This document shows positions 1 to 64,000 of a DNA stretch of 64,000 bases, piece after piece. The first letter of the stretch is position 1; each line of letters opens with the position of its first letter. The notes below the pieces were generated by a model that made no database searches, was not told the origin of the DNA, and saw nothing but the letters and a program-made list of their open reading frames with translations. The translations under genes and the position numbers were made by a program. The stretch is from Escherichia phage KEP4: sequence record PP047754. One strand, given 5' to 3'.

Positions 1-101
1 TGCGCCGAAGTGGGCAACTGTTTACCGGACTGATCGGGTAGACCCAGGAGAGAGCAGGTAATCCCGATCAGGAGGATGAGGAGTAACATCATGTAAAACA
101 T
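1..101 (-). CDS. hypothetical protein, N-terminal fragment (hydrophobic N-terminus MFYMMLLLILLIG); gene runs off the window start
   Basis: minus-strand ATG at 101 with GAGGG 6 nt upstream; open frame to position 1; too short to judge. Confidence 0.3.
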   Translation of the reverse strand, partial: MFYMMLLLILLIGITCSLLGLPDQSGKQLPTSA

Positions 102-158
102 AGTGTTCCCTCCCTTCCATGCAACTAACTTTACTACAATTATTTATTGAATAAAGCG

Positions 159-728
159 TTATTTTAACACTTCTAACTTCACAACACGACGCAGAAGGTA
201 AACATATTCGCCAGCAGCTTCATGCGTCATATAATGGGTAGAAGGTGTGGAATGATTGTTCTGGGTTTCTTTTAATCCAACACGTTCTGCCCAACCATTA
301 ATAGAGTTCCCATAGAAACCGATAATCGCGCCAAAATAAATGCGCTGGCTTTCTGGCTCTAAAACATAGTTGACAGTGAAGCAAATATCAGAACGAATAG
401 ACTCCAGTTTCATACCAACACGACCTTCGGAGAATTCGTTACGAACATATAAATGACGGAAACGATCGCGCCGCGCTTGTGATGATTCTTCCAATTCTTG
501 TCGGAGTGAAGAAGTTACGTCAATATTAAATGAAAATGTTGGATTCTGTAAATCGGAACGGGCCAACTCTAACGCAGATTCAACAACGCGACGGAAATTG
601 ATACTTTTACCTGTCAGGCGTTTCACTTCATCTGTGATTGTTCCAAAAGGGATTTTCGTGGCGCGTTCCCCTTCGTATTTTGCCAATAAAGGAATAATGT
701 GTTTCATGATTGCTGTGTTAATGTGCAT
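159..728 (-). CDS. hypothetical protein (189 aa)
   Basis: 569-nt minus-strand ORF; GAGG SD 9 nt upstream of ATG at 728; no recognisable motif. Confidence 0.55.
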   Translation of the reverse strand: MHINTAIMKHIIPLLAKYEGERATKIPFGTITDEVKRLTGKSINFRRVVESALELARSDLQNPTFSFNIDVTSSLRQELEESSQARRDRFRHLYVRNEFSEGRVGMKLESIRSDICFTVNYVLEPESQRIYFGAIIGFYGNSINGWAERVGLKETQNNHSTPSTHYMTHEAAGEYVYLLRRVVKLEVLK

Positions 729-1044
729 TCCGGAGCCTCACCGAATTGATTAAATGTCTCCATTATTATATTGGAGATACGTTTATTGAATATAAACACA
801 GGAATGGCCAATAAAATAATGACAGTGATTATTAATAGGTAAAAACTACTTTTCTACAACATCAAGAAACTGTATCTTAACGCGGTGCCCTTCGAGTTGT
901 GAGTGTTAACGAACAACGAGAAGCAGCCTCCATGGCTGTGGAATGGGACTGCCTGTCAAGGCGGTGTTACGAGCGAGGGCGTCAGCCCCCTCGCGAGTAT
1001 ATTCGAATAAATTAAACGCGCGCGAGCGTTTTGATTCCCGTTGG

Positions 1045-1051
1045 CTAAATA
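1045..1051 (+). promoter_or_regulatory. late-promoter-like box CTAAATA
   Basis: CTAAATA about 40 nt upstream of the baseplate gene start; analogue of the T4 late promoter TATAAATA. Confidence 0.4.
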
Positions 1052-1091
1052 TCTTCAACACCATATTCAAACTCAGGTGATGGAGATTATC

Positions 1092-2873
1092 ATGGCCACG
1101 CAAACAGTTCCTTCACTCGACGTCAGAGCATTTGAATACATTATTAAACAGCGAATGAAAGCTGATCCCACCTTTAAAGATTATGACTTTGAAGGTTCTG
1201 GTCTTAGTGCGATTATTCGTTTGTTGGCATCTGACGCGAACGCCATAGCCTTTATGCAAAACATGCTTAATGGTGAAGGCCATTTGAAGACAGCAAATCA
1301 ACGTTCAAACGTCGGTTTATCTGCTGCATTTCTTTCCTACACGCCTGACAACTATCGGGCAGCATACATGTATGTCAACATCAAAGTTACGCCTTATGAC
1401 GCCAGCACAGCCCCCAATGAGATCATCATGGATCGGCGCGTAATGTTCGTTGGGGCAAAAGACGGCAGTTCCTACAACTTTACTGTTGAGAAACCAGTGT
1501 CGGCAACGTTGACTGCAGACGGTTATTACATGTTCAACAATGTAAAGTTGATACAGGGGAATTGGTTGTACAAGACATATGATGTTGAAGGAAGCGCGAT
1601 TTCAACATATACGATTCCTTCTGGGAATGTCGATATCAATCATATGGTCGTGCAAGTACAAGAATCAGAGTCTTCCGACGTTTCGACGACATATCAACGT
1701 TACAACAGTCCATTTGATCTGAGCCAATATGCCTACCTGTATTTCGTAGAATTGGGTATTGATGGTCTGTATGTGTTTGAATTCGGAGATGGTTATCTTT
1801 CGCGTCGAGTAGAAGATGGGAACGTCATATTCCTTCAATACTTAGAAACTTCTGGTGCTGATGGGAATGATATCACAAGCCTGTCATCAGCGTCATCCAT
1901 AGGCGGGTTTAACCAGGTCGATGTAGAATTGGTTTCCGAACGTAGCGCAGGTGGAGACGATCCGGAATCTATTGAGGACACTAAACGGTTGGCTCCTTTA
2001 GCTTATCAGGCTGATGGTGCTGCGGTTACAGAAACAGATTATGGTGTATTGACTGAAAGGTTATTCTCCAACGTCTCCCGAGCTAAATCATATGGTGGTG
2101 ACACGCTGTCTCCTCCTGATTCTGGCTATGTTTACATCGCTGTTATACCTTCTGTTGGTGAGACACTTTCGGACGCTGAGAAGGCCGATATCGTTGCTGC
2201 TCTGGACAAGTATAATGTGGGATCTATTACCCCCAAAGTGGTAGACTCCGAGATCACATATATCCAAGTCTCAACGACTATATTTTGGGATCCGACTTCT
2301 ACAGTCTACGTTGAAGAACAGATGAAAGTTGTTGTTGGAAACAGTATCGTTAAATGGGGTGAAAATAATCTCGGCGGATTTGACCAATTGTTTGACAAAG
2401 AAATATTGCAGGAAGCAATTACAAAAATGGAGCGTTCTATTAACTCGAATATTACTTCGGTTGGTTATAAACGCCATTTCAAACCCGATTATGGAGTCTT
2501 AGACAGTTTTACATTCAGTTATGGAAGAAGTATCAAACCTGGTTCTGTGAAAATAACGGGGTTCAAACCGCTTCCTGCCGAGGTGGATTTCACTTACTAC
2601 ATGCGCGACAATAATGGCGATTTGAACATGTATAAAGTGAATAACAATGACACGACAAAAGAGTTTTTAGTTCAAAAAACAGGGGTTGTAGATTATGCAA
2701 ATGGGGTTGTAGACCTTCAACAGATCACAGTCTCCAACTATAACCCTGAAGGGGTGACCATAGTCGTGTTACCGGATGGACTGAACCAGAACATACAGGC
2801 TACACAAAACCAAGTATTCAAGATTGGTGATGTGGTTGTTACGCCAGAGGTGCGCTATGTCCAAAGATCTTAA
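1092..2873 (+). CDS. baseplate wedge protein (T4 gp6-like), tentative
   Basis: 593-aa ORF; track start 1041 is TTG, ATG at 1092 has GGAG 6 nt upstream; position at head of the baseplate/tailspike block; product by synteny and size only. Confidence 0.5.
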   Translation: MATQTVPSLDVRAFEYIIKQRMKADPTFKDYDFEGSGLSAIIRLLASDANAIAFMQNMLNGEGHLKTANQRSNVGLSAAFLSYTPDNYRAAYMYVNIKVTPYDASTAPNEIIMDRRVMFVGAKDGSSYNFTVEKPVSATLTADGYYMFNNVKLIQGNWLYKTYDVEGSAISTYTIPSGNVDINHMVVQVQESESSDVSTTYQRYNSPFDLSQYAYLYFVELGIDGLYVFEFGDGYLSRRVEDGNVIFLQYLETSGADGNDITSLSSASSIGGFNQVDVELVSERSAGGDDPESIEDTKRLAPLAYQADGAAVTETDYGVLTERLFSNVSRAKSYGGDTLSPPDSGYVYIAVIPSVGETLSDAEKADIVAALDKYNVGSITPKVVDSEITYIQVSTTIFWDPTSTVYVEEQMKVVVGNSIVKWGENNLGGFDQLFDKEILQEAITKMERSINSNITSVGYKRHFKPDYGVLDSFTFSYGRSIKPGSVKITGFKPLPAEVDFTYYMRDNNGDLNMYKVNNNDTTKEFLVQKTGVVDYANGVVDLQQITVSNYNPEGVTIVVLPDGLNQNIQATQNQVFKIGDVVVTPEVRYVQRS

Positions 2874-3711
2874 TAATGGACACAACGGGGTTAAGTATGA
2901 AACTCCGTTGTTCTACCAGAATGATTTCCCTCTGTTCATAGAATTTATGGACACGTTTTTCAATTGGCTGTATAGACAGCAGGGGTTCACTCAAGAAGAG
3001 ATCTTGGCATATCTGGCAGATACGTCTAGTTGGATGAATCCCGAGAGTGAAGATTCTCCGGTTAAACAGCTGATTGATTTAAAGGCTGACAAGACTCCAG
3101 GCTCAGAGGCCAAGGATTATTTGTCTGATAAATTCTTGGTTCGTACCTTTGAGAACATGATGGCTCTGGATGCCGAAGAACTTTTAGATGCCGACGGAAG
3201 GCCGCTATTGTCAATAGAAGATAAGAACAAACAGATAGATGACTGGTATAATGATTTTGGTTTCCAACGAACTGTTGATAAATCATTTCAGGAATTTGGT
3301 CATTTTATCCCAGTTGGTTCGGATTCTTTGCTGACGGCAACGGGAGACAGGTTCTCAGTTTACATTGAAGGAACGAAACGGAGAACGCTAGATCATCCAC
3401 GTTGGTTGAAACTGTTAAAACATATCTATAAAATCCGCGGAACCAAGAAAGCAATTGAATTGTTCTTTTGGATATATTTTGGTTGTCCAGTCAGTGTCTA
3501 TTTCCCAAAAGAGGAAATAGGCGGTCTGGATGGCAATTTTGAATGTGACGGTATGACAGGGATGCGTGATGACTATTATTATGATGAGTACACTTACGTG
3601 ATAAGAGTCCCAGGCGACGTATCTGATTTCGAAGGCGTATTTGAACGTGTCTTCCGTCAGCATTTCCATCCTGCTGGGTTTACTGTATTCCTAGAAAGTT
3701 CAAGGAGCTAA
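2857..3711 (+). CDS. putative baseplate/tail structural protein (284 aa)
   Basis: ATG at 2857 with GAGG 7 nt upstream, overlaps upstream gene by 17 nt; no motif recognised. Confidence 0.5.
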   Translation: MSKDLNNGHNGVKYETPLFYQNDFPLFIEFMDTFFNWLYRQQGFTQEEILAYLADTSSWMNPESEDSPVKQLIDLKADKTPGSEAKDYLSDKFLVRTFENMMALDAEELLDADGRPLLSIEDKNKQIDDWYNDFGFQRTVDKSFQEFGHFIPVGSDSLLTATGDRFSVYIEGTKRRTLDHPRWLKLLKHIYKIRGTKKAIELFFWIYFGCPVSVYFPKEEIGGLDGNFECDGMTGMRDDYYYDEYTYVIRVPGDVSDFEGVFERVFRQHFHPAGFTVFLESSRS

Positions 3712-3713
3712 AA

Positions 3714-4904
3714 ATGGCCGATTTCCTGAGTCAATATACAGGTCAGCAGATAGATCAGATATTGGGTTCTGTTGACGACAAAGTAAGTAAAAATGACGTT
3801 ATTAACGATTTTGAAGTTAACGACCCATTGTTTCCACCATCTGCTCGCCTGACATATGAGTTGAAAAGATCTGTTGACACAATCAATGATACTCTGGCCA
3901 ACAAAGTTATTCGTACAGATAGTGGTGAACAAACAATCAATGGCAAAAAGACTTTCAATGCGTTGTTGGTGACCAATGGGGGCATACAAGTCCCCGCCGG
4001 AAAATCCGTTTCAATCACAGATGAACCAACGAACTCGACAGATGGTGTTAACCTGAGCATGTTGAGAAAGCATGGCGTCAGTGAAGACACTACCCCGCCT
4101 GGTTCTGGTTTGGCTGGGGAGTTGTTGACATCCGGATATTACAAATTCAATTTGGATTTCACCAGATTGTCTGCGTATACCGGACCAACGTTGCCGACTT
4201 CAGTTCCTGTACAGACAGATTCTGGAGCGCGTTATTGGACAATGACTGCATTTTTTGATGCGTTGTTTGCAGACAACCGATTTAATGGATATGTGACAAC
4301 GACAGCGTATGACGCAGATATGCTGAGTCTAGAGTCTCAAATTAATAACATCAACACGTCGTTGAACGGGAAAGTCAACACCTCGACTTACAACACTAAG
4401 ATGGCGTCGTTGGATTTGAGTATCTCCAATATCAACACGTCTCTGGGTAATAAAGTCGAGGTCAGCACATATAATACGAAGATGACTTCCTTGGACGGCA
4501 GTATCAGTTCTCTCACGACTGGTAAGGTCGATGTATCAACGTATAATGCCAAAATGACCACAATTGATAACAGTTTAGGGAACGCAGTTTATCGCACAAA
4601 AACAAACTTGTCGTCATACACGGTTTCGGCTTCGGGAACGACGGCTCTTCCAGATTTTGATTTGGTGAACCTTTGTCAAATACTGGTAACTGCGCAATGG
4701 GGGACAGGTAACGTTGTTGACACATATCGAGTAACCATAACTCGTGACGGAACGATCAAATCAGAGTTGTTGGTTCAGAAAAGTACGAGTGGTACAGTGA
4801 CGTTCACAGGGTCTGTGGTGGGCGGTAAATTGAGAATTTCCGTTGTTAATGCGAATACAACAACTGCTTGTTCTGTCGATTATTCTATTGCAGCTTCTTT
4901 CTAA
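3714..4904 (+). CDS. tail fibre-like protein with tandem 27-aa repeats
   Basis: 396 aa; N-terminal KVIRTDSGEQTINGKKTFN fibre-type motif; central repeats NINTSLNGKV-TSTYNTKM-SLD. Confidence 0.6.
   Translation: MADFLSQYTGQQIDQILGSVDDKVSKNDVINDFEVNDPLFPPSARLTYELKRSVDTINDTLANKVIRTDSGEQTINGKKTFNALLVTNGGIQVPAGKSVSITDEPTNSTDGVNLSMLRKHGVSEDTTPPGSGLAGELLTSGYYKFNLDFTRLSAYTGPTLPTSVPVQTDSGARYWTMTAFFDALFADNRFNGYVTTTAYDADMLSLESQINNINTSLNGKVNTSTYNTKMASLDLSISNINTSLGNKVEVSTYNTKMTSLDGSISSLTTGKVDVSTYNAKMTTIDNSLGNAVYRTKTNLSSYTVSASGTTALPDFDLVNLCQILVTAQWGTGNVVDTYRVTITRDGTIKSELLVQKSTSGTVTFTGSVVGGKLRISVVNANTTTACSVDYSIAASF
4347..4580 (+). repeat. two full and one partial 81-bp in-frame tandem repeats inside the fibre gene
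   Basis: units start at 4347 and 4428 (aacatcaacacgtc / aatatcaacacgtc); third unit degenerate. Confidence 0.6.
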
Positions 4905-4909
4905 AACTA

Positions 4910-4946
4910 AATACCCCTAGATGACATGAATACATTTAGGGGTATT
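4910..4946 (+). promoter_or_regulatory. hairpin fused to late-promoter box (CTAAATACCCC at 4907-4917); 10-bp stem aataccccta/taggggtatt
   Basis: perfect inverted repeat 4910-4919 / 4937-4946; right-arm GGGG lies 8 nt before ATG 4951. Confidence 0.6.
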
Positions 4947-4950
4947 ACAA

Positions 4951-7900
4951 ATGGCCAACAAACCAACACAGCCTCTTTTCCCTTTGGGTTTAGAAACTTC
5001 TGAGTCTTCGAACATAAAAGGCTTCAACAACTCCGGCACTATTGAGCATTCCCCTGGTGCCGTAATGACATTTCCTGAAGATACTGAAGTTACAGGTCTT
5101 CCATCTTCTGTGCGTTACAATCCTGATAGTGATGAATTTGAAGGTTATTACGAAAACGGTGGTTGGTTGTCTTTGGGTGGCGGCGGAATACGCTGGGAAA
5201 CGCTCCCTTACGCTCCCTCTAGCAATTTGTTAGAAGGTCGCGGCTATCTCATTAATAATACGACAGGGACTTCTACAGTGGTTCTCCCTTCCCCTACGCG
5301 CGTTGGTGATTCAGTTACAATTTGTGATGCCTATGGGAAATTCGCGACGTATCCATTGACTGTATCTCCAGCGGGAAATAACCTGTACGGCTCCACCGAA
5401 GATATGACGATATCCACCGATAACGTGTCGGCGACTTTCACTTGGTCTGGTGCCGAGCAGGGTTGGGTTGTTACATCTGGTGTTGGCCTCGGCCAAGGTC
5501 GTGTGTACAGTCGTGAGATTTTCACTCAAATTTTAGCATCTGAAACAAGTGCTGTCACTCTCAATACTCCACCAACAATCGTGGACGTGTATGCTGACGG
5601 AAAACGTCTTGCGGAATCCAAATATTCACTAGATGGGAATGTAATCACTTTCGACCCTTCTTTACCTGCCAGCACTGAATTGCAGGTAATAGAATATACT
5701 CCGATTCAGTTGGGCACTGGCGGCGGGGGTTCGGGCGCTTCTGCAATCACCTGGATTTACAATGGCGGATCCGCTATTGGTGGCGAAACCGAAATAACGC
5801 TAGATATCGTTGTAGATGATGTTCCGGCTATTGATATAAACGGGTCTCGTCAGTACAAAAATCTTGGATTCACGTTCGACCCATTGACGAGTAAAATCAC
5901 TCTGACGCAAGAACTGGAACCAGAAGATGAAGTTGTTGTGGTTATAAATGGGACACCAAACATTTATAACCAAATCGATCGTTCTTTACAGGAAGTTGCT
6001 CGCGCCTACAATTTTACAAATGCTCAAGTTATTTTGAGCAACGATTATACTTCTGTTCTGGATAATAAAGTCGTTATTTATGATACGACATCCCAACGTT
6101 CTTGGGGGATTCCATCTGGAATCCCAGCAGGTTCTACAGTGGTTTCCGTCAATGGGGATCAACTGAAGTACAAAAATGGATCAACTGAAACCACTGTTAC
6201 ATTGGTGAGTGTACCAGGTAGTGCAGAGAAATTGAAGAACGATCTGGCTTCAAACTCTGGTTCAGGTATGTTGAAAACTTCTAGAGGTGATACCGTAGAA
6301 GAAGAATTGACTTTCATTAATCAGAATATGGTCGTTCAAATTTCAGATTTCGCGAGTCTTAGAACTTTAGTGCCAGCCACAGCGGGTATCCGAGTCAAAT
6401 TGAAAGGTTATTATTCTGGTTCTGAAATCGGTGGCGGAGAATTCATTTCTGTCGCTGGAGATGCTGTTGATGATGCTGGGATGATTGCTCGAGTGTCAAG
6501 CAGCTTCTATTGGAAGAGAATTATCGACAAACACATTACTCCTGGCATGTATGGCATCAAAGGGAATCTTCCAGAAGATCCGGCAGTGAAACTGAACGCT
6601 ATGTTTACGGCTGCGGCTGCGGCTAACGCTTATGTCTTACTGAACGATGTCGACACTCTGGTCTGTAAAAGCCCTGTCGTGATTCCAGCACATTCATTAG
6701 TGTACGGCAACAAACGAACTATACTGAAACGTGATGCATCGTTGTCATATGCTAATGATTTCTTGACAATTATGAATGATTCATATGTCAAGGGGATCTA
6801 TGTTGATGGTAGCCGTTTAGATTCTCAGACTCCTCTAGAAGCAGTTTTGGTGCGTATCGCTGGGAATGTAACTATCCATAAGAGTGAGATCCGAAACAAT
6901 GCTGGCTATGGCGTTGTTGGTAACGCAGTCCCTGGTATTCGTATCACCAAGAACATTTTTTCCAACTTCGCCAAAGGTTGTGTAGCCATGTTTGGCGACG
7001 GAACAGCGACGAGTGATGATCTGCAAATTAATGATAACAGATTCTTTAACCTGGGCGCGGGAACCATTTATGTTGGCGGTTACTCAAACTTCCTTGTCGA
7101 CAAAAACGTCGGAAGAGGCACTTACGTGGGTTCTCCAGGAAACCGTCTGTATGTTGTGACCAATACTAACGGGACTATCACCCAAAGCGCTGGGCCAGAT
7201 TTTGGGCCATTGAAAACGGGTATGTTCTTTGTATTGCCTGGTGGTTCTGAACATATGATAACGGCGGTCAACAGCCTTACCAGTGTGACAGTAACCCCAC
7301 CACCGCCGTCGAACGCCACAGTTCGTGCAATCGCAGGGACAGGGGATCTTCTGGGCATCCAATCATGCTCCTACGGCACCATCAGCCGTAACAACCTGAC
7401 CGATTGCGTGACTTACGGAACTGGTGGAGGCACGATGGAGGGGAGCACTCTGGGTTGCAATTATGTCACTTGGGAAGACAACTTCATCCGCAACACAGGT
7501 AAGAACGGAATCAACGTCGGGCAATCAGGCGCTGGGGTTGCCACGTGTTCTATCCTGAGGAACACTCTGATACAGGTTGGTAACGGCGGTCAGGGTGTTG
7601 GCCCAGCGTATCTTCTGCCTTGGTTCGATACGCTAGGTATCGCTCTGTATCAGGGAAACCCAGGTTATATGGCGAATATGGACGTCAGTGATAACAACGT
7701 CTCTACATGGTCTGGCGATCTGAATGACGGCGCTGCTTGGTTTGGTATGAGCGGTTGTACGGAAGCCACTGTGACTTGTACAGGCAACAAATCTTCTGGT
7801 TATTCCGACGGCTATGTTCGTGGAGATATATTAGAAGTCACGTTGACAGGTTATGGTACAGGGGCGGCTGCGACTTCATTCGTTAGTGATGGTGAGTCTA

Positions 7901-8124
7901 TACAGATAACCGTTCAAACAGGTACTTCACCAACAGCTTCACCTTATTTTTCAGTGCGGAAGGCGATCCGCACCCGCCATCAACCGATGATAACGGCGCA
8001 GATCGTCACCACAACTGGGAACATGTCTCATTGTTGGGGTATGCAATCTAGTACAGCAGGAAACTGGATGGTGGGTCAGAATACAACTCCTTCGGGGCTT
8101 ACGACATATTACGCAAAAGGGTAA
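4951..8124 (+). CDS. tailspike protein, long form (1057 aa) with N-terminal attachment domains and a C-terminal beta-helix-like region
   Basis: shares an internal module with ORF 10771 (SLQEVARAYNF...VVIYDTTSQRSWGIPSGIP vs SIQEIARSANV...VVYDVAAQTSYGLPTIP); Gly/Asn-rich periodic C-terminus. Confidence 0.7.
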   Translation: MANKPTQPLFPLGLETSESSNIKGFNNSGTIEHSPGAVMTFPEDTEVTGLPSSVRYNPDSDEFEGYYENGGWLSLGGGGIRWETLPYAPSSNLLEGRGYLINNTTGTSTVVLPSPTRVGDSVTICDAYGKFATYPLTVSPAGNNLYGSTEDMTISTDNVSATFTWSGAEQGWVVTSGVGLGQGRVYSREIFTQILASETSAVTLNTPPTIVDVYADGKRLAESKYSLDGNVITFDPSLPASTELQVIEYTPIQLGTGGGGSGASAITWIYNGGSAIGGETEITLDIVVDDVPAIDINGSRQYKNLGFTFDPLTSKITLTQELEPEDEVVVVINGTPNIYNQIDRSLQEVARAYNFTNAQVILSNDYTSVLDNKVVIYDTTSQRSWGIPSGIPAGSTVVSVNGDQLKYKNGSTETTVTLVSVPGSAEKLKNDLASNSGSGMLKTSRGDTVEEELTFINQNMVVQISDFASLRTLVPATAGIRVKLKGYYSGSEIGGGEFISVAGDAVDDAGMIARVSSSFYWKRIIDKHITPGMYGIKGNLPEDPAVKLNAMFTAAAAANAYVLLNDVDTLVCKSPVVIPAHSLVYGNKRTILKRDASLSYANDFLTIMNDSYVKGIYVDGSRLDSQTPLEAVLVRIAGNVTIHKSEIRNNAGYGVVGNAVPGIRITKNIFSNFAKGCVAMFGDGTATSDDLQINDNRFFNLGAGTIYVGGYSNFLVDKNVGRGTYVGSPGNRLYVVTNTNGTITQSAGPDFGPLKTGMFFVLPGGSEHMITAVNSLTSVTVTPPPPSNATVRAIAGTGDLLGIQSCSYGTISRNNLTDCVTYGTGGGTMEGSTLGCNYVTWEDNFIRNTGKNGINVGQSGAGVATCSILRNTLIQVGNGGQGVGPAYLLPWFDTLGIALYQGNPGYMANMDVSDNNVSTWSGDLNDGAAWFGMSGCTEATVTCTGNKSSGYSDGYVRGDILEVTLTGYGTGAAATSFVSDGESIQITVQTGTSPTASPYFSVRKAIRTRHQPMITAQIVTTTGNMSHCWGMQSSTAGNWMVGQNTTPSGLTTYYAKG

Positions 8125-8137
8125 TATTGAATGCCTA

Positions 8138-8171
8138 AATACCCCATATTGGTCATCCTTTATGGGGTATT
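8138..8171 (+). promoter_or_regulatory. hairpin fused to late-promoter box (CTAAATA 8135-8141); 11-bp stem aataccccata/tatggggtatt
   Basis: perfect inverted repeat 8138-8148 / 8161-8171; GGGG 7 nt before ATG 8175; near-identical copy at 10726-10765. Confidence 0.65.
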
Positions 8172-8174
8172 ATC

Positions 8175-10715
8175 ATGATTTCTCAATTCAATCAACCACG
8201 CGGTTCCACTTCCATAGAAGTTAACAAACAATCTATCGCTCGAAATTTCGGTGTCAAAGAAGACGAAGTCGTTTATTTCACTGTCGGTATTGACCTCAGT
8301 GGATTTAAAGTAATTTATGATGAGTCTACCCAACGGGCTTATTCTCTCCCTTCCGGTATTGTTTCAGGGACAACTGCAATTAGTCTGGATGAAAGAGCTA
8401 TCCTCACTCATTCTTCTGGCTCTGTTGACCTTGGGGAATTAGCAGTAAGCCGCGAAGAATATGTGACTTTACCTGGTTCTTTTAATTTCGGCCATACCAT
8501 TAATGTGAAAAATGAACTTCTTGTTCACGATGATGAAAAATATCGATGGGATGGTTCTTTGCCAAAGGTAGTTGCCGCTGGTTCTACACCCGATAACTCA
8601 GGCGGTGTTGGCACAGGCGCGTGGATACCTGTTGGCATTAATTCTTTGTCTGGCGATGGTGGTTGGTCGCGTATCGGATCAGAATTTGGTAAATCTTTGA
8701 AAGAACATATTCAAAGTCTTCCCAGCTTGTCTGCTGTCAAATATATGACATTTGTTGAATACGCAGCCCTTTTGGCAGGAAACGACACGGTCAATCATGA
8801 CGTTAAAGTTCAGCAAGTTATGGATGAAGCGCATGAATTGAAATGCTCTGTTTATTTTCCAACAGGGCGTTATGTATTTGACACTGCAGTCAACGTTTGG
8901 ACATACGTTCGCGCTGTTTGGGGAGACGGTTCGGCCATTATCACCAGACGTTACGGAAGTCAGTTTAGTTCCCCTGGGGTGATAGATCCGGCGCATGATA
9001 CGCGTAAATTATTCCGAATGATGGGCGGAGCGTTGGGACCGCAGTCTATTCATGGTCTTATTATTGATGGTAATGCGCGTTCATTTACAGTCCCAAAACA
9101 TACTGATTCGGATCAAACTTATCCCAACCAAACTTATTATGGCGATGTTGAACCAGTCGATGTTGGCCCATATGTATTTGGACCGGAAGGAAATACTTCT
9201 GTTCCTGGCGCTTCTTACTATAACCATGATAAGAAAGAATCCGGTCTGACCGTTTTCGATATGGTGTTTAAAGATCAACCTGGTGGTGGTGTCGTAGGTA
9301 ATGGCCAAAACGTCCGTGTGTTTGGAAATCACTTTATGGGTTGGTATGACCATGCTGTGTATATCGCCGGAAGTAACTTTGCCTCGGAAGGAGACGGAAT
9401 TTTGTGTAGTGATATTGTTGTCACTGGTAACGTATTCCGAAATCGTATTAACAATCGAGGCAATGGAGCAGTCAAAGCACGATTTGGTGTTAATCGTTAC
9501 GCAGTTACAGGCAACTCCTTTGATATAGTTGACTATTGCATGGCATTTGAGATGGGTAATGGACCAGCGACTCAACCATTTGGCCAAATTGTTGTGGACG
9601 GCAACGTGTGCACTTCAGATGGTATGTTTATGCAAATCGGGAATGATATTGGGACTGAGTGGTTCTCGACCAATTGGCTCAAATCAATGACTATTACGAA
9701 TAACACAGCACGGTCGTTGGATCGCATTTTCTTGTTAGGGGTTAGCGGATCTTCCAGTTATATTATGGATGGGTTTTCTGTACAAGTGGCCAATAACCGA
9801 TTTTATGCGCCGTCATTTTTGTCCGTGTACACATTCATGACGAATACGGAATGGATGTTGAATAACAATATCGTGGAGATCACAGGAACTGCTATGATCA
9901 CAGGAGTTGATCAATCGAACATCAACAATTCACGGATATATCTTAAAGATAATGTTTTAGGAGTTCTCCGGACTGATGTTCAAGGTTATGCTGCAGTCAG
10001 TAATTTTCAACAAGTTGAAATTTCTAATAATACATTGCGTAATTTGTATTTCCAAATAGGAAGTTATACCACAGATCTGTTTATTAAAGGAAATACTGTT
10101 AACTACACATCTGCATTATCCAGTAAAAACTTGGCGCTCATGTATTCAAGTGCTGGGAATGGTTTGATAACAGCCGATATCAGTGATAATAAGTTTTTCG
10201 GTGGAGTTGGTCGTTGCCAACTTAAATTCAGTAGCAGCGCTTCTCTGGATTGTATTAACAACAAATTCTTTACAACTTCGGCACCGTTTTTGGAATTGCA
10301 TCCGGCTGGTTATACTCCACGTGTCGTTCGTATAAAGGACAATTTAATGCGTGGTGCAGGCGTATTGCTGGCTCCTCTTGCTTCTGGTGTTTCTTTGTCC
10401 GGTGCTGGGAATTATATGGTAATTTCGGGAAACACGTTGATGGCTAATAACCCATCTGCGCCTGAAAATATAACTTTGTATCAGGACACAGGTGCGCAGA
10501 GTTGGGTGGCCCATTATGAAACTATCAGATGTGTTCGAAATGATTTCAAATCTGCGCTGTTGGCGATTAATGCAACAGGGACAGCACAATCTGGTTTGAG
10601 TACTACCAATAAATTCTGGTTCGGGGATAACGCGACGATTAATACCACGGTTGTTTGTACTTATCCTGCTGGCAACAAAGCCAACACCGACATCACCCAG
10701 ACAGTTTCAGTTTAA
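8175..10715 (+). CDS. tailspike protein (846 aa), parallel beta-helix type
   Basis: N-terminal ~150 aa paralogous to ORF 13591; middle region has pectate-lyase-like repeats (GNGQNVRVFGNHF, VTGNVFRN, VTGNSFD). Confidence 0.7.
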   Translation: MISQFNQPRGSTSIEVNKQSIARNFGVKEDEVVYFTVGIDLSGFKVIYDESTQRAYSLPSGIVSGTTAISLDERAILTHSSGSVDLGELAVSREEYVTLPGSFNFGHTINVKNELLVHDDEKYRWDGSLPKVVAAGSTPDNSGGVGTGAWIPVGINSLSGDGGWSRIGSEFGKSLKEHIQSLPSLSAVKYMTFVEYAALLAGNDTVNHDVKVQQVMDEAHELKCSVYFPTGRYVFDTAVNVWTYVRAVWGDGSAIITRRYGSQFSSPGVIDPAHDTRKLFRMMGGALGPQSIHGLIIDGNARSFTVPKHTDSDQTYPNQTYYGDVEPVDVGPYVFGPEGNTSVPGASYYNHDKKESGLTVFDMVFKDQPGGGVVGNGQNVRVFGNHFMGWYDHAVYIAGSNFASEGDGILCSDIVVTGNVFRNRINNRGNGAVKARFGVNRYAVTGNSFDIVDYCMAFEMGNGPATQPFGQIVVDGNVCTSDGMFMQIGNDIGTEWFSTNWLKSMTITNNTARSLDRIFLLGVSGSSSYIMDGFSVQVANNRFYAPSFLSVYTFMTNTEWMLNNNIVEITGTAMITGVDQSNINNSRIYLKDNVLGVLRTDVQGYAAVSNFQQVEISNNTLRNLYFQIGSYTTDLFIKGNTVNYTSALSSKNLALMYSSAGNGLITADISDNKFFGGVGRCQLKFSSSASLDCINNKFFTTSAPFLELHPAGYTPRVVRIKDNLMRGAGVLLAPLASGVSLSGAGNYMVISGNTLMANNPSAPENITLYQDTGAQSWVAHYETIRCVRNDFKSALLAINATGTAQSGLSTTNKFWFGDNATINTTVVCTYPAGNKANTDITQTVSV

Positions 10716-10730
10716 ATTGAATTGAGCCTA

Positions 10731-10765
10731 AATACCCCATATTGGCAAATCCTTTATGGGGTATT
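10731..10765 (+). promoter_or_regulatory. hairpin fused to late-promoter box (CTAAATA 10728-10734); copy of the 8138 element
   Basis: inverted repeat 10731-10741 / 10755-10765; the in-frame ATG at 10756 lies inside the right arm. Confidence 0.65.
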
Positions 10766-10770
10766 TTCAA

Positions 10771-13536
10771 ATGACCAGAAATGTAGAAGAATTATTCGGC
10801 GGCGTAATCACAGCTCCCCACCAGATTCCTTTCACTTATAAATCAAGTGTCGGTGGAGAAACTTTCTTTTCTCTACCTTTCTATCCTGTCACTGGCGTAG
10901 TCACAATTAACGGCGGCATGCAAGTTCCGTTAGACAACTTCGAGATAGACGGGAATACGTTGAATCTCGGGCGCGCATTGTCCAAAGGCGATGTTGTGTA
11001 TTGCTTATTCGATAAAATTCTTTCACCAGAAGACACTGCCAAAGGCATCCGCATATACAAATTTCAAGCCGTGGGTGGAGAAACTGAATTCACGCCTGAC
11101 TTTACTTCTTATGGTGTACAGTCTCTTTATATCGGTGGCGAATACAAAACTCCTGATATAGAATATTCCTATAACAGCACGACAGGGAAAGTGTCTTTGC
11201 AAACTGCATTGACTGCAGGCGTTTGGGTAGTCGCTGAAATGTCTGTTAAACAACCGAATATCAGTCCGGCGTTTGATCGCAGTATTCAAGAAATTGCCCG
11301 TTCTGCTAATGTGAAAGACTCTGAAGTCATCGTTAGTACGGACACCATATCTTTATTGGATGGGAAGAAAGTTGTTTATGACGTAGCGGCGCAAACCAGT
11401 TATGGCTTACCAACCATTCCTGATGGTTCTGTCATTTCTTCTGTTAGTAATGGGCAACTTACTTATAATCCAGGTAATGTTGTAGTGGATTTGTTACCTT
11501 TAGAAGATTCATTTATTAATGTGATAAACACTCTGGGGCGCAATGATGGTGCCAAGTATATCGGAGAATGCCATTCTGTTGCTGATCTCAGGAATACTGA
11601 ACCCACTATGGATGGACAACGCATTATTCTTAAGCAACACACTGCGGGTACTCTTCTTGGTGGAGGGGTATTCCGTGCGTTAATTGATGGTACAGGAAAG
11701 ACTGATGATAACGGCACTGTGATCAAAACTGTTGGCGGCGCAGCCTGGTTACGTGTTAATGCTGATAGAGTTAACCCATTCATGTTTGGTGCTTTGGGCG
11801 GTTCTAATGATGATACTATTCCAGTACAATCTTGTGTGGACAGTGGTAAGGCCACACAATTAACTGGTGTACATTACGTTAGCAATATCCGGTTAAAATA
11901 TAATACGTCGTCTATTTATGGGTCTGGATTACATTACTCCAGGTTGCATCAGTTGCCTTCTGCTACTGGGAATTGTATTACCATAAAAGATACATGCTCC
12001 CTTATTGTATTAGACTCCTTTGGGGTATATGGCACAGGTGCACAACAAGGCACATCATTTACTGCGGGTACAACAGGTATCTATATAGAAACTCCTTCAG
12101 GTCTCTCAGCCGATTATCCGTTCCACACTACCGCAGACCCAAGACGCGACTTGTGTATTTCTAAGGTCCATATAGCAGGTTTTGATGAATATGGGTTAAA
12201 TATTGATAGTGGTAACTTTAGTGTTACTACAGATTCTCTTTTAGTCAACCACATCAATCAGGTGGGCGTCCGTTGTGCTACTACTGATTGGACTTGGACA
12301 AATATTCAGGTTAATACCTGCGGTAAACAATGTCTGGTTCTTGATGGTTGTGGTAATGGTCGTATTATTGGTGGTAAATTCATTTGGGCTAACTGGCAAC
12401 CTTATGGTACAGTAGGACAGTTCCCAGGCATTACTATTAATAATAGCCAGAATATGGTTATTAATGGTATTGAGGTACAAGATTGTGGCGGGAATGGCAT
12501 TGAGATTAGCGATTCATATTCAATTTCCATGAACGGATTGAACACCAATCGTAACGGCATCAACGCTAACAACACTTTCTACAACATCGTATTTAACAAA
12601 AGTGATGCAGTTATCAACGGATTCGTAGGACTCAATTATGCTGCGAATAGTGGTTCAGGTGCTAACTCTAGTGCAGGCAATTTTCAGTTCCTGTCTAATG
12701 ATTGCAGCGTCACCATTAATGGTGTGGTTGAGACTGGTTATATGGGCATTAACTTTATTGGTGATAACAATATTATCAACCCCACAAATTCCGAACTGAG
12801 CATTAACGGATTGGTTAATTATTCCAAGACTGGTTTGCAAACCATGAACGAGACCCCTACATTTGATGGTGTTAGCACTACACCTGTTTATGTAAGTGTC
12901 CCATCTTCTGTAGGGCAAGTAAATGGTCTGAGACTATCACAAGCCAACAAAGATAAATTACTGTACTCAAGAACAGCAGGTCCAGAAGGTATTACCATGG
13001 CTGCTGTTGTAGTACCTACCATATCTGGAGCTGAAGTATTTAACTTCATGGCCATTGGTTCAGGGTTTAGTGATACATCCAACAGTCTTCATCTTCAATT
13101 AGTTATAGACGCTTCTGGAAAACAAACAATTGCTTTGCTATTGGGGGGCGATGGTACAACCCAAATTTTATCTGGGGATTTACCTAACGACCTTAAACTA
13201 CAAAGTGGTGTGCCATATCATATAGCTATTGGTGCTAAACCTGGATATTTCTGGTGGAGTATTCTTAATATTCAGACGGGTAAGAGAATCAGACGGTCAT
13301 TCCGAGGCGCTTATTTAGCTGTACCATTTAATTCTATATTCGGATTAACTTCTTCATTAACATTCTTCTCGGATAGCAATGCTGGTGGGGATGCCTGTTC
13401 TGGTGTAGGTGCTAAAGTGTATGTTGGTATGTTCTCTTCTGAGAATGATTATGTAGCTTCACGGTACTACAACCTGATTAATCCTGTAGACCCTAATAAG
13501 TTAATTAGTTACCGTATATTGGATTCTTCTATTTAA
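10771..13536 (+). CDS. tailspike protein (921 aa) with N-terminal attachment domains and beta-helix
   Basis: start set to ATG 10771 (hairpin-spacer-ATG as at 4951 and 8175) rather than track ATG 10756; repeats GNGRIIGG, NGIEVQDCGGNGIEISD. Confidence 0.7.
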   Translation: MTRNVEELFGGVITAPHQIPFTYKSSVGGETFFSLPFYPVTGVVTINGGMQVPLDNFEIDGNTLNLGRALSKGDVVYCLFDKILSPEDTAKGIRIYKFQAVGGETEFTPDFTSYGVQSLYIGGEYKTPDIEYSYNSTTGKVSLQTALTAGVWVVAEMSVKQPNISPAFDRSIQEIARSANVKDSEVIVSTDTISLLDGKKVVYDVAAQTSYGLPTIPDGSVISSVSNGQLTYNPGNVVVDLLPLEDSFINVINTLGRNDGAKYIGECHSVADLRNTEPTMDGQRIILKQHTAGTLLGGGVFRALIDGTGKTDDNGTVIKTVGGAAWLRVNADRVNPFMFGALGGSNDDTIPVQSCVDSGKATQLTGVHYVSNIRLKYNTSSIYGSGLHYSRLHQLPSATGNCITIKDTCSLIVLDSFGVYGTGAQQGTSFTAGTTGIYIETPSGLSADYPFHTTADPRRDLCISKVHIAGFDEYGLNIDSGNFSVTTDSLLVNHINQVGVRCATTDWTWTNIQVNTCGKQCLVLDGCGNGRIIGGKFIWANWQPYGTVGQFPGITINNSQNMVINGIEVQDCGGNGIEISDSYSISMNGLNTNRNGINANNTFYNIVFNKSDAVINGFVGLNYAANSGSGANSSAGNFQFLSNDCSVTINGVVETGYMGINFIGDNNIINPTNSELSINGLVNYSKTGLQTMNETPTFDGVSTTPVYVSVPSSVGQVNGLRLSQANKDKLLYSRTAGPEGITMAAVVVPTISGAEVFNFMAIGSGFSDTSNSLHLQLVIDASGKQTIALLLGGDGTTQILSGDLPNDLKLQSGVPYHIAIGAKPGYFWWSILNIQTGKRIRRSFRGAYLAVPFNSIFGLTSSLTFFSDSNAGGDACSGVGAKVYVGMFSSENDYVASRYYNLINPVDPNKLISYRILDSSI

Positions 13537-13540
13537 AAAT

Positions 13541-13562
13541 ATACCCCTCTTCGGAGGGTATT
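13541..13562 (+). terminator. terminator-like hairpin (tacccctc-ttcg-gagggta) followed by TTT
   Basis: GC stem with ttcg tetraloop directly after stop 13536; shares the ATACCCC motif with the promoter hairpins. Confidence 0.5.
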
Positions 13563-13590
13563 TACTAGAGAAAAACAGGAGATTCTTATT

Positions 13591-15825
13591 ATGAATCCGC
13601 AATTTGCTCAACCAAAAGGTTCTACTTCAAAAGAATCGAATAAAGATAGCATCGCCCGTAAATTTGGGTGCAAAAAGTCGGAAGTCGTTTATGCGAAATC
13701 AGGACAGTCCTTGTCTGGTTATAAGGTTATTTATGACAAGGAAACACAGAGAGCGTATTCCTTGCCTGTAGATATTCCAGCAGGAACCACGGTTATTAGC
13801 CTTAGCGCCAGTGCTCTGCTTGTACACTCTGGGGGTTCTGTAGACCTGGGCGAACTAGCTTCCCAACGCAATGAATATAATGTATTACCTGGTTCTTTTA
13901 CTACTGGTGCAATAGTATCCACAAAGAATGATGTACTTACCCACAATGGTATCCAGTATCGTTGGAATGGTTCATTACCTAAAGTTGTACCTCAGAACTC
14001 TTTACCATCCAGTGATGATAATTGGATTGGCTTGGGTGCTTCTTATCTGAAGGAACAGCTTAACAGTACCAGTGGTGCATCCATGGTAGTACTGGCTAAT
14101 GGCAAAACCATTGAAGAAGAATTTGCCGAAGAAGCTGCATGGCAGAACCAAGAGAATATGGTGAGAACCGTTATTCCTAATGTTTATCACCATATCCGTG
14201 GCGTTCAGCGTCACTCTGGTAAAAACTTAGCATGGTCTGCTCCAGACGTTGCTATTGATAAACTTAACCCTACGGATACCGTCTTCTACCGTATGCCCCA
14301 GATTGTTAAAACTGGTGATGGTACTCTGATGATTTTCTGTAATGAGTTGCATGGTAACAATACAGATATTGGTGCTACTCCAGATCAGCAATGTAATATC
14401 GTTATGAAATACTCCATTGATAATGGGTGGTCTTGGTCGGCTAAGGTAGTGGTAGCTAACTTTGGGGCTACGTATCAGAACGGTGAGATTGCTGCTGTGT
14501 ATAACCCAGCAGATGGTCGGGTATACTGTTACTTTACTTCCTGCAAAGGCCAGTTGGGTTGGGGATACTCACAGCCAGGCAATGACCCTAATACATCATC
14601 CCAGATATATGTTACCTACTGTGATGCGGAAGCTCCTACTATATGGCGTACACCAGCTAACCTTACTGCTACCCTTAAGCCAGCAACGGCAGATTTTATC
14701 TGGACTTCACCAACTAAACCAGTTGTTTTACCGGATGGTAAGATGGCAATGATTGTGTCTACCGTCACTGGTTCACGGGTTGATTCTTTCCTTACCATCA
14801 TGAAGTATGACATTAAGTACAGCATGGACTACGTACTTAGTTCCGAAGAATCTGGTGGGGAAGTCGGACTGAACCTTTTGCCGGATGGTCGTATGGTGAT
14901 GAACTCTCGTGCTTACCACACCACAGACCTTAAAGGGCTTCAGAAATTCTATATCAGTGATCATCAGTTTAAGAACTGGCAGCACTTATCTGATTTAGTT
15001 ACATCGGATAGTAAGGGTGACCTGGTTCCTATTTTTGATGGGGTTAATGGTGTTCTTACTTGGGCGTTTACTTGTGCTAATGGTGTAGGTGATAATTCTA
15101 TTGGTCGTACTAACTACCGAGTATGGATTAGTCGTGACCTAGTTACTTGGGGGTTAGCTCCTACTGGGGATATCAACACAAGTGATTCTGTTGGGTACAT
15201 CGCATCAATGCCTGGTGGTGATGATGGTTATGTAATCTCTACATCTGAATCAGGTGGTTTTGGTGGTATTTGGTTTACTCAATGGAATGCTAAGTATATC
15301 CAGAACAGAAACTACAACCGCTATCACAAAGAGTTGCGAGAATTAGAGTCAGTAGATGAAACAGCAATGCTCGCATCCGGTGCTATTCCTAACTACTCTT
15401 TTTACGTAAACAAAGACTCCAACCTAATTAACTTCAACCGCAACGGTACTCCAGTTAAGATTCAGCAGTTGGGGGTTAGTCAGAATGCTGTTGATAAGTA
15501 CACTACAACTCAGACCCTAGCATCTATTCCTGTAGATGGTGTTGATATTGTATTAGTCACTGGTTCTGGTACTACTCTTACCCTTAGTGGGTTTAGCGGT
15601 GGATATATGGGCCAGCGTGTGACAGTTATCTCTGATTCATCTGGTGGTGGGGTGGTGCTTAAACGTGCTGATACAACATTGCCTACTGTAACGGACAGAT
15701 TCCACTTTAATGTGGCAGGAGCCTTTACTGCTTTGAGGGTAGACTATGCAACTAAGATGATGGCTACTTTAGTTAAGACTCCATCTGGTTGGTTCACGGA
15801 AAGTATTGCTAACGTAACAATCTAA
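13591..15825 (+). CDS. tailspike protein (744 aa) with sialidase/BNR-like beta-propeller catalytic domain
   Basis: AGGAG SD 9 nt upstream; N-terminal anchor domain paralogous to ORF 8175; FYRMPQIV (RIP-like) motif and Asp-box SIDNGWSW. Confidence 0.65.
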   Translation: MNPQFAQPKGSTSKESNKDSIARKFGCKKSEVVYAKSGQSLSGYKVIYDKETQRAYSLPVDIPAGTTVISLSASALLVHSGGSVDLGELASQRNEYNVLPGSFTTGAIVSTKNDVLTHNGIQYRWNGSLPKVVPQNSLPSSDDNWIGLGASYLKEQLNSTSGASMVVLANGKTIEEEFAEEAAWQNQENMVRTVIPNVYHHIRGVQRHSGKNLAWSAPDVAIDKLNPTDTVFYRMPQIVKTGDGTLMIFCNELHGNNTDIGATPDQQCNIVMKYSIDNGWSWSAKVVVANFGATYQNGEIAAVYNPADGRVYCYFTSCKGQLGWGYSQPGNDPNTSSQIYVTYCDAEAPTIWRTPANLTATLKPATADFIWTSPTKPVVLPDGKMAMIVSTVTGSRVDSFLTIMKYDIKYSMDYVLSSEESGGEVGLNLLPDGRMVMNSRAYHTTDLKGLQKFYISDHQFKNWQHLSDLVTSDSKGDLVPIFDGVNGVLTWAFTCANGVGDNSIGRTNYRVWISRDLVTWGLAPTGDINTSDSVGYIASMPGGDDGYVISTSESGGFGGIWFTQWNAKYIQNRNYNRYHKELRELESVDETAMLASGAIPNYSFYVNKDSNLINFNRNGTPVKIQQLGVSQNAVDKYTTTQTLASIPVDGVDIVLVTGSGTTLTLSGFSGGYMGQRVTVISDSSGGGVVLKRADTTLPTVTDRFHFNVAGAFTALRVDYATKMMATLVKTPSGWFTESIANVTI

Positions 15826-15831
15826 AATACA

Positions 15832-15857
15832 AGCCCCCAATAAGGGGGCTTTCTTTT
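15832..15857 (+). terminator. rho-independent terminator (agccccc-aataa-gggggct + TTCTTTT)
   Basis: 7-bp GC stem plus U-tract after the tailspike block. Confidence 0.75.
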
Positions 15858-15915
15858 GCTATGTCTCGTTAACCTGACAGGAACTGGAAGTTCAAAACTA
15901 TCTATTGGCTGTATA

Positions 15916-15922
15916 CTAAATA
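15916..15922 (+). promoter_or_regulatory. late-promoter-like box CTAAATA (also TATAAAAT at 15926-15933)
   Basis: about 35 nt upstream of ATG 15956. Confidence 0.4.
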
Positions 15923-15955
15923 TCTCTATAAAATGGCACTCGATGGAGCATCAAA

Positions 15956-18900
15956 ATGCAATCTACAAATTTAAACCGTCGCCCGTATTGGGATGACTGG
16001 AATCCTGGGAAACGTTTTTCACGGATTCTTTTTCGTCCGATGCCTATCAAGGTTCAGACTCGCGAACTGAATCAGATGCAGACTATTCTTCAGGATCAAA
16101 TTGAAAAACTGGGCAACCATTTGTTCAAAGATGGTTCTATGGTTATCCCTGGCGGTTTGACGATCACTAACGCCGCAGTCTCTTTGAAATTCACTTTGGC
16201 TGGTGGTACTGAATTCACTGATCTGGAAGGTATTTCTGAACTCTACGTTTTGGGGAAAGACAATAACGCCAAAGCGCGTGTGCTGTCTCTTGAACGTGAT
16301 CTGTCTGCTCCTGATACAATGCTGGCTATCCTTGAGATGACTGAAGCGGGTAATGCTGACGGATTCCATGTTAACGATAATCTGTATTTCCAGACTTACG
16401 ACGTGAATGATAATTTCATTCGTATTGGTTATGGGATCGCGGCTGCTGTGACTGGTTCTATCGTTGCTCGTATGACGAAAGGCGTTTACTTCATTCGTGG
16501 GATGTTCCTAGACGTTGATGACGCGACTCTTATCGTTGATAAAACTTCGAACACGTCTTCCCACCGCGTCGGATTTAAAGTCACTGAAACCATCGTGACT
16601 GAATCTGAAGACGAATCCCTTTATTCAAATGCTCAGGGAACGATTAACTCCAAAGCCCCAGGCGCTCATCGTCTTCGAATAGATCTGGTCTTATCTCGAT
16701 TTGATTATGATGCTGTGGTTGAAGACTTTGTTGAACTGGCCAAAGTTCGTGATGGTAAAATCCAGTCTATGGTGACTCAGTCCACCTATAATATTCTGGA
16801 AGACACGTTGGCCCAACGGACGTATGAAACCAACGGCGATTACAACGTTTCAACGCACCAGATCGACATCCGCGAACACCTGAAAGTCAATAACAATGGT
16901 GGTGTATTCAATGCTGCTGATGGCGGCGACGAAAGTAAATTCGTGTCTGTAATGAAACCAGGTATTTCCTATGTTCGCGGTCGCCGTATCGAAAACGTCG
17001 GGGAAGAGTTGGTGATCGTTGATAAGGCGCGGGATACCGATGTCCTGAACAACACCCCTGTTGCGGTGGCCACAGGCAATTATCTGGTCACTAAGAATTC
17101 TAAAGGTGTGCCAGTGATATCCCGCACCGTTCGATACAAATTACTGAATGCTTCAGGCGTTACCCAGGCTACAGCACTTTGTATATCAGCTGAACGTAAT
17201 TCAACAGAATTTCGTCTGTATATGCGCGACCTGGTCGTTACTGGCGATGCATCCACTATCACCAAAGTGTCTTACGAAGAAAGCGGTATCACCATGTTCT
17301 CTGCTGAACTGGAATCCAATCAGTTTAACCAGAGTTCTATGATAGATCTGATCTTCTCTCTTCCGGTATTCGGTGTCAAGACTTTAGCACCAACTGGCTC
17401 CGTGGATATCAACTACACTGTTCTCAGAACGTATAAAGTGACGTTGGACAACAGCGGCGCGGGTTCTATTTCTGCTCCATTGGGATATAGTTTTTCCCCA
17501 GAATTTTCGTTGTACTCTGCAGCGAAATCTGATGGTTCTGAAGCGCAGTTCGATATCTCTGGTTCTTTGTCTTTGACTGGTTCTCCGGTCGGTTCGGCGT
17601 TGCAGATTTCTCTGGGCAGTGGTAATGCTAACCAGTCAATCAATTTGCTGGCGCTGATGATTCGTACCACGGCCACAATCAAAACGAAGACCATCACTGA
17701 AACAACTGAAACAGTGACGTTCACCTCGCAGACTAGCCACCCTTTGGCGAATCACGATGGTTGGAAATTGGTGTCGGTCAAAAACGATACTGGCGCAGAC
17801 GTGACCTCCAGCTTCGTCCTAGATGGCGGACAGCGTGATGCAGGGTATTACAAGTCTAACTTGTTATCCAGCGCTGGAGCAATCTCAGGGACGTATACAG
17901 TGGTGTATCAATACTTCGCCCACAGTTCCGGTGATTTCTTCTCTGCTGATTCGTATACTTCGATGGATTATAAAGATATCCCGAATTATACATCTTCTAC
18001 ATCAGGCGCGGTGTACGGCCTGGCAGATAGTTTGGATTTCCGTCCGAAAATCACCAACGGAACTTCTGACACAGATATGGTTCGTCCAAACACTGCAGTT
18101 ATTCTGGACACAGAATATTATCTGCCGCGTATTGACGCGATTTATCTGGCAGATAACGGTGTGTTTGGTGTGGCTCGTGGCATCAGTTCGAACAATCTGG
18201 CTTCTCCAGCAATCCCAGCGAACGCCATGCGTTTGTATGAATTGTTGATCCCACCGTATACGCCGAATATTGATGATATCCAAATTCGCACTATTGACAA
18301 TCGTCGTTATACGATGCGCGATATCGGTAAACTGGAAACCCGTATTTCCAATGTTGAATACTATACCTCTCTGTCACAGTTGGAATCTTCAGCGATGACA
18401 CAGCAAGTGTTTGACCCCATCACGGGTAATCCTCGTTTCAAAAATGGTATTGCAGCTGATCCGTTCAAAGACTTCCGGTTGATTGATGACTTGTCTGAAG
18501 ATTGGATGGGTTCTATCGATACCGAAAACGGACGTCTGCGCCCGTTTGTACAACAAAACGTTGTTGACATGACTCCGGTTGGCTGGAACAAAGTGATGGA
18601 TGGGATGGTGGTTTGTAATTACACGCCTGAAATCTCAGTGAACCAAGAATATGCGACGACGACGATCAACGTTAACCCGTATGCAGTATTCAACTGGGAA
18701 GGTTTCTTGAAGATTAACCCGACCACGGACTACTGGTTCGAAAACTATTATGTTGCCCCGCGTATTATTAATGAAACGATCAACACCCGTGGTACTGTAC
18801 AAGAAGGTTCAGTGTACGGAACATGGCGGACTGTTTCTGTTTCTGATCGTGTTTGGGAGCCGCATGGTGCTGGTGGTGTGTGGTGGGGATATCGTTACCG

Positions 18901-20794
18901 CACGACTGTTTCTGCCCGTGATGTGACCACATACACATACACAGACAAAACAACCACGACCATGACTGGTGAACAGATTGTGGAGACGCAAGTTATCCCA
19001 TACATGCGCGAGATCGATATTTCTTTCGACGCATCTGGACTGCGACCTTTCACTCGTATGTATGCGTTCTTCTCTGGTCGTGACGTCAATCTGTATTGCA
19101 AACCGAATGGCGGTAATTTCGGTGACCCAATCACCACTGATGCCAATGGTGCTGTTAAAGGTGTATTCCGCGTTCCACAGAACGATACAATCAAGTTCAA
19201 CACAGGTGACAACGTGTTCCGCTTGACAGATAGCCCTGTTGATAGTAAATCTGCGGATGATACACTGACCAATGCAGAAATTGTTCATAAATCTTTCGGC
19301 AAGAAACAAGGTATTCAAAAGACCTTTGTCAACACTCGTGTCTTGGGTTACACTGCCAGCACTCGCACCGAAACTTCTACTTCTGAAGTTGTGGTCGACC
19401 AATGGCGTGATCCGATTGCCCAATCGTTTATGGTGGCGACTAAGATTGGCGGCGAGTATATCGAAGGCGTGGAAGTATTCTTCTCTACCAAATCTCGCGA
19501 TGTACCGATCACTTTGGAAATTCGCGAGATGGAGAATGGCTTACCTTCTCACACAGTCATTACTCGTAAGACTTTGAACCCATCTGAAGTGACGATCTCT
19601 ACAGACTCTTCCGGCGGTACGAAGTTCACCTTTGATTATCCGGTGTATCTGCAAGCATCGACTGAGTTTGCTATCGTTTTGTTGGCGAATACTCAGGATT
19701 ACAACGCGTATATCGCGGAAATGGGCAAGAAAAACCTTCTGTCCAACGAATATATCGCCAAACAACCGTATACAGGGGTGTTCTTCACTTCTTCAAACGG
19801 TTCAACTTGGTCTCCGAACCAAATGGCTGATATGAAATTCCGCATATATCGTTGCAACTTTGCGGCTGGTCAGAACGTTGTAACATTTGATCCGAAGCTC
19901 GGGCCAAAACAACGTCCTCTGGGTCTGAACACTCTCAACTGTGTGAGCGGGTCTTCTGTTGTGACGGTGTTTGCACCTGGTCATGGTTTGGTTGCTGGGA
20001 ACAATGTTACTCTGTCTGAATTGACAGGTGGTTGTGGGTTCACCCCAGAACAACTCAACAAAACATTTACCGTGACAGACGCAAGCTATACTTCATTCAA
20101 GATTGATGTTGGCGCAGCAGCAGACAGCAACGGTCAGATTGGTGGTGACAACGCATCTTTCTTGGGCAATTATCTGGTTGATATGTTCTATGCCAGTGTC
20201 ACCAATTCAGCTCTGGAAGGTTCAATTCTGAAATTGGAATATCGCTATCGCGATGCTACTTCCAATTCTATGTCTGATTGGGCTGAATTTGAAACTGACA
20301 CTGACGTGGCGTTGCCGACTGAAGGGATCTATCGTCAGGTCGGGGATTTCCAGATCCGAGCCACCATGACGCGCAGTGAAAACAACGTGTACACCGCTCC
20401 AATGATTGATGGTGATGACCTGAGCGTAATCTTCAACTCATACGGCGTGGATCCATTTGAAGATGTCTTCAAATATGTGACAAAAGACATCGGATTTGAT
20501 AACCCATGTTCGACTGTGAAGTTGTTCTTTGGTGCAATGCTCCCATCTCAGTCTTCTATGAAGGTGCAGGTGAAACTTCTTAGAGCAGGTCAGGAGATGG
20601 ATAGTGTGGCTTGGGAAGATGTTACTCCAACGTCGCCTCTGGTCAACGACGGTTCTACATTCTTTGAATATGAATACGACAAGACTGTGGCGAGCAATAA
20701 CCCGTTTGTTGGCCTGAAAGTCCGAGCGCTTGTACGGGGGAACCGCGTTGCTCCTCCATCATTCAAAGACTTCCGTCTTATTGCTCTGGCATAA
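15956..20794 (+). CDS. very large virion structural protein (1612 aa), function unassigned (possibly baseplate/wedge)
   Basis: 4.8-kb uninterrupted ORF with GGAG SD 7 nt upstream; lies between tailspikes and neck genes; no catalytic motif recognised. Confidence 0.6.
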   Translation: MQSTNLNRRPYWDDWNPGKRFSRILFRPMPIKVQTRELNQMQTILQDQIEKLGNHLFKDGSMVIPGGLTITNAAVSLKFTLAGGTEFTDLEGISELYVLGKDNNAKARVLSLERDLSAPDTMLAILEMTEAGNADGFHVNDNLYFQTYDVNDNFIRIGYGIAAAVTGSIVARMTKGVYFIRGMFLDVDDATLIVDKTSNTSSHRVGFKVTETIVTESEDESLYSNAQGTINSKAPGAHRLRIDLVLSRFDYDAVVEDFVELAKVRDGKIQSMVTQSTYNILEDTLAQRTYETNGDYNVSTHQIDIREHLKVNNNGGVFNAADGGDESKFVSVMKPGISYVRGRRIENVGEELVIVDKARDTDVLNNTPVAVATGNYLVTKNSKGVPVISRTVRYKLLNASGVTQATALCISAERNSTEFRLYMRDLVVTGDASTITKVSYEESGITMFSAELESNQFNQSSMIDLIFSLPVFGVKTLAPTGSVDINYTVLRTYKVTLDNSGAGSISAPLGYSFSPEFSLYSAAKSDGSEAQFDISGSLSLTGSPVGSALQISLGSGNANQSINLLALMIRTTATIKTKTITETTETVTFTSQTSHPLANHDGWKLVSVKNDTGADVTSSFVLDGGQRDAGYYKSNLLSSAGAISGTYTVVYQYFAHSSGDFFSADSYTSMDYKDIPNYTSSTSGAVYGLADSLDFRPKITNGTSDTDMVRPNTAVILDTEYYLPRIDAIYLADNGVFGVARGISSNNLASPAIPANAMRLYELLIPPYTPNIDDIQIRTIDNRRYTMRDIGKLETRISNVEYYTSLSQLESSAMTQQVFDPITGNPRFKNGIAADPFKDFRLIDDLSEDWMGSIDTENGRLRPFVQQNVVDMTPVGWNKVMDGMVVCNYTPEISVNQEYATTTINVNPYAVFNWEGFLKINPTTDYWFENYYVAPRIINETINTRGTVQEGSVYGTWRTVSVSDRVWEPHGAGGVWWGYRYRTTVSARDVTTYTYTDKTTTTMTGEQIVETQVIPYMREIDISFDASGLRPFTRMYAFFSGRDVNLYCKPNGGNFGDPITTDANGAVKGVFRVPQNDTIKFNTGDNVFRLTDSPVDSKSADDTLTNAEIVHKSFGKKQGIQKTFVNTRVLGYTASTRTETSTSEVVVDQWRDPIAQSFMVATKIGGEYIEGVEVFFSTKSRDVPITLEIREMENGLPSHTVITRKTLNPSEVTISTDSSGGTKFTFDYPVYLQASTEFAIVLLANTQDYNAYIAEMGKKNLLSNEYIAKQPYTGVFFTSSNGSTWSPNQMADMKFRIYRCNFAAGQNVVTFDPKLGPKQRPLGLNTLNCVSGSSVVTVFAPGHGLVAGNNVTLSELTGGCGFTPEQLNKTFTVTDASYTSFKIDVGAAADSNGQIGGDNASFLGNYLVDMFYASVTNSALEGSILKLEYRYRDATSNSMSDWAEFETDTDVALPTEGIYRQVGDFQIRATMTRSENNVYTAPMIDGDDLSVIFNSYGVDPFEDVFKYVTKDIGFDNPCSTVKLFFGAMLPSQSSMKVQVKLLRAGQEMDSVAWEDVTPTSPLVNDGSTFFEYEYDKTVASNNPFVGLKVRALVRGNRVAPPSFKDFRLIALA

Positions 20795-20846
20795 ATAGTG
20801 TTGAAAGGTGGGCGTAAAGCCCACCAAACCAATAGAGGATAAAGAT

Positions 20847-21095
20847 ATGCGTGGAATGAAAGTACAGGGGCACGCATCCATGTTGAGAAGCAGTTCTTGT
20901 CCAGGCGCGATCATTTGTACTGATCATGCTGCAGGTATGGCTGCATTGCAAGCCCGTCAACGCAACGAAACCCGTGAAGCCACCATTGTTGAACAATCAA
21001 ACCAGATATCGAATCTGGAGGCGACGATCAAAATGATGGCCGAAAAGTTGGGGATAGAAATCCCCGAAGGAGGTCAGAATGGCGACGCAAGCTGA
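20847..21095 (+). CDS. hypothetical small protein (82 aa)
   Basis: ATG 20847 with GAGGA SD; track start 20808 is an alternative. Confidence 0.45.
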   Translation: MRGMKVQGHASMLRSSSCPGAIICTDHAAGMAALQARQRNETREATIVEQSNQISNLEATIKMMAEKLGIEIPEGGQNGDAS

Positions 21096-21420
21096 AAGAT
21101 CTGGGCTTGATATCCGTGGTATCTTGACTGCTGTCGTGGCTTCTGCATTGGTCTCGGCGGCGTCGTTCCTTTGGTTTATGGGTGGGATGGAAACACGCGT
21201 GAATGTATTGGAGCGAGATTCTAATAAAATGGATCAGGTCCTTCAAAAGGTGAATGACATGAGTGAGCGCATGGCGATCATGAATACAGACCTCGCATAT
21301 GTCAAACAAAATATGGCTGAGTTAAAACTCAATAGCAGCAGCCTATCAGACGATGTCCGCACATTGCGGATTACTGTATCTGATTTGCAGCAACGAGGGA
21401 ATAACAATGGCCGTCAATAA
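21079..21420 (+). CDS. hypothetical membrane-anchored coiled-coil protein (113 aa)
   Basis: GAAGGAGG SD; N-terminal TM helix ILTAVVASALVSAASFLWFMGG then coiled-coil-like region. Confidence 0.5.
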   Translation: MATQAERSGLDIRGILTAVVASALVSAASFLWFMGGMETRVNVLERDSNKMDQVLQKVNDMSERMAIMNTDLAYVKQNMAELKLNSSSLSDDVRTLRITVSDLQQRGNNNGRQ

Positions 21421-22159
21421 AATTCGCGACAAGAAATCTTTTATGAACTATGTCTTGCGTAAATTGGGCGCTCCGGTCATCCAAATTAACCTTGACAGTT
21501 CACAAGTAGAAGATGCTGTTGATGATGCTCTACAGAAGTTTTGGGAATATCATCGCGACGGTAGCCAAGATGCGTTCTTCCTGTACCAAGTTAAGCAAGA
21601 AGATATCGACAAGGGTTATATTGAATTCCCAGAAGATATTGACGATGTGATTGAAGTTATCCCTGGACCTCCTATTGAGTCAATTGGAAACTGGGCAACT
21701 CCTCAATGGCAAATGGCCCAAGCCATGCTTGTACCAAAAGCGGCGCTTGTGTCTATTCGTCTCATTGATTACGTTTCCATGCAACAGCGCCTGTCTGATA
21801 TCACAAGCGTCTTGAATGTTCGTCGTAATTTTGTGTACAAGAAGTTCCAGCGACGCCTTTACCCGCAATTTGCTGCCACCATTGATGAAACTCTGGCTTT
21901 CCGTTGTTATCAGAATATCGACCCCGAATCGGAAGAAAACGCTGAAGCATGGAATGACATGTGGTTGAAAGCGTATGCGACTGCATTGGTTAAGCGCCGT
22001 TGGGCAGAGGTGCTTAAGAAGGCAAGAGGCATCCGTCTCCCAGGTGGTATCGAACTGGATGGTGATAGTATGTTCAGTGAGGCCGAGACCGAGATAGAGC
22101 GGTTGGAGGAAGAATTGCGTACTGGTCAGCAATACCCTATCGATTTTATGATGGGATAA
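21407..22159 (+). CDS. neck protein (T4 gp13-like)
   Basis: motifs LRKLGAPVIQINL, FWEYHRDG and C-terminal YATALVKRRWAEVLKKARGIRLPGGIELDG resemble T4 gp13; synteny. Confidence 0.75.
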   Translation: MAVNKIRDKKSFMNYVLRKLGAPVIQINLDSSQVEDAVDDALQKFWEYHRDGSQDAFFLYQVKQEDIDKGYIEFPEDIDDVIEVIPGPPIESIGNWATPQWQMAQAMLVPKAALVSIRLIDYVSMQQRLSDITSVLNVRRNFVYKKFQRRLYPQFAATIDETLAFRCYQNIDPESEENAEAWNDMWLKAYATALVKRRWAEVLKKARGIRLPGGIELDGDSMFSEAETEIERLEEELRTGQQYPIDFMMG

Positions 22160-22162
22160 GAG

Positions 22163-22189
22163 AAGGCGGGATAACCCGCCTTTCTTTTT
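22163..22189. terminator. bidirectional hairpin terminator (aaggcggg-ataa-cccgcctt, T-run on + side)
   Basis: follows gp13-like stop (22159) and overlaps the stop of the convergent minus gene (22188). Confidence 0.7.
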
Positions 22190-22400
22190 ATAACTTGATG
22201 TCGCGTTCGGAAGGATTTGAATTTGCTAGAATATAACCATCAACCACGTTCTTTTCATCCCACCATTCAATAAAATCATTCCCATCTTTGCCTTTAATAA
22301 GACCCACAATGTTATAAGAATTATTTGCGACTTTAGCGTCCACACAGATAATTCTCACACGCCTTCCGTCACGAGTTTCTTTAATATCTTCAACCTTCAT
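22188..22400 (-). CDS. hypothetical small protein (70 aa) on the opposite strand inside the neck module
   Basis: minus-strand ORF with GAGGA SD 9 nt upstream of ATG 22400. Confidence 0.5.
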   Translation of the reverse strand: MKVEDIKETRDGRRVRIICVDAKVANNSYNIVGLIKGKDGNDFIEWWDEKNVVDGYILANSNPSERDIKL

Positions 22401-22431
22401 TTATCAATTCCTCAAAAGAATTAATGATTGA

Positions 22432-22456
22432 CTAAATACCTTCAAAATTGAGGGTA
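22432..22456 (+). promoter_or_regulatory. late-promoter box CTAAATA plus hairpin (taccttc/gagggta) whose 3' arm GAGGG is the SD of the next gene
   Basis: same architecture as the tailspike-upstream elements; 7-bp stem with one G-U pair. Confidence 0.5.
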
Positions 22457-22461
22457 AAGTC

Positions 22462-23103
22462 ATGGCTACTTCAAAATATTTCAACTATACAGCACACCAA
22501 GGTACTCAGAAATTAATTGACGACTTGGTGGTCGAGATGATACAACTACGTGGGATTGACGTCAAGTATATTCCACGTTCCATCGTTGAAAAATACCCAA
22601 TTTTAAACGAGGCTGAACATAAATTCGACCAGGCGTTCGATATCGAAGTATACATGCAAGATTACCAAGGCTTTAACACCCAAATGTGGGAGAAGTTTGG
22701 CGGTATTCAATTACAAGATGAAGTGACGTTCACCATTGCTCGTCGCCGTTTTTCGGAAGTGATTGGTAATGGGCCAGGACTTGAGCAGATGCCTCAAGAA
22801 GGTGATTTGATATACCTCCCAATGGCGAACAAGATATTCAAAGTGAATAACCCGAATAACGACGAAGAATTTATGCAATTCGGTAAATGGTACACATATT
22901 CCTTACCGTGCACGTTGTTCCAATATGGTAATGAAGATTTTGATACTGGTGTATCTGAAATTGACGACATCGATAAACGTTTACAAGATCTAGACGGCGA
23001 TGGTGTCTATAAAGATGCCAGTCTACAGACAGATAACCAATTTGCGGACGAAATAGAGAAAGATCTTTCGCCCAATAAAATGAAGATAGACTTCGGGGAA
23101 TAA
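22462..23103 (+). CDS. neck protein (T4 gp14-like), tentative
   Basis: 213 aa; assigned by position between gp13-like and gp15-like genes. Confidence 0.55.
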   Translation: MATSKYFNYTAHQGTQKLIDDLVVEMIQLRGIDVKYIPRSIVEKYPILNEAEHKFDQAFDIEVYMQDYQGFNTQMWEKFGGIQLQDEVTFTIARRRFSEVIGNGPGLEQMPQEGDLIYLPMANKIFKVNNPNNDEEFMQFGKWYTYSLPCTLFQYGNEDFDTGVSEIDDIDKRLQDLDGDGVYKDASLQTDNQFADEIEKDLSPNKMKIDFGE

Positions 23104-23105
23104 TC

Positions 23106-23804
23106 ATGGCCAGACCATTTGAAAAATATTTCTACCATGAATCGTTGTTGAAATACATTCATGTCTTCAACGCTATCATGTCAGATTTAAAAGTCAAAAC
23201 CGAACGTGGCTTGATGGAAATCCCGCTGCATATGGCTATTGGCCGTCGCAATGACCTCAACAGGAACGTGCCAGCCAATATGCTGCCATTTGCGACTATG
23301 TCCTTCGGTCAATTCGAAATTAATAAACAAGTGACCAAGTCGTATCATAATCAGATATCGACTGCAACTGCGCGGTCCAAACAACGAATTCCGATCATTA
23401 TAGATTTTGAATATAACATCAGAACGAAGAAACTGGTCGAAATGCTACAGGTGTTGGAACAAATTTATTCTGTGTTCACTCCTTCTATTGATTGTCAGAT
23501 AAAAGACAACGATACGTTATCTCAAGATCAAAACGTGAAGATTATGTTGACATCCCATACCATTTCCGATAACTGGGAAGGGGATGCCGCTGAATCACCC
23601 CATATAGATTGCACCTTTAATTTTCAATTACATGGGCACATTTATGGCGAAGATTATTGGGTCGATGACGGCTCTGGCGGTGGTGATCCGAACGTTATCA
23701 AAGAGATAATTATTGAAATGTCTAATGATTTGAACACGCCATGGTCGGAACTGCCTGAGTGGTTCCGAGTTGACAAAGATGGCATACATCATCCGGAGGA
23801 TTGA
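23106..23804 (+). CDS. tail sheath stabiliser / tail terminator (T4 gp15-like)
   Basis: 232 aa; synteny and loose similarity to T4 gp15. Confidence 0.6.
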   Translation: MARPFEKYFYHESLLKYIHVFNAIMSDLKVKTERGLMEIPLHMAIGRRNDLNRNVPANMLPFATMSFGQFEINKQVTKSYHNQISTATARSKQRIPIIIDFEYNIRTKKLVEMLQVLEQIYSVFTPSIDCQIKDNDTLSQDQNVKIMLTSHTISDNWEGDAAESPHIDCTFNFQLHGHIYGEDYWVDDGSGGGDPNVIKEIIIEMSNDLNTPWSELPEWFRVDKDGIHHPED

Positions 23805-23806
23805 TC

Positions 23807-24487
23807 ATGAGCAATATGTCAGAAAGGTTACTTGCGACGCTAGACGCGGTGACTGCCAGAGATGAAGTTGGTAAGGAGGCGATGGAAGCCGTCTCTCCAC
23901 GTCCAGGTATTGACTTCGATGAAAAAACGGGCGAGTGGTTTGGTGAACGCCCAGAAGGTTATCAGCCGATTCCAGAACCTCCATCATTGGAAGATATCGC
24001 GTCCAAAGAATCCAAGGTTCCGGAGTTTGCGGATACTGATGCCACAACAGATTACAAGCGGATACGCGACACAACATATGCCATGCAAGAAGCCACGATG
24101 TTCATGATGGGGCAAGCTGCTAAATTAGCTGCATCTACCGAAGCCCCAAGAGCGTTTTCCGTGTTTCGTGAATTGGGCGAACTCATGCGCGGCCTGAACA
24201 AAGACCTGATGGAAAACCAAAAAACCATCAAAGCTGTGACAGGGGATAAAGAACCGCCGACTGATGACACAACCGTGGATGTTACCACTTCACCCGACGG
24301 GACCACAACAGTATCTGTTGGGAAGAAAGCGAGATCTTCGCGCGATTTATTGAAAACGATCGAAGATGCACGCCGCCGCGCTGAAGAACGCGCCCAGGCA
24401 AAAGCCACCCAACAAACCGAAGATGAAATTATCGACGGAGAAACGGTTGACGTGAAGGAAGAAGACGATGGCGTATCAGAAGCGTGA
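23807..24487 (+). CDS. terminase small subunit (T4 gp16-like)
   Basis: GGAGGA SD 6 nt before ATG 23807 (track start 23801 is TTG); segment MQEATMFMMGQAAKLAAS...FRELGELMRG resembles T4 gp16; directly upstream of TerL and overlapping it. Confidence 0.7.
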   Translation: MSNMSERLLATLDAVTARDEVGKEAMEAVSPRPGIDFDEKTGEWFGERPEGYQPIPEPPSLEDIASKESKVPEFADTDATTDYKRIRDTTYAMQEATMFMMGQAAKLAASTEAPRAFSVFRELGELMRGLNKDLMENQKTIKAVTGDKEPPTDDTTVDVTTSPDGTTTVSVGKKARSSRDLLKTIEDARRRAEERAQAKATQQTEDEIIDGETVDVKEEDDGVSEA

Positions 24488-26678
24488 TATAGAATATGCT
24501 CCGATAAAAACGGGGTTTAAAATCGACGACGTGAAATTGCGTATGGACCAGACGTTCATGCGCAAGCCTTCTGTGCGCGCTCCACGAGTCGAGTTGATGC
24601 TAACAGATGAACAAGAAGACGAATTTGTTGAATGTTCAATGGACGCGCATTACTTCGCTGCCAATTACTATAAGATAACGACAATCGATAAAGGCTTTAT
24701 CCTTTTCGATATGCATGATTATCAGAAACAATTATTTCACGATTTTCAAGATTATCGTTTCAATGCCGTTGTCCAGGCGCGTCAGTCCGGTAAATGCGTC
24801 CGTGGTGATACTCTTGTTTATGTCTATGATACAGTCAGTCAACAAGAGTTGCATCTCACCATAGAAGAGCTTCACAAGCGCTTCGAAGGACCGAACCATG
24901 CTGTGCCACTGAATACCATTGGCAACCACAATAAGTTTGTAGACAGCCGTTTCGGGAAACGATATTTTGTTGAGTCCGACACTGGCTGGGTTCCGGTTAT
25001 TGCCGCTCATAAAACGAAAGAATACGCTGAATACGTGGTCAGGACTGAAACCGGACGCACAATTCATGTCGCAGATGAGCACATGTTCTTCAATGAATAT
25101 GGGCGCGAAGTATTTGCTAAAGACATGGAGGCCGGAGATGCCATAATGACCCAGGAGGGAATAGAATTCATCTCTGAGATCTGGGAGACTGGTGAGTACC
25201 ACCACATGTATGACTTGCAAGTCAAGTCCAGCGATCAACGTTATTACACGAATGGGTTCCTCAGCCATAATACCACGGTCGTGGCTGCGTTTCTTCTTTG
25301 GTATGCGATGTTCCACTCAGACAAAGAAATCGCGGTACTGGCAAACAAAGAGAAACAAGCGATTGAAATTCTTGACCGTATCAGGAAGGCGTATCAGGAC
25401 CTCCCATTCTTCCTTCAGCAGGGTTGTGAGAAGTTTGGTTCTACACTGATAGAGTTTGAGAACGGCTCTAAGATATATGCTTATGCAACGTCTTCGGACT
25501 CTATTCGTGGTCGTTCTGTATCTCTCTTGTACGTGGACGAAGTCGCATTCATCGAAAATGACTTTGAATTTTGGGAATCAACATTCCCAGCGATCGCATC
25601 TGCTGATACTTCACGTTGTATTCTGACCAGTACTCCGAAAGGCCAGCGAGGGTTGTTCTATGATATCGTCACCAAAGCAGACCCGCGCCATCCGCAATAC
25701 AACGACTTCCATCTTACCGAAGTCCCTTGGTACAAGGTTCCGGCGTACACCAAAGACCCTGATTGGGAAACCAAACAACGCGCTCGTCTGGGGGATGCCC
25801 GTTTTGACCAGGAATTTGGAATCAAGTTCCGTGGTTCTGTAGGTTCATTGATACCAGCCAAATGCTTGGATAAAATGACATCCAAGTTATATCGAGAGCC
25901 TAATGAATTCACCAAAATTTACAAGGAATATGACCCGCAACGCATCTACTTCGGGATTGCAGATACGGGGAAAGGTGTTGAAGGAGATTATTCGGTTCTG
26001 ACAATTCTGGATATAACGGAATACCCGCATGTCATAGCGGCCAAGTACAGGAACAATACAATACCTCCGATGATGTATGCATACACGATAGCCGATATGT
26101 GTACTGAATACGGGGAATGCCCTGTCCTTGTAGAAACCAACAACGACGTTGGTGGACAGGTTATTACGATCTTGTATCAAGAAATTGAGTATCCAGAGAT
26201 CATATTCACGTCGACGGATAACAAAGGGACAGGGAAACGGATTGGTGGTCGTAAACCAGAGCCAGGCATTAACACCAACAGGAAAGTGCGATCTATTGGT
26301 TGTGCTAACCTGAAAGCGCTTATTGAGAAAGAAATGTTGGTGATTGAAGATCAAGACACGATAGATGAACTCAGCACATTCGTGTTCCGTGGTGCGCGTT
26401 ATGAAGCAGATGATGGATGTCACGACGACTGCGTTATGCCGTTGGTATTATATTCTTGGGCAGTTAAACAAGAATGGTTCAGTGATCTGACTTCTACCAG
26501 TATTTCTCAAGACATGAGAAATAGAATGTCTTCGACTGAGTCACAACAAGTATTCCCGTTTGGTGGTTTAGTCGTGGGAGACACTCCATCTGGAACTGAG
26601 CATCTCCCTGGGTTCGGTGGTGTTCAAGTCTTCGACGAACGTTCAGGGATGACCATGGATGAGTGGTTTAAGAATTGA
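24468..26678 (+). CDS. terminase large subunit (T4 gp17-like), intein-containing
   Basis: extein reads ARQSGK/TTVVAAFLLW (T4: SRQLGKTTVVAIFLAHF), downstream YVDEVAFI Walker B-like and nuclease region; 736 aa vs ~610 for T4. Confidence 0.9.
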   Translation: MAYQKRDIEYAPIKTGFKIDDVKLRMDQTFMRKPSVRAPRVELMLTDEQEDEFVECSMDAHYFAANYYKITTIDKGFILFDMHDYQKQLFHDFQDYRFNAVVQARQSGKCVRGDTLVYVYDTVSQQELHLTIEELHKRFEGPNHAVPLNTIGNHNKFVDSRFGKRYFVESDTGWVPVIAAHKTKEYAEYVVRTETGRTIHVADEHMFFNEYGREVFAKDMEAGDAIMTQEGIEFISEIWETGEYHHMYDLQVKSSDQRYYTNGFLSHNTTVVAAFLLWYAMFHSDKEIAVLANKEKQAIEILDRIRKAYQDLPFFLQQGCEKFGSTLIEFENGSKIYAYATSSDSIRGRSVSLLYVDEVAFIENDFEFWESTFPAIASADTSRCILTSTPKGQRGLFYDIVTKADPRHPQYNDFHLTEVPWYKVPAYTKDPDWETKQRARLGDARFDQEFGIKFRGSVGSLIPAKCLDKMTSKLYREPNEFTKIYKEYDPQRIYFGIADTGKGVEGDYSVLTILDITEYPHVIAAKYRNNTIPPMMYAYTIADMCTEYGECPVLVETNNDVGGQVITILYQEIEYPEIIFTSTDNKGTGKRIGGRKPEPGINTNRKVRSIGCANLKALIEKEMLVIEDQDTIDELSTFVFRGARYEADDGCHDDCVMPLVLYSWAVKQEWFSDLTSTSISQDMRNRMSSTESQQVFPFGGLVVGDTPSGTEHLPGFGGVQVFDERSGMTMDEWFKN
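24795..25271 (+). mobile_element. mini-intein (159 aa) inserted in the TerL Walker A P-loop between GK and T
   Basis: starts Cys (CVRGDTLV, block A), contains GRTIHVADEH (block B-like), ends FLSHN followed by Thr +1; no homing-endonuclease domain. Confidence 0.75.
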
Positions 26679-26681
26679 TCA

Positions 26682-26688
26682 CTAAATA
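26682..26688 (+). promoter_or_regulatory. late-promoter-like box CTAAATA upstream of the sheath gene
   Basis: immediately after TerL stop; about 40 nt before ATG 26731. Confidence 0.4.
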
Positions 26689-26730
26689 TCTTTCAAATTG
26701 AGCGAAACTCTACCGAGAAGGAATGATATT

Positions 26731-28626
26731 ATGGCAACTCAAAGCTTCAGCGTTGCGCCGTCCGTTCAGTGGACTGAGCGTGATGCCACGCTTCAGACGT
26801 CCCCGTCCGTTGTTGTTCAGGGCGCGACCGTCGGCAAATTTCAATGGGGTGAAGTTGAACTTCCAGTGCTGGTGACTGGTGGTGAGACAGGTTTGGTGAA
26901 GAAATTCTTCAAACCCAACGACAGCACCGCGACCGATTTTCTCGTAATCGCGGACTTTTTGTCTTACAGCTCTATGGCATGGGTGACCCGTGTTGTTGGT
27001 CCTCTGGCCAAGAACTCTGTTACCAAAGGTCAGACAGCGATTGCGATCAAAAACAAACTGGATTTTGAAACAGCAAGTCCTTCGGCGTCCATCACTTGGA
27101 CTGGTCGTTATCCAGGTTCCCTGGGTAATGATATTGCTATCAATGTTTGTGATGCTGCTGGGTTCTCAACTTGGGAATTCCGTAATAACTTTGCATACGC
27201 ACCTCAGTCTGGTGAATTCCATGTAGTTGTCGTAGACAAAGTTGGTCGCATTACCGACTCTGCTGGCGCGGTCGGTCAGGTTGACCGTATCTCCGTTTCT
27301 GGTACGGCTACTGCTGCTGGCACCATCAGTGTGGCAGGTGAAGATATCGCATATCTGGATACTGATACTCCAGCCGATTTGGCAACCAAAATCGGCACAG
27401 CGCTAACTTCCCTGACAAGTGTTTATTCTTCTGTTGTCGTGAAGTCCAACACTGTCATCGTGACACATAAAGCTATCGGTCCTCAGGCCGTTACAGCTAT
27501 CGTTCCTGATGATAAAGGACTGACTGCAACAGCCGTAATCACTACTGTTGGCGCTTCTGGTTCCATCATTGAAAAATACGAACTGATGCAGAACACCCAG
27601 GGTTCTAAAAAATCCGATGGCGCGAATGCGTACTTCAAAGACGTGATCAACGATACTTCAAATTGGGTGTATACCTTCGCGAGCGAACTGGTTGCAGGTG
27701 TCGTTGAATTAGAAGGCGGCGTAGACGATTATAACATCAACCGCGTGGCAGCTATCCAAGTCTTGAACAATGCTGAAGCATATGATGCGAAGCCAGTATT
27801 TGCGTACTGTGAAGAACTGATTGAGCAACAAGCATTGATCGACTTATCTACTGAGCGAAAAGATACTGTATCTTTCGTATCCCCGCTCCGTGATACGGTT
27901 GTTGGCAACCGTGGTCGTGAAATGGATGATGTCGTTGCTTGGCGTGAAAGTCTGGTGCGCGACTCCTCCTATTTCTTCATGGACGACAACTGGGCATACG
28001 TGTACGATAAATACAACGATAAGATGCGTTGGATTCCGGCTTGTGGCGGCACCGCAGGTGTTTGGGCGCGAAGCATTGAAATCGCGGGTATCTACAAATC
28101 TCCGGCGTTCCACAACCGTGGTAAATACAACAACTATAATCGAATGGCGTGGTCTGCGTCTTCTGATGAACGTGCTGTGTTGTACCGCAATCAGATCAAC
28201 AGCATCGTAACCTTCTCCAATGAAGGCATCGTCCTGTATGGTGACAAAACTGGCCTGACCCGCCCGTCGGCGTTTGACCGCATCAACGTTCGTGGTCTGT
28301 TCATCATGGCTGAGCAGAACATCGCCGCAATCGCCAAATACTATCTTGGTGAGAACAATGACGCGTTTACACGTGGTCTGTTCAGCAATGCGGTTCGTCC
28401 ATATATTCGCCAGCTGGCGAATATGGGCGCGATTTACGATGGTAAAGTCAAGTGTGATGAAGATAACAACACTGCTGATGTCATTGCGGCAAACCAAATG
28501 GTTGCTGGTATCTGGTTGAAACCGGAATACAGCATAAATTGGGTGTATCTTGACTTTGCTGCAGTTCGACCAGATATGGAGTTCAGCGAAATCGAATCCG
28601 GTGGCGGCATCGTTGCTGCTTCATAA
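26731..28626 (+). CDS. tail sheath protein (T4 gp18-like)
   Basis: GKFQWGEVELP near the N-terminus as in T4 gp18 (GKFQWGPAFQ); 631 aa; synteny; track start 26698 is TTG. Confidence 0.85.
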   Translation: MATQSFSVAPSVQWTERDATLQTSPSVVVQGATVGKFQWGEVELPVLVTGGETGLVKKFFKPNDSTATDFLVIADFLSYSSMAWVTRVVGPLAKNSVTKGQTAIAIKNKLDFETASPSASITWTGRYPGSLGNDIAINVCDAAGFSTWEFRNNFAYAPQSGEFHVVVVDKVGRITDSAGAVGQVDRISVSGTATAAGTISVAGEDIAYLDTDTPADLATKIGTALTSLTSVYSSVVVKSNTVIVTHKAIGPQAVTAIVPDDKGLTATAVITTVGASGSIIEKYELMQNTQGSKKSDGANAYFKDVINDTSNWVYTFASELVAGVVELEGGVDDYNINRVAAIQVLNNAEAYDAKPVFAYCEELIEQQALIDLSTERKDTVSFVSPLRDTVVGNRGREMDDVVAWRESLVRDSSYFFMDDNWAYVYDKYNDKMRWIPACGGTAGVWARSIEIAGIYKSPAFHNRGKYNNYNRMAWSASSDERAVLYRNQINSIVTFSNEGIVLYGDKTGLTRPSAFDRINVRGLFIMAEQNIAAIAKYYLGENNDAFTRGLFSNAVRPYIRQLANMGAIYDGKVKCDEDNNTADVIAANQMVAGIWLKPEYSINWVYLDFAAVRPDMEFSEIESGGGIVAAS

Positions 28627-28633
28627 AATGACC

Positions 28634-28660
28634 AACCCCGCTTCGGCGGGGTTTTCCTTT
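28634..28660 (+). terminator. rho-independent terminator (aaccccgc-ttcg-gcggggtt + TTCCTTT)
   Basis: 8-bp GC stem, ttcg tetraloop, U-tract after the sheath gene. Confidence 0.85.
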
Positions 28661-28683
28661 GTCTTATTGATTTGAGTTATTGA

Positions 28684-29142
28684 ATGATATACGCATACAA
28701 AATTGAAACGATAACTAATGGAAAGGTCTACATCGGTGTGACCAATCACCCACAACGAAGATATGATCAGCATTTTGCGAATGCTTTTCATCATGGAGTC
28801 CAAAGTGAATTGTATGATGCCATGCGTAAGTATGGAACATCTGGATTTACTTTCGTTGTAATTGCTCAGACCGATGAAGTCCATAAATGGGAATTAGAGA
28901 AGCAACTCATCGCTCAATATAATTCTTATGAGATGGGTTACAACATGAATAAAGGCGGTAATGATGGAAGTCATATGCTGGGTAAAACTGCAGCAAAATT
29001 GACATCTACAGGTGAACACATTGGTCTTGTTTCTCTCATAGATCCCCGTTGGGAATTGTGTGAAATCGAACCCGTTTTAAGCAATGTTGACCACGGATTT
29101 GATTTTTCTTCCATGAAGATTAAAAGATTGACGACTAATTAG
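28684..29142 (+). CDS. GIY-YIG nuclease (free-standing, homing-endonuclease-like; 152 aa)
   Basis: IYAYK...KVYIGVT...RRYDQH...E...YNMNKGG matches GIY / YIG / Arg / Glu / Asn catalytic pattern; inserted between sheath and tube genes. Confidence 0.7.
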   Translation: MIYAYKIETITNGKVYIGVTNHPQRRYDQHFANAFHHGVQSELYDAMRKYGTSGFTFVVIAQTDEVHKWELEKQLIAQYNSYEMGYNMNKGGNDGSHMLGKTAAKLTSTGEHIGLVSLIDPRWELCEIEPVLSNVDHGFDFSSMKIKRLTTN

Positions 29143-29172
29143 AATTGTGTACTCTTATTTGGAGATATAAAA

Positions 29173-29706
29173 ATGGCGACAGTCAATGAGTTTCGCGCAG
29201 CCATGTCACGAGGGGGCGGCGTACAACGCCAACACCGCTGGCGTGTGACTGTAAACTTTCCTTCTTTTGTTGCTGGTTCCGACACAATTCGTGACGTGTC
29301 CTTGCTGGCTGTAACCACCAACACCCCAACAGGTCAGCTGGGCGAAATTCTGGTGCCCTGGGGTGGTCGTGAACTTCCGTTCCCAGGGGATCGTCGTTTC
29401 GAAGCGCTTCCTGTGACGTTCATTAACGTGGTGAACAACGCTCCATACAATGCTTTTGAAGTGTGGCAGCAATTCATCAACGGTAGTGAAAACAACCGCG
29501 CCAGCGCGAATCCAGATGATTATTTCCGTGATATCATCATGGAACTTCTGGACGCGAATGACAACGTGACTAAGACATGGACTTTGCAGGGTGGCTGGCC
29601 TCAAAACCTCGGCCAATTGGAACTCGATATGTCGGCAATGGACTCTTACACACAGTTCACTGTCGACTTGCGTTATTTCCAAGCCGTTTCTGACAAGTCA
29701 TTGTAA
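29173..29706 (+). CDS. tail tube protein (T4 gp19-like)
   Basis: 177 aa; C-terminal WTLQGGWPQNLGQLELD resembles T4 gp19 GLWPTNVGELQLD; GGAG SD. Confidence 0.8.
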   Translation: MATVNEFRAAMSRGGGVQRQHRWRVTVNFPSFVAGSDTIRDVSLLAVTTNTPTGQLGEILVPWGGRELPFPGDRRFEALPVTFINVVNNAPYNAFEVWQQFINGSENNRASANPDDYFRDIIMELLDANDNVTKTWTLQGGWPQNLGQLELDMSAMDSYTQFTVDLRYFQAVSDKSL

Positions 29707-29719
29707 TGTCCTCGGTGCT

Positions 29720-29738
29720 GGGGGAATGTTATTCCCCC
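29720..29738 (+). terminator. hairpin gggggaat-gtt-attccccc after the tube gene (weak terminator or attenuator)
   Basis: 8-bp perfect inverted repeat; no clear U-tract. Confidence 0.4.
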
Positions 29739-29773
29739 TCACTAATTACAAGAAAATGTTGAGGACTTAGATC

Positions 29774-31456
29774 ATGGCTGGATACGGCAGAGGGTTCTTC
29801 GGTTTGTTTGGCGGCGGCGGTTTAGTCAATGCCAAAGTCGACACCGATAAGTTAGCCCAAAAACAAGATGAATTGTTGCTCACCAAGGCGACAGTTGTTG
29901 CTCTGGACGATGCTCAAGACGGTTCTATAATCCTTCAGGGCGGTGCAAACACCTACAACTATGTTGGCGTTGAGAGTGAACTTCTCAGCGTTAAAACAGT
30001 TGTGGAAGAATATCAGTCCATGGCTCAACAGCCTGAAATTCGCAAAGCGGTGGACATTATTGTCAATGATGTTGTCACCTGTGAGGAAGATGAAACTCCA
30101 GTGACAGTAAACCTTGACAAAGTTGAAGGGATATCTGATACTGTTAAAGAATCTATCACCGAATGCTTCAAAGAAGTTATGCACTTGATGGACTTTGACA
30201 ATACAGCATATCAGAAGATCCGGAAATGGTATGTTGACGGTCGACAAGCATATCATGTCATCGTTGATCCCACGAATAAAAAAGGCGGGATCAAGAAATT
30301 GGTTATGCTTGATTCTCGTTGCATTCGTCCTGTCTATATCGTTGAGAAGGCGATGCGTGAAGGCGGTATTGAAGCAATAGAATCTGTAACATTGAAGTAT
30401 TATTACAACCCGAATTATAATCGAAACCAATTCACTGGCCAATCTGGTACTTCCCAGAACTTCCAGCCTTCACAGCAAGAACTCGTATTCGATGACGAAA
30501 GCATTGTTTACATCGATAGTGGTGAAGAGCCATTGGCCAATGGTATTGTCCCAGGCCTTTTAAATCCTGCTATCCGTCCGTTGAACAACCTGGTTACGAC
30601 TGAAGATGCGACTGTAATTTATGCCATCACTCGCGCCCCTGAGAAACGCGCATTCTATCTTGACGTCGGTACTCTCGGTAAGAAATCTGCTGAAGAATAC
30701 ATGACCATGATGATGGGTAAATTCAAAAACCGCAACGCATATGACCGCACCACTGGTAAGATAACAGGTAATGCCCATCTTATGGGTATTGCAGAGGATT
30801 ATTGGTTGCCGCGCCGCGAAGGTCAGAATGCTACAGAGATTGCGACTGTTGGGGGTGGGAATCAATTGGGCGAAATGGATCACGTGAACTATTTCCGTGA
30901 AAAACTCTATGATGCTCTAATGATCCCTAAGAGCCGCCTCCAAGAGGAAGGATCTATTAACATTGGGGGTTCTAACCTTGCGGAGATTACACAGGAAGAG
31001 CTGCGCTTCAGCAAGTTCTGTGCTGGGTTACGACGCCGTTACTCCCATTTCTTCATGGAATTCTTGCGCCGCCAGTTAATTTTGAAAGGCGTTACGGATG
31101 AAAAGGATTGGAATGAGAAGATCAAACCGTTTATAAAGTTTGAATTCACATCCGATAGTTACATTCGTGAACAACAAGAAAACGCTATCTTGAATGATCG
31201 TCTGGCTTCATTGAACACTGTTGAGCCATTTGTTGGTTCCATTTTCTCCATAGACTACGTCATGAGAAATGTATTGCGTATGTCTGATGAAGAAGTTAAA
31301 GAACAACAAACGAAGATCGCGGAAGAGAAAAAGAAAGGTCTCTATCCGAAGGTTCAAGCAGATGAAACTGGCAATTATAGCGGTTCAGATGTTAGTCCGT
31401 TGAAGTTTAAACCTGAGACTATCCCATTCTCCGGTTCAACAGACGATAGTATTTAA
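29774..31456 (+). CDS. portal protein (T4 gp20-like)
   Basis: 560 aa; ITRAPEKRAFYLDVGTL and EDYWLPRREGQ resemble T4 gp20 (ITRAPDRRVWYVDTGNM, EDYWLQRRDGK). Confidence 0.85.
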   Translation: MAGYGRGFFGLFGGGGLVNAKVDTDKLAQKQDELLLTKATVVALDDAQDGSIILQGGANTYNYVGVESELLSVKTVVEEYQSMAQQPEIRKAVDIIVNDVVTCEEDETPVTVNLDKVEGISDTVKESITECFKEVMHLMDFDNTAYQKIRKWYVDGRQAYHVIVDPTNKKGGIKKLVMLDSRCIRPVYIVEKAMREGGIEAIESVTLKYYYNPNYNRNQFTGQSGTSQNFQPSQQELVFDDESIVYIDSGEEPLANGIVPGLLNPAIRPLNNLVTTEDATVIYAITRAPEKRAFYLDVGTLGKKSAEEYMTMMMGKFKNRNAYDRTTGKITGNAHLMGIAEDYWLPRREGQNATEIATVGGGNQLGEMDHVNYFREKLYDALMIPKSRLQEEGSINIGGSNLAEITQEELRFSKFCAGLRRRYSHFFMEFLRRQLILKGVTDEKDWNEKIKPFIKFEFTSDSYIREQQENAILNDRLASLNTVEPFVGSIFSIDYVMRNVLRMSDEEVKEQQTKIAEEKKKGLYPKVQADETGNYSGSDVSPLKFKPETIPFSGSTDDSI

Positions 31457-31463
31457 AGTTCAA

Positions 31464-31470
31464 CTAAATA
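31464..31470 (+). promoter_or_regulatory. late-promoter-like box CTAAATA
   Basis: 28 nt upstream of ATG 31498. Confidence 0.4.
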
Positions 31471-31497
31471 TAGAAAATTAATTCGGAGATCAAAATC

Positions 31498-31668
31498 ATG
31501 AGCGCAATTGATATCGTTCGTGCAGTAATTGACGGTGACACTGAAACTGCTGTTGCAGAATGCAACATGGAACTTGATGCACGTAGTCAAGAACTATTAA
31601 ACCAAGGCACCGCATATGTTCTGGATTCTATCGCAGCTGATATGAATTCAAACAACAACGGCCAGTAA
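31498..31668 (+). CDS. small prohead core protein (T4 gp67-like position), 56 aa
   Basis: not in ORF track (<60 aa); ATG with GGAG SD, acidic 56-aa product between portal and protease genes. Confidence 0.5.
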   Translation: MSAIDIVRAVIDGDTETAVAECNMELDARSQELLNQGTAYVLDSIAADMNSNNNGQ

Positions 31669-31676
31669 GGAGATGC

Positions 31677-31994
31677 ATGATGGAAATCACAGAGATCGCC
31701 ACGTTCGCTGATTTCCTGGCCTCTCGTATGGACGAGCAGCGAGTCATCGATAAAGTGAACGCTCGTGGTAAACGCCGCCGCCGCTTGAAATGTGCCCCTG
31801 GGTTCAAATTGTCGGCTGATGGTTCACGTTGTGAAGTTATGGACGCCAGCGAACGTCGTGTTCGCAAGATCGGCAACCGCAAAGCCCTCCGCTCTAAAAA
31901 GCGTATGGGAATGGGCTATCAACGTAAAATCGAGCGCCGCAAGAAAAAGGCTATGAAGTTCCGCAAAATGATGGGACTGAGTAAGAACAAGTAA
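31677..31994 (+). CDS. highly basic prohead core / internal head protein candidate (T4 gp68-like position)
   Basis: 105 aa with Arg/Lys-rich C-terminal half (GKRRRRLK, RKALRSKKR, ERRKKKAMKFRK); AGGAG SD. Confidence 0.55.
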   Translation: MMEITEIATFADFLASRMDEQRVIDKVNARGKRRRRLKCAPGFKLSADGSRCEVMDASERRVRKIGNRKALRSKKRMGMGYQRKIERRKKKAMKFRKMMGLSKNK

Positions 31995-32001
31995 GGAGTT
32001 T

Positions 32002-32670
32002 ATGATGAAACTGTTGCGTGAGATCACAGCGATAGGGAAGGATCTTCAAATCGGTGAGGCCACAACCTCAACTGGTGGGAAGGCCATGTTCATCGAAGGT
32101 CCGTTTGTGATGTGTAACCAAGTCAACCGTAACGGGCGTAACTATGATCTGCAGAAAGTGGGTATTCCTGCTGTCGAAGCATACGACAAAGAGTATATCC
32201 AAGATCGTCGCGCAATCGGTGAAGTCACACATCCTGACTATCCTTTCCCTAATCTGGTGGAAGCTGCGCTCAAAACCGAATCCCTTCGCTGGGAAGGCAC
32301 TAATGCCATCGGTCGGGCGCGAATTTTAAATACACCAAAAGGCCAAATCATACGTGCATTGGCCGAAGCAGACTTCAATCTGGCCGTGTCTACACGTGGC
32401 CTGGGTGAGACCAAGTCAGTAAACGGTTATGATGACGTTCAGCCTGGCTTTATGCTCACCGCTGTTGATGCAGTCGACCGTCCTTCTGGACAAGTTTGTT
32501 ATGTTAAGGCTGTGAGTGAATCTGTTGAATGGCAGCTTGATGAGGCTTCGGGTATTTGGATGCCTCGTGATGTTAAAGGGAAAGTTGTAGACCAGTTGGT
32601 GAAAACCAATATCCAGGTTGAAGACGATTTCCTGCGCCGCCTTGATGCAGCATTGAATCATCTGGGCTGA
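32002..32670 (+). CDS. prohead core protease (T4 gp21-like)
   Basis: 222 aa at the gp21 position; AAGGAG SD fits ATG 32005 better than 32002. Confidence 0.75.
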   Translation: MMKLLREITAIGKDLQIGEATTSTGGKAMFIEGPFVMCNQVNRNGRNYDLQKVGIPAVEAYDKEYIQDRRAIGEVTHPDYPFPNLVEAALKTESLRWEGTNAIGRARILNTPKGQIIRALAEADFNLAVSTRGLGETKSVNGYDDVQPGFMLTAVDAVDRPSGQVCYVKAVSESVEWQLDEASGIWMPRDVKGKVVDQLVKTNIQVEDDFLRRLDAALNHLG

Positions 32671-32681
32671 ATTTCAGCTCA

Positions 32682-32688
32682 CTAAATA
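32682..32688 (+). promoter_or_regulatory. late-promoter-like box CTAAATA
   Basis: 29 nt upstream of scaffold ATG 32717. Confidence 0.4.
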
Positions 32689-32716
32689 CTGAAAAATCGT
32701 TCAGAAGGAAACTATC

Positions 32717-33556
32717 ATGAAACCTGAATTGCAAAATCTGTTTGAAGGCGTTAACGGCATCAGCCCAGATTTCCTGGATAAAGTATCCAATTTGCTGGAA
32801 TCGAAAGTTGAAGCGGCTCGTCTGAAAGCTATCCAAGAAACCGAAGCAGCTGGCAACGTCGAGCGCCTGAATTTGGTAGAATCTCACCAGAAAGAAATCG
32901 CCGACCTGAAAGAAAATTTCATTCTGCAATTGGCTGGGAAAGTTGACTCATTCCTCAACGCGGTGGTTGAAGAATGGGCTAACAAAAATGCCCCAGCTAT
33001 TGACGCTCAGATCAAAACTGAAGCTGCTGAACGCTTCCTCACTGGTTTCTCCAACGTGCTGAAAGAAGCAGGTGTGAGTTTCGCTACTGACCCAGACGGT
33101 CAGATTGCTGCCCTCACCAGTCGCCTTGCTGAAGCAGAACAACGCGCCAGCATTGCCAATACTGAATTGGCTCAGCTCAAAGAAAGTGAAACCAAACGCC
33201 AGCGCAATGATGTCATTGATCGTATTTGTGAAGGTATGGTTGACACCAAGAAAGACACTGTTGTCAACCTGCTGGAAGGTATTGAATTCCAGACCGAGTC
33301 TGAATTTGAATCCCGTGTGCGCACCTTCCGTAACCTGGTAGAAGGCAAAGATGACTTCTCTGATAAAGTCGGCAAAGACAATGAAAAAGGCAAGCCGGAT
33401 GGCGACAATTCTGAAAAAGACATCAAAGAAGGTAAAAAACCGAAGAAAGAAGGTGAAGCCGACGATGATGACGATGACGATGATGACAAAGACGAAGTTG
33501 GCAAAGAAGTCAACGAAGCCGTCCGTCGCCAGATCAGTGCTTTGATGAACGGCTAA
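32717..33556 (+). CDS. prohead scaffolding core protein (T4 gp22-like)
   Basis: 279 aa, alpha-helical, acidic C-terminal run EADDDDDDDDKDE; synteny. Confidence 0.8.
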   Translation: MKPELQNLFEGVNGISPDFLDKVSNLLESKVEAARLKAIQETEAAGNVERLNLVESHQKEIADLKENFILQLAGKVDSFLNAVVEEWANKNAPAIDAQIKTEAAERFLTGFSNVLKEAGVSFATDPDGQIAALTSRLAEAEQRASIANTELAQLKESETKRQRNDVIDRICEGMVDTKKDTVVNLLEGIEFQTESEFESRVRTFRNLVEGKDDFSDKVGKDNEKGKPDGDNSEKDIKEGKKPKKEGEADDDDDDDDDKDEVGKEVNEAVRRQISALMNG

Positions 33557-33569
33557 TTTTAGCAGCCAC

Positions 33570-33597
33570 AGCCCTCGAAAGGGGGCTTGATTTTGAA
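33570..33597 (+). terminator. terminator-like hairpin (agccctc-gaaa-gggggct + TGATTTTG)
   Basis: 7-bp stem (one G-U pair), GNRA-type loop, U-rich tail between scaffold and capsid genes. Confidence 0.55.
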
Positions 33598-33647
33598 CTA
33601 CTAAGTAATTTCAACTTAACTGAATATCAATGTAAGGAACGAGCATC

Positions 33648-34970
33648 ATGACTAAGAAACTTGTAACCGAAGAAATGCGCAAACAGTGGCTGCCAGTTCT
33701 CCAAAAAGAATCTGAAGCTATTCAACCTCTGTCTGCCGAAAACGTAACCATCCGTCTGATGCAGAACCAGGCTGAATGGAACGCAAAAAACCTGGGCGAA
33801 TCTGACGCACCTGGTTCTGTGAACAGCACTGTCGGTAAATGGCAGCCAGTTCTGATCGACATGGCAAAACGTCTGGCGCCGATCAACATCGCGATGGACT
33901 TCTTCGGTGTTCAGCCGCTGTCTGGTCCTGACGGTCAGATCTTTGCACTGCGCGCTCGCCAGGGTGTTGGTGACAGTTCCAACACCGCACAGTCTCGTAA
34001 AGAACTGTTCATGCAGGAAGCCGATTCCGGCTATTCCGGTGATGGTACTGTACAGGCTGGCGACCCGTCAGGCTTTAGTCAGGCTGAAATCGAAGGTTCT
34101 GGCTCTGGCGTGACCACTATCGGTAAAGGTATGCCGTCAACCGACGCGGAACTGCTGGGTACTACCACCAATCCGTGGGCGCGTGTTGGTATCACCGTTC
34201 AGAAAGCGACCGTTACTGCCAAGTCTCGCGGCCTGTATGCTGATTACAGCCATGAACTGCGTCAGGATATGATGGCAATTCACGGCGAAGACGTGGATAA
34301 TATCCTGTCTGACGTGATGGTAACTGAAATTCAGGCGGAAATGAACCGTGAATTCATCCGTACCATGAACTTCAGTGCTGTTCGCTTCAAAAAATTCGGA
34401 ACCAACGGTGTTGTTGATATCGCGCAGGACATCTCTGGTCGTTGGGCGCTGGAAAAATGGAAGTTCCTGACTTTCATGCTGGAAGTTGAAGCGAACGGTA
34501 TCGGTGTTGACACCCGTCGTGGTAAAGGCAACCGTGTTCTGTGTTCTCCGAACGTGGCATCCGCTCTGGCGATGTCTGGCATGCTGGACTATGCTCCAGT
34601 TCTGCAGGAAAACACTAAACTGGCTGTTGACCCGACTGGCCAGACCTTCGCTGGTGTTCTGTCCAACGGTATGCGCGTCTATGTTGACCCGTATGCTGTA
34701 GCAGAATATATCACTCTGGCATACAAAGGCGCAACTGCGCTGGATGCTGGTATCTTCTTCGCGCCGTATGTGCCGCTGGAAATGTACCGCACCCAGGGTG
34801 AAACCACCTTCGCTCCGCGTATGGCGTTCAAAACCCGTTACGGCATCTGTGCTAACCCGTTCGTACAGATTCCGGCTAACCAAGACCCGCAGGTTTACGT
34901 GACTGCTGACGGTATCGCTCAAGACAGCAACCCGTATTTCCGCAAAGGTCTGATCAAATCTCTGTTCTAA
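33648..34970 (+). CDS. major capsid protein (T4 gp23-like)
   Basis: FFGVQPLSGPDGQIFALRA, AKSRGLYADYSHELRQD, ICANPF and NPYFRKGLIK match conserved T4 gp23 segments. Confidence 0.9.
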   Translation: MTKKLVTEEMRKQWLPVLQKESEAIQPLSAENVTIRLMQNQAEWNAKNLGESDAPGSVNSTVGKWQPVLIDMAKRLAPINIAMDFFGVQPLSGPDGQIFALRARQGVGDSSNTAQSRKELFMQEADSGYSGDGTVQAGDPSGFSQAEIEGSGSGVTTIGKGMPSTDAELLGTTTNPWARVGITVQKATVTAKSRGLYADYSHELRQDMMAIHGEDVDNILSDVMVTEIQAEMNREFIRTMNFSAVRFKKFGTNGVVDIAQDISGRWALEKWKFLTFMLEVEANGIGVDTRRGKGNRVLCSPNVASALAMSGMLDYAPVLQENTKLAVDPTGQTFAGVLSNGMRVYVDPYAVAEYITLAYKGATALDAGIFFAPYVPLEMYRTQGETTFAPRMAFKTRYGICANPFVQIPANQDPQVYVTADGIAQDSNPYFRKGLIKSLF

Positions 34971-34988
34971 TCGACAGGTTTTGATAAC

Positions 34989-35016
34989 AAACCCCGCTTC
35001 GGCGGGGTTTTTCTTT
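34989..35016 (+). terminator. rho-independent terminator (aaaccccgc-ttcg-gcggggttt + TTTTCTTT)
   Basis: 9-bp stem, ttcg loop, U-tract after the capsid gene. Confidence 0.9.
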
Positions 35017-35104
35017 ATAGGGATTCACTATAAGACCGCTAATAGTTTTCAATAAATGGGCAATGAACGATCATTACCCAACTTTCACAATAGGAATACA
35101 ACTC

Positions 35105-35299
35105 ATGGCAAAAGAAACTCTTAACAATGAAAACTCCAACTTTGCAGAATGGCATACCGAATTAGAGCGCGTTGCCCGTTCTCAACATGGTTCTGCCGCT
35201 GATGCAGATGCTTGGCGTGAAGATTATGAATCTGGAAAAACTCCACGTCAGGCTTGGGAAGACGAATGGGGGTGGGATGATGCCGACTCTAATCCGTAA
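35105..35299 (+). CDS. hypothetical acidic small protein (64 aa)
   Basis: ATG 35105 with AGGA SD; Trp/Asp/Glu-rich; track start 35063 is an alternative. Confidence 0.45.
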   Translation: MAKETLNNENSNFAEWHTELERVARSQHGSAADADAWREDYESGKTPRQAWEDEWGWDDADSNP

Positions 35300-35510
35300 G
35301 ATATATCTGGATAAGAACTATTTGGAATCTAAAATCGAAGTTTTCACGGCTCAAAAAATATTTGAAGACGGTGAAACGAGATATTATCTGAATCCAGACC
35401 TTTATCTCCCAGGAAGTAATTTGAATCGCGACATATCCCAAATAGATGGCACAATCATTCGTTGGGAAATAGCGACGCAAGAAGACAACTGTCACAACAT
35501 AACACTTTGA
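35277..35510 (+). CDS. hypothetical small protein (77 aa)
   Basis: ATG 35277 after GGGGGTGGG; overlaps upstream stop. Confidence 0.4.
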   Translation: MMPTLIRKIYLDKNYLESKIEVFTAQKIFEDGETRYYLNPDLYLPGSNLNRDISQIDGTIIRWEIATQEDNCHNITL

Positions 35511-35525
35511 AGAGAGAACTACATC

Positions 35526-35972
35526 ATGTCTAAACAAAATTATATCTTTATTAGTCCAGGACGTTCCCAGTTTTTTCGTAGCGACATCGATACACCTATC
35601 GAAGGTTTTCGCATTTTCAAATGCTATAAATTGGCCAGCGGTGACATTGATTATCAAAGTCACGACAATGACCGCCAAGACTTGGTTGATAACGGTTGGG
35701 AAGAAATAGATTCTCCTCAATATCTGACCGTCAACCTTTATTATATGAAGGAAAGCGGTAAATATTATTCGACTGGGGAGTTGAAAATCCGAGTTTCAGA
35801 AGCCCAATCCAATCCAGCAAAAAGTTGGTATGACACGCAAGAGTTAGTGCGTGATCTCCTGAAGAAAGGCGAACTGCCTGGCTTGGTTAAAGGTTCCCGT
35901 TTTGATACCTTCATGTCCTGTGAACAACACCCGTGCTATGTTCCGACTTTATTTAAAATCAGCAACATATGA
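35526..35972 (+). CDS. hypothetical protein (148 aa)
   Basis: ORF only; weak SD. Confidence 0.5.
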   Translation: MSKQNYIFISPGRSQFFRSDIDTPIEGFRIFKCYKLASGDIDYQSHDNDRQDLVDNGWEEIDSPQYLTVNLYYMKESGKYYSTGELKIRVSEAQSNPAKSWYDTQELVRDLLKKGELPGLVKGSRFDTFMSCEQHPCYVPTLFKISNI

Positions 35973-35983
35973 GAGATTAATAT

Positions 35984-36358
35984 ATGAGCAATTTACCACT
36001 GCTTCAAGTCGGCGATGTGTTCGTTCTCACAGAAGAAATGACCATTGAAACTCAGGTGCCTAAACATTTCTTGTATTCTAATTGCAAGGGAGATTGGCAA
36101 ACGGACTCTGGTTATATCACCCCTGAGGGATTCTTCGGTTACATGCAAGGGCATTATGTCGTTACCAAAACAGCTCTACAAGGAGGTAGCGCTGGTCACG
36201 ACCCATACCCAGACGGTCATCATGTTTGGGCACAGCATACCGAAAATGAACGCATCAGGATCTGTTTTTATCAGACAGGCAGCTTCAGAAACATGCACCG
36301 TAACGTTCCAGTAGTCGGAAAAGCCAAGGCGCAAACATGGACTTGGGAGAAATTATGA
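35984..36358 (+). CDS. hypothetical protein (124 aa)
   Basis: GAGAGA SD 7 nt upstream. Confidence 0.5.
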   Translation: MSNLPLLQVGDVFVLTEEMTIETQVPKHFLYSNCKGDWQTDSGYITPEGFFGYMQGHYVVTKTALQGGSAGHDPYPDGHHVWAQHTENERIRICFYQTGSFRNMHRNVPVVGKAKAQTWTWEKL

Positions 36359-36591
36359 GAATCAAAAAGATTGGAGCAAGCCCGTTGACGGGCACTATCT
36401 TCCAAGGTACATTGAATACCAAAACCAGTATGTGGGTAGGTGAGAAGACCGACGTGACTAACGACTGTGTAGCGGCTACGGCTGAACACATGCGCCACAT
36501 CAAGAAAGACTACTGCTTCCCTACTAAAGACGGCAAGTTTCTGGTGCTGAGCGCTGAGGTTCACGACACTCTTCCTGATCGCTTCAAATAA
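36355..36591 (+). CDS. hypothetical protein (78 aa)
   Basis: ATGA overlap with upstream stop (translational coupling). Confidence 0.45.
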   Translation: MRIKKIGASPLTGTIFQGTLNTKTSMWVGEKTDVTNDCVAATAEHMRHIKKDYCFPTKDGKFLVLSAEVHDTLPDRFK

Positions 36592-36610
36592 ATTTAAAAT
36601 TTATTCAATA

Positions 36611-36640
36611 AACGGGGTTTACTTCTTCAATAAACCCCGT
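36611..36640 (+). promoter_or_regulatory. hairpin aacggggttta-cttcttcaa-taaaccccgt
   Basis: 10-bp stem; contains the 15-mer ggggtttacttcttc also present at 55264-55278. Confidence 0.4.
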
Positions 36641-36694
36641 ATACTTCATTCCATAAGCAGCACAACACTGACTCTGAAATGAAGGAACTACATC

Positions 36695-37159
36695 ATGACA
36701 ACCGTAAAAATCTCCGTCTGGGCATTCAACAATTTCACCAAATTTGACGCGTTTGTTAAAAACGCTCTGGGCATCACCAACATAGAATCTTTCACTTCTT
36801 ATGACCGCGAAGATCAGGTCAAAATGCTTCGTCCTGAAATCGACCTTGATGCAATGCTGAACGCCATCAAGAATCACGATGACAATCTGGCTGAATTCGA
36901 AAACCTCCGCACCTCTATCTTCAAAAAGAATGGTGGCATCCGTAAGCTGAGCAACAAAACCATCAAATATGTCACCGAAGGGTTCTTTGTGGTGTTCGAC
37001 TTCATAGAAACCAAGCCGAACGAACTTCGTAAAGATTTAGACGGCAACGTTATCACCCTGAAAATGTTTGGCGAAGCCAAGGCCGATATGATGCGTGACG
37101 GCCTGTGTGATGAGACATTCACATACGACGAATATTGCGATCAGTGCCAAGATCTGTAA
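36695..37159 (+). CDS. hypothetical protein (154 aa)
   Basis: AAGGA SD 8 nt upstream. Confidence 0.5.
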   Translation: MTTVKISVWAFNNFTKFDAFVKNALGITNIESFTSYDREDQVKMLRPEIDLDAMLNAIKNHDDNLAEFENLRTSIFKKNGGIRKLSNKTIKYVTEGFFVVFDFIETKPNELRKDLDGNVITLKMFGEAKADMMRDGLCDETFTYDEYCDQCQDL

Positions 37160-37180
37160 TTTGTTCTAAACCATTTGAAC

Positions 37181-37201
37181 GGGTATGTTAAAATCATACC
37201 C
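37181..37201 (+). promoter_or_regulatory. hairpin gggtatg-ttaaaat-cataccc in the 5' leader of ORF 37228
   Basis: 7-bp perfect inverted repeat 27 nt upstream of the start. Confidence 0.4.
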
Positions 37202-37227
37202 AACCCCTACAAATAGAGGACTATAAC

Positions 37228-37545
37228 ATGGCTTGTAAAACACCAGAAATGAAATTAGTTGTTTCGTCAAAGGGGCGTCGCAGCCGCAGTCGAAATCTCA
37301 TCACCCGTTTAGATATTCTACGTCAAAAATATCAAGGTCACAGCGTGTTCACACGCATCCGTAACGCATTAAAGGAAGGGCGAATCGAGTTGGAGCTATA
37401 TCGTCCAAACGGTTCGACTCGTGCGTATCAGACCACCGACGGTTTGCTGGAACTGATCCGCCTCTCGGGAATGAGCATAGAACCTCGTTCATCAGGGACT
37501 CCCTTGTGCAGCCTGTATGTAATCGGCAATCTTGGGGCGCTGTGA
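37228..37545 (+). CDS. hypothetical basic protein (105 aa)
   Basis: AGAGGA SD; Arg-rich N-terminus (KGRRSRSRNLITR). Confidence 0.5.
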   Translation: MACKTPEMKLVVSSKGRRSRSRNLITRLDILRQKYQGHSVFTRIRNALKEGRIELELYRPNGSTRAYQTTDGLLELIRLSGMSIEPRSSGTPLCSLYVIGNLGAL

Positions 37546-37550
37546 GTTCT

Positions 37551-37973
37551 ATGAAGAAGTATATCGTTCTTATAACGGGTTCCCGTTCTATAACTGAGCG
37601 GGATAAAATCTTCGCCAAACTGGATGAACTGTTAGATCCCCACGAGATCGAAACTTTTATAGAAGGTGAAGCGGTTGGTGTGGACTTGATATCTCGTGAT
37701 TGGTGTGAAATCAATTATGTTCATGTTACACCAATGGAGATCCCTAAGAATTATCACACGATATATGGGAAAGGCGCAGGAAACCAACGTAACAAAGATA
37801 TGTTAGACAAAGCTACAACCCTGGCCAAACAAAAAGGTCTTGAGGTCTTTGGAATTGCATTATGGGATGGTTCGTCTACTGGGACGCAAGACATGATTAC
37901 CCGCATGAAAAAAGCAGGTGTCAATGTCAATATCACTCTCATGGGCAAACCCAAAACCAAACGATTGTTATAA
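37551..37973 (+). CDS. SLOG-type (DprA/LOG-like, DUF2493-like) Rossmann-fold protein, tentative
   Basis: KKYIVLITGSRS...EGEAVGVDLISRDWC pattern; 140 aa; track start 37506 is GTG. Confidence 0.4.
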   Translation: MKKYIVLITGSRSITERDKIFAKLDELLDPHEIETFIEGEAVGVDLISRDWCEINYVHVTPMEIPKNYHTIYGKGAGNQRNKDMLDKATTLAKQKGLEVFGIALWDGSSTGTQDMITRMKKAGVNVNITLMGKPKTKRLL

Positions 37974-38007
37974 ATATGTTTGCCTTCACACCCATATGGA
38001 GTTAGCT

Positions 38008-38178
38008 ATGCTGCAATTAATTTTGATTCTTTGTGTCGCTTTTACCATGTACTTTCTGGCGCGAATCAGTTATATCACACTAAATGATCTGAAAGATACA
38101 CCACGCGAACCTAAATTTATATTTCTAAAGAAATACACCAAAAAGTTCTGCGAGAATTTTATCTATCATCTTCCGTGA
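38008..38178 (+). CDS. small membrane protein (56 aa, one TM helix)
   Basis: GGAG SD 6 nt before ATG 38008; LQLILILCVAFTMYFLARISYI hydrophobic segment. Confidence 0.4.
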   Translation: MLQLILILCVAFTMYFLARISYITLNDLKDTPREPKFIFLKKYTKKFCENFIYHLP

Positions 38179-38179
38179 T

Positions 38180-38207
38180 TATAAATACCCCCAAAATTGG
38201 GGGTATT
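38180..38207 (+). promoter_or_regulatory. exact T4-type late promoter TATAAATA (38180-38187) fused to hairpin aataccccc-aaaatt-gggggtatt
   Basis: 9-bp perfect stem 38184-38192 / 38199-38207; GGGGG 6 nt before ATG 38210. Confidence 0.65.
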
Positions 38208-38209
38208 TT

Positions 38210-38938
38210 ATGAACGCACAAATCTACGATGTCCTTTCCTCTGGTAATGCATTTAGCAACCCGCTTCCGTCCCTCTCCGGTCCCTCACAGGATTTAATCA
38301 CCAGTGGTAGTACCAATATACCATTGATAACTGCCAACGCGACTCCGGAGATGCAGGCGGCTATGGTTGCTGGTGGACTAACACCAGAAAAACTCACAGC
38401 AGCCACCACCATGTATAGCGCCGCCAACACGGGGATAACGACACTGAACACATATGGAGACCAAAGTATCAATGACGCGTATTCTCGCATCGGTACTTCC
38501 GTGTCATACAAATCAGGTCTGAAGGGTATATCACGAGAGCCAAACAATTGTGATTTGATCAACAAGGCTTTTGGTGTTGTTCAGGATTTAGGACGCCAAT
38601 GGCTGAATGCTATGGAAGGTGCTCTACAGACCGTAACAAACAAGATATCGGAATTGTATGACATGATTATGGAAGGTGCCTCAGAAGGGATGGCAAAACT
38701 ACAGCAATTGGCTGCTGAAGTAACAGGACATATCAATGAGGCAATAACCGCCGTCAATGGAGTTATAAACGATATCACCGATGGGATAGCTGCAGAACTT
38801 GCTCATATTGAAAGTATGATCAAAGAATGTCTAAACTTCTCTTTTGCGAATGTTCTTGGAGAATGGGCTAAAGATCTCTGTGCTGGAGGCGTTATTGATA
38901 AAATAGGGACTCCAGAATTAAAAGAGTCCCTGAAATAA
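38210..38938 (+). CDS. hypothetical late protein (242 aa), likely virion-associated
   Basis: driven by late-promoter/hairpin element; Ala/Thr-rich N-terminus, alpha-helical C-terminus. Confidence 0.55.
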   Translation: MNAQIYDVLSSGNAFSNPLPSLSGPSQDLITSGSTNIPLITANATPEMQAAMVAGGLTPEKLTAATTMYSAANTGITTLNTYGDQSINDAYSRIGTSVSYKSGLKGISREPNNCDLINKAFGVVQDLGRQWLNAMEGALQTVTNKISELYDMIMEGASEGMAKLQQLAAEVTGHINEAITAVNGVINDITDGIAAELAHIESMIKECLNFSFANVLGEWAKDLCAGGVIDKIGTPELKESLK

Positions 38939-39592
38939 TCAATGTCTAGCGGGGAGAACTCCCACTGGTTCGATACCTTCCATCACCAGGGAGTTCACCC
39001 CAACATCACTCATTCGAATCCATACTTTACCGCCTGGTCTTATTTCATAGATGTTCATTTCATTACCCACAGCAGATCCATTAACGAAAACACCCTGAGT
39101 GGCAATTCGGATCGGAGATTTGGTGTTATTAACTATCTGAAATGATATTGCAACGTCTCTGGTGATTTCTACGTCCCTTGCTTGAGTATTCCTTCTGAGT
39201 TTGTCAAAGAAAGAAGGGTTGAAAGTCGCTATGATGCTATTATTCTGAGAGTAATAAATACTTGCGGATAGATATGGGATCTTTCCTTCGTCACCTTTCC
39301 TCAATAGGGGAATCGTGGTTTTCCAGTATGGTCTCAGTGACTGGTTGTTATCATCAAAACAACCAACAGCTTGAAGAGTCTGGAAGTTCTGAAAATCAGA
39401 TACTACTTGATTCAGAATATTTTTATTGCATTTATCAATGTCGGCTGAGATGTTAACAGGTATGGTTCTGATTTCAGGATCCCAGAGGTCGGTTACAGAA
39501 ATGACGGACGTGACAAAGATACGGCAACTTGTGAGTGCAAGCACCATTATCATCGTCATGATCCATTTTCTGAATCCGCGTATCAGGAACAC
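38939..39592 (-). CDS. putative lipoprotein on the opposite strand (217 aa from GTG 39592; 206 aa from ATG 39559)
   Basis: GTG 39592 with GGAG 9 nt upstream; n-region RGFRKW, h-region IMTMIMVLALTS, lipobox LTSC; abuts the stop of ORF 38210. Confidence 0.5.
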   Translation of the reverse strand: MFLIRGFRKWIMTMIMVLALTSCRIFVTSVISVTDLWDPEIRTIPVNISADIDKCNKNILNQVVSDFQNFQTLQAVGCFDDNNQSLRPYWKTTIPLLRKGDEGKIPYLSASIYYSQNNSIIATFNPSFFDKLRRNTQARDVEITRDVAISFQIVNNTKSPIRIATQGVFVNGSAVGNEMNIYEIRPGGKVWIRMSDVGVNSLVMEGIEPVGVLPARH

Positions 39593-39622
39593 TAAAACGT
39601 TCTCCACAGCAAAGGTGCTAAC

Positions 39623-40117
39623 ATGACAGGTGTACAATTCAAAAACGAAAATCCTAATTTCGCGGCTTCCGATAAATGGCGCTTAACTATCGGAGACCTA
39701 ATATTGCTTACTCGTTCAATACATGACTTCAGTATTCCTGGAGTGTATTCTGAAGGTATCGAGGGACCATCCCCTGGCGATGTGCTCAACTCCATACCTT
39801 CAGAACGTCTCACGTATGACCCCATCGTATTTACGTTCGTTATCGATGAGAGTTGGTACAACTGGGAACAGATTTACAATTGGATTGCGTCCAATGCTGG
39901 ATCTGATTTAGCTGTTAGCCGTGACATCACCATCGACCTTCTTGATAACATGAATCGACCTGTTGGTCTACAATTGTTGTTGGAAGAAGCCCGTCCCACA
40001 GCTTTGGACAACGTATTGGTGGATGTGGATGCTGCGGTTCCCCAACTGGTCACGACTGTCACGTTCAAATATTTGAAACTGACTCCGACTCGCGTCACCC
40101 GCGAAATTGATAAATAA
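39623..40117 (+). CDS. hypothetical protein (164 aa)
   Basis: ORF only. Confidence 0.5.
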   Translation: MTGVQFKNENPNFAASDKWRLTIGDLILLTRSIHDFSIPGVYSEGIEGPSPGDVLNSIPSERLTYDPIVFTFVIDESWYNWEQIYNWIASNAGSDLAVSRDITIDLLDNMNRPVGLQLLLEEARPTALDNVLVDVDAAVPQLVTTVTFKYLKLTPTRVTREIDK

Positions 40118-40158
40118 TAAGTTATAATACAGAGAGTTGAAACAGCAGGGAATAAATC

Positions 40159-40614
40159 ATGAGCGAAACAAAACTTGAAACGATGAAAACCGAAGATATA
40201 ATGGCAGAATTGGAGCCTCTTATTTCGGTAAATCCTGAAGACATGAACTTAGACCAAATGTCATTGAAAATTGGTCGTTCGTGGATGACTGTGCAACGCC
40301 ATTATATTCGTGAAGGAAGATATCTGGAGTATCTAACTGGCAAATTCCGCCAAATAGATCTCTATTTACGCCGATTTTATGCAGGGGAATTGCCGCCCAA
40401 CGTTTATGTTGAACGCCCATTAAAAGTTCGACCCCTGAAATCTGATATAGATGTTTGGGTAAAAGCAGATGATGATTATATCGAATTGTCTAGCATGCTT
40501 CAAGAGCAGAAAGCCAAAGTCAAGTTTATCGAAAGTTGCTTAGATCGTTTGAACAAACTCGGATATGAAGTGAAGAATGCTATTGATTGGCGAAAATATT
40601 TGGATGGGATGTAA
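40159..40614 (+). CDS. uvsY: recombination mediator UvsY-like protein, tentative
   Basis: 151 aa; C-terminal CLDRLNKLGYEVKNAIDWRKY resembles T4 UvsY ALDAIKSRGFAIKHIQDMRAF; sits upstream of uvsW. Confidence 0.4.
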   Translation: MSETKLETMKTEDIMAELEPLISVNPEDMNLDQMSLKIGRSWMTVQRHYIREGRYLEYLTGKFRQIDLYLRRFYAGELPPNVYVERPLKVRPLKSDIDVWVKADDDYIELSSMLQEQKAKVKFIESCLDRLNKLGYEVKNAIDWRKYLDGM

Positions 40615-41360
40615 TGGTTTCTCTACAGGCTTTGCGCAAACTTAATGACTTTGAAAATCGTCATCATACATTTCAGCAATATTCCTTGCCGTTTAAGGAA
40701 CTGACTTGCGTAACTACCGAAAATGGTCGTCACTATGTTTCCCCCACTGGAGTCAAACTAACTTCAGTGACGACCATGTTAGGGCGTACTGGTGACCACA
40801 CATGGTTAGAAGCCTGGCGGGACAAGTTGGGGCATGAAGCTGCTGATATAGAAACACATCGTTGCGCAGACCGTGGGGAAAAACTTCATTTGGCTTGTGA
40901 GTTGTATCTCAAAAACAGACCAATGAAGGAAGTTCTGGAAGCTGCAGGGGAATACGTGTTTATGTTCAAACAGGTTTTCCCCTACCTTAACAAAATGAGC
41001 AAGATATATGCACAAGAGATTCCATTATATAGCGAAGTCCTGGGTCTTGCTGGTCGTGTTGACCTCATCGGGGTTTACGAAGGAATTCCAAGCATAATCG
41101 ATTTCAAAACATCTAACACCCTAAAAACTCGAAGCATGATAGAAGATTATAGTATTCAATTGTGTCTATACTCAGTCATGTTTCAACAAATGTTTAATGT
41201 CAAGATAGAGCGTTTAATCAATATTATATCCAACGAAAATGCCCTTGTTCCCACCATAATCGAATTCGATCGCAAAGACGTTATTTCTAAAATGTTTGAC
41301 CGTGTCCGTCTGTATCACAAAATGGACAAAGAACAGAAAGGAATCTGGGCGGATCGCTAA
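40614..41360 (+). CDS. PD-(D/E)XK-family nuclease (Cas4/RecB-like fold), tentative
   Basis: GRVDLIGVYEGIPSIIDFKTS fits the D...(I/V)DxK motif; TAATG overlap with the upstream gene. Confidence 0.45.
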   Translation: MVSLQALRKLNDFENRHHTFQQYSLPFKELTCVTTENGRHYVSPTGVKLTSVTTMLGRTGDHTWLEAWRDKLGHEAADIETHRCADRGEKLHLACELYLKNRPMKEVLEAAGEYVFMFKQVFPYLNKMSKIYAQEIPLYSEVLGLAGRVDLIGVYEGIPSIIDFKTSNTLKTRSMIEDYSIQLCLYSVMFQQMFNVKIERLINIISNENALVPTIIEFDRKDVISKMFDRVRLYHKMDKEQKGIWADR

Positions 41361-41363
41361 ATA
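41357..41363 (+). promoter_or_regulatory. late-promoter-like box CTAAATA overlapping the upstream stop codon
   Basis: 27 nt upstream of uvsW ATG 41390; GGGGG 9 nt before the ATG. Confidence 0.35.
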
Positions 41364-41389
41364 CTCCATAATATTGGGGGAAATTAGTG

Positions 41390-42889
41390 ATGTCTGAGAT
41401 CCAAATAGTCAAAGTGAACGAAGTTAGAATGCGGATCCTCGCCGAGGATTATATCCGTGAAGAACTCAACGATTACTTCAAATTTGAAGATCCTAATTTC
41501 CAACCGAATCCGTTCAGTAAATGGGACGGCGTAGTGCGGCTGTTCACAAAGAGTTCTGGGCTTATCGACATCGGCCTGTTATTTGAGGTGTTCAAATTCT
41601 GTAAGATGAACGGTTACACCATCAAATTAGATCCGACCTTAAAATATATTCAAGATATTCCGGATGAAGAAATTCATGCGTTCATCGATACATTGAATGC
41701 GGTGTACCGAGACGAAAACAAACAATATCAAAAAGCGATTGTCCGTGATTATCAATTTGATTCTGTTGCCACAGCAATACGCCAAAGCAGATGTGTCCTC
41801 GAAGCTGCCACGAGTGCTGGCAAATCCTTTATTTTGTACATCATGGCGCGTTACTACAGGCAACGCAGAGATGCCCTCGAAAGTAATCTGAGGACGTTAA
41901 TTGTTGTACCATCCATTCATTTGGTGACTCAGTTGTATGACAACTTCGAAGAATATAGCCACGGGACAGAATGGAAGCCATTGATGAACGTCCAGACAAT
42001 ATACGAAGGGGCAACGAAAGAGATTTTCAAACCCATAGTTATTTCAACTTGGCAAGGTATCCAGAACCAACCCAAAGAGTGGTTCCATCAATTTGGAGAT
42101 ATCGTCGTTGACGAAGTACATACATCAAAATCAGATAAATTGTCTTACATCTTGAACAACTGTATTAACGCTGATCAACGTTTGGGAGTAACCGGAACCC
42201 TGGCGAATACAAAGGTCGCAGGGTTACAAGTCGTTGCTCACTTTGGCGCATATCATAAAATTATTACAGCGCGCGATTTAATCGATCTAGGATATGCGGC
42301 AGACATCAATGTTAATATGATTGAAGTCATACATCCTATGGCAGACTGTATTGAAATGCACGGTGCTGAGTATCAAAAGGAAATAGAATTCCTCATTGCT
42401 AACGAACGCCGAAATGAATTGATAGCTCGAATGGCTCTATCTTTGAAAGGGAACGTGGCAGTCATGTTCGAACGTATCGATGCACACATGATGTTGGTTT
42501 ATGAAATGCTATCGGCAGTCAAGAAAAACGTATTCGTCATCAACGGGGAAGTCAAGACAGAAGTTCGTAAACAGATTCAGGCTGCTATGGAAGAAGGGGA
42601 AGATATAACACTGTTGGCATCATATGGTACTATGCAACAGGGCGTATCTATCAAAAAACTCCATCATCTGATATTGGCCCATCCCAGCAAATCTTATATC
42701 CGTGTTATACAGACATTGGGGCGTTTGATGCGTCAGCATTCCTCTAAGGATGTTGCGCGAATCTGGGACCTGGTAGACAACCTGCGTTACAACGGTTCCT
42801 ACAACCATGCTCTCAGGCATTCTCATGAGAGATATAAATTTTATCTTATGGAGCGCCACCCTGTTAAAATGAAAAAAGTGGCGCTCTAA
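41390..42889 (+). CDS. uvsW: UvsW-type SF2 DNA helicase
   Basis: WDGVVRLF, ATSAGKS (Walker A), VDEVH (DExH), STWQGIQNQPKEWFHQFG, KKLHHLILAHP, IQTLGRLMRQHSSK, IWDLVDN parallel T4 UvsW motifs; track start 41387 is GTG. Confidence 0.9.
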   Translation: MSEIQIVKVNEVRMRILAEDYIREELNDYFKFEDPNFQPNPFSKWDGVVRLFTKSSGLIDIGLLFEVFKFCKMNGYTIKLDPTLKYIQDIPDEEIHAFIDTLNAVYRDENKQYQKAIVRDYQFDSVATAIRQSRCVLEAATSAGKSFILYIMARYYRQRRDALESNLRTLIVVPSIHLVTQLYDNFEEYSHGTEWKPLMNVQTIYEGATKEIFKPIVISTWQGIQNQPKEWFHQFGDIVVDEVHTSKSDKLSYILNNCINADQRLGVTGTLANTKVAGLQVVAHFGAYHKIITARDLIDLGYAADINVNMIEVIHPMADCIEMHGAEYQKEIEFLIANERRNELIARMALSLKGNVAVMFERIDAHMMLVYEMLSAVKKNVFVINGEVKTEVRKQIQAAMEEGEDITLLASYGTMQQGVSIKKLHHLILAHPSKSYIRVIQTLGRLMRQHSSKDVARIWDLVDNLRYNGSYNHALRHSHERYKFYLMERHPVKMKKVAL

Positions 42890-42894
42890 CCATT

Positions 42895-43260
42895 TCAAAT
42901 ATCTTGATTCACATAGGCGGGGGTTGCCTCGCCTTCTTTGTTGGAACCAAATAAACAGTCGATCGTGCCAATACATTGTTGTAGCACTTTCGGCTCAAGA
43001 ATCTGAGAAAACAATTCTTCATTAGATGCCAGCAGTGGAACAACTTTCACTTCCCGCGCCTGGCCTTGTTGAATAATGCCAACATACAGACCTTTGTTAT
43101 TTGGGAGTAATGGTATCACCAACATCGGTGACACAATAAACCCCGATGTACAGAAAAGGCTTTGTAAATAAACGCCTTTTAATGACGAACGTTGTTCTGA
43201 TATGGAAAGAATTGCTTCTTGGTCTTCCCCTACTGCGTATAAACCAACAAATTGCTTCAT
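42895..43260 (-). CDS. hypothetical protein (121 aa), convergent with uvsW
   Basis: minus-strand ORF with ATG at 43260; no motif recognised. Confidence 0.45.
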   Translation of the reverse strand: MKQFVGLYAVGEDQEAILSISEQRSSLKGVYLQSLFCTSGFIVSPMLVIPLLPNNKGLYVGIIQQGQAREVKVVPLLASNEELFSQILEPKVLQQCIGTIDCLFGSNKEGEATPAYVNQDI

Positions 43261-43599
43261 ATATTATTTCTCACGTGTTAGCAAACTTGGCTACATAATA
43301 ATGTCATGCTCTGTTTAGACCAAATAAAATATTTTACTTGTTGAATAAAAATCGCTTTCTTGTTGAACAATCCGTGCGTAATATACGAGTTGTGAGCTTT
43401 GCGAGCAACGAGTATTATCACGAGCGAAGCGAGTAGACTGATAAAGAAAGGTTTTATTAAAACAGAATATTATAAATGCCGTCAGGCATTTATTTATCGC
43501 GCGTAGGGCAATTTATCACTTGTTCTATAACTACAAACACGCGATACTAATTTGCGTCAAATATGACTTGAACCCCACTATATTTTGAGGATACAACTA

Positions 43600-44268
43600 A
43601 TGCAAGAGATCACTCTCTCCGAACGCACTTTACAACTGCTGGCTAACTTTGAAACCATCTGCCCCTCTATCGTTCTGGCACCTGGTAAAAAGTTGCGCAC
43701 TGTTAACGATTCCAGTACAGTTATCGCTATTGCCGACATTGACGAAGACTTCCCGTTCGAATTCCCGATTCTGGATCTGACCAAATTGCTGGCAATCCAG
43801 CGTCTGCCGAGTTTTAAAGGCGGTAAAATTGAAATGTCGGAAGACCACATTTTGCTGAAAGGTGAAAACTCCCAACTGCAATTCTGGCGTTCCGCTAAAG
43901 AACTGACTGTCGTTCCGGCAGACAGCATCGATCTCCCGTCTGTAGAATTTGAAGCAACAGTCACTCCTGAAAAAATGAAAGAGCTGACCCGCGCATGTTC
44001 TACTCTGGGCCACAAAACTGTACGCCTGGTTGCCAGCGGCGGTAAAACTCGTCTGGTGGGCACGACCACTACTATCGACAATTCCAACGATTACACTGTT
44101 GAGTTGGGTGAAACAACTCTGGGTGATTTTGCTATGCCTGTTGATGTGGTCAACCTGAAAATGATCGAAGGCAACTACGTGATCCGCGCCTGTGCCGAAA
44201 TGCAACTGGTTAACTTCCAATCCGCAGACGGCACCATCAACTATTACGTCGGCATGCAGCTGGATTAA
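43600..44268 (+). CDS. sliding clamp (T4 gp45-like)
   Basis: 222 aa; N-terminus TLQLLANFETICPSIVLAPG parallels T4 gp45 TTALLKNFATINSGIMLKSG; GAGGA SD; precedes clamp-loader genes. Confidence 0.8.
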   Translation: MQEITLSERTLQLLANFETICPSIVLAPGKKLRTVNDSSTVIAIADIDEDFPFEFPILDLTKLLAIQRLPSFKGGKIEMSEDHILLKGENSQLQFWRSAKELTVVPADSIDLPSVEFEATVTPEKMKELTRACSTLGHKTVRLVASGGKTRLVGTTTTIDNSNDYTVELGETTLGDFAMPVDVVNLKMIEGNYVIRACAEMQLVNFQSADGTINYYVGMQLD

Positions 44269-44298
44269 TCAATAACGATTCGGCGCTTTATTATCGGT

Positions 44299-44320
44299 GG
44301 CGGGGGTTTCCCCGCCCTTT
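44299..44320 (+). terminator. terminator-like hairpin (ggcgggg-gttt-ccccgcc + CTTT)
   Basis: 7-bp GC stem after the clamp gene. Confidence 0.6.
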
Positions 44321-44346
44321 GAAACGTTTTATCTAAAGAGGCTGCA

Positions 44347-45336
44347 ATGTCTAACATCACTATCGTCACAGATCAATACGCGTGGGAAAACAAATATCGT
44401 CCTGACAATCTGGATGAGATCGTCCTCCCTTCAGACGTCCGTGCAAAAATCCATGGCTATGTTACATCAGGTAATGGAAACATCCCCTCAATGCTGTTCT
44501 ATTCCCCTCAGCCTGGTACGGGCAAGACTACTTCTGCTCTGGCTGTGTGCAACGAAATCGGTTGTATCAAACCGTTGACGATCAATGCGTCACTGGATAA
44601 CAGCATTGATGTCATCCGTGACCGTGTTATTCAATACGCAACTGGCGTCAGTGTTTTCGGTGGCCGCAAAGTCGTTATCCTCGATGAAGTTGAGCGACTT
44701 TCCATGGCGGCGCAGGAATCCCTGAAAGGCATCGTAGAGAAAGTCTCAAAAAACTGCTCCTTCATCCTGACGACTAATGCGAAACAGCGCGTTAACGAAC
44801 CTCTGCGTTCCCGCTGTCGTGAAATTGATTTTATCTGGTCTGAAAAGGAAGCAGATGAAGTTAAACTTCAATTCATGCGTCGTTGCGCAACTATCCTGAC
44901 AGAGGAAGGCATTCCGTATGAAGCTGGTGTAATTGCTTCCATTGTGAAATCATATTTCCCAGATAATCGCAAAATTATGGGAACTCTTCAGGATAATGCC
45001 ACCACGTTTGGTAAAATCGATGAACGCGCTCTGGCACAGGTTAAAGCAGGGGAATTCCAAGCGTTGGTGGATTTCCTAAAAACCAATGATTGGGCTGGGA
45101 TGAAGCAGTGGGTGACCGACAACCAAAACTACATCACTGAAGATTTTTATTCCCGTTTCTTCCATTTCTGCGTTCCCCAGAACAAGGAAAAGACTCCTTT
45201 GATTCAAAACGAGTCAATCCCTGATCTGGTATGTGTCTGTGGTCAGTCTCAGATTGAACATCGTTCCGTCGGCGACGTCTGGTTACACGGCGTTTACTTC
45301 TTGACTAACGTCATGCTCAACATCAAATGGAAGTAA
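44347..45336 (+). CDS. clamp loader large subunit (T4 gp44-like AAA+ ATPase)
   Basis: Walker A PQPGTGKTT, Walker B ILDEVE, sensor SRC motif (RSRCREI). Confidence 0.85.
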   Translation: MSNITIVTDQYAWENKYRPDNLDEIVLPSDVRAKIHGYVTSGNGNIPSMLFYSPQPGTGKTTSALAVCNEIGCIKPLTINASLDNSIDVIRDRVIQYATGVSVFGGRKVVILDEVERLSMAAQESLKGIVEKVSKNCSFILTTNAKQRVNEPLRSRCREIDFIWSEKEADEVKLQFMRRCATILTEEGIPYEAGVIASIVKSYFPDNRKIMGTLQDNATTFGKIDERALAQVKAGEFQALVDFLKTNDWAGMKQWVTDNQNYITEDFYSRFFHFCVPQNKEKTPLIQNESIPDLVCVCGQSQIEHRSVGDVWLHGVYFLTNVMLNIKWK

Positions 45337-45340
45337 TATT

Positions 45341-45763
45341 ATGGCCGCTCCGTCACTGTTCGATTACCTCGGTGCGTTGAATAGCACCAAAGAGAATCTG
45401 TTGATGACCGAAGACCCCGAAATCAGAAAGGCTTTTGATCCTTTCATGACTCGGCGCGGCCTTGCTCAGAGTAAAGACACGCTTGTGGTTGCTGAACAAA
45501 TGAACCGCTTCCATGCCATTACTCCTTGGATGCAATGGAACCTGGCGTTTCATAGCATTCCGGCAAAACGTCGCTATGGCAAGTGGTCTAAGAAGGGAGC
45601 TATGGATCCTGATGTGAAATTGATTTCTGAGTATTATTACATCAGTCCTGAAAAGGCTTCAGAATATGTTCGATTCCTGCCGAAAGAAGTCCTGGCTGAA
45701 ATCAAGGCGAAGGTCGAACGTTCCAACAGCAACGAAAAAGCCAAACCGCGCAAGGCTAAGTAA
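45341..45763 (+). CDS. clamp loader small subunit (T4 gp62-like)
   Basis: 140 aa; AKRRYGKWSK matches T4 gp62 GKRYGKWAK; synteny. Confidence 0.7.
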   Translation: MAAPSLFDYLGALNSTKENLLMTEDPEIRKAFDPFMTRRGLAQSKDTLVVAEQMNRFHAITPWMQWNLAFHSIPAKRRYGKWSKKGAMDPDVKLISEYYYISPEKASEYVRFLPKEVLAEIKAKVERSNSNEKAKPRKAK

Positions 45764-45792
45764 TTCAAATAATTGTTAAAGGGGTATGAGTC

Positions 45793-46257
45793 ATGGCGCG
45801 TAATACGCTGGACATCTTAAAACTTTCAGCTGTCAACGATGAGGCCAGCATTGTTGACTGTATGGTTGAAGTTCAATTGAACCAAGACAAACCAGGGATT
45901 TTCCTGGGTATCAAGGAAACGCTGAGTCGGATAGGGGTTAACACTCGTCAAGAGCCTAACACCTTGTATCAAACGTGCCATATCCTGCATAAATTTGGCA
46001 GATATCACATCGTGCATTTCAAGCATTTGTTCATGCTAGATGGGCACTACAACGGCTTTACGCGTGAAGATGTCCTGCGTATGAATCGGATTATACGGCT
46101 TCTGGAGCAATGGAATATGGTTAAGATCTTGCATCCGGAACAAATAACCGAAGTGGCTGACATGTCTCGGATCAAAGTTGTAAAACATGACCAAGTTTCT
46201 GAGTGGAAATTGGTTCCAAAATACACTATTCGCCCAAGTCGGGCAAAAAGCGAATAA
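45793..46257 (+). CDS. regA: translational repressor RegA
   Basis: LYQTCHILHKFGRYHIVHFKHLFMLDG and EWKLVPKYTI match T4 RegA (LYQSCHILQKKGLYYIVHFKEM...EWKLVPKYTIG); about 25-30 aa longer at the N-terminus if ATG 45793 is used. Confidence 0.85.
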   Translation: MARNTLDILKLSAVNDEASIVDCMVEVQLNQDKPGIFLGIKETLSRIGVNTRQEPNTLYQTCHILHKFGRYHIVHFKHLFMLDGHYNGFTREDVLRMNRIIRLLEQWNMVKILHPEQITEVADMSRIKVVKHDQVSEWKLVPKYTIRPSRAKSE

Positions 46258-46273
46258 CTGGAGTCGCTATATT

Positions 46274-47137
46274 ATGACAACTACATTTAATAAAAACGTG
46301 AGATTGAATTTGGCTTTTGGTAATGCGGCTGGAGATATTACAGCCCCTGACTTCGGTAAAATTCGCAATCAGGCCAAACTGGTTCTGGAAGAGACCCGCG
46401 AATTACTGGAAGCGGCTTATTTCGATCATGACATCAAACTTGAGCTGGTGGCAACTCCAAAAGAAGACACCGATGATGTTGATATGGATAAAATCCTGAA
46501 AGCCATCATGGACGCTCAGGGTGATATCACAACTGTTAATGACGGCGTGGCCCATATCGCTGGTTTTAATGGTGATGAATGTTTACAACGTGTGTTTGCC
46601 TCTAACATGAGCAAATTTATTCGCTCAGAAGATGAAGTCGGTCCGGCACTGGAATATTATTATTCACGCGGTTTCCCAGATGGCCAGTTACGCGTTGAAG
46701 GTGAATTCCCTCAGGCATGCATCAAAGTGAATGAGACTGTGATGTGGAATGGAAAAGAATATCCGAAAGGAAAATTCCTGAAAAACATGGCTGTGTTCAA
46801 AGAGCCTGATTTCTCTGATATGCTGACGAATACCCCTTCCCGTCAGATCAATGACATCGTTGCCAGCATGGCAATTGAAGAAGGTCAGGTATTTGTTGAT
46901 GATCTGAACGGCGTGGCGTTGGTATCTCCAAAAACGTTGGAAGTAATTCTTTCTATGGCAGTTGAAAAATCTTCTCGACCCGTAGATGTTAACGGCCAAA
47001 TTGAAAGTTATGTGCCAGCGTATATCATTAACGATACCAATATGCCTAAGCTGTGTGGGGTGTGGGGTGCTAATGTTCGTGTATACGCGTGCGCACCTGT
47101 TCAAAACACTGTGACACACCTCTCTCGCTTCGATTAA
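46274..47137 (+). CDS. hypothetical protein (288 aa); N-terminal EExxELLEA segment is MazG/all-alpha NTP-pyrophosphatase-like (weak)
   Basis: ATG 46274 (track start 46187 overlaps regA); LVLEETRELLEAAYFDHD. Confidence 0.5.
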   Translation: MTTTFNKNVRLNLAFGNAAGDITAPDFGKIRNQAKLVLEETRELLEAAYFDHDIKLELVATPKEDTDDVDMDKILKAIMDAQGDITTVNDGVAHIAGFNGDECLQRVFASNMSKFIRSEDEVGPALEYYYSRGFPDGQLRVEGEFPQACIKVNETVMWNGKEYPKGKFLKNMAVFKEPDFSDMLTNTPSRQINDIVASMAIEEGQVFVDDLNGVALVSPKTLEVILSMAVEKSSRPVDVNGQIESYVPAYIINDTNMPKLCGVWGANVRVYACAPVQNTVTHLSRFD

Positions 47138-47160
47138 TATAATCCGTTATTCACTAAACA

Positions 47161-47188
47161 ACAGAGGCTATAATGGCCTCTGTTTTTG
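47161..47188 (+). terminator. rho-independent terminator (acagaggc-tataat-ggcctctgt + TTTTTG)
   Basis: 8-9-bp stem, U-tract. Confidence 0.8.
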
Positions 47189-47206
47189 TATTCTAGAGAG
47201 GATACC

Positions 47207-48433
47207 ATGAAAGATAAACCGTGTGACATTCCTTATTGCGGTGTTCGGGAAGCTAAAATTAAATCTGCACATCCCATGTTAAGCCCATTCCATAAACAAC
47301 TCGCATACGAATGGATGAGCGAGCGCTATAAGATCCACGTGAGAAAGGACGTCCAGCGTCTTCCTGCTCCTTGGACGGATAATCCCATACTACGGCAGGT
47401 CAAGTTCTGTAACGTCCGGAGAGAGCACGACAGGCAGTCTCTTAACCTGATCAATAATATCGTCAAGAACGACGCTCTGAGCATGGCCGACAAAATGTTC
47501 AACTGTGTTCTGTTCCGCATGTTCAATCTCTGGGATCCGATCAAGGTGGCGCTCGAGGGCGCTATGACGATTTCAGACTTTGCTAAAATCAACCTGGACG
47601 AGACCCGCGCCCGTCTTCAGAAGTTTGAATCTGAAGGTGGTAAGATCTTCACCAACGCATTCAACACAGGCGGTCTAAAACAATGTCTGGCGTTCCCCGA
47701 ACTTGTTGTCAACCACAAGGAGCAGCGCTTCGGTGGCATGATGGTTAAGGTACACCGTGTTGGCCAGGGTGTCGTGGATGAATTGGATTACAAGGTCGCC
47801 AAGAAGCTGGTTGAAGAGAATCCTGGGGAGTACACCATTGAGGGTTGGGAGCCGTACATGCCAATGCGTGTCATCCGCTCTTTGAAGGCATTCGTCAACA
47901 AGTACCCCGATTACTTCAATGATCTTTTACGTCTTGACTCTCCGCTGAAAGTTTACCAGCGCATGTATGATGACATTGAAGGGCTTGGGCCATTCCTGGC
48001 ATATCAGATCTGGGTGGACTTCACATACATCCCTGAGTATCCATTCAGTGAGAATCATTTCACTATTGCTGGTCCAGGTTGCCGTGCGGGTATTGACCTG
48101 ATGTTCCTGGATAAGGACGGCATGACTCATGAAGAATGCATATTCTGGGTTCGTGATCATCAGTATCAATTGTTTGCTCAGTATGGTTATGTCCAAGAGC
48201 AGTTCTGGTCAGCCGAAGCGCCGGAAGATCAGTGCATGAACGTCATGCAGCTGGAGAACATGTTCTGTGAATTGAGCAAGTACACCCGCTGTGTTGAGGC
48301 TATCGAGAGAGGGGAAAAGCCACGCGGCAAGGTCGGTTATGATGGAGGCGGGAGATACAAAAATCGATGCGATGAAATTGTCCTCAATCGCGGATCGGTC
48401 AATTTATTAGATCGTTTGAAGAAACCTGAATAA
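47207..48433 (+). CDS. hypothetical protein (408 aa); speculative DNA/nucleotide-modification enzyme
   Basis: GAGAGG SD; Cys/His-rich N-terminus (CDIPYCG, KFCNVRREHD); no Walker motif; function not assignable by eye. Confidence 0.55.
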   Translation: MKDKPCDIPYCGVREAKIKSAHPMLSPFHKQLAYEWMSERYKIHVRKDVQRLPAPWTDNPILRQVKFCNVRREHDRQSLNLINNIVKNDALSMADKMFNCVLFRMFNLWDPIKVALEGAMTISDFAKINLDETRARLQKFESEGGKIFTNAFNTGGLKQCLAFPELVVNHKEQRFGGMMVKVHRVGQGVVDELDYKVAKKLVEENPGEYTIEGWEPYMPMRVIRSLKAFVNKYPDYFNDLLRLDSPLKVYQRMYDDIEGLGPFLAYQIWVDFTYIPEYPFSENHFTIAGPGCRAGIDLMFLDKDGMTHEECIFWVRDHQYQLFAQYGYVQEQFWSAEAPEDQCMNVMQLENMFCELSKYTRCVEAIERGEKPRGKVGYDGGGRYKNRCDEIVLNRGSVNLLDRLKKPE

Positions 48434-48546
48434 AGAATCGCGTTACTTCGTTCTTCAATAACTTTTTCAACGTATATATTGACCTCACTTTAACGACGCG
48501 CCCCGATAAGGGCGCTCACTTTGAACTGAAACAGGAAGACTATACC

Positions 48547-50562
48547 ATGGCAGAATTCAAACCCTTCGCAACGGCAGTTAATAACAACGTGCTGGCGATG
48601 TCCGCAACTGGTCTGTTCATGACCAATATCGATAAAGATGCTCTTTGGGATCTGTATCTGGCATCTTTCCCTGCTGGTACCAACCCGCTCTACCGTGAGC
48701 GTACTGAGCACGACTGCACCTGCTGTAAACAATTCATCCGTAACATCGGCGGTGTGGTCACCATCGACTCCGACCTGAACGTAATTTCTATCTGGGACAA
48801 CATTGATCTGGGTAATGAATATGACGTGGTGGCTGCGGCTCTTTCCGCGTATGTCAAACAACACGCAATCGTCGATGTTTATTTTAACGATTCTGCCAAA
48901 GTCGGCCTGTCTCACAATCACGAAATGAAAGACGGCAATGTCCGCACCTACAACCACTTCCACACCGACCTGCTGGGTAGCTATGTTCTGCGTCCGGACG
49001 CAATCGCTTCGAAAAAAGGTGAAATCCGCCAGGCTATTGAATTGTTTGAACGCGGTCTGCGTGAAATTACTCTGGAATCAGCTGAAATCGTTCTGGAACT
49101 GATTGACCAGAATTCTCTGTATCGCGGCGCAGAACACAAAGCAGCAGTGAAGGGATTTGTTGAAACCAAAAAGGCATATGAACAAATCCCCGAATCAGCC
49201 CGTTCTCTGTGGGCATGGCATACTGGATACCGTTCAAACAATCATGTTCCACACGGCATCCGTAACACAGTTATCGGCACTCTGCTGACAGATATCAGCG
49301 AAGGCGTGGAACTGGAAAAGGCTGTTAAATCGTTTGAATCCAAAGTTGCTCCGGCGAACTACAAACGTCCGACAGCGCTGGTTTCAAAATCCATGATCGA
49401 AAACGCTCAGAAAGAAGTTATTGCTCTGGGTTTGGAAGACTCACTGGCGCGTCGTTATGCGGTTTATGATGATCTGACAATCAACAACGTTCTGTTCGCA
49501 GATCTGGCTGCTCAGAAAGCGATGGATCCGTTTGCTCAGCTGGCTGCCGAAGTGAAAACTCCGACCAAGTCCCTGGAAAAAGTTGAAGAGATCAGCGTTG
49601 ATGATTTCCTGAGCAATGTTCTGCCAAAAGCGCATTCAATGGAAGTGCTTGTAGAGAATTCTCATACTAGCAACCTGATGTCCCTGGTTGCTCCGGCGAA
49701 CCCAGATGCGCCTAACCTGTTCAAGTGGAACAACGGTTTCTCCTGGTCTTACAACGGTGAAGTGACCGATTCCATTAAAGAACGTGTAAAGGCTGCTGGC
49801 GGTAAAGTTGACGGGTATCTGCGCGTTTCCTTGGCGTGGCACAATAACGACGACCTCGATCTGCATATGTTCAACAACATGGAGCACGTTTACTTCCGCG
49901 ATCGCCGCTCTATGACAGGTGCCCATCTGGATATCGATATGAACGGTATGGATGGTATTGATCCAAACCGCGCTCCGGTGGAAAATATCATCTTTACAGA
50001 TGAAAGCAAGCTGCGCGATGGTGAATACCGTTTCGAAATCCACAACTACAATCAACGTGAAAAAATCGACGAAGGGTTTGAAGTCGAAGTAGAATACAAA
50101 GGCGCAACGCATCGTTTCAGCCATCCTGGCCTGAAAGATCAGGGACGTATCACCGCAGTCATCTTGACTGTTAAAGACAAACAAGTTGTTGGCATTAAGT
50201 CCGAACTGGCTAATGTTGATAAGTCTAAAGAAGTTTGGGGTATCAAGACAGCGACCTTCCAGAAAGTACAGCTGGTCCTGAACTCACCAAACCATTGGGA
50301 TGGCGAGCAGACAGGCAACAAGCACGTGTTCTTCATCCTGGAAGGTTGTGCTAATCCTGAAGGTACTCGTGGTTTCTACAACGAATATCTGAAGCCAGAA
50401 CTGGATAAACATCGTAAGGTTTTTGAAATGTTGGGTAGTAAAATGAAAGTCCAGCCGAATGAAAACCAACTGTCCGGTCTGGGATTCTCGACGACGCAAC
50501 GCAACCATGTGTTCGTCAAAGTGTCCGGCGCGTTTAACCGTACTGTAAAAGTCATTTTCTAA
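48547..50562 (+). CDS. hypothetical large protein (671 aa)
   Basis: AGGAAG SD 8 nt upstream; TEHDCTCCKQF motif; no recognisable catalytic signature. Confidence 0.6.
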   Translation: MAEFKPFATAVNNNVLAMSATGLFMTNIDKDALWDLYLASFPAGTNPLYRERTEHDCTCCKQFIRNIGGVVTIDSDLNVISIWDNIDLGNEYDVVAAALSAYVKQHAIVDVYFNDSAKVGLSHNHEMKDGNVRTYNHFHTDLLGSYVLRPDAIASKKGEIRQAIELFERGLREITLESAEIVLELIDQNSLYRGAEHKAAVKGFVETKKAYEQIPESARSLWAWHTGYRSNNHVPHGIRNTVIGTLLTDISEGVELEKAVKSFESKVAPANYKRPTALVSKSMIENAQKEVIALGLEDSLARRYAVYDDLTINNVLFADLAAQKAMDPFAQLAAEVKTPTKSLEKVEEISVDDFLSNVLPKAHSMEVLVENSHTSNLMSLVAPANPDAPNLFKWNNGFSWSYNGEVTDSIKERVKAAGGKVDGYLRVSLAWHNNDDLDLHMFNNMEHVYFRDRRSMTGAHLDIDMNGMDGIDPNRAPVENIIFTDESKLRDGEYRFEIHNYNQREKIDEGFEVEVEYKGATHRFSHPGLKDQGRITAVILTVKDKQVVGIKSELANVDKSKEVWGIKTATFQKVQLVLNSPNHWDGEQTGNKHVFFILEGCANPEGTRGFYNEYLKPELDKHRKVFEMLGSKMKVQPNENQLSGLGFSTTQRNHVFVKVSGAFNRTVKVIF

Positions 50563-50600
50563 TTGATTTTGACCACAAATTCGTAATAAGGAACAATGAA

Positions 50601-50972
50601 ATGTTTGATCAAGCAACCCGTTTAAAACTGCGTTTCAACTCTAACAAAGGTCTGCTATCTGTTGAGCAGGTTTGGGATCTGAATCTGAACGCACTGAACG
50701 AGCTGGCGAAAGATCTGAGCCGTCAGGTGAAAGAAGCAGCCAGCGATGAAGAAGACTTCATCGGTGTGAAAAGCGCGGTCGATTCTCAGTTACAACTGCG
50801 GTTCGATATCGTGAAAGCGATCATCGGTGTTAAACTGAAAGAACGCGATGAAAGCGCGACCGCAGCAGAGCGTAAAGCGAACAACCAGGCGATCATGGAA
50901 CTGATCCAGCGTAAGAAACAACAGGAACTGGAAGGTCTGTCTGTTGAAGAACTGGAAAAACTCCTGAAATAA
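50601..50972 (+). CDS. hypothetical helical protein (123 aa)
   Basis: AAGGA SD; predicted coiled-coil C-terminus. Confidence 0.5.
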   Translation: MFDQATRLKLRFNSNKGLLSVEQVWDLNLNALNELAKDLSRQVKEAASDEEDFIGVKSAVDSQLQLRFDIVKAIIGVKLKERDESATAAERKANNQAIMELIQRKKQQELEGLSVEELEKLLK

Positions 50973-50992
50973 TCTGACGGCTCCGGCCTGAG

Positions 50993-51020
50993 AAACCCCG
51001 CCGTGTGCGGGGTTTCTTTT
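50993..51020 (+). terminator. rho-independent terminator (aaaccccgc-cgtgt-gcggggttt + CTTTT)
   Basis: 9-bp stem plus U-tract closing the 47207-50972 unit. Confidence 0.85.
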
Positions 51021-51031
51021 GGACAAAAATC

Positions 51032-51442
51032 ATGAAATCTATTACGTGTGATTACTGCGGTCAACCTGCCCAATACGTCGGGTGTGATGTTGTATACCCC
51101 CACCGCCCCGACCTCCGCAATCTGAAGTTCTGGGTATGCTCGCCATGCGACGCTCGTGTGGGTTGCCATACCCATGGGGATGGTAGACAACCTCTGGGAA
51201 GGATGGCGAATGCCGCTCTCCGTGCTGCTAAGCAGGAAGCTCATAGATCGTTTGACCCTATCTGGAAAGGTGGGCAGAGGAGCAGGAGTGATGCTTACAG
51301 CTGGCTGGCTCATAATCTGGGGATCAAGAAGCGCGATTGCCATATCGGCTTGTTCGATATCGATATGTGCCGTAAAGTAGTCGCTGTGTGTAATCAACTA
51401 AAGGCACAAGATAATGTCAAAGGAAATACAAGAAGCATTTGA
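51032..51442 (+). CDS. zinc-ribbon protein (136 aa)
   Basis: CDYCG...C(x)VGC and CSPCDARVGCH Cys clusters; ATG 51032 (track start 51005 is GTG inside the terminator). Confidence 0.5.
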   Translation: MKSITCDYCGQPAQYVGCDVVYPHRPDLRNLKFWVCSPCDARVGCHTHGDGRQPLGRMANAALRAAKQEAHRSFDPIWKGGQRSRSDAYSWLAHNLGIKKRDCHIGLFDIDMCRKVVAVCNQLKAQDNVKGNTRSI

Positions 51443-51665
51443 AAATTTATCTCAGGTAATGACCGACTGTAACCGCCGGAATTATTGTGATGAAGCGTAT
51501 ACCAAATTGAAAACTACTGTTGAAACCGAGCTGGCAGGTCTTTCCGTTTTCAAAGATATTCAGACCGAAGCGCTATATCTGTCGGATGAAGATTTAAGGC
51601 GTTGCCCCCGCAAGATTTACCAATTACTGGATCGTTTGGTGAAAGTGGGGGTGAATAATGGGTAA
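51414..51665 (+). CDS. hypothetical protein (83 aa)
   Basis: AAGG SD 9 nt upstream. Confidence 0.45.
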   Translation: MSKEIQEAFENLSQVMTDCNRRNYCDEAYTKLKTTVETELAGLSVFKDIQTEALYLSDEDLRRCPRKIYQLLDRLVKVGVNNG

Positions 51666-52383
51666 TCGTGAAGGGATTAAACTCACACCAGAACTTCTGA
51701 AGTCACATATTGCTGAAGTGATTTATGAAGACCGTGAAGTTGGTGGTCACCGCGTCATTACATGCCATTTCAAGATGGACAATGGGTTCGTTGTGTGGGG
51801 TAAGAATAGTTCCACATCGGTAGACCCTGCCAACTTCGATGAAGAAATGGGCAAGCAGCTGGCCTATGAAAAGACCTTTTCTCAACTGTGGGAACTGGAA
51901 GCATATCGCGCGATGGTAGAAAAGCAGATCATCGATGTGTCTGCCGAAGATGCTAAGATCAACATTGATGAATATGTGTCAGAAAGGGAAGCGATACATG
52001 AGATGGGTGGTTCTGAATTTCTTAAGGGTAAAGGACAATCCATCGTGTTTCGTCATCCCAAAGATCCAAGTCGGGGATTTCGCGTTGAATTTGTTCGCAC
52101 CGATAATGAACGTTATAACGAACGACGCAATGGTGAGGCACGATCTTTGGTGGAAGCGTATCTTCGCTCGTTCATGACTTCTGAAGAACTAAATTCTGAA
52201 CTTGTCTTGCGTTTGGCGAAAACGTGTAATGCTGCTTCAGGGGATTATCCGTGGTGTGACCTGTCAGAAGACAAACGCCAAGCAGCCTGTGATCGTGTTA
52301 AGAAATTCTTGTTAGATCCGAAAGCCCAACCTGGTGATTCCGTAGGGGCACTGTATAGAGCCATTGTGGTGTCCTACTTGTAA
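51658..52383 (+). CDS. phage protein with N-terminal N4 gp49 / Sf6 gp66-like domain, tentative
   Basis: HRVITCHFKMDNGFVVWGKNSSTSVDPANFDEEMGKQLAYEKTFSQLWELEAY fits the family pattern as I recall it. Confidence 0.45.
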   Translation: MGNREGIKLTPELLKSHIAEVIYEDREVGGHRVITCHFKMDNGFVVWGKNSSTSVDPANFDEEMGKQLAYEKTFSQLWELEAYRAMVEKQIIDVSAEDAKINIDEYVSEREAIHEMGGSEFLKGKGQSIVFRHPKDPSRGFRVEFVRTDNERYNERRNGEARSLVEAYLRSFMTSEELNSELVLRLAKTCNAASGDYPWCDLSEDKRQAACDRVKKFLLDPKAQPGDSVGALYRAIVVSYL

Positions 52384-52650
52384 TTCTTCAAAAGTCTTTC
52401 AAAATCAATAACGTCCGGCAAAATGCTGGGCGTTTCAATTAATAAGCCAAGGTATAATGGCCCAACTGAAAACGCGGGGGAATTTCTTTGTCCAAGCCAT
52501 TCATTCGTTCCGGAGTTGATTCTCTAGACTCCCAATTTAAGCCGAGCGAAGTTTTAATCCAACAAATTGAAACCAATCGTGAATTCATAGAACACATGTT
52601 GGCAAAGCCGGAAGGTGAAGCCGCTCAAACCACCAAAGAAGGTAATAACG

Positions 52651-54867
52651 ATGATTGAATCATTAACATTTAAAAATGCGGTAGCAACCGTCGCGCCGTC
52701 TAACCATGTAATCGTTGTGGATATCTCCGGTTCCATGTACCGTTCACTTCCTGAAGTTCGCAAGCATCTGAAGGAAAATCTCCCGTCTCTGGTTAAACCA
52801 GAAGATACCGTCAGCATTCTTTACTTTTCATCCCGTGGTGATTTCGGTACGGTATTCGCTGGCCGTCAGATCAATAGCGCGACCGATCTCAGTGAAATCA
52901 ATAAACTGATTGACCGCTTCCTGCAACCGTCCGGTTGTACGGGATTTGTAGAACCTCTGAAGTTGGCTGCTGAAACCGCGTTGAGCCTGAACAAACCTGG
53001 TTATGTCAATAACCTGGCGTTCATGACCGACGGCTATGACAACTGCTGGCGCTCTAATGAAATTCTGGCAGCAGCTGAAGTACTGCCCAAGGCGTTCGAT
53101 AATATTACATTCATCGAATATGGCTGGTATTGTAACCGCGAACTTCTGGCTCTGATGTCCGAGCGTTCTGGCGCGACTCACGTGTTTGCCGAAGGTCAGA
53201 CTGAATATCAGACCGAACTGGAAAACGTACTGAAATCATCTACGCCGAAAGTGGTTGTTGATGTTCCCCTGGTTTACACTCATGCCATCTACGTTGAAAA
53301 CGGCGTGGCAACTGTGCTAGCCGTACAACCCGATGAAGAACACCCGATTGGCCACGTCAGCATCCCTGAAAGCGTTTCTCAGCTGTGGGTTGTAAACCCT
53401 AACATGATCGACCAGCTGGATAATCTGGCAGACACCCAGGCGGCATACGTGCTGGCATTCTATGGCGTGTACACCATGGACGCCGATCTGGTCTGGGCCG
53501 CGCTGAAGAAGACGGGTGACGTCCGCTTCATCAAACAATACAGCAACTGTTTCACCAAGCAGGACTATTCCAACATCAAAGTCGATCTGACCCAGGCTAT
53601 CGTGGATGAAACTCTACGCGGCGTAGATGGCATCGATTACAATATGGTTCCAGCTGAAGATGCAACGACCATTGTTGATGTCTTGACCTACCTGGCCGAA
53701 GCCGATGTCTCTGTTGTCACTAAGCATCCATTGTTCTCTTACAACAGCATCGGTCGCGGCACTGTGCAGAAAGTTGATGACACTGAAGACAAGCTGGCTG
53801 AACAAATCGCCGAAGCCAAAACCAAAGCAGAGCGTAAAGCGCTGGCTCTCAAACTGGCTGAGCACGAAGATTGGACACCGGAATTTACTCCGGTTGATGA
53901 CAAAGGGATTGTCCCAATTAGCAATCTGGTCTACAATTCAGAGCGCCCTAACATCAGCATTCAGACCGTTCAGCATGGGACGGTTGTTGTGCCGGAGTTC
54001 GTACAGAAGAAATATGAACTCCCTGAAGAACTGGGAACCTGGCGTTATCGTAATTACACCATCGTCAAAGATGGAATCATCAACCTGAAGACGATGCCGA
54101 TTACTGCCGAATCTCCGATTGTCCGAGCTAAGGTTGTCCAAGATTTGATCGCCATGGGCGTTAATGTATTTGGTGGACCGGAAATCTTCATCGTTAATTT
54201 AGAAAGCGTTCCGATGGTCAACCGCGCCATGACCAAGAACATCAGTGCTGCCGAATTCTTCGCTGACAACGTTCGTCGCGAAGCGCTGAAGGCAAAACAG
54301 AAAGTTCTGAAATTCTATCGTGATGAACTGGTTGGCAAAGGCAATGCAACTGGTCTGGCTTCTAAATATGGTAAAGAAGCCGCCGATTTCTTGTCGGCAA
54401 ATGGCATTCGCGACTACGGGTTCTCGCCGAAAACTACTTCTGTGGAATCAACCGATGTCTACATGAGCCGTGAGCTGAATGTGAAAATCAAAGGTGCTTC
54501 GTCGCTGCCGAGCATTGCGTCAGTTATCAAAAAGCAAGCAGATGGTAAAAAACTGAATGTCGCTGATCAGTTGATTGCCAATGCTTTGGCCGAATACGAC
54601 GCTTTTGTTAAATCGCCAATGATCACCAGCGTACCTGAAGAGACTCAGAAAAAGCTGATTGAAAGCTGGATCGGGGACGCAGCAAAAGCGGCCATTAACG
54701 AAGTCCGCGCCCTGAACAAAACTCTGTCTAAAGTAGTTTACGGCATCGTCGCTGGTCATGGTTGGTTCACTGATTTGGATCTGGAAGAGTCTACGATGGA
54801 TGTAGAAGTTGATGGGGTGAAATACACCGTCACTGCCGAACTGGCCGAAAAAGAAATCAAAATCTAA
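52651..54867 (+). CDS. von Willebrand factor A (vWA) domain protein, 738 aa
   Basis: N-terminal MIDAS-type motif VVDISGSM with downstream TDGYDN; track start 52615 is GTG; 267-bp untranslated region upstream. Confidence 0.65.
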   Translation: MIESLTFKNAVATVAPSNHVIVVDISGSMYRSLPEVRKHLKENLPSLVKPEDTVSILYFSSRGDFGTVFAGRQINSATDLSEINKLIDRFLQPSGCTGFVEPLKLAAETALSLNKPGYVNNLAFMTDGYDNCWRSNEILAAAEVLPKAFDNITFIEYGWYCNRELLALMSERSGATHVFAEGQTEYQTELENVLKSSTPKVVVDVPLVYTHAIYVENGVATVLAVQPDEEHPIGHVSIPESVSQLWVVNPNMIDQLDNLADTQAAYVLAFYGVYTMDADLVWAALKKTGDVRFIKQYSNCFTKQDYSNIKVDLTQAIVDETLRGVDGIDYNMVPAEDATTIVDVLTYLAEADVSVVTKHPLFSYNSIGRGTVQKVDDTEDKLAEQIAEAKTKAERKALALKLAEHEDWTPEFTPVDDKGIVPISNLVYNSERPNISIQTVQHGTVVVPEFVQKKYELPEELGTWRYRNYTIVKDGIINLKTMPITAESPIVRAKVVQDLIAMGVNVFGGPEIFIVNLESVPMVNRAMTKNISAAEFFADNVRREALKAKQKVLKFYRDELVGKGNATGLASKYGKEAADFLSANGIRDYGFSPKTTSVESTDVYMSRELNVKIKGASSLPSIASVIKKQADGKKLNVADQLIANALAEYDAFVKSPMITSVPEETQKKLIESWIGDAAKAAINEVRALNKTLSKVVYGIVAGHGWFTDLDLEESTMDVEVDGVKYTVTAELAEKEIKI

Positions 54868-54875
54868 ATCTAATT

Positions 54876-54899
54876 GGCGGGGAAACCCGCCTTTACTTT
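54876..54899 (+). terminator. terminator-like hairpin (ggcggg-gaaa-cccgcc + TTTACTTT)
   Basis: 6-bp GC stem after the vWA gene. Confidence 0.55.
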
Positions 54900-54911
54900 C
54901 AGGAAATGAAT

Positions 54912-55223
54912 ATGAGCAACAAACCGACTTATGTTGATGTCATGCGCGATTTGGCCCAATACGCATGTGACAACCTGAACATGGAAACTTGGCGCGACGG
55001 CGATCATAAAGAAAAGTTCGATAATATCGACGACAACATCGATGCGTTGGCTCCTCTTCGGGCCAAGAGCGATCTCGGCGGTGATGATCTTGACATGATT
55101 GAACTCATCATGGAAGTTGAAGAACAATATGATGTTGAAATCAGTGATGACTGGGTAGGCAAACATGGTGATGATCCCACGCTCGGCGAATTAGCTGAAT
55201 TGGTAGTTGCCCTCAGCAAGTAA
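54912..55223 (+). CDS. acyl carrier protein-like protein with Asp at the phosphopantetheine-attachment position
   Basis: SDLGGDDLDMIELIMEVEEQYDVEI aligns with ACP helix II ([24 protein letters not shown]) but has D where the conserved Ser lies (codon 55086-55088 gat). Confidence 0.6.
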   Translation: MSNKPTYVDVMRDLAQYACDNLNMETWRDGDHKEKFDNIDDNIDALAPLRAKSDLGGDDLDMIELIMEVEEQYDVEISDDWVGKHGDDPTLGELAELVVALSK

Positions 55224-55231
55224 ACCAAAAG

Positions 55232-55259
55232 AATCCCCAATATTTATTGGGGATTTTTA
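55232..55259 (+). terminator. rho-independent terminator (aatcccca-atatttat-tggggatt + TTTAC)
   Basis: 8-bp stem plus U-tract. Confidence 0.7.
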
Positions 55260-55343
55260 CTTTTAGGGGTTTACTTCTTCTAAAGAATATCCTATTATTC
55301 AATAACTGGCTAACGTGGGGTTGGCTAGAAAAGGAGATACAAA

Positions 55344-55583
55344 ATGAAACTACCAGGTCATATTGAAGTTTATATGCGGTTATACAAAGAAGGTAACGCC
55401 GCTGCTAAAGAACTACACGAACTGATTTTGTCATACGGCGTTAAGTCTGTTACAGAAGTAAAGAACAACAAAATAGACGGCGAATATGTGTCAATCAATG
55501 GGCGTGGTCTGAAAACCAACCCAACATATTTTGTGGGTGTCCATTTAGACACAGGGAAAGAAGTCGTGGAGATCGTGGCATAA
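55344..55583 (+). CDS. hypothetical protein (79 aa)
   Basis: AAGGAG SD 7 nt upstream. Confidence 0.5.
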   Translation: MKLPGHIEVYMRLYKEGNAAAKELHELILSYGVKSVTEVKNNKIDGEYVSINGRGLKTNPTYFVGVHLDTGKEVVEIVA

Positions 55584-55822
55584 TGTCTAATAAGAAAGTT
55601 GAAACGACGGTAGAAATTGATCGTAATTGGGGATTACTCCGCGCTAAAGGTTTTCGTCGTGTTTATATGACCAAGGAAGTTTATGTTCAGCGTCGCGACG
55701 TTATTATCAGCAAGAAAGGTAAAGAGTGGGTTGCTGAAGAAGTTGACATTGAAACAGGTGTCGTGGGCAAAGTAAAAGCGAAGGCGGCTATTTTGTTTTC
55801 TCTTCTGAAGCATATCAATTAA
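55583..55822 (+). CDS. hypothetical basic protein (79 aa)
   Basis: TAATG overlap with upstream gene. Confidence 0.5.
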   Translation: MSNKKVETTVEIDRNWGLLRAKGFRRVYMTKEVYVQRRDVIISKKGKEWVAEEVDIETGVVGKVKAKAAILFSLLKHIN

Positions 55823-55835
55823 TTCTATAAACTCC

Positions 55836-55863
55836 GGCGGGGTATGATTACCCCGCCTATTTG
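55836..55863 (+). terminator. terminator-like hairpin (ggcggggta-tgat-taccccgcc + TATTTG)
   Basis: 9-bp stem. Confidence 0.6.
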
Positions 55864-55906
55864 AAATTGCAGGAACTTATATCATGATCTCTGTCGAGGG
55901 TATAAT

Positions 55907-56194
55907 ATGACAAAGGAACAAGAACTCGCTTTGTTCTCTATGGTTCGCAGTAATGTTAAATTGAGTTTTAGACAAGTGGACTCCATTATTGATCTTATGA
56001 AAATTAAGAATTCCATAGATAACGATCATTTGCGCACCGCTCTTTTGGGATTGTTGGAATTCGTTTTGCGCGGATCTGATCTTGGACCAGTGAATGATAT
56101 TGACGACCTGACCAAATTGTTAAACACTGGCGGTGATGGTTTCGATACCGCTCGTATTCTGATTAACTGTGGTCCTAACAAAGAAGAGGTATGA
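55907..56194 (+). CDS. hypothetical protein (95 aa)
   Basis: GAGGG SD 6 nt upstream. Confidence 0.5.
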   Translation: MTKEQELALFSMVRSNVKLSFRQVDSIIDLMKIKNSIDNDHLRTALLGLLEFVLRGSDLGPVNDIDDLTKLLNTGGDGFDTARILINCGPNKEEV

Positions 56195-56195
56195 T

Positions 56196-56354
56196 GTGGA
56201 CAAAGATTTGGTTTGGGAAATCGTGAAAGGTATCCTGGTAATAATTGCTGTGGTCTTTATCCTAGGAGGAAACTTCTTCTATTGGTTATTGCGGTATGAA
56301 GAGAAGCGTCGAGAGCGGAAAGAACAGAAGAGAAAAGATCGATGGATGAACTAA
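56196..56354 (+). CDS. small single-TM membrane protein (52 aa), tentative
   Basis: GTG start with GAGG SD; ILVIIAVVFILGGNFFYWLL then KRRERKEQKRK tail. Confidence 0.3.
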   Translation: MDKDLVWEIVKGILVIIAVVFILGGNFFYWLLRYEEKRRERKEQKRKDRWMN

Positions 56355-56386
56355 CTAAGGGATAACCCTATATCCCGAGGTGTGTC

Positions 56387-56836
56387 ATGTTTCTTACATC
56401 CTTTATTGACTGGATGAATATCATAAATGGCCTGAGGATTCCTGTTGGGAATCTTGGGCTTTCTCGTTCTTCTATGCCGCAAATCGATACCGACAAACAA
56501 GAAGATTTTCACAAATATCTTGAAGACAACGGCGTGTCCATAGATGCTGCGCAAGTGCCCATCAAAATGCTTCGTCTTACCCAGAACGAAATCAATAAAA
56601 TGAAGGTCTGGAAGATCATGAAGCAAATCAGAAATAAGAAACCTATGGGTAGAGTTTGGGTGTCTTCTGACAATTACGTTGTTGACGGTTCTCACCGATT
56701 TGTCGCTGCGTTGAACATGGATGGTAAACAGCGCATGAAGGTCTACAAAGTTGATTTGCCTGCGATGGAATTCGTAAAACTCGCCAAACAATTTCATGGT
56801 GTGCGGTACAGAACGGTCAGCGATACCCGTTTCTGA
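56387..56836 (+). CDS. ParB-like nuclease domain protein, tentative
   Basis: VVDGSHRFVAA matches the ParB/sulfiredoxin-type DGxHR motif; GAGG SD. Confidence 0.45.
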   Translation: MFLTSFIDWMNIINGLRIPVGNLGLSRSSMPQIDTDKQEDFHKYLEDNGVSIDAAQVPIKMLRLTQNEINKMKVWKIMKQIRNKKPMGRVWVSSDNYVVDGSHRFVAALNMDGKQRMKVYKVDLPAMEFVKLAKQFHGVRYRTVSDTRF

Positions 56837-56915
56837 ATACGATAGTTTATTGAAACCCTTTACTCAACATGGTGAGTCGACTATCATTTTATCCAATGAA
56901 ATAAGGAGAATCACC

Positions 56916-57605
56916 ATGAAACGTTTAATCCTCGGGGTTGTGCTGGCAGGTCTGGCATTACCCGCCGCCGCCAAGCTGAACTCCACAGGTGACAAACTGT
57001 GGTCTGATCTTTCCTACTGTGCTGGGTTCTCCCAGGCGGTCGCTATCGACAAGTCCGGTTCCATAGAGAATTTCGCTGAACTTTGGAACACGGGTAACGT
57101 CTCCACTGCTGTTGTTAATGCTGGGATTGAGTTCAACCGTTACAAACAGGGAGCCTACAACTTGAAAGGCTACCTGAATGACGATGAATTTAACCGAGGA
57201 GGCATGGAGGCTGGCGATCTCATCATGACTGGCCGTATGGGCACACAAGGCCGTATGACTGTAAGGCAATGCCGTTCTCTCCCCTCTCCGGCATTACAGA
57301 AGGGTGTGCAAATCGGGCGTCGACATTTGGATCTGATCAATGATGGCAACCAATGCATCAAGGTGTTTGAATATAGTGCCGACCAAGAATCAGATCGACG
57401 TTTGAAAAAGGAATGGCGGACACGTGCCCTTGGATTGAGAGCATGGCTCGTAGAAAACGATTATTACTACGAGGATCGTGTTCAGAACGGATTGAAAGAT
57501 CTTTCTACTAATTTGTCTGTCAATCTAGACGACCCAAGGCTTTCGCGTGAACTCAAGCAAACACGGATTGACTGCGACAATATGATGAAGGAGAACGAAA
57601 GATGA
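56916..57605 (+). CDS. exported protein with signal peptide (229 aa)
   Basis: AAGGAG SD; MKRLILGVVLAGLALPAAAK signal peptide; track start 56796 overlaps the upstream gene. Confidence 0.55.
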   Translation: MKRLILGVVLAGLALPAAAKLNSTGDKLWSDLSYCAGFSQAVAIDKSGSIENFAELWNTGNVSTAVVNAGIEFNRYKQGAYNLKGYLNDDEFNRGGMEAGDLIMTGRMGTQGRMTVRQCRSLPSPALQKGVQIGRRHLDLINDGNQCIKVFEYSADQESDRRLKKEWRTRALGLRAWLVENDYYYEDRVQNGLKDLSTNLSVNLDDPRLSRELKQTRIDCDNMMKENER

Positions 57606-57922
57606 GAAACATAATATTCTTGTTATTCTTTTCTATGTTGGCATCATTCCAAGTTGTGGCAACTCCGGCTAGCAAATTGAATATCTGTGCGGCCTGGTTG
57701 TCTACTTATCAACAATTTCACCCTGATGATAAAGATACATCCATCCTTTTATCAGATTATGAAGGTGAGTTGAAACGCCTTGATCTCTACAGCGTGGATC
57801 AAATAGAGAATGCTTTGGATTTGCCAATGATGGAGTCCGCTGCCGACAATAGCAAACAGACGATCAAAGATCTGACTATGTGTCGGGAAATAGCGACTAA
57901 TTTCGTTGGAAATCAAAGATAA
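57602..57922 (+). CDS. small exported protein with signal peptide (106 aa)
   Basis: AGGAG SD; MRNIIFLLFFSMLASFQVVA signal-like N-terminus; ATGA overlap with upstream gene. Confidence 0.5.
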   Translation: MRNIIFLLFFSMLASFQVVATPASKLNICAAWLSTYQQFHPDDKDTSILLSDYEGELKRLDLYSVDQIENALDLPMMESAADNSKQTIKDLTMCREIATNFVGNQR

Positions 57923-57972
57923 TTTTCAGGTTAAAATTTAACTTCCATTGAACTGAAAGGAAATACTTCGTG

Positions 57973-58935
57973 ATGATTATTACTAAAAAGATCGCCGAAT
58001 CGATCGTTGAAAAGAATAAGATGTTCGCGCCCAACAAAGCAAAGGTCATTCTGATTCACGAAGACGGGCGCGTCATCTTCGCTGAGAAGTTTGAGCAGGG
58101 TTGTGCTTTCTGGTTCGCAGATACTATGCGCGAAAGCAAGCTGCAGGGCATCATCTATAAATTGACTCTGGTTGCCAAGCGCAATGATCAGGGTGATTGG
58201 GTTACGGTCTGCGATTTCAGCTCTAAAGTTGAAACTAAACCCAAAACCCGCCAAGAAAGGATTTTAGAGGCTCAGGAAAAACTTCGAGTCGCTCGCACAT
58301 CATCCGCGGAGAAGCCGGAAATCAAACCAGCCGTTATGCCTGTCACCAAACTGCCTCCAGTGAGTGAAAAATCTGTTGAGCAGTACGCCGAGAAGCGCAA
58401 GGGTGACGGCATGTCTGTTTCTAAGATGTGTAAGATTGTTGAGCCTTTTAAGGGCGATTCTCCACATGAGCCGAATCCAGTATCTGAATCCCAGCGTTTG
58501 GTGAAACTGGAAGACGGCCATGTTGTGGAGAAGTCTGTTTTGACAGTAGAACCGTTCTTTCCAGATACAGCAAAAGTCAAATCGCTGGCTGAAAAAGTTC
58601 ACGGTTCAGAATTCATCTCCCTGCGCGAACTCGAACCACCTACCCGCCGCCGGATCGCAAATGAGTTATTTGTGTCTTTCAGACCTGACGGGAAGATCAT
58701 CCTGTGTAAAGCCCTGCGGGATTCTCTACCTTGGACAACCTTGAACATGGTAGTGACACGCGACTTCAATAGATTCGGTATCATGCAAGGCAAGGATTAC
58801 AACGTTAACCAGAGCGGCACTTACGTCAATCGTGCCATGTGTTCCAAGTTGGTCTTCCCTGAAGATACCGGAACCATACGTGTTCGTTTAGAATGGGATG
58901 AAACCCTGAACATGTATGTTGGTGATATAAAATAA
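57973..58935 (+). CDS. hypothetical protein (321 aa)
   Basis: ORF only; GTG 57970 is an alternative start. Confidence 0.55.
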   Translation: MIITKKIAESIVEKNKMFAPNKAKVILIHEDGRVIFAEKFEQGCAFWFADTMRESKLQGIIYKLTLVAKRNDQGDWVTVCDFSSKVETKPKTRQERILEAQEKLRVARTSSAEKPEIKPAVMPVTKLPPVSEKSVEQYAEKRKGDGMSVSKMCKIVEPFKGDSPHEPNPVSESQRLVKLEDGHVVEKSVLTVEPFFPDTAKVKSLAEKVHGSEFISLRELEPPTRRRIANELFVSFRPDGKIILCKALRDSLPWTTLNMVVTRDFNRFGIMQGKDYNVNQSGTYVNRAMCSKLVFPEDTGTIRVRLEWDETLNMYVGDIK

Positions 58936-58947
58936 TTCAATAACATT

Positions 58948-58978
58948 AAGGCGGTTATTATTAAACCGCCTTTTATTT
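58948..58978 (+). terminator. rho-independent terminator (aaggcggtt-attatt-aaccgcctt + TTATTTG)
   Basis: 9-bp stem plus U-rich tail. Confidence 0.75.
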
Positions 58979-58992
58979 GAGAGATCTATATT

Positions 58993-59661
58993 ATGAATAA
59001 GAAGAGTCGTATCATCATCGGCGCGGATCAGGGAAATCTGTATTTTGATACAACTGGTGCTATCGCCCACGCCATCCTTCCAACAGGTATTTCTGTTTAT
59101 TGCGTCGAACATCCAGATCCAGCGATCAAACGACTTTGTTACATCCATCGTGAAAAGGGATTGATCGTATTACCAGAAGGCGCAATTATGCGCGCTCGTT
59201 TTTGGCCGATTGATTTTAATTCCATGAGCAATAGGGAGATCGACGCCCGTTTCTTCGCATATAATATGAACCGGACTCTAAAAAATGAAACTCAGAGAGT
59301 TGTTCATTTCGACAATGAAACTCATGGAGTGACGTTAGAATTCAGAATTCGTGGTGAAGCTATTCAGGTGAAGAAATCAAGCTGGAAAACTGAAGGGACG
59401 TTCACATATGATTATGCGTTAATCGACAAATTGTGCAATCAGTTTCGCATTAGTCTGACTGCCAACGACGATTTAGGTCAGTATGTTGTATGGACAGCCC
59501 GTTCACCACATATGAACGGTATCATGATGGAGAGTGAAACTCGTAATCGCGCTGTGCTCCAACTGCTGCTGTTAGACGCGTATTCTCGCAACCCGTTGGA
59601 ATATCTGTCTCGGGAACAGATTGATAACGCGCTTTCTCATTGTAACCGTCTGGAGGTGTAA
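58993..59661 (+). CDS. hypothetical protein (222 aa)
   Basis: ORF only. Confidence 0.5.
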   Translation: MNKKSRIIIGADQGNLYFDTTGAIAHAILPTGISVYCVEHPDPAIKRLCYIHREKGLIVLPEGAIMRARFWPIDFNSMSNREIDARFFAYNMNRTLKNETQRVVHFDNETHGVTLEFRIRGEAIQVKKSSWKTEGTFTYDYALIDKLCNQFRISLTANDDLGQYVVWTARSPHMNGIMMESETRNRAVLQLLLLDAYSRNPLEYLSREQIDNALSHCNRLEV

Positions 59662-59662
59662 T

Positions 59663-59950
59663 ATGTCCGGCGTATGGTGTGATGTATTATTAGTGAGATT
59701 TTCAAATGGGATGGATAACCAGATTATTTCATTCTTTTATCCTGTTCCCTTTTCTTCTATGGGTCTGACTGTCAAGCGCGTTCTTGACATAGAAGAAAAC
59801 CTCAACGCTATGCCGTATATGGCGCGACCACACGTGCTGGGTTGTGAACTGTTAAACGAAATGATGATTGATGAGAATCTTGTTGAAACAATTATCACGC
59901 GTGAACAGATGAAAACCATACTGGCTCAGGGAGAACCCCATGTCGAATAA
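59663..59950 (+). CDS. hypothetical protein (95 aa)
   Basis: GGAGG SD 6 nt before ATG 59663. Confidence 0.5.
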   Translation: MSGVWCDVLLVRFSNGMDNQIISFFYPVPFSSMGLTVKRVLDIEENLNAMPYMARPHVLGCELLNEMMIDENLVETIITREQMKTILAQGEPHVE

Positions 59951-60260
59951 ACCGTTTGAACTTAAATTTCGCGTTTGGCATATTCCCCAGGTTCCTGGGA
60001 TCGCTTTTCATGTTGAGGTTCCAACATTTGAAGAAGCGCAGCGCCTGAAGAATGCTCTGGGTGATTATGATTTGTTCCAGTTCAACAACAATATCAAGCC
60101 GGATTATTGCAATGCTTCGGGCATTCAGATTTATCAACATGATCTGACCGATGATGATCTTAATGATATGGGTCTGGATGATCGTTGGGTTGATATGGAA
60201 GATGTTGACGAACTCAACGATTATTTCGAGCATCTGCGCAGTACAGGGTGGGAAATATGA
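59940..60260 (+). CDS. hypothetical acidic protein (106 aa)
   Basis: GGGAGA SD; Asp-rich C-terminal half. Confidence 0.5.
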   Translation: MSNKPFELKFRVWHIPQVPGIAFHVEVPTFEEAQRLKNALGDYDLFQFNNNIKPDYCNASGIQIYQHDLTDDDLNDMGLDDRWVDMEDVDELNDYFEHLRSTGWEI

Positions 60261-60565
60261 TTTCAAAATATATTGTAAAGCCTGGGGATACTCTGTCCAG
60301 GATCGCTCTAAAATTATATGGTGATGCCCAACAGTATATCAAATTAGCCAGATTCAACAATATCCAAAACCCAGGCCATATCACGGTTGGTCAGATTATT
60401 TGTTTACCCACACCTGTCGAAGACAAAGAACACATTATGATTCCGGTTCAACCGACTCAGAAGTGTTTGGATGCGATAGCTGGTTTATTTCGGCCAGGTT
60501 TTTGTGATGGAACTATTGAACGTCACATTTATCAAGCGATTGTGGAAAACGCAGGTGTAAAATGA
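60257..60565 (+). CDS. LysM-domain (peptidoglycan-binding) protein
   Basis: YIVKPGDTLSRIALKLYGDAQQYIKLARFNNIQNPGHITVGQIICLP is a canonical LysM motif; ATGA overlap with upstream gene. Confidence 0.65.
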   Translation: MISKYIVKPGDTLSRIALKLYGDAQQYIKLARFNNIQNPGHITVGQIICLPTPVEDKEHIMIPVQPTQKCLDAIAGLFRPGFCDGTIERHIYQAIVENAGVK

Positions 60566-60771
60566 TCGGATTAATTCGTTACCTGTTCATATTCGTAATT
60601 TCAACATTCATTTTATTTTTCTTTTTCAAATACTTGAAAGAGACTAAAATCTACCGAAGTAAACGTTGGCGCAAACGGGTGAGGGTAACTTTCCTGCTGC
60701 TGATTTCTTCGGTTACAATAACCGCACTCACATTGGGTGCATATATCTACATTTTTGAAGGGGTACATTGA
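60562..60771 (+). CDS. small membrane protein with two TM helices (69 aa); holin-like topology
   Basis: two hydrophobic segments separated by KETKIYRSKRWRKRVR; ATGA overlap. Confidence 0.45.
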   Translation: MIGLIRYLFIFVISTFILFFFFKYLKETKIYRSKRWRKRVRVTFLLLISSVTITALTLGAYIYIFEGVH

Positions 60772-61562
60772 TGTTCAAGAAATTGGTGTTCGGTGCAATT
60801 ATGGTTCTGGCTGCAAGTCTACTTTCTGGTTGTGGCGGCGTTATCGATGAAGGTAATGTCGGCGTTCGCACCCAATGGGGTGAAGTAGACATGAACCCTG
60901 TAACAGCGGGGATCTACACCAGCTTTGTTTCAAGCGTGGATGTTTACACGACCAAAGAAGCCGTTGTGAGTCTGACTAAAATGACGCCAAAGGCCAAAGA
61001 CAACCTGACTCTGGAAGACTTGGATGTGGATGTTTATTACACACCCAATGTCGCAAAGGTTCCGTGGTTCCATACCAAATTTGCTGGCCAGAGCGCCGAA
61101 CTCGATGATGGCACGATAGCGGTGGGTTTCAATCTAGTTAAAACTGCTGCAGCATCTTCTTCGATGGACGCCGTTTCTTCTCTTGATTCTATGACAATTC
61201 ACACCCAACGTGCTGAATTAGAGAAGATGATTAAAGACCGCACTCAGCAACAATTAGAGACTGCTGCGCCTGGCATGTTCACAATCACACGCGTGTTGGT
61301 CAAAAAGGCGCTGACGGATCCTTCTATTGAGCAGTCTATCCGTGATAATGTTATGGCGGACAAACGATTGGATACGGCAAGAAAGAACGTTGAAATTCGC
61401 GAGCAAGAAGCCCAAGCGAACCAGAAACTGACCACTTCGCTGACGCCTGAATATCTTCAACATGAATATAACATGGTATTACAATCATGTGCCAATAGTG
61501 GAAAATGTACTCTGATCGTTGACGGATCCGGCTCAGGTAAAATGCTGAACGTCGGCAAATAA
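60771..61562 (+). CDS. lipoprotein with SPFH/band-7-like domain, tentative
   Basis: signal plus lipobox MVLAASLLSGC; GNVGVRTQWGEV resembles the SPFH domain start; GAAGGGG SD. Confidence 0.5.
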   Translation: MFKKLVFGAIMVLAASLLSGCGGVIDEGNVGVRTQWGEVDMNPVTAGIYTSFVSSVDVYTTKEAVVSLTKMTPKAKDNLTLEDLDVDVYYTPNVAKVPWFHTKFAGQSAELDDGTIAVGFNLVKTAAASSSMDAVSSLDSMTIHTQRAELEKMIKDRTQQQLETAAPGMFTITRVLVKKALTDPSIEQSIRDNVMADKRLDTARKNVEIREQEAQANQKLTTSLTPEYLQHEYNMVLQSCANSGKCTLIVDGSGSGKMLNVGK

Positions 61563-61645
61563 ACGCTTTATTCAATAATATTTGTTAGGTAAGCTGTAGT
61601 CCTCTTGTAGTGAAACATTGTAAACAACTAACTGGAGTAATCCGA

Positions 61646-61924
61646 ATGAACCGTACTGATTTTATCGCTCACATCGCCCAGACTCAGGGTATGACCAAAG
61701 GCGAAGCAGAGAAGATCGTGGCATCCTTTATCAACGGCGTAAAAACTGCAGTCGCAGCTGGCCAATCTGTCCAATTCGTCGGCTTTGGCGCGTTTGAAGT
61801 TAAACATCAGGAAGCGCGCACTGGCCGCAACCCGCTGAACGGGCAAGCGATTCAGATCGAAGCGAAAAATGTTGTTAAATTCAAAGTCGGTGAAGGTCTG
61901 AAAGCTGCTGCCAACGGCCAGTAA
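61646..61924 (+). CDS. HU/IHF-family histone-like DNA-binding protein
   Basis: MNRTDFIAHIAQTQGMTKGEAEKIV...FGAFEVKHQEARTGRNPLNGQAIQIEAKNVVKFKVG is a canonical HU fold signature; GGAG SD. Confidence 0.8.
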   Translation: MNRTDFIAHIAQTQGMTKGEAEKIVASFINGVKTAVAAGQSVQFVGFGAFEVKHQEARTGRNPLNGQAIQIEAKNVVKFKVGEGLKAAANGQ

Positions 61925-61973
61925 TCACATCCAGAGCGGTCGTGCCTAGCACAGCGTGTTAGGCTAAAAGAGA

Positions 61974-62002
61974 AAGCCGAGGTTAATGCCTCGGCTTTTT
62001 CG
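61974..62002 (+). terminator. rho-independent terminator (aagccgagg-ttaatg-cctcggctt + TTTTCG)
   Basis: 9-bp stem plus U-tract after the HU gene. Confidence 0.85.
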
Positions 62003-62049
62003 TTGTTGGAATTCGGGTAAACTATAACAGAACCCAAAGGAGGAACAAC

Positions 62050-63771
62050 GTGACAGCATTTAATCAATACCGAAAGGCGATTGACGCCATAGGCCGTAAG
62101 GTTCCTATAGAAGAAATACAAAGCCTTGCCAAAAACGAATTTCCATATGACAAGGCGAACCAAGGCCAGATGGAATGTATCGTCGAAGCCGTTGATGCCT
62201 TGGTCAACAAAAAGGTCAAACACGTGATCATTGAAGCCCCAACTGGCGTGGGGAAATCTTTGATTGGGACAACAATTCATAAAGTGATTCGCCATTTGGT
62301 TTTACAGGCCGATCCTTATGGGCAATTCCGCACGTCTATCAGTACGCCTACCAAAGGTCTACAAGATCAGTATGCTGCTGAAAAGGCGGTAGCGATAGAC
62401 ATCCTGAAAGGCAAGAAGAACTATCGTTGCCACGTACACCCAGATGTGTATTACAACGCTGTGCAATGCCGTATAGCATGCCGCGACGGGCATTGTAGCA
62501 AACGCCGTTGTCCTTATGTACAGGCGCGTAATTTGTGGACGGATATTTCATCATTGCGTTGTACTAATGCTGCCATGATGATCGAAATGTGTACAACCAT
62601 CTGCATGAAGCCCGAAAACCGTTCCGATATGCTGATCCTTGACGAGTGCCATAAAATGCCCTCTACGCTCCTAGAGCACACGATCATGGAATACAATACA
62701 AAGGCCGTGGAGGGGCTGCGTTCTATCCCTGAGGGCAAGGAGATCGTCTCTACCATTGGTGATATCGTAGAACGTACCAAGGACTATGTCCTGGGCAAGT
62801 TATATTCTTTGTCTGGTGAACTACATTCAATGTTTGAAGACCTCCATCTCAAAGTAGAAAATTTGTTGGAAGTTCTTGAAGAATTGGTCGAAGATGATCG
62901 CTTGAGTGAAAGCCAAGTGATGAAACTCGCCGACATTATAGATGTCTTGCATAACTTGAGTGATTATTGTGGTATTATGTCACAAACCCAAGCAAGTACA
63001 TTTATTGTGCAAGATAAGGGGGAAGATTTTATCCGGTTTAAACCTGTTATGCCTTCTGATGTAAGCGAATTCGGGTTATTCCGAAAAGCCGATTATCACG
63101 TTCATATGTCAGCAACGATCTGTGGTATAGATTCGTATGCTCGTTCATTGGGTATTCGACAGGGGGATTATCATTCCATTCAGATCGGCAATCCTATCCC
63201 AATTGAAAACAGAAAAGTCAACTATATGCCCATAGTGAAGATGACTAACAATATGGGCGACTATGAAATGAAAAGGTTGACGGAATATATTGATGAAATA
63301 ATCGCGTTCCACCCAGGTCAGTCCGGCATTATCCATACAGTGAGTTATGATCGCGCCTTGGCAATACAAAAATTCAGCAAATATCAGAATTTTATCCATG
63401 TTCCGCGTACCCGAAAGGCGTTGATGGATATTATGGAAAATGCTTTTAGAACAAAGTCCCCATGCGTCATTGCCAGTCCGGCTATGGAAGAAGGTTATGA
63501 TTTCAAAGGGGATTACAGCCGTTTCCAAATACTGATCAAAGTCCCTTATGATTATCTGGGCGATCCACTGATAGCACATATCAATTCAGTGGATCCGTCG
63601 GCATATTTCCGCAATGCAGTACTGCGCATTGTTCAAATGTGTGGACGTTCGGTCAGGGGTGTTGATGACTGGGCTGCGACATACATCATTGATTCATCCT
63701 TTGAATCTCTTATGATGCGCAACCCAGAATTCTTCCCAACCTGGTTCACCGATGCAGTGTTTGAGGTTTAA
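62050..63771 (+). CDS. DinG/Rad3(XPD)-family Fe-S helicase
   Basis: GTG start with AAAGGAGG SD; Walker A APTGVGKS, DEAH-type LDECH, Cys cluster (CHVHPD...CRIACRDGHCSKRRC), motif VI QMCGRSVRG. Confidence 0.75.
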   Translation: MTAFNQYRKAIDAIGRKVPIEEIQSLAKNEFPYDKANQGQMECIVEAVDALVNKKVKHVIIEAPTGVGKSLIGTTIHKVIRHLVLQADPYGQFRTSISTPTKGLQDQYAAEKAVAIDILKGKKNYRCHVHPDVYYNAVQCRIACRDGHCSKRRCPYVQARNLWTDISSLRCTNAAMMIEMCTTICMKPENRSDMLILDECHKMPSTLLEHTIMEYNTKAVEGLRSIPEGKEIVSTIGDIVERTKDYVLGKLYSLSGELHSMFEDLHLKVENLLEVLEELVEDDRLSESQVMKLADIIDVLHNLSDYCGIMSQTQASTFIVQDKGEDFIRFKPVMPSDVSEFGLFRKADYHVHMSATICGIDSYARSLGIRQGDYHSIQIGNPIPIENRKVNYMPIVKMTNNMGDYEMKRLTEYIDEIIAFHPGQSGIIHTVSYDRALAIQKFSKYQNFIHVPRTRKALMDIMENAFRTKSPCVIASPAMEEGYDFKGDYSRFQILIKVPYDYLGDPLIAHINSVDPSAYFRNAVLRIVQMCGRSVRGVDDWAATYIIDSSFESLMMRNPEFFPTWFTDAVFEV

Positions 63772-63998
63772 TAACCCGCAATAAACGATAAATGGCACTT
63801 GATATTTGGTTCAAGTGTCGTTATCGTGATAATCATATTGTCCACATCTTGGCTGAAAGATATATTTGCGATCGGTTTGGTTTGAACATGATTATACAGG
63901 CTATAAATCAGATCTTCACCACGATAACCGATTTTGCCATCAGTGTCCTGCCAATGACCGAGGGTAGACTCTCGAGCGTGTACTCGGAATTCGACCAT
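63768..63998 (-). CDS. hypothetical protein (76 aa or longer), convergent with the helicase; may extend beyond the window
   Basis: minus-strand ORF with ATG at 63998, 2 nt from the window end. Confidence 0.35.
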   Translation of the reverse strand: MVEFRVHARESTLGHWQDTDGKIGYRGEDLIYSLYNHVQTKPIANISFSQDVDNMIITITTLEPNIKCHLSFIAGY

Positions 63999-64000
63999 AT

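Follow-up and report, generated by a model that had tools for sequence, protein, structure and literature searches.

An HU-family gene and an adjacent XPD/Rad3/DinG-type helicase gene, probably transcribed separately, in Escherichia phage KEP4

The 64,000-nucleotide stretch of Escherichia phage KEP4 DNA analysed here (sequence record PP047754; hereafter the window) carries toward one end two genes whose best overall explanation, held at a probability of about 70%, is a separately transcribed unit for an HU-family protein followed by the gene of an accessory helicase of the XPD/Rad3/DinG type. The window belongs to a Kuttervirus with 97% identity to the Salmonella phages PMBT18 and Det7, and both genes, which lie exactly where the original prediction placed them, are ordinary core genes of the Vi01-like (Ackermannviridae) Salmonella phages; conserved in no fewer than four genera, HU and helicase are listed with the conserved proteins of the Ackermannviridae (PMC10892097). 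Their annotation is known: in public records the first gene is hup or DNA-binding protein and the second dinG or DNA helicase, with the terminator marked as well, and hundreds of public phage genomes already label both genes. The significance of the pair beyond its correct annotation is little.

Transcription of the HU and helicase genes

The features of the HU gene and of the spacer that follows it are:

61563..61612, + strand: near-invariant block GCTTTATTCAATAAtatTTGTTAGGTAAGCTGTAGTCCTCTTGTAGT upstream of HU, from a four-genus comparison
61634..61637, + strand: HU Shine-Dalgarno GGAG, read from the sequence; GGAGTAATCC is invariant in four genera
61646..61924, + strand: gene of the HU-family DNA-bending protein, ATG at 61646, stop at 61924, 92 aa
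61944..61964, + strand: first hairpin past the HU stop, 9-bp stem and 3-nt loop, poorly conserved between genera
61970..62007, + strand: intrinsic terminator of the HU unit, stem GCCGAGGU / GCCUCGGC, loop UAAU, tail UUUUUCGUUGUU
62007..62027, + strand: conserved motif TGGAATTCGGGTAAACTATAA, past the terminator and ahead of the helicase ribosome-binding site
62037..62043, + strand: helicase Shine-Dalgarno AAGGAGG, from the sequence; conserved

The HU unit would be monocistronic, consisting of the conserved upstream block, the Shine-Dalgarno sequence, the 92-codon HU gene and the intrinsic terminator. The upstream block is nearly identical across four Ackermannviridae genera, even where the gene upstream of it differs, and is probably the promoter or a regulatory region of the HU transcription unit. 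A generic sigma-70 scan of positions 60500-64000 returned sites no more numerous than in shuffled sequence, and inspection of the block by eye gave spacings that misfit both a MotA-box and a T4 late promoter. Nor does the upstream motif behave as a repeated phage promoter, as only two exact copies of CGCTTTATTCAATAA were found in the window and Det7. No transcriptome of a Kuttervirus or other Ackermannviridae phage was found in the literature.

The spacer between HU and the helicase folds at -47.6 kcal/mol (z = -5.4), a value equaled by none of 200 shuffles. Its GC-rich terminator hairpin, at 61970-62001, leads directly into UUUUUCGUUGUU, and pairing is kept in Klebsiella phage Magnus, Dickeya phage Coodle and Serratia phage phiMAM1 despite changes on both sides of the stem, with compensatory changes at three core stem pairs (alignment columns 77/91, 78/90 and 79/89). 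The site thus has the GC-rich stem-loop, the U-tract and the compensatory changes of an intrinsic terminator; the Magnus record annotates it as 'terminator', and in Marshall, Menlow and Mutine, too, the matching stretch carries a terminator feature. The proposal that HU has a terminator of its own is in this way borne out by a stable hairpin, a U-tract and compensatory change over four genera. Because an A-tract lies before it, the terminator could be active on the minus strand as well.

Beyond the terminator, the conserved motif that precedes the helicase is invariant in four of four genera at the positions TGG.A.TCGGG....CTA.A, and may be the promoter of the helicase gene or an operator. It is single-copy in the window, and a repeated promoter was rejected on that count. 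With a stable conserved terminator between the two genes and a conserved block before each of them, separate transcription of HU and helicase is the best explanation of the arrangement as read from sequence.

The HU protein and its relation to TF1

Domain searches uphold the assignment of the first gene to the HU/IHF fold. The protein matches Pfam PF00216 (Bac_DNA_binding) over profile positions 1-90 of 90 with E 1.1e-29, scoring 103 bits against a cut-off of 22.4, and PHROG 379 with E 5e-37; among PDB entries the HU chains give E values of 3e-19 to 1e-14, and TF1 gives 7e-12. Residues G46, F47, G48, R58, G60, N62, P63, F79 and K80 are invariant, and the hallmarks GFG, R58, R61, N62 and P63 are all retained. 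At the level of NCBIfam equivalogs the protein falls below each cut-off, with 75.8 vs 111 bits for IHF-alpha, 66.2 vs 162 for HU-alpha, 65.8 vs 157 for HU-beta and 66.1 vs 115 for IHF-beta. It is at least 95% identical in 170 phage records, and homologues are present in 524. Bacterial HU proteins (E. coli HU-alpha/beta, Bacillus HBsu) are likewise single-domain proteins of ~90 aa with the same GFG, R58, R61, N62 and P63; the phage protein differs from them in being phage-encoded and in having Q55 in place of R55. By analogy with the family, HU would dimerize and use its beta-arms, tipped by P63 between R58 and R61, to kink DNA and wrap it irrespective of sequence. It would serve as an architectural factor when phage DNA is replicated, recombined or condensed, or in late transcription.

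A more specialized function is suggested by SPO1 TF1, also a phage-encoded HU homologue from a phage with an hmU-type base. In this reading the KEP4 protein would be specialized for the phage's own hydroxymethyl-dU-derived hypermodified DNA, preferring modified DNA and controlling phage transcription and replication in the manner of TF1. The modification machinery is indeed encoded: the window gene at 47186-48433 is a 5-hmdU DNA kinase (Pfam HMUDK_hel, 1.5e-83), Det7 also encodes an amino acid:DNA transferase and a PLP enzyme, and phages of the ViI type carry 5-NeOmdU (PMC5889632, PMC8989533). The very strong conservation of the HU protein and the label 'transcription factor 1' borne by the gene in some records point the same way. 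However, when the comparison with TF1-type proteins called for by the original prediction was run, the phage protein proved closer to generic HU. B. anthracis HU scores 72 bits and E. coli HU-alpha has 41% identity, against 48.7 bits and 38% for TF1 (38.5% over 91 aa, a value reproduced against the SPO1 genome). The residues that set TF1 apart are missing as well: R61 stands where TF1 has F61, and the C-terminal extension is lacking, HU ending at residue 92 vs 99 in TF1. Moreover, HU homologues occur in many phages without known hmU, such as BcepMu, SPbeta and 0305phi8-36, and the papers on hypermodification mention neither HU nor TF1. A TF1-type specialization thus appears unlikely.

Quite unlikely is the broader proposal that both genes are adaptations to hypermodified phage DNA, with HU as the TF1 analogue and a helicase with a minimal Fe-S domain replacing T4 Dda. 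If it were true, HU would prefer 5-hmdU or 5-NeOmdU DNA and thereby distinguish phage from host DNA, and the DinG-like protein would be an accessory helicase able to act on hypermodified DNA.

The helicase and its cysteine cluster

The second gene and the features that bear on its assignment are:

62050..63771, + strand: gene of an XPD/Rad3/DinG-family SF2 helicase, GTG start at 62050, 573 aa
62236..62259, + strand: Walker A / motif I APTGVGKS, aa 63-70; G66, G68 and K69 invariant
62428..62511, + strand: compact four-Cys (putative 4Fe-4S) segment, aa 127-154, C127-x12-C140-x8-C149-x4-C154-P-Y
62641..62652, + strand: motif II DECH, aa 198-201; D198, E199 and H201 invariant, position 200 C or A

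The length of 573 aa and the Walker A motif were correctly predicted; motif II was expected to be DEAH and is instead DECH, with C and A alternating in the family. The SF2 motifs Q, I (GxGKS/T), Ia, II (DExH), III (SAT) and VI (QxxGRxxR) are all present, and motifs I, Ia, II, III and VI are invariant; residues that are invariant or nearly so include Q40, G66/G68/K69, L104/Q105/Q107, D198/E199/H201, S354-A-T356 and Q529/G532/R533/R536. Pfam returns Helicase_C_2 at 6.9e-12 together with ResIII and DEAD, and the protein matches PHROG 2488 'DNA helicase' over its full length with E 2.3e-265. PHROG 2488, which groups Rad3-related helicases from large tailed viruses (T4-like, Vibrio, Rhizobium and haloarchaeal), is evidently its own family: length, motifs and Cys4 pattern agree, and nothing substantive differs; an experimentally characterized member was not found in the searches made. 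Literature on Ackermannviridae HU or helicase, or on phage Fe-S DinG proteins, yielded nothing specific.

The predicted structure leads to the same family. The AlphaFold model (pLDDT 91.9, pTM 0.90) has as its best Foldseek match DinG 6fwr (E 6.5e-24, TM 0.67), followed by XPD and CasDinG, all of them full-length matches with probability 1.00, and a profile search of the PDB leads to DinG of F. magna (1.7e-20) and of E. coli (3.7e-17) as well as to XPD/Rad3. A helical insertion at approximately aa 215-345 of the model corresponds to the Arch domain, so that the four-domain fold, with the Arch insertion in HD1 and a Helicase_C_2-type HD2, is present in the predicted structure. E. coli DinG (6fwr/6fws) and XPD/Rad3 have the same SF2 fold, with HD1, a Helicase_C_2-type HD2, the Arch insertion and a Cys4 group between motifs Ia and II, but identity to the phage-encoded protein with its DECH motif is only 14-18%, and E. 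coli DinG has 716 aa vs 573. The protein also lies far below the NCBIfam equivalog cut-offs for DinG (NF008729, 59.2 vs 598 bits) and YoaA (NF053712, 53.6 vs 680).

The cysteine-rich stretch contains five cysteines, of which C127, C140, C149 and C154 are invariant in 119/119 homologues and in a set of 71/71 sequences, whereas C144 is lineage-specific. In 130 distant representatives (~28-49% identity) C127 is kept in 130, C140 in 109, C149 in 127 and C154 in 129. The conservation on which the Fe-S prediction depended is thus found, and with DinG and XPD as the top structural matches the Rad3/DinG-type call stands. The four cysteines, in an insertion of HD1 that lies between motif Ia and motif II, fit an iron-sulfur cluster, and from their conservation C127, C140, C149 and C154, not C144, are the likely ligands. 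That they hold zinc or are purely structural, rather than binding 4Fe-4S, seems very unlikely, even though zinc and Fe-S sites are indistinguishable from sequence alone and the segment is unusually short (28 residues vs 86 in E. coli DinG). Some family members, CasDinG and S. aureus DinG, have lost the cluster; both are among the fold matches, and this also speaks for the rival reading. Yet the cysteines occupy the XPD/DinG ligand region between motifs Ia and II, and C127, C149 and C154 fall in the same alignment columns as DinG C120, C199 and C205, with a C-P-Y/F signature found in Rad3 as well; C140 lies four residues off the DinG C194 column in the profile alignment.

By analogy with DinG and XPD, HD1 and HD2 would hydrolyse ATP and drive movement on single-stranded DNA, presumably 5'-3'. 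In this reading, the DNA strand would thread between the Arch insertion and the very small Fe-S domain, in which a 4Fe-4S cluster putatively carried by C127, C140, C149 and C154 would form the unwinding wedge. Forks, flaps, D-loops or R-loops would be the expected substrates.

Gene order and the role of the helicase

The helicase gene ends against a neighbor on the opposite strand:

63768..64000, - strand: 3' end of a convergent, conserved ORF, 255 aa in Det7 (gp61), truncated by the window end

This ORF shares 4 nt with the helicase stop codon and belongs to PHROG 3833, of unknown function; Pfam and PADLOC gave no match to it, and it is a neighbor that is not shown to be part of a system with the helicase. 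The convergent arrangement is the same in Magnus, Coodle and phiMAM1. Gene order in Det7 and phiMAM1 is HU, helicase, minus-strand ORF, RNase H, gp55, gp47, gp46, and the same order is followed in Magnus to gp55 and in Coodle to RNase H, where the stretches compared end.

Such constancy might suggest that HU and helicase work as a pair, in which HU would bend or mark the DNA and so load the helicase or stimulate it, and that adjacency is under selection, since the two genes stay together in Kuttervirus, Taipeivirus, Limestonevirus and Miltonvirus. Whole-genome synteny is high in the Ackermannviridae in any case (PMC10791037), and between the genes lie the conserved terminator and, separate from it, the conserved block upstream of the helicase. 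Vibrio phage 1.244.A keeps the helicase-RNase H synteny with HU not nearby, and an HU-family neighbor occurs at none of six more distant homologue loci. Given the terminator, and distant homologues that lie in T4-like modules without HU, adjacency carries no evidence of HU-helicase coupling, and a pairing of this kind merits little credence. A conserved partner of any other kind was also sought and rejected, as the neighbors of the distant homologues vary and a DUF2828/vWA-like gene precedes the helicase at one locus only.

The distant homologues lie in replication modules: at one locus in the order pol B, UvsX, gp41-like gene, helicase, at another with topoisomerase II, at two with RNase H and at a further one with ligase and ribonucleotide reductase. 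The family is broad: it forms 1,011 clusters at 50% identity (E<=1e-30) and is matched in 497 phage records, among them viruses of Vibrio, of Rhizobium and of haloarchaea, so that the helicase is not lineage-specific as originally suggested. Most likely it works as a 5'-3' accessory enzyme in recombination-dependent replication and repair of the T4 type. Membership in a CRISPR type IV-like (CasDinG) or other defense or counter-defense system is extremely improbable: although PADLOC PDLC01439 'typeIV_DinG, CAS-IV-A associated' is the best named profile match outside the PHROGs (E 9.7e-50, 168 bits, nearly full length) and CasDinG (Csf4) structures with their shared DinG-like fold occur among the fold matches, the core Csf4 models score just 14-25 bits, the annotated neighborhood is without csf genes, with no Csf partners or array nearby, homologues lie in replication modules of lytic T4-like phages, and the phage helicase retains the four cysteines that CasDinG, with a vestigial Fe-S domain, presumably lacks. 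Lipoprotein, HU, RNase H and gp55 are the neighbors at the HU-helicase locus.

Det7 has gp41-like and UvsW-like helicases, and no Dda homologue was found in its genome (tblastn best E 0.47, phmmer best 0.12). On the basis of this one absence in one genome, the DinG-type helicase may take the place that Dda occupies in T4 as the 5'-3' accessory enzyme. Dda, an SF1B 5'-3' accessory helicase, is unrelated to it in fold and superfamily and would at most share its job in T4-type replication and recombination.

In this widespread family of phage helicases, it appears, the putative Fe-S segment is unusually compact. The HU protein of an hmdU-modifying phage is an obvious candidate for TF1-like behavior, and the absence of Dda from the Kuttervirus Det7 offers a testable idea for what the helicase may do.

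The HU protein and its expression signals

The HU gene and the DinG/XPD-type helicase gene that follows it both lie where the original prediction had placed them. Their arrangement was compared among four Ackermannviridae genera, represented by Kuttervirus, Klebsiella phage Magnus (Taipeivirus), Dickeya phage Coodle (Limestonevirus) and Serratia phage phiMAM1 (Miltonvirus).

61563-61612, plus strand: ~50-nt block ahead of HU, almost invariant in the four genera
61646 (ATG) to 61924 (stop), plus strand: HU gene, 92 aa, GGAG 8 nt before the start
61970-62001, plus strand: intrinsic-terminator hairpin, second in the spacer, continuing into UUUUUCGUUGUU
62007-62027, plus strand: 21-nt motif TGGAATTCGGGTAAACTATAA separating the HU terminator from the helicase ribosome-binding site, core invariant in the four genera
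62050 (GTG) to 63771 (stop), plus strand: helicase gene, 573 aa, AAGGAGG before the start
63768-64000, minus strand: convergent ORF of 255 aa running past the window end (L001:11279-12046 in the Salmonella phage Det7 genome), PHROG 3833, unknown function

The protein is a canonical HU/IHF-fold protein as proposed: it covers the whole Pfam Bac_DNA_binding profile (E 1.1e-29, 103 bits), matches PHROG 379, and finds bacterial HU proteins as its top single-domain matches among solved structures (3e-19 to 1e-14), with the IHF subunits and SPO1 TF1 (7e-12) scoring weaker. Homologues aligned down to 38% identity all keep the GFG motif, R58, G60, N62, P63 (the intercalating proline) and F79/K80. Since it scores below all the NCBIfam orthologue cut-offs (HU-alpha, HU-beta, IHF-alpha and IHF-beta), the protein is a member of a phage clade within the HU family and not a copied host gene; identity to E. 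coli HU-alpha is 41%. Phage-encoded HU is not unusual: homologues occur in 524 phage records, with SPO1, SPbeta, 0305phi8-36 and Mu-like phages of Burkholderia among them. The Kuttervirus form is strongly conserved (170 records at least 95% identical). A second "histone family DNA-binding" gene, Det7 gp156 (L010:5560-6063 of that genome, minus strand, outside the window; 167 aa, PHROG 4164, no Pfam match), neighbors topoisomerase II and rIIB genes, so that these phages carry two candidate nucleoid-type proteins.

It is conceivable that the HU protein is adapted, in the manner of TF1, to the modified DNA of the phage, given the following gene:

47186-48433, plus strand: 5-hmdU DNA kinase, Pfam HMUDK_hel 1.5e-83

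This gene shows the phage to belong to the thymidine-hypermodifying group; Det7 further encodes an amino acid:DNA transferase and a PLP enzyme, and 5-NeOmdU is present in ViI-type phages (PMC5889632). In sequence the protein resembles HU more than TF1, with R61 where TF1 has F61 and without the TF1 C-terminal tail, and the tests made support no such preference; identity to TF1 is 38%, and 38.5% when repeated against the SPO1 genome. Judging from the Det7 counterpart, which encodes 406 aa, the TTG start that the ORF finder assigns to the kinase probably lies too far upstream.

The 125-nt spacer 3' of HU folds into two hairpins (-47.6 kcal/mol, z = -5.4), and the claim that HU has its own terminator is borne out by the core stem of the second, which reads GCCGAGG/CCTCGGC in the window, GCCGGGG/CCCCGGC in Magnus, GCCGGAG/CTCCGGC in Coodle and CCCCGG/CCGGGG in phiMAM1; at three stem pairs both sides are altered with pairing kept across the four genera. 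The block upstream of HU is more conserved than the surrounding coding DNA and persists even behind a different upstream gene. Its first 17 nt, AACGCTTTATTCAATAA, contain the palindrome TTATTCAATAA and recur in one further exact copy (142-158, minus strand) upstream of a small membrane-protein-like minus-strand ORF. TGGAATTCGGGTAAACTATAA occurs once within the window and could be a candidate promoter or operator, e.g. for the RegA-like translational repressor of the phage; no promoter class fits either conserved element in the promoter scan and motif-copy searches. Together the terminator and the two conserved upstream blocks argue that HU is likely its own expression unit, with separate signals serving the helicase. 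A literature search for transcript data found none. Just upstream of HU lie three plus-strand genes: 59940-60260 encodes a superinfection-exclusion protein resembling P22 gp17 (Pfam GP17, 6e-52), 60248-60565 a small protein with a LysM domain, and 60768-61562 a lipoprotein of the SPFH/Band 7 type.

The helicase and its cysteine cluster

Assignment of the 573-aa protein to the Rad3/DinG type is well supported. It matches PHROG 2488 "DNA helicase" over its full length (2e-265) and Pfam Helicase_C_2, ResIII and DEAD; matches to NCBIfam DinG, YoaA and Rad3 are weak and far below the orthologue cut-offs. A confident AlphaFold model (pLDDT 91.9, pTM 0.90, 71 homologues as input) has E. coli DinG as its best PDB match (E 6.5e-24, TM 0.67), followed by Finegoldia DinG, archaeal XPD, CasDinG and TFIIH XPD, with RecQ and UvrB far weaker, and the family profile detects DinG, XPD/Rad3, FANCJ and Chl1 by sequence. 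SF2 motifs are invariant across homologues, although motif II is DECH in this protein and not DEAH as first read, its third position being C or A elsewhere in the family. The family is large, with 5,512 cluster representatives under a cut-off of E<=1e-3 and 1,011 under one of E<=1e-30, and 497 phage records match, among them Ackermannviridae, Vibrio, Rhizobium and jumbo phages and haloarchaeal tailed viruses, part of them annotated "Rad3-related DNA helicase". Neither this gene nor HU is lineage-specific, contrary to the functions originally suggested. The top PADLOC match is the "type IV-A associated DinG" profile (168 bits; core Csf4 profiles 14-25 bits); as csf genes are absent nearby and the four cysteines are retained, this match does not mark the protein as a CRISPR component.

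Five cysteines, rather than four, lie between motifs Ia and II. C127, C140, C149 and C154 are present in 119/119 homologues (32-98% identity), whereas C144 is found in only 36. Among 130 representatives of 50%-identity clusters (~28-49% identity) C127 is kept in all, C149 in 127, C154 in 129 and C140 in 109, the alignment being noisy at this last position. Profile alignment sets C127 on DinG C120, C149 on C199 and C154, within a C-P-Y/F signature common to Rad3, on C205; C140 falls four residues off C194. The segment spans 28 residues as compared with 86 in E. coli DinG, and thus appears to be an unusually compact version. Because the four cysteines are conserved, the objection that the cluster might be absent from homologues falls away, and they are best taken as a putative Fe-S cluster.

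Synteny, existing annotation and possible role

All four genera share the gene order HU, helicase, convergent ORF, RNase H, which continues with gp55, gp47 and gp46 in Det7 and phiMAM1. The convergent ORF, without Pfam or PADLOC match, has a 4-nt overlap with the helicase stop codon, and the convergent arrangement recurs in each of the four. Vibrio phage 1.244.A retains the helicase and RNase H part with no HU near the helicase, and at six more distant loci HU never adjoins the helicase. Family synteny, and not a functional pairing, is therefore the best reading of this adjacency. Neighbors at the distant loci are other replication or nucleotide-metabolism genes, e.g. pol B, UvsX and gp41-like; topoisomerase II; ligase and ribonucleotide reductase; or RNase H. 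The Vibrio relative has a minus-strand ORF between helicase and RNase H, similar in length to the convergent ORF. At one distant locus (L002, a 262-kb contig of GCA_902725575.1) a DUF2828/DUF7788 gene (4557-6008) overlaps the helicase gene start (6001-7614) in a region flanked by IS605-type OrfB/TnpB genes, a pairing not seen at the other distant loci.

The 2.5 kb around the two genes are 97% identical to the Salmonella phages PMBT18, SF02, pertopsoe and Det7 of genus Kuttervirus, and 232 of the 237 matching phage records cover most of this query. HU is labelled there "DNA binding protein", "HU_IHF DNA binding domain protein", "hup" or "transcription factor 1", and the helicase "DNA helicase", "ATP-dependent helicase" or "dinG"; the phiMAM1 record likens the latter to the "putative ATP-dependent DNA helicase DinG" of a Dickeya phage. 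A terminator is annotated between the two genes in Magnus and within the matching region of Marshall, Menlow and Mutine, and a table of conserved Ackermannviridae proteins places "putative ATP-dependent helicase" beside "putative DNA binding protein" (PMC10892097). Both genes and the terminator are thus present in public annotation already. The original observation is confirmed, and its interpretation is supported after minor corrections on three points (motif II, the cysteine count and lineage specificity). Kuttervirus sequence also turns up in two records named for unrelated hosts, which are probably mislabelled or contaminated entries: the 7.9-kb OR844945.1 "Enterococcus phage Efm 3-10" (DNA 96.5% identical across the HU-helicase region, HU 100%) and MN871475.1 "Pseudomonas phage Pa-sanjiao" (HU 98.9% identical).

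A survey of the complete Det7 genome yields gp41-like, UvsW-like (Pfam UvsW_N) and DinG-like helicases and no homolog of Dda, the T4 SF1B accessory helicase (tblastn best E 0.47; phmmer best E 0.12). XPD/DinG enzymes translocate 5'-3', as does Dda. By analogy, the DinG-like helicase may therefore fill the accessory role of Dda, in which it would act at forks and recombination intermediates.
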